A stretch of 12,073 nucleotides of DNA from Selaginella moellendorffii (lineage: Eukaryota > Plantae > Lycopodiophyta): positions 1 to 12,073 of the forward strand of contig NW_003314583.1 in the NCBI RefSeq assembly GCF_000143415.4. Reading direction: 5' to 3'. Under the pieces are notes generated by a model. It searched no databases and was not told the DNA's origin. It worked only from the letters and a program-made list of their open reading frames with translations. Position 1 is the stretch's first letter; each line of letters opens with the position of its first letter. Below, in pieces: positions 1 to 12,073 of this stretch. A program made the position numbers and the translations under genes.

Positions 1-3000
1 TCGTGGACAAGATTGACTCAGTGGTATGGGCAGCATCAAGTGGAGCGTGGTCAGCTTGCTTGGCGTTGATATGGATAGTAGCCTCCACCAGCTCTGATGA
101 CTCTTGCAGCCAAGTAGAGTCCACTGGCGGATCCATATGCATGTCCAAATATCTCCCTTCGATTGAGATGGTATCCTCCCGTGCTACTAAAAACAAACTC
201 ATTAGCACATTGAATCGACTATACTGTATTTACCATCAACTGCTATTGAGGAACTAGGACCGATATCACTTGAGCGCACTGCTGATTCTGAAGGATTGGA
301 CATACGTTTCGACCCTTGCTTGGCACTATCCTTCCTCGACACTAAAGGCTAGAGTTTGTAAATTCAACTGAATAATCTCTACTTACCATTTGCTCTGCGA
401 CCTACATGGACAATGTTAGAAATGGTAAAAGGTTAGGAATGGATGTATTATTATTTACCTGATGGTTTGTCTTGTATGACCTTCCTCCGCCGCTCTTTGG
501 CCACCTCAGGCTGGCCATCGTCGTCATCATCGTCGTCGTCGTTATTGTGATCGTCACCATTGTGAGGACCATCCAAGTCCTCTTCGTCCTCCTCTTCTTC
601 GTCCTCCTCTTCTTTGTCCTCCTCTTCGTCCTTCTGCTCTTCCTGCTCATTATCTTTCTCTGGCTCCTCATCCCCCTCCTGCATTTCTTCCATAGGCTGC
701 TCAGGCTGGATGGCTTGTTCTTCCAGGACCATCTTGGGAAAATCATCTGGCCGAGTCTCCATCTCAAAATACAAGACATCCATAGCCTGTTTTAGTGCGT
801 GACCTAGGACCGTATCCTCACCCGACTGTCTTAACATGGTTTCTGCACGTTCTTGCACCCTTCAAAGATGACAAGATGAGAAAAACGTGGCCCTGACTTG
901 AAAAGCTTCCCTCATCCATTGTACCTCTCCATTGAGATTGGGGAAGGGGAGTCTGCCATAGGAATCTGAGTCATGAGGTGGTGACTGCCTGCTTTCACTC
1001 AGCCCTTGATCTGCAATGAATGGCATGAGCACACACGCCATAACCGCGAGGCATTACCTATCATCTTTTCGTTGCCCTTCTTCCTTTTCGAATCAAACGC
1101 CTCTGATCTCGACGACTGTCCAACGTGCTTTCGCTTTTTATGACCACTGTCAGTTTGAGCTTGGCTGGTGCTTGCCTGTTTTGCCTTTGAAGAAGTTTCT
1201 CCTGCAAGAAATGGCATGAGACCACACGCCATTGCAAATATAATTTGTACCTCCTTTTTTCCTATTGCTTTTCTGTTTGTCCTTCTTCGATGCGCCACCA
1301 GTGCGCTTTTCAGTCCTCGTGTCTGAATATTCACAACGATCTATAATCAAAATGGCGTGAGGCCTCACGTGACCTTACCTTGTGCAGGTTGTGAGCTCGG
1401 CCCAACATGGGTATCTTCAACAGTAGCTGTTAACGCCGTTTCAGCATCTGGGGGTGGCCACGCTCCTGCATACAGAGCTTGTGAGATAACATTTAAACTT
1501 AAAGTGCGTACTCACCAGGTTCGCAGAGAAGATACTGTTTTTCTTTGGCAACTGTAATTATATGCTCCATTGAAGTCACCTCTTCAATGGAGTTTGTCAC
1601 CGCAACACACGGGACACCCTTGAGTAGTGCGGCTCGAAAGAATAGTCTGCCGCAGTTGTACTCGACAACGCATTTGCCCTTGGAGTCGGAAGCAGGTGAC
1701 CCACCCGCTATTGCGTTGAAGACCCAGCTGAGCATTTCCCATGCTGCACCTGGAGCTTTCTTTGGATTCGAAAGCTCCATAGCTGTCTTCAGTTCCTCAG
1801 GCACGGGTAAATTGACCTCCCTCAGATCAATTCGATTGGCCTTGTCGAACGAAGCTGGGAAGTCACTCCAGTCCCACTCTGCTGCAGGACCAATAACAAG
1901 GGCGAGTGTGAAGATGCGGACATTCGTCGGTATCTTCTTCTTAGCCATTATCCCATGGATCTCCCGCATCTCCTTGCCTTTCAACCGAGCCTTCACCTCG
2001 TTCAAGGCCTTCCAGAACTTGTGATAGGATTCGGAGTCGTAGATCATATAGTGGACTGAAGATTCCACCTCCGCAAGTCCCACCATTAAGTCAATGATGG
2101 AGCTGACTTCGTCTGCATGAGTGATCTCCTCGTTTGTGAAGTCCATCACACAAAAGATGTTCTTGACCTGCTCATCTCCGCGGGAAACGATGCTCCTCCA
2201 CCTTTGATCCTCATCCGAATTCAAGTATACCCGGTAAGGTTCTCGATAGGCCTCTGCTGCGGGGTCGAGCTGTTTCTGAAGCCGGCGGTCGACATCAATC
2301 TTAATGAAATTTGGATACTGATCCAACTTCTCAGCTTTACTTTTCGTGGCATCCCGCAGCAGATCGATGAACTTGGGGGCCCCCTTCACGTACTCGTCGA
2401 TGTCTTCATTTGACAACTCCAGCGCTTCCATCATCTCTTGCGTGGTGTCGATGCTCACCCTCTCCATGNNNNNNNNNNNNNNNNNNNNNNNNNNNNNNNN
2501 NNNNNNNNNNNNNNNNNNNNNNNNNNNNNNNNNNNNNNNNNNNNNNNNNNNNNNNNNNNNNNNNNNNNCAGAGTCGTGCACAAGTCCTCGTATGTCACAA
2601 TATGGCCGGGAGTCATTTTGGTTTTGTTGAAGACAACCTCACCATGTAGAAGAGCATTAGCCACTGTCAGAAGGTCGTCGTCGTCTAGAGACCGCGAGAA
2701 ACGCAAGGCGTTGAGCTTCAAATCATTGGGCTTCCGGCCGTCCTCCACACCCATTGAGTTTGGCAACTCCCCGTCATGGTACCTCCTCAGCACATCTACC
2801 CATTTGTCAAAAACAACTTTTGTCGTGAGTAGAATGTTATGGATGCTGAGTGTGTCATTGACCCCCAGTGTTTTCGAGAGAAGACTCGAGAATTCCTGCA
2901 ATGGAAATGGCATGAGGCCACATGCTATGCCACATACAACGAGGCTTACCTGCCAGGCACTACTTACTAGTGCACGTCCTTGTCCTGGTTTTTGTGGCTT

Positions 3001-4102
3001 CTTCAGTTGAACCCAGAGCTTCCATGTTCGTGCCAATGTCTCGTGCAGACCCGATTTGTAGCACGTTTCTTGCTTGACATTCTGCGCGTGGGAGATGTAT
3101 ATGATAGATCGGAGGGGCGAGTTGCCTTTTATCAGGCGGACAACTCTTGTCTTGAAGACTTTCTTCACCTCCTCGCCCACCATAATATCCACAACTATCT
3201 CTTGCATCGCCAAGCTAGAATGCTGCCCGGAGACGGCATAGAACCGGATGTTCTGATCGTCCAACACCTTCCTATTGATCAAGTCTGGAAACTTCATCTC
3301 GCCCTTCATTTTTTGGTAGTAGGGGATCACGTCTGCGATGTCGGGTGTTACTGGACTTGCCAGCATCTTCTGCTTCAATTTCTCCACCCACTCATCAGAT
3401 ACTAGCCTGTGGTTGTATTTGCTTTGGATGTCGATACGGCTCACGTCGATTGTATATACTTTGTTGGAATAGTAACAAGTACTATTATCTGCGACGATTT
3501 TTGCTGCCTCTTCTTGCTCTTTCTGCTCTTTGCGGCTCTTCTTTTTGGTGGGTCTAGTGTTCGAACCCGAGGCAATGGCATCACTGAGTAGCTTCTTTTT
3601 TGGAGCAGGAGAGTCGGATGTCGGCTTGAGCTTGACCACCCTTTTCTGCTTCGAGGTAGTTTCCAGATCGACCCCCTTCCCCTTTGCTTCGCGAACTGGA
3701 GTCACTCTCAACGGCTCAATGTTGGAATATAGTTTTTGAACATCGCCGTAGGTGAGGTCCGTGGATTCCATGTGATCTTCATAGACCCGCAGCGTCTTTG
3801 AAATTGTGGGCCTCCTGGACAACCTCTCCCTAGCTCCCTCTAGGAATTCCTCATAGCCGCTGCCCCCCTCCGGGAAGCCGCTAGGATGTGCAAGGTGGAT
3901 CTTGAAGGCAGACGCTGTCTCTACCACAAGTGCCAGTCCATATTCTTGCATGGAACTGCATGGAGTGTCCGTCACTTGGATGAGGATCCCCATGCATTCT
4001 TTTCTCCCACCATCTGTGTTGTACAGCCTCAGATCCTCGGCTTCCATCCCGAAAGTCCAACTGGTGAGCTCCTCCCCCTTCTCTGCATCCACATTGACAG
4101 TG
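1..4102 (-). CDS. Multi-exon gene for a large protein: ParB/Srx-like domain, degenerate N4/N6 MTase-like region, acidic/disordered C-terminal tail. 5' end is probably in the N gap; 3' end runs off the window.
   Basis: Exons reconstructed by hand on the minus strand: 4102-2950, 2895-2569 [gap] 2468-1516, 1465-1379, 1340 (or 1322)-1251, 1201-1058, 1010-~925, ~859/825-459, 401-387, 341-234, 186-<1. GT-AG introns: 2949-2896 (54 nt), 1515-1466 (50), 1378-1341/1323 (38/56), 1250-1202 (49), 1057-1011 (47), 458-402 (57), 386-342 (45), 233-187 (47). The frame stays open across all of these. The junction near 925-860 is unresolved, and continuity across the 100-N gap is assumed. Confidence 0.75.
515..695 (-). 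repeat. Low-complexity Glu/Asp-coding tract
   Basis: Encodes EEMQEGDEEPEKDNEQEEQKDEEEDKEEEDEEEEDEEDLDG...DDDDDDDD; imperfect 15-bp repeats at ~582-630. Confidence 0.9.
1020..1373. repeat. Three copies of the 22-bp palindrome, one in each of three consecutive introns
   Basis: 1020-1041 ATGGCATGAGCACACACGCCAT; 1211-1232 ATGGCATGAGACCACACGCCAT; 1352-1373 ATGGCGTGAGGCCTCACGTGAC. Confidence 0.9.
2469..2568. other. Assembly gap (100 N)
   Basis: Run of N; a round 100 suggests a placeholder of unknown true size. Confidence 1.
2907..2928. repeat. 22-bp palindrome within the 54-nt intron 2896-2949
   Basis: ATGGCATGAGGCCACATGCTAT. Confidence 0.9.
3070..3465 (-). other. ParB/Sulfiredoxin-like (DGQHR-type) domain within the minus-strand gene
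   Basis: YTIDVSRIDI..YNHRLVSDEWVEKLKQKM resembles Box I (NPR....L..L..SI). FYAVSGQHSSLAMQ resembles Box II (Y.++.G.HR..A). YISHAQN resembles Box III (EN). The order and approximate spacing match. Confidence 0.6.
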
Positions 4103-4897
4103 NNNNNNNNNNNNNNNNNNNNNNNNNNNNNNNNNNNNNNNNNNNNNNNNNNNNNNNNNNNNNNNNNNNNNNNNNNNNNNNNNNNNNNNNNNNNNNNNNN
4201 NNNNNNNNNNNNNNNNNNNNNNNNNNNNNNNNNNNNNNNNNNNNNNNNNNNNNNNNNNNNNNNNNNNNNNNNNNNNNNNNNNNNNNNNNNNNNNNNNNNN
4301 NNNNNNNNNNNNNNNNNNNNNNNNNNNNNNNNNNNNNNNNNNNNNNNNNNNNNNNNNNNNNNNNNNNNNNNNNNNNNNNNNNNNNNNNNNNNNNNNNNNN
4401 NNNNNNNNNNNNNNNNNNNNNNNNNNNNNNNNNNNNNNNNNNNNNNNNNNNNNNNNNNNNNNNNNNNNNNNNNNNNNNNNNNNNNNNNNNNNNNNNNNNN
4501 NNNNNNNNNNNNNNNNNNNNNNNNNNNNNNNNNNNNNNNNNNNNNNNNNNNNNNNNNNNNNNNNNNNNNNNNNNNNNNNNNNNNNNNNNNNNNNNNNNNN
4601 NNNNNNNNNNNNNNNNNNNNNNNNNNNNNNNNNNNNNNNNNNNNNNNNNNNNNNNNNNNNNNNNNNNNNNNNNNNNNNNNNNNNNNNNNNNNNNNNNNNN
4701 NNNNNNNNNNNNNNNNNNNNNNNNNNNNNNNNNNNNNNNNNNNNNNNNNNNNNNNNNNNNNNNNNNNNNNNNNNNNNNNNNNNNNNNNNNNNNNNNNNNN
4801 NNNNNNNNNNNNNNNNNNNNNNNNNNNNNNNNNNNNNNNNNNNNNNNNNNNNNNNNNNNNNNNNNNNNNNNNNNNNNNNNNNNNNNNNNNNNNNNNN
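4103..4897. other. Assembly gap (795 N), probably containing the 5' end of the minus-strand gene
   Basis: Run of N; the ORF is open into the gap. Confidence 1.
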
Positions 4898-5625
4898 TGC
4901 ATGCACGCGAAATCCAAAAGAAAGATCATGATTGGGATATCATTTAATACCCTCGCTATATTTATACCATGCATGATTGGATATTCCAAAGCATCTTGTA
5001 TTTCCAAAAATGCCAGATGTTCAGCTAAATAAATTGTCAGAGGATGACGTTCAAGCATGTGGGCTCATGCAATTTTGATCCCAAAAAATGCACCAAAAAA
5101 TGCTCGGCGTCATCTGGCGTTATCTCTTGAATGGCGTGGGGCCGCATGCCATTTTCAGGAGCACATAGGAGTATATTCCTAGAATATTCTAACACGCGCG
5201 AGATTGTTTTGAGTTTCCTGGAGATCCAACCGTTAGATCGCAACTAGATTTTACAGAATGGTATACAATGTCCTTCTTGATGACCTTGCAAAGAAGCATC
5301 TCGATCGGACACCACATGAGACCACACGAGCCTTACAATGTTTCAGGGGCATTTGCCATAGATCCAACCGTTATTTTGCTCCAAGATTCTACAGTTTGGT
5401 GTGCATTGACCTTTCCATCGACACTGCAAAGGGACATCACAATCAGATGCGGGATCACAAGAAACCAACTTCACTAACTCTGGTTTCACCAAGATCTACA
5501 TAAGGAGTTATGAAATGAAAGGACCCTCTCTATTGAAATGTGTTTATGGTCCTATGGGCATTGTGACATATCCAAGGATTTTGCATCAAGTTCTGTATTT
5601 GCATGTTTATCAAGCTACTGAATTG

Positions 5626-5651
5626 CTAAACCCTAAACCCTAAACCCTAAA
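5626..5651 (+). repeat. Interstitial plant telomere repeat / telo-box cluster (CCCTAAA)x~3.7
   Basis: ctaaa-ccctaaa-ccctaaa-ccctaaa. Confidence 0.9.
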
Positions 5652-6264
5652 CATGTGGCAAATGCTGCGTGAAGAAAGATGCCCTTTCTGGGCAAATGCT
5701 GTAAGAGGCAGATGCCGAGCAGATGTATCTCAGGCTAGTGAAGGGGACAAACGAAAGCTAGCAACCAAAGGAATGTAAGCAACCAAAGGAATGTAAGTAG
5801 GGCATGTGTTTGTAAGTTTAAAAATGCCTCAACCACTTATATTCCCAAGTAAATAAAGCTGTTTCTATTTTTGGTACAGGTAAACTTTATAGCGTGTGGG
5901 CTCATGCAATTTTGAACCCAAAAATGCACCAAAAAATGCTCGACTAGCATTATTCTTTGAATGGCGTGTGGCCTTATATTGCCATAAATGACACAGCATA
6001 ATTATTCCTTTACACGGCGAATAATCTTGGAGCACATAGGAGTATATTCCTAGAATATTCTGACACGCGCGAGATTGTTTTGAGTTTCCTGGAGATCCAA
6101 CCGTTAGATCGCAGCCAGATTTTACAGAATGGTATACAATGTCCTTCTTGATGACCCTGCAAAGAAGCATCTCGATCGGACACCACATGAGACCACACGA
6201 GCCTTACAATGTTTCAGGGGCATTTGCCATAGATCTGACCGTTATTTTGCTCCAAGATTCTACA

Positions 6265-6364
6265 NNNNNNNNNNNNNNNNNNNNNNNNNNNNNNNNNNNN
6301 NNNNNNNNNNNNNNNNNNNNNNNNNNNNNNNNNNNNNNNNNNNNNNNNNNNNNNNNNNNNNNNN
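6265..6364. other. Assembly gap (100 N) inside the tandem array; true copy number unknown
   Basis: Run of N flanked by repeat units. Confidence 1.
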
Positions 6365-6825
6365 ATAGGAGTATATTCCTAGAATATTTTGACACGCGCG
6401 AGATTGTTTTGAGTTTCCTGGAGATCCAACCGTTAGATCGCAACCAGATTTTACAAAATGGTATACAATGTCCTTCTTGATGACCTTGCAAAGAAGCATC
6501 TCGATCGGACACCACATGAGACCACACGAGCCTTACAATGTTTCAGGGGCATTTGCCATAGATCCGACCGTTATTTTGCTCCAAGATTCTACAGTTTGGT
6601 GTGCATTGACCTTTCCATCGACACTGCAAAGGGACATCACAATCAGATGCGGGATCACAAGAAACCAACTTCACTAACTCTGGTTTCACCAAGATCTACG
6701 AAAGGAGTTATGAAATGAAAGGACCCTCTCTATTGAAATGTGTTTATGGTCCTAGGGGCATTGTGACATATCAAAGGATTTTGCATCAAGTTCTGTATTT
6801 GCATGTTTATCAAGCTACTGAATTG

Positions 6826-6857
6826 CTAAACCCTAAACTCTAAACCCTAACCCTAAA
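6826..6857 (+). repeat. Interstitial plant telomere repeat / telo-box cluster (degenerate, ~4.6 units)
   Basis: ctaaa-ccctaaa-ctctaaa-ccctaa-ccctaaa at the position equivalent to 5626 in another repeat unit. Confidence 0.9.
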
Positions 6858-7672
6858 CATGTGGCAAATGCTGCGTGAAGAAAGATGCCCTTTCTGGGCA
6901 AATGCTGTAAGAGGCAGATGCCGAGCAGATGTATCTCAGGCTAGCGAAGGGGACAAACGAAAGCTAGCTATAAACATGACGGGATGCAAATAGATTACTA
7001 GGCTGGTCCTGCGAAAATCAAAAACCATAATTGAAAACATTGAAAATGCAAAAAGAAAGGTTTATAATATTTTTGAATTTTAAGCAACCAAAGGAATGTA
7101 AGTAGGGCATGTGTTTGTAAGTTTAAAAATGCCTCAACCATATAAATTCCCAAGTAAATAAAGCTGTTTCTATTTTTGGTACAGGTAAACTTTATAGCGT
7201 GTGGGCTCATGCAATTTTGAACCCAAAAATGCACCAAAAGATGCTCGACTAGCATTATTCTTTGAATGGCATGTGGCCTTATATTGCCATAAATGGACGT
7301 ACACACACAGCATAATTATTCCTTTACACGGCGAATAATCTTGGCACGGATCGCTGACATGGCATGGCAAAGTTCGAATCACTGACATGGCACAGCTGGA
7401 TCGAGGCAAGGACATGATGTGACAAAGTTCAACCTCCGACAGCAAAGTCTAGAAGCTACTCAGTTTGAAATTTGTCAGAGGAATCATAAGATCTGGTTTG
7501 TCAGAGGATTTGATGTGACGTTCAAGCGTGTGTTATTTTTGAATTCTCGAACTCATTCCTAGGTCTATCATTTTTGTGCGCCGTGTTCTTGGTTCCGCTG
7601 AGCGCAGTGAGCGCTGCTTGTGTAAGCAGCGTTGTGAGCTGTGGTTTATGCGTCTACAAGCGGTTGCAGCAT

Positions 7673-7786
7673 TGCGAGCGCCATTGCGAGCGGCAGTTTA
7701 TGCGAGTGGCAGTTTGTGCGAGCGGCGCTACGAGCAGTTGTGGTGTTGCGAGCGGCGTTACGAGTAGTTGCGGTGTTGCGAGCGGC
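7673..7786 (+). repeat. CpG-rich micro-array of TGCGAGYG(G)C x6, including a 30-bp tandem repeat (x2.3)
   Basis: TGCGAG at 7673, 7685, 7701, 7717, 7747 and 7777 (spacings 12, 16, 16, 30, 30). Confidence 0.9.
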
Positions 7787-7857
7787 ACTGTCTTTGGTGT
7801 GGCTACCGCTTCCTCTTGATATTCGGCACTTGTGCTTCCTGGTATGTTCACCATGGA

Positions 7858-8070
7858 ATGGTTTAGGACCACATTTAGAAATGGCATGAGGCCACATGCC
7901 ATCTTGGGCCCTTGCAATTTCATGGCTAGCGTATTGTCATGTATGTTTTTACTTGCCTGCAGCTGTGTGTATATCAAGATGGCATGAGGGCTCATGCCAA
8001 TTTTGTGAATGCGAAATTTCACGTGGGTGTCAATAGCATGTTTGAATAATGGCATGTGGCCTCATGCTAT
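7858..8070. promoter_or_regulatory. Cluster of 22-bp palindromes just upstream of the transposase ATG (5'UTR/intron region)
   Basis: 7881-7902 ATGGCATGAGGCCACATGCCAT; 7979-8000 ATGGCATGAGGGCTCATGCCAA; 8049-8070 ATGGCATGTGGCCTCATGCTAT; a degenerate copy at 7858. There is a polypyrimidine acceptor TTTCAG ending at 8142 and GTATGT donors at 7842 and 8074. A regulatory role is inferred. Confidence 0.6.
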
Positions 8071-8143
8071 TTGGTATGTTATGATTTAGGCCATTCTCCA
8101 ATCATTTTTTGTATGGTCTTAACTTCTTTTCTGCACTTTCAGA

Positions 8144-11100
8144 ATGGCCTTTAGGGTTGGGGAAAAGGTTTACATTTTGAATGGTGGGAAGAGAGTTGCA
8201 AAAGGGACCCTTGTGTCTATGGATCGGAACTTTGTTATACACTGTCAAAGGCTTGGGGAAGGCAATGCTGCTGTATCAGTAGAGACTGTCTTCGATGGGA
8301 ATGTGGTCGCTATTGAACGAGGAGAGATGGTCGTCGGGGTAAATGTTGTTGTTGCCTTGAAAAATCTGCAGAAGAAAGCAGATGTTGGGGACAGCGCAAG
8401 TGCGACGCATGTTCCCTCTGTGGATCTTAAGAACCGTGCTACATGGATTCAGGCAAAGGTGTTTCTAAACAACCCCGAGGGGGAGGTGGTAGCTGAGGGC
8501 TTAGCCACAGTTGTCGATCCAAGAGATGCGGTTGCTAATCAAGAATTGGGCTGGGATGATATTGGAGTTGCAATTTTAGAGGTTGTTGACACAGAAGAAA
8601 ACAGTCTGACTATTGGAAGCATTGTGCGGTGGAAATTGAGGCATTTAGTGTTTGAGAATGTGAAGGATTCACAATCAAACACCACTACAACTGATGACAG
8701 AACATCTCTTCATGGGAAAAGAAAGTACACCTTCCTACAGCGCAGCCAAAGGGATCTGAGCAACGAACCGAAAAGGCAGAAAATGGCGATGGAGGTTCGA
8801 ATGGTCTCGACAGTTGCTTGTTGCAAGAGGAGGTGCTGTCAACATGCTGATTGGGATGCTATTGAAGAGGAGAGAGCAAGATACAAGACATTGTCCTGGA
8901 AGGCAGCTCGCAATTTTGTGTATGAGGCATTACGGTCATCTGTTGATGCTTCAAAACATCAGGTGGGGGGCATGGTCTTCCAGAGGGGTTTGGTCTGCAT
9001 GAAGGCATGGAGAATCATTTATGGAGTCCCTCGAACCACATTCTACAGAATCAAAACTGAGTTCGAGGAACAAAGGGTTCAACAGGCAGTCCATGGGAAC
9101 GACGGTACGCACAAAACCAGGGGTCATGTTGTATATGGAGAGGCAATCTTCAAGAGGTTTGTCGAGACATGTAGCGAGCAGCAACCACATAAAACCCGCC
9201 TCTTGGAAGATGGAACACGAGACACCCAACGAGTTCTACCTTCCATGTATACCAAGGGGGCCATATTGGAAGATGTGAATCGGGAACTCCAGAGTAATGG
9301 CTACAGGAAGCTGAGCCAATCTAGATTTAGTAGATTGTGGAGCAACAGGTTCAGGGATGTGAGTATAGGAAAGTACTCCAGCTTTTCAAAGTGTGACGAG
9401 TGCACTGCTATCAAAATGGCTTTGTCGAAGAATTCTTGCAGCGCTCAAGAGCGAGAGACGTTGGTTAGAATGCGGCTCAACCACAACATCGAGCAGAGAA
9501 GCTGCAGGACTGCATATTATCATAACAGGATTCTCTCCATGGAGAGACCTGACTCTTACCTCTGCATCATCCACGACAAAATGGACCAGAAAAAGACGTG
9601 CTTACCTCGACTCAATCCTGCTCCCAAGGCAATCTCTTCATCGATGCAGCTGCCTGTGTCTCTGTTTGGCATAATCGCTCATGGGCATGGTGCCCAGAAC
9701 TATGGGAACTTCTTTGTACCTCTATGGGGTGGCGGGGGTGCAAACATGATGATTGCGTCCCTAGCAAAACACTTAAGGTCTCTGCAAAGTGCGCAGACTG
9801 AGCTGAACGGCCAACCCTTGCATAAGGCCCTTGTCGATGGAACCCCATACAGGGTTCAGCTGGAGGAGGAGCAAAGGCTTGCAGTATCGCGTGGGGCCCC
9901 ATGCCATCCCAGTGAATATGTTGGCTGTCAGATTGTAGGGTTATCACGTGAGGCCTCATGCCATTCCGACGAGGCTGGTCGCCCGGTGAATGCACAGCCT
10001 CATCCAAACGAAGCAGAATCTCAAGGAAGTTCTTGCGGCCGATGTGGCCTTCCACCCCATCTTCTGCTCCAAACAGACAATGCTGGCAGTGAGAACAAAA
10101 ACATGTACGTCTTCGCGTACTTGGCGATGCTTGTTGCCAAAGGCATATTTGAAACGGTTACACTTGGCTTTCTCATGGTTGGGCACACTCATGAAGACGT
10201 CGATGCCATGTTCAGTCACCTGGCAGAGTCCCTCCAGCGATCCAATGTCCTCACCCTCCCACAACTCTACGATGAATTCCAAAATTGCATCAAAGGCACT
10301 GTTGAAGCTGCACTTGTGACAGAGGTTCCAGACTTTAAGGGGTTTGTAAGAGGCTACATCAGGGATGGATCCGAAACGCTGATTGGCCACTCCAAGCCTC
10401 TTCAGTTTCATTTCAGCATGCGTGACGGTGCTCCAGTGATGAGGTACAAGATGAGAGAATGGGACACAGTGTGGCTGCCAGTGGATGGCATTGAACTCTT
10501 CAAGAGAGATCCCATAACTGGGGAACCTATGATTCCTCAGGGTTCCCCACAGCCGATGCACCCGGATGGACTCAAAGACCAGGAAAGTATAGTGGCCGGG
10601 ATTAGACAGCATATTGCCTTCTGGAAGAGGGGGTTGGTGTTTGGTGGAGAATCCTATTTTAAGAGGTGCAAGCCTTTGCTCGAATACTGGGAGAAGATTA
10701 TATCTGCTATCCAAAATGGGCCGGTTGTATATGAAGAATTGGAAGAGTCCTTTTGGCCAGAACCCAGAGCACTAGATAGTAGCGGAACAATGTCCTCTGG
10801 AAATGCAGTGACAGATAACGATGTTGAGGATCACTATTGTGGGCCGAGGAACAAGAAGCCGGATTCAGCATTCAATCCAGTACAGGTCTGCAAAGGAATG
10901 GTCGTGCTTGTCAGACCCAGTAATAAAAAACAAATGATATGGGTGGGGCGCTGCATCACTGATGCAGAGGAGGACGCGGAAACTAACTCCTTCAATGTAA
11001 CTGTGGAGTGGTTCAAGCCAAGTTCCGGATATACGAAGGATTGCCTAGAAAAGAGATGGGTGCTGAATCCAAGGGATCCCAGCATAAGCATATCGGTGGA

Positions 11101-11282
11101 TAATGTTGTGCATGGTTGGATGTGGAAGCAGAGTGCCACCATCACCTTGCCAGACCATGCAAGAGATGCAGCAAGAGCATTCATAACCCGGGTTCAAGGT
11201 GAGATTTAATATTCCTTTACTAAGTTTCTAATGTATTTTATTTCAAGGTGAACAATCCGAATTTGAATCAGAGGAGGCGTGA
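8144..11282 (+). CDS. Sola-like DDD transposase (DUF7869-type, GHTHEDxD clade), ~1020-1030 aa; uninterrupted ORF 8144-11209 with a probable terminal intron 11199-11247 and last exon 11248-11282
   Basis: The 1021-aa ORF has Cys-rich CCKRRCC and C-x3-W motifs, FSKCDEC (C417/C420) and IIHDKMDQKKT.LP (D478). It also has GGGANM, LLLQTDNAGSENKN (D645) and FLMVGHTHEDVDAMFS (D687). This motif order resembles Sola1/Sola2-type RNase H-fold transposases as recalled from family knowledge; no search was run. Splicing at CAAG|GTGAGA ... TTTCAAG|GT gives the C-terminus VQGEQSEFESEEA*. Confidence 0.8.
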
Positions 11283-11672
11283 TGGCATGTGGCCCTTTGC
11301 ACTAGTATATCTTAATACCGGTCTGAGAAATAGAATGGCATGTGCCCTCAGGCCTTTTACTAAATCACCTTTGAAAGAAATGCAAGCCTCTATGTCGTAA
11401 AAAAAAGGTACTAGAGAAATTCCTTAATAATATGAATGTTATTTAGTTTCATGAAAATACACTAAGGGTCAAATGAGTTAAATGACTTCTCCAGACTAGC
11501 AATGCCTCTTGCTACACCTTCACAATTAGATTCGTTAGAAAAAGATAACATTGAATAATATCTAAATGTTCTCACCATTAAGTTATATGTCTAGCTAATA
11601 GGAATGACGTTCATCTTGGAAAGCTCACCACACGCTCAATGAACAAACAAATAGTGTGTGCGCGCATGCCAT
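11282..11672. repeat. Degenerate palindrome copies downstream of the transposase
   Basis: 11282 ATGGCATGTGGCCCTTTGCACT; 11335 ATGGCATGTGCCCTCAGGCCTT; 11651 ATAGTGTGTGCGCGCATGCCAT. Confidence 0.75.
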
Positions 11673-12073
11673 CGCTCTTCTTTAGCTTCAGATTCGGCTT
11701 GTTCACCTTGACAATGAGATTTATTATACAACCAGATGGACTCAGTCTGGACACAAAGTCACCGCGCTAGTCACCATGCCCCAGATATGTCTAGCCCCTG
11801 GACAAAAAACATATAATTTCACGTCATTTTCAAATACTTGAAAATTTGTACCTAGTCCCATTTTACTGAATAAATCCCACTTTAACGAAATAGAGCTTAT
11901 TTAAGGGTTGGTTACATTCTCCACAGGCATAAGCAACTAAGCACACCAAACCTCCAAGTTTTTAACATCCCTTGGTATAACAAAACTTGATCACAAATTT
12001 TTCCTTTCCAATTTGCCAGCTTACCTCGTCTATCCGACCAACTCTGCCTTGGCTTGTGCTAAGTTCCCTCGCC

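What the first reader, a model, noticed from the sequence alone, without database searches (positions are those of the whole stretch)
1011..2949. Palindrome sits inside four tiny introns and avoids exons of the ParB-like gene
Introns 1011-1057, 1202-1250, 1341(1323)-1378 and 2896-2949 each hold exactly one palindrome, filling about 40-58% of the intron. With the nearer acceptor at 1341, each lies 9-11 nt from the 3' splice site. No copy was seen in ~3.5 kb of predicted exon. Inference: either the introns act as carriers that place binding sites within a coding gene, or the palindrome itself seeded the introns (introner-like gain). An RNA hairpin next to the acceptor could also allow splicing autoregulation.
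Basis: partly seen in the sequence, partly recalled or inferred. Interest (0 to 1): 0.8.

Follow-up and report, generated by a model that had tools for sequence, protein, structure and literature searches.

The report
Transposon palindromes doubling as branch points
A highly repeated plant jumping gene scatters a 22-base palindrome, likely a docking site for one of its own proteins, mostly through its non-coding DNA, and in four tiny predicted introns half of the palindrome likely also serves as the splicing branch point, a tightly packed variant of a design already described in algae.

Summary
Four predicted introns (38-54 nt) each hold one 22-bp palindrome, 9, 9, 11 and 11 nt from the acceptor; the gene's exons hold none. 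But the gene has eight predicted introns and four lack it; the window has 16 sites, 10 intergenic and 2 inside the transposase reading frame. The window lies inside a high-copy plant DNA transposon (DUF7869 transposase plus a divergent ParB-fold gene). Of 53 related loci, 18 carry their own palindrome family, almost wholly outside coding DNA. So the motif is most likely an element-wide DNA binding site kept out of exons by coding constraint. The fixed spacing has a simple likely cause: all eight introns have a branch-like yTnAy with its A at -15 to -19, and in the four palindrome introns the palindrome's 3' half supplies it. Introner-like seeding is not supported: the 2896-2949 intron position is shared with homologues at 23-34% identity. 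Splicing was not shown (RNA run almost empty). ParB cargo with inverted repeats is published for algal transposons, and this scan noted it on five other windows; I did not find the branch-point overlap in print.

The parts
1020..1041 (.). 22-bp palindrome in predicted intron 1011-1057; its sense-strand 3' half gives the branch-like A at -16
1211..1232 (.). 22-bp palindrome in predicted intron 1202-1250; branch-like A at -16
1352..1373 (.). 22-bp palindrome in predicted intron 1341(1323)-1378; branch-like A at -18 with the 1341 acceptor, -36 with 1323
2907..2928 (.). 22-bp palindrome in predicted intron 2896-2949; branch-like A at -18
1011..1057 (-). predicted intron, 47 nt, phase 1, with palindrome
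   Evidence: retention gives 6 stops against 1 when spliced
1202..1250 (-). predicted intron, 49 nt, phase 1, with palindrome
   Evidence: retention gives 24 stops against 1
1341..1378 (-). predicted intron, 38 nt (56 nt with the in-frame acceptor at 1323), phase 1, with palindrome
   Evidence: retention gives 11 stops against 1; the acceptor is undecided
2896..2949 (-). predicted intron, 54 nt, phase 0, in frame without a stop, with palindrome; position shared with distant homologues
   Evidence: gap against P0016, P0018, P0019; scores rise when it is removed
1466..1515 (-). predicted intron, 50 nt, phase 1, no palindrome; branch-like A at -17
402..458 (-). predicted intron, 57 nt, phase 1, no palindrome; branch-like A at -15
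342..386 (-). predicted intron, 45 nt, phase 1, no palindrome; branch-like A at -18; other copies carry a 4-nt insertion inside it
184..233 (-). predicted intron, 50 nt (47 with the acceptor at 187), phase 1, no palindrome; branch-like A at -19 (-16)
1..4102 (-). accessory gene; the start is hidden in the gap 4103-4897 and the end lies beyond base 1. ParB/Srx-fold domain at about 3030-3460, then a helical domain, a weakly methyltransferase-like region (about 1517-2260) and a long low-complexity tail; one in-frame stop at 862-864 in this copy, where most other copies carry a different base
8144..11209 (+). intron-less DUF7869 transposase-like reading frame, 1021 aa
   Evidence: PF25273, E 3e-42; 12 homologues
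9886..9964 (.). two palindromes (9886-9907, 9943-9964) inside the transposase frame, in a stretch that varies in length among homologues
5052..8070 (.). seven palindromes between the two divergent genes (5052, 5131, 5889, 7194, 7881, 7979, 8049; 5889 and 7194 lie in a tandem duplication)
11282..11672 (.). three palindromes downstream of the transposase (11282, 11335, 11651)

Best explanation
The palindrome is likely a double-stranded DNA site for a dimeric protein that the transposon itself encodes, most likely the ParB-fold accessory protein, and it sits in four of the gene's eight predicted introns because introns are the only freely changing DNA inside that gene. Shown: 16 sites over the element, 14 outside coding DNA; a ParB fold in the predicted structure; element-specific palindrome families beside related transposases. 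Inferred: binding, and its purpose (marking the element's own copies so that they are expressed or escape silencing, as VANC does for VANDAL). Inferred for the spacing: in a 38-54 nt intron a 22-bp site can only fit if it overlaps a splicing signal, and here its 3' half (yTnAy) would serve as the branch point, which fixes the site 8-12 nt from the acceptor.
For: All 8 predicted introns have a yTnAy with its A at -15 to -19; in the four palindrome introns that motif is inside the palindrome and is the only one in that range. In the four palindrome-free introns the chance in shuffles is 0.17, 0.25, 0.16 and 0.15 each (product about 0.001), so the range is the gene's own geometry. The sense strand carries the yTnAy half in 4 of 4 intron sites, against 9 of 24 site-strands elsewhere. 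18 of 53 related loci have a family of 3 or more palindromes against 0 of 106 resampled controls; 1 of 196 matrix hits in 29 loci falls in transposase-matching sequence; each family has its own sequence. Symmetry fades beyond about 11-12 bases from the centre and the near-central positions are complementary (mean 0.86-0.88 at positions 2 and 3), which a hairpin loop would not need. Fold: PadC Z 9.5 (rmsd 5.8, 132 aligned), KorB Z 9.0 (rmsd 8.7, 149), pNOB8 ParB Z 8.1 (rmsd 3.8, 103); the ten best Foldseek rows are Noc, ParB or KorB, E 1e-3 to 1.3e-2. Published precedents: Sola1-1_Ec32 (PMC12477816), Plavaka PAG3 beside inverted-repeat arrays (10.1101/2025.02.11.637652), VANC21 bound in introns and intergenic DNA (PMC5735166).
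Against: No binding data. No ParB-like gene was detected in any of the 80 related loci (64 flanking frames scanned against Pfam), including L035, a 7.1-kb element between inverted repeats that has six palindromes, although many contigs are short or decayed and homologues are only 23-34% identical. Splicing is untested: 3 of 9.2 million RNA records lay on 1-4100, and the contigs of X20 run unspliced across 1011-1057 (X20 may be DNA). The yTnAy branch consensus is recalled, short and not derived for this organism. The 1341 acceptor was chosen after the fact and makes a very short intron. Two sites lie in the transposase frame. The resampled control does not imitate tandem repeats, in which many of the relatives' palindromes lie.
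Confidence: 0.55

Rival explanations
1. The palindrome is a DNA site for the DUF7869 transposase (or for a protein made elsewhere in the element), not for the ParB-fold protein; intron placement and branch-point overlap would be explained in the same way.
For: Palindrome families flank the transposase in 18 of 53 related loci, in none of which a ParB gene was detected; L035 looks complete and shows no such gene. The abstract of 10.64898/2026.08.24.746577 reports that a transposase alone can activate its cognate copies (abstract only).
Against: Detection of the ParB gene is weak at this divergence; ParB proteins are known binders of inverted repeats, and the Bostrychia preprint reports arrays next to its ParB gene; the sites lie throughout the element, not only near the ends.
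Confidence: 0.25
2. The main function is in RNA: a hairpin that hides the branch point and tunes splicing of the accessory gene.
For: Predicted folds pair the palindrome arms over the branch-like A in three of the four introns; whole-intron energies are -16.2, -14.5 and -7.5 kcal/mol, and the fourth (-11.8) folds differently.
Against: 10 of 16 sites are intergenic and both orientations occur; near-central bases are complementary in relatives; in relatives I saw only one weak hit between coding segments, with no clear intron around it (L025); no Rfam match.
Confidence: 0.08
3. The palindrome is a site for a host transcription factor or a neutral product of local duplication and conversion within the element.
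For: Many sites in relatives lie in tandem arrays; two sites here come from one duplication.
Against: Each related element has a different palindrome of similar width, which fits a co-evolving element-encoded partner better than one host factor; the window's sites have unlike flanks and keep both arms.
Confidence: 0.08
4. The palindrome seeded the introns as an introner-like insertion.
For: Regular position in the intron; the 5' parts of introns 2896-2949 and 1011-1057 are somewhat alike (p 0.02, one of six pairs); all seven tail introns are phase 1, which hints at a shared way of arising.
Against: The 2896-2949 position is shared with distant homologues; four introns lack the motif; 5 of 6 pairs are unlike; the palindrome is internal, not terminal; no target duplication is seen; 12 of 16 sites are not in introns.
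Confidence: 0.04

Closest known systems
Sola1-1_Ec32 of Ectocarpus (PMC12477816; passages read; figures and supplements not seen)
   Same: Giant DNA transposon with an accessory gene on the strand opposite the transposase, encoding a ParB-like domain; the authors propose that it binds and modifies its own element.
   Different: That protein has a recognisable N4/N6 methyltransferase domain; here no catalytic or SAM-binding motif was found and profile tests were negative. The word 'palindrom' does not occur in its main text; I saw no intron-borne sites described. Brown alga, not a land plant.
Plavaka (EnSpm) PAG3 of Bostrychia (10.1101/2025.02.11.637652; passages read)
   Same: Transposon accessory protein with a ParB domain next to inverted repeats, proposed to bind its own element.
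   Different: Tandem arrays beside the gene, not single sites inside tiny introns; the second domain is a 2OG oxygenase; a different transposase superfamily.
VANDAL/VANC anti-silencing system of Arabidopsis (PMC5735166; passages read)
   Same: Element-specific short motifs concentrated in introns, intergenic and terminal non-coding DNA, differing between related elements.
   Different: VANC motifs are 9-bp, non-palindromic and in dense tandem repeats; VANC binding and demethylation are shown by experiment; no likeness of the proteins was seen (VANC was not compared directly).
Bacterial ParB/Noc/KorB with parS-type inverted repeats
   Same: ParB-fold domain followed by a helical domain; repeated palindromic sites in the same replicon.
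   Different: No ParA seen; the CTP-binding arginine patch (recalled as GxxR) reads SGQHS here; sites are 22 bp, not 16 (recalled); a eukaryotic, spliced gene.
Introner elements (recalled; search listing only)
   Same: Short introns that share an internal sequence.
   Different: No near-identical introns, no terminal repeats or target duplication, and one intron position is old.

Membership tests
Sola superfamily DNA transposon | Transposase matching the Sola RNase H-like profiles | not testable with these tools
   Sola has no Pfam model according to PMC5751038; the protein matches DUF7869; linking DUF7869 to Sola rests on recall and on earlier scan notes
Sola superfamily DNA transposon | Terminal inverted repeats and 4-bp target duplication (recalled) | tested here: inconclusive
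   No end of the element lies in the window (flat depth); relative L035 has 98-nt inverted repeats 6.9 kb apart, but its target duplication could not be fixed
ParB-methyltransferase accessory gene (Sola1-1_Ec32 type) | ParB-like domain | tested here: met
   Structure model, pLDDT mostly 70-95 over residues 11-150; ParB family at the top of both fold searches
ParB-methyltransferase accessory gene (Sola1-1_Ec32 type) | Gene on the strand opposite the transposase, within one element | tested here: met
   Divergent genes, both at similar high depth in DNA runs; no single contig joins them other than the window
ParB-methyltransferase accessory gene (Sola1-1_Ec32 type) | N4C/N6A methyltransferase fold | tested here: inconclusive
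   Atlas hits to PF01555 at 0.87, a lead only; model too poor (pLDDT 34.6); a profile of 33 methyltransferases gave no match; Pfam, PHROGs, NCBIfam and PDB negative
ParB-methyltransferase accessory gene (Sola1-1_Ec32 type) | Catalytic (D/N/S)PP(Y/F/W) and FxGxG motifs | tested here: not met
   Neither pattern in the 485 + 710 residues read; about 15 residues in the gap at 2468-2568 and the N-terminus are unseen
VANC-type anti-silencing system | Element-specific motif enriched in non-coding parts, introns included | tested here: met
   14 of 16 sites non-coding; different motifs in relatives
VANC-type anti-silencing system | Element-encoded protein binds the motif and removes methylation | not testable with these tools
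   Needs ChIP, in-vitro binding and methylomes
Introner | Near-identical introns at unrelated, recently gained positions | tested here: not met
   5 of 6 pairs unlike outside the palindrome; one position shared with distant homologues
Introner | Copies in host-gene introns across the genome | not testable with these tools
   No whole genome is held
Spliceosomal intron | Removed from transcripts | tested here: inconclusive
   RNA run X24 gave 3 reads on 1-4100 and no joints

The most novel reading that the evidence does not exclude
A land-plant transposon family runs a ParB/parS-like self-recognition code in which each element has its own ~22-bp palindrome, and in this lineage the site has been fused with the intron branch point, so that the same bases are read as DNA by the ParB-fold protein and as RNA by U2 snRNP. 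This would tie recognition of the element to splicing of the recogniser's own message: the site could not drift without breaking the gene, and the hairpin or the bound protein could throttle the protein's own production.
Probability: 0.2. Interest if true: 0.75.

Novelty: new variant of a known kind. Interest (0 to 1): 0.45.

Why it matters
How transposons recognise and protect their own copies is shown by experiment for few systems (VANC, TnpA). A ParB-fold protein with a long, element-specific palindrome is a compact and testable case in non-seed plants, and the family-wide turnover of the palindrome offers natural site-protein pairs for studying co-evolution. The overlap of a protein site with the branch point in ~50-nt introns would be a clear case of one sequence read at both the DNA and the RNA level. 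The basic design is already in print for algae, which limits the surprise.

Tried and rejected
No RNA holder listed on record for 700-2460. RNA run X24 gave 3 and 1 reads on the two halves, so splicing could not be read; this is one sample, about 12% of the run. No whole genome is held, so host introns and other copies could not be searched. Searches for longer relatives of the ParB part and for relatives of 1517-2467 found none. No relatives of the transposase and no exact motif matches in viral contigs. Methyltransferase identity of 1517-2260: Pfam, PDB, PHROGs, NCBIfam, phage tblastn, a single-sequence model and a custom profile were all negative or uninformative; absence from these lists does not exclude the fold. 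No ParB gene in related loci; the single weak hit (L048, E 0.019) lies in a frame that looks like a host repeat-protein gene. Tail exons are not detectably alike (6 of 6 pairs p 0.2 or more), so duplication of an exon-intron unit as the source of the phase-1 introns is not shown. My first gene model had two introns off by 1-2 bases, corrected. My palindrome finder misses AT-rich or longer families (L011 has one), so 18 of 53 is a lower bound. A homodimer prediction for the ParB domain could not be queued and gave no verdict. Literature: 'DUF7869' 0 papers; ParB + Sola + transposon + methyltransferase 5 listed, 1 relevant; Bostrychia + ParB + EnSpm 2; Selaginella + short introns + branch point 3 listed, none read; introner terms 3 listed, none read. 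The original Sola paper was not obtainable. No Rfam match.

Full report
What the window is. The whole window lies inside one very high-copy repeat. The window's copy differs from the majority mostly by T>C and A>G (29 of 55 and 26 of 36 places in run X1), as expected from decay of methylated cytosines (inference). Plant-type telomere repeats occur inside it; earlier notes on the same genome call the host a clubmoss (not tested). The plus strand has an intron-less 1021-aa frame (8144-11209) matching DUF7869 (E 3e-42), with 12 homologues at 27-97% identity. That DUF7869 marks Sola-type transposases is recalled and was not testable. The minus strand has a divergent, spliced gene. Language-model features link the same stretch to fungal DUF3723 proteins (score 0.97). 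A middle region only hints at an N4/N6 methyltransferase (0.87); every direct test was negative or uninformative and no catalytic motif is present.

The observation. The four segments, their palindromes and the distances of 9, 9, 11 and 11 nt are as described, and the pattern is far beyond chance. Removing seven predicted introns downstream of the first gap gives 710 codons with one stop; keeping any one of them raises the stop count to 4-24. Most other copies have a different base at that one stop (864). The only indel listed, 4 nt, falls inside predicted intron 342-386. Two corrections follow. Four of the eight predicted introns have no palindrome. And the motif belongs to the whole element: 4 sites in introns, 10 intergenic, 2 in the transposase frame, in a stretch whose length varies among homologues. 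RNA gave no test: 3 of 9,211,280 records lay on 1-4100, and contigs of a run that may be DNA cross 1011-1057 unspliced.

Did the palindrome make the introns? Not the one that can be dated. Of 11 homologues found among 1.84 billion representatives, three that span the site (P0016, P0018, P0019) lack 13-18 residues where 2896-2949 lies, and their scores rise when it is removed (167 to 177, 173 to 194, 142 to 164). Six others (P0014, P0015, P0017, P0020, P0021, P0022) reach a valine near this point and end soon after, as frames read into an unspliced GT donor would (inference). P0013 begins after the site and P0023 ends before it. The position is therefore shared at 23-34% identity. Outside the palindrome, five of six intron pairs are unlike, one is weakly alike (p 0.02), and the flanks show only the usual AG. 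The three tail introns could not be dated.

Why the fixed spacing? All eight introns carry a yTnAy (branch-point consensus recalled) with its A at -15 to -19. In the four without a palindrome these are at -17, -15, -18 and -19, each with a shuffle chance of 0.15-0.25. In the other four the only such motif in range is the 3' half of the palindrome (-16, -16, -18, -18). An A at -15 to -19 forces the palindrome to end 8-12 nt from the acceptor, which is what is seen. The quasi-palindrome is also oriented to give this half on the sense strand in 4 of 4 introns, against 9 of 24 site-strands elsewhere (about 0.02 by simple multiplication). Limits: the motif is short, the acceptor at 1341 was chosen after the fact (with 1323 the A is at -36 and another candidate lies at -25), and the consensus was not derived for this organism. 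A loose end and a joint at low depth in run X18 look like the counterpart of intron 1011-1057 in a diverged subfamily, of the same length and with the palindrome in the same register (my reading, not shown to be one contig).

Is the palindrome general? A scan of metagenome contigs returned 80 loci (best 80 of 502) in 51 clusters. Of 53 loci picked at about one per cluster, 18 have three or more similar palindromes, against 0 of 106 resampled controls. In 29 of 50 loci with a seed family, 1 of 196 matrix hits lies in transposase-matching sequence. The consensus differs between elements; symmetry fades beyond about 11-12 bases from the centre, though my search fixed the arm at 11. The control does not imitate tandem repeats, and I had no set of unrelated plant transposons to compare. 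No ParB gene was detected in these loci, not even in L035, which has 98-nt inverted repeats around a 7.1-kb element. This keeps the transposase alive as the binding protein.

Mechanism. Most likely (0.55) the palindrome is a DNA site for the element's ParB-fold protein, spread over free DNA and squeezed into tiny introns by sharing bases with the branch point. Shown: positions, enrichment, fold, family-wide element-specific palindromes, old intron position. Inferred: splicing, branch-point use, binding, and a role in keeping the element expressed or unsilenced. Rivals: the transposase binds (0.25); a mainly RNA-level hairpin (0.08; folds would cover the branch A in three introns, so it may be a side effect); host factor or neutral spread (0.08); introner seeding (0.04).

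What is known. PMC12477816 (passages) describes a 21.5-kb Sola1 element with an opposite-strand ParB plus methyltransferase gene proposed to bind and modify its own element. Preprint 10.1101/2025.02.11.637652 (passages) reports inverted-repeat arrays beside a ParB accessory gene in Plavaka elements. PMC5735166 (passages) shows VANC21 bound in introns, intergenic and terminal non-coding DNA. Supplements of these papers were not seen and may show intron-borne sites. Five earlier notes of this scan describe ParB-plus-palindrome plant elements in other genomes; they gave me the first paper. None of my searches (scan index 54, 75) returned the branch-point overlap, but only one of them asked the paper library about branch points, and I read none of its three hits.

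Verdict. Real feature, partly as described; a new variant of a known kind; interest 0.45.

Noticed in passing
window 184-1515: All seven predicted introns in the low-complexity tail are phase 1, and one exon is only 15 nt (387-401); no likeness between the exons was found, so the cause is unexplained.
   Followed up: partly
window 5626-5652 and 6826-6858: Short plant telomere-type arrays inside a roughly 1.2-1.3-kb tandem duplication between the two genes; a contig in X1 has a telomere-like insertion replacing 3909-3994.
   Followed up: no
window 11243-11289 and 11665-11711: 47-nt inverted repeat, 81% complementary, 375 nt apart, each arm ending in half of a palindrome.
   Followed up: no
window 7600-7790: CpG-rich short repeat array just upstream of the palindrome cluster before the transposase.
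   Followed up: no
window 2572-3519: Language-model features link the ParB region to fungal DUF3723 (score 0.97); a search of DUF3723 with 'transposon' lists mostly Starship papers (listing only), which suggests that DUF3723 may be a ParB-fold protein.
   Followed up: no
L035:1782-8904: Apparently complete 7.1-kb relative with 98-nt inverted repeats, six palindromes and no recognisable accessory gene; a good object for fixing the superfamily's ends and target duplication.
   Followed up: partly
L011:8727-9392: Three copies of a roughly 30-bp AT-rich palindrome upstream of the transposase, missed by my finder.
   Followed up: no
L025, L028, L031, L047, L070, L072: A group of relatives shares a palindrome with the same GGCC centre as the window's motif, and in L025 and L047 the same outer three bases.
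   Followed up: no
window 2468-2568: The masked gap is 46 bases in other copies, not about 100.
   Followed up: no
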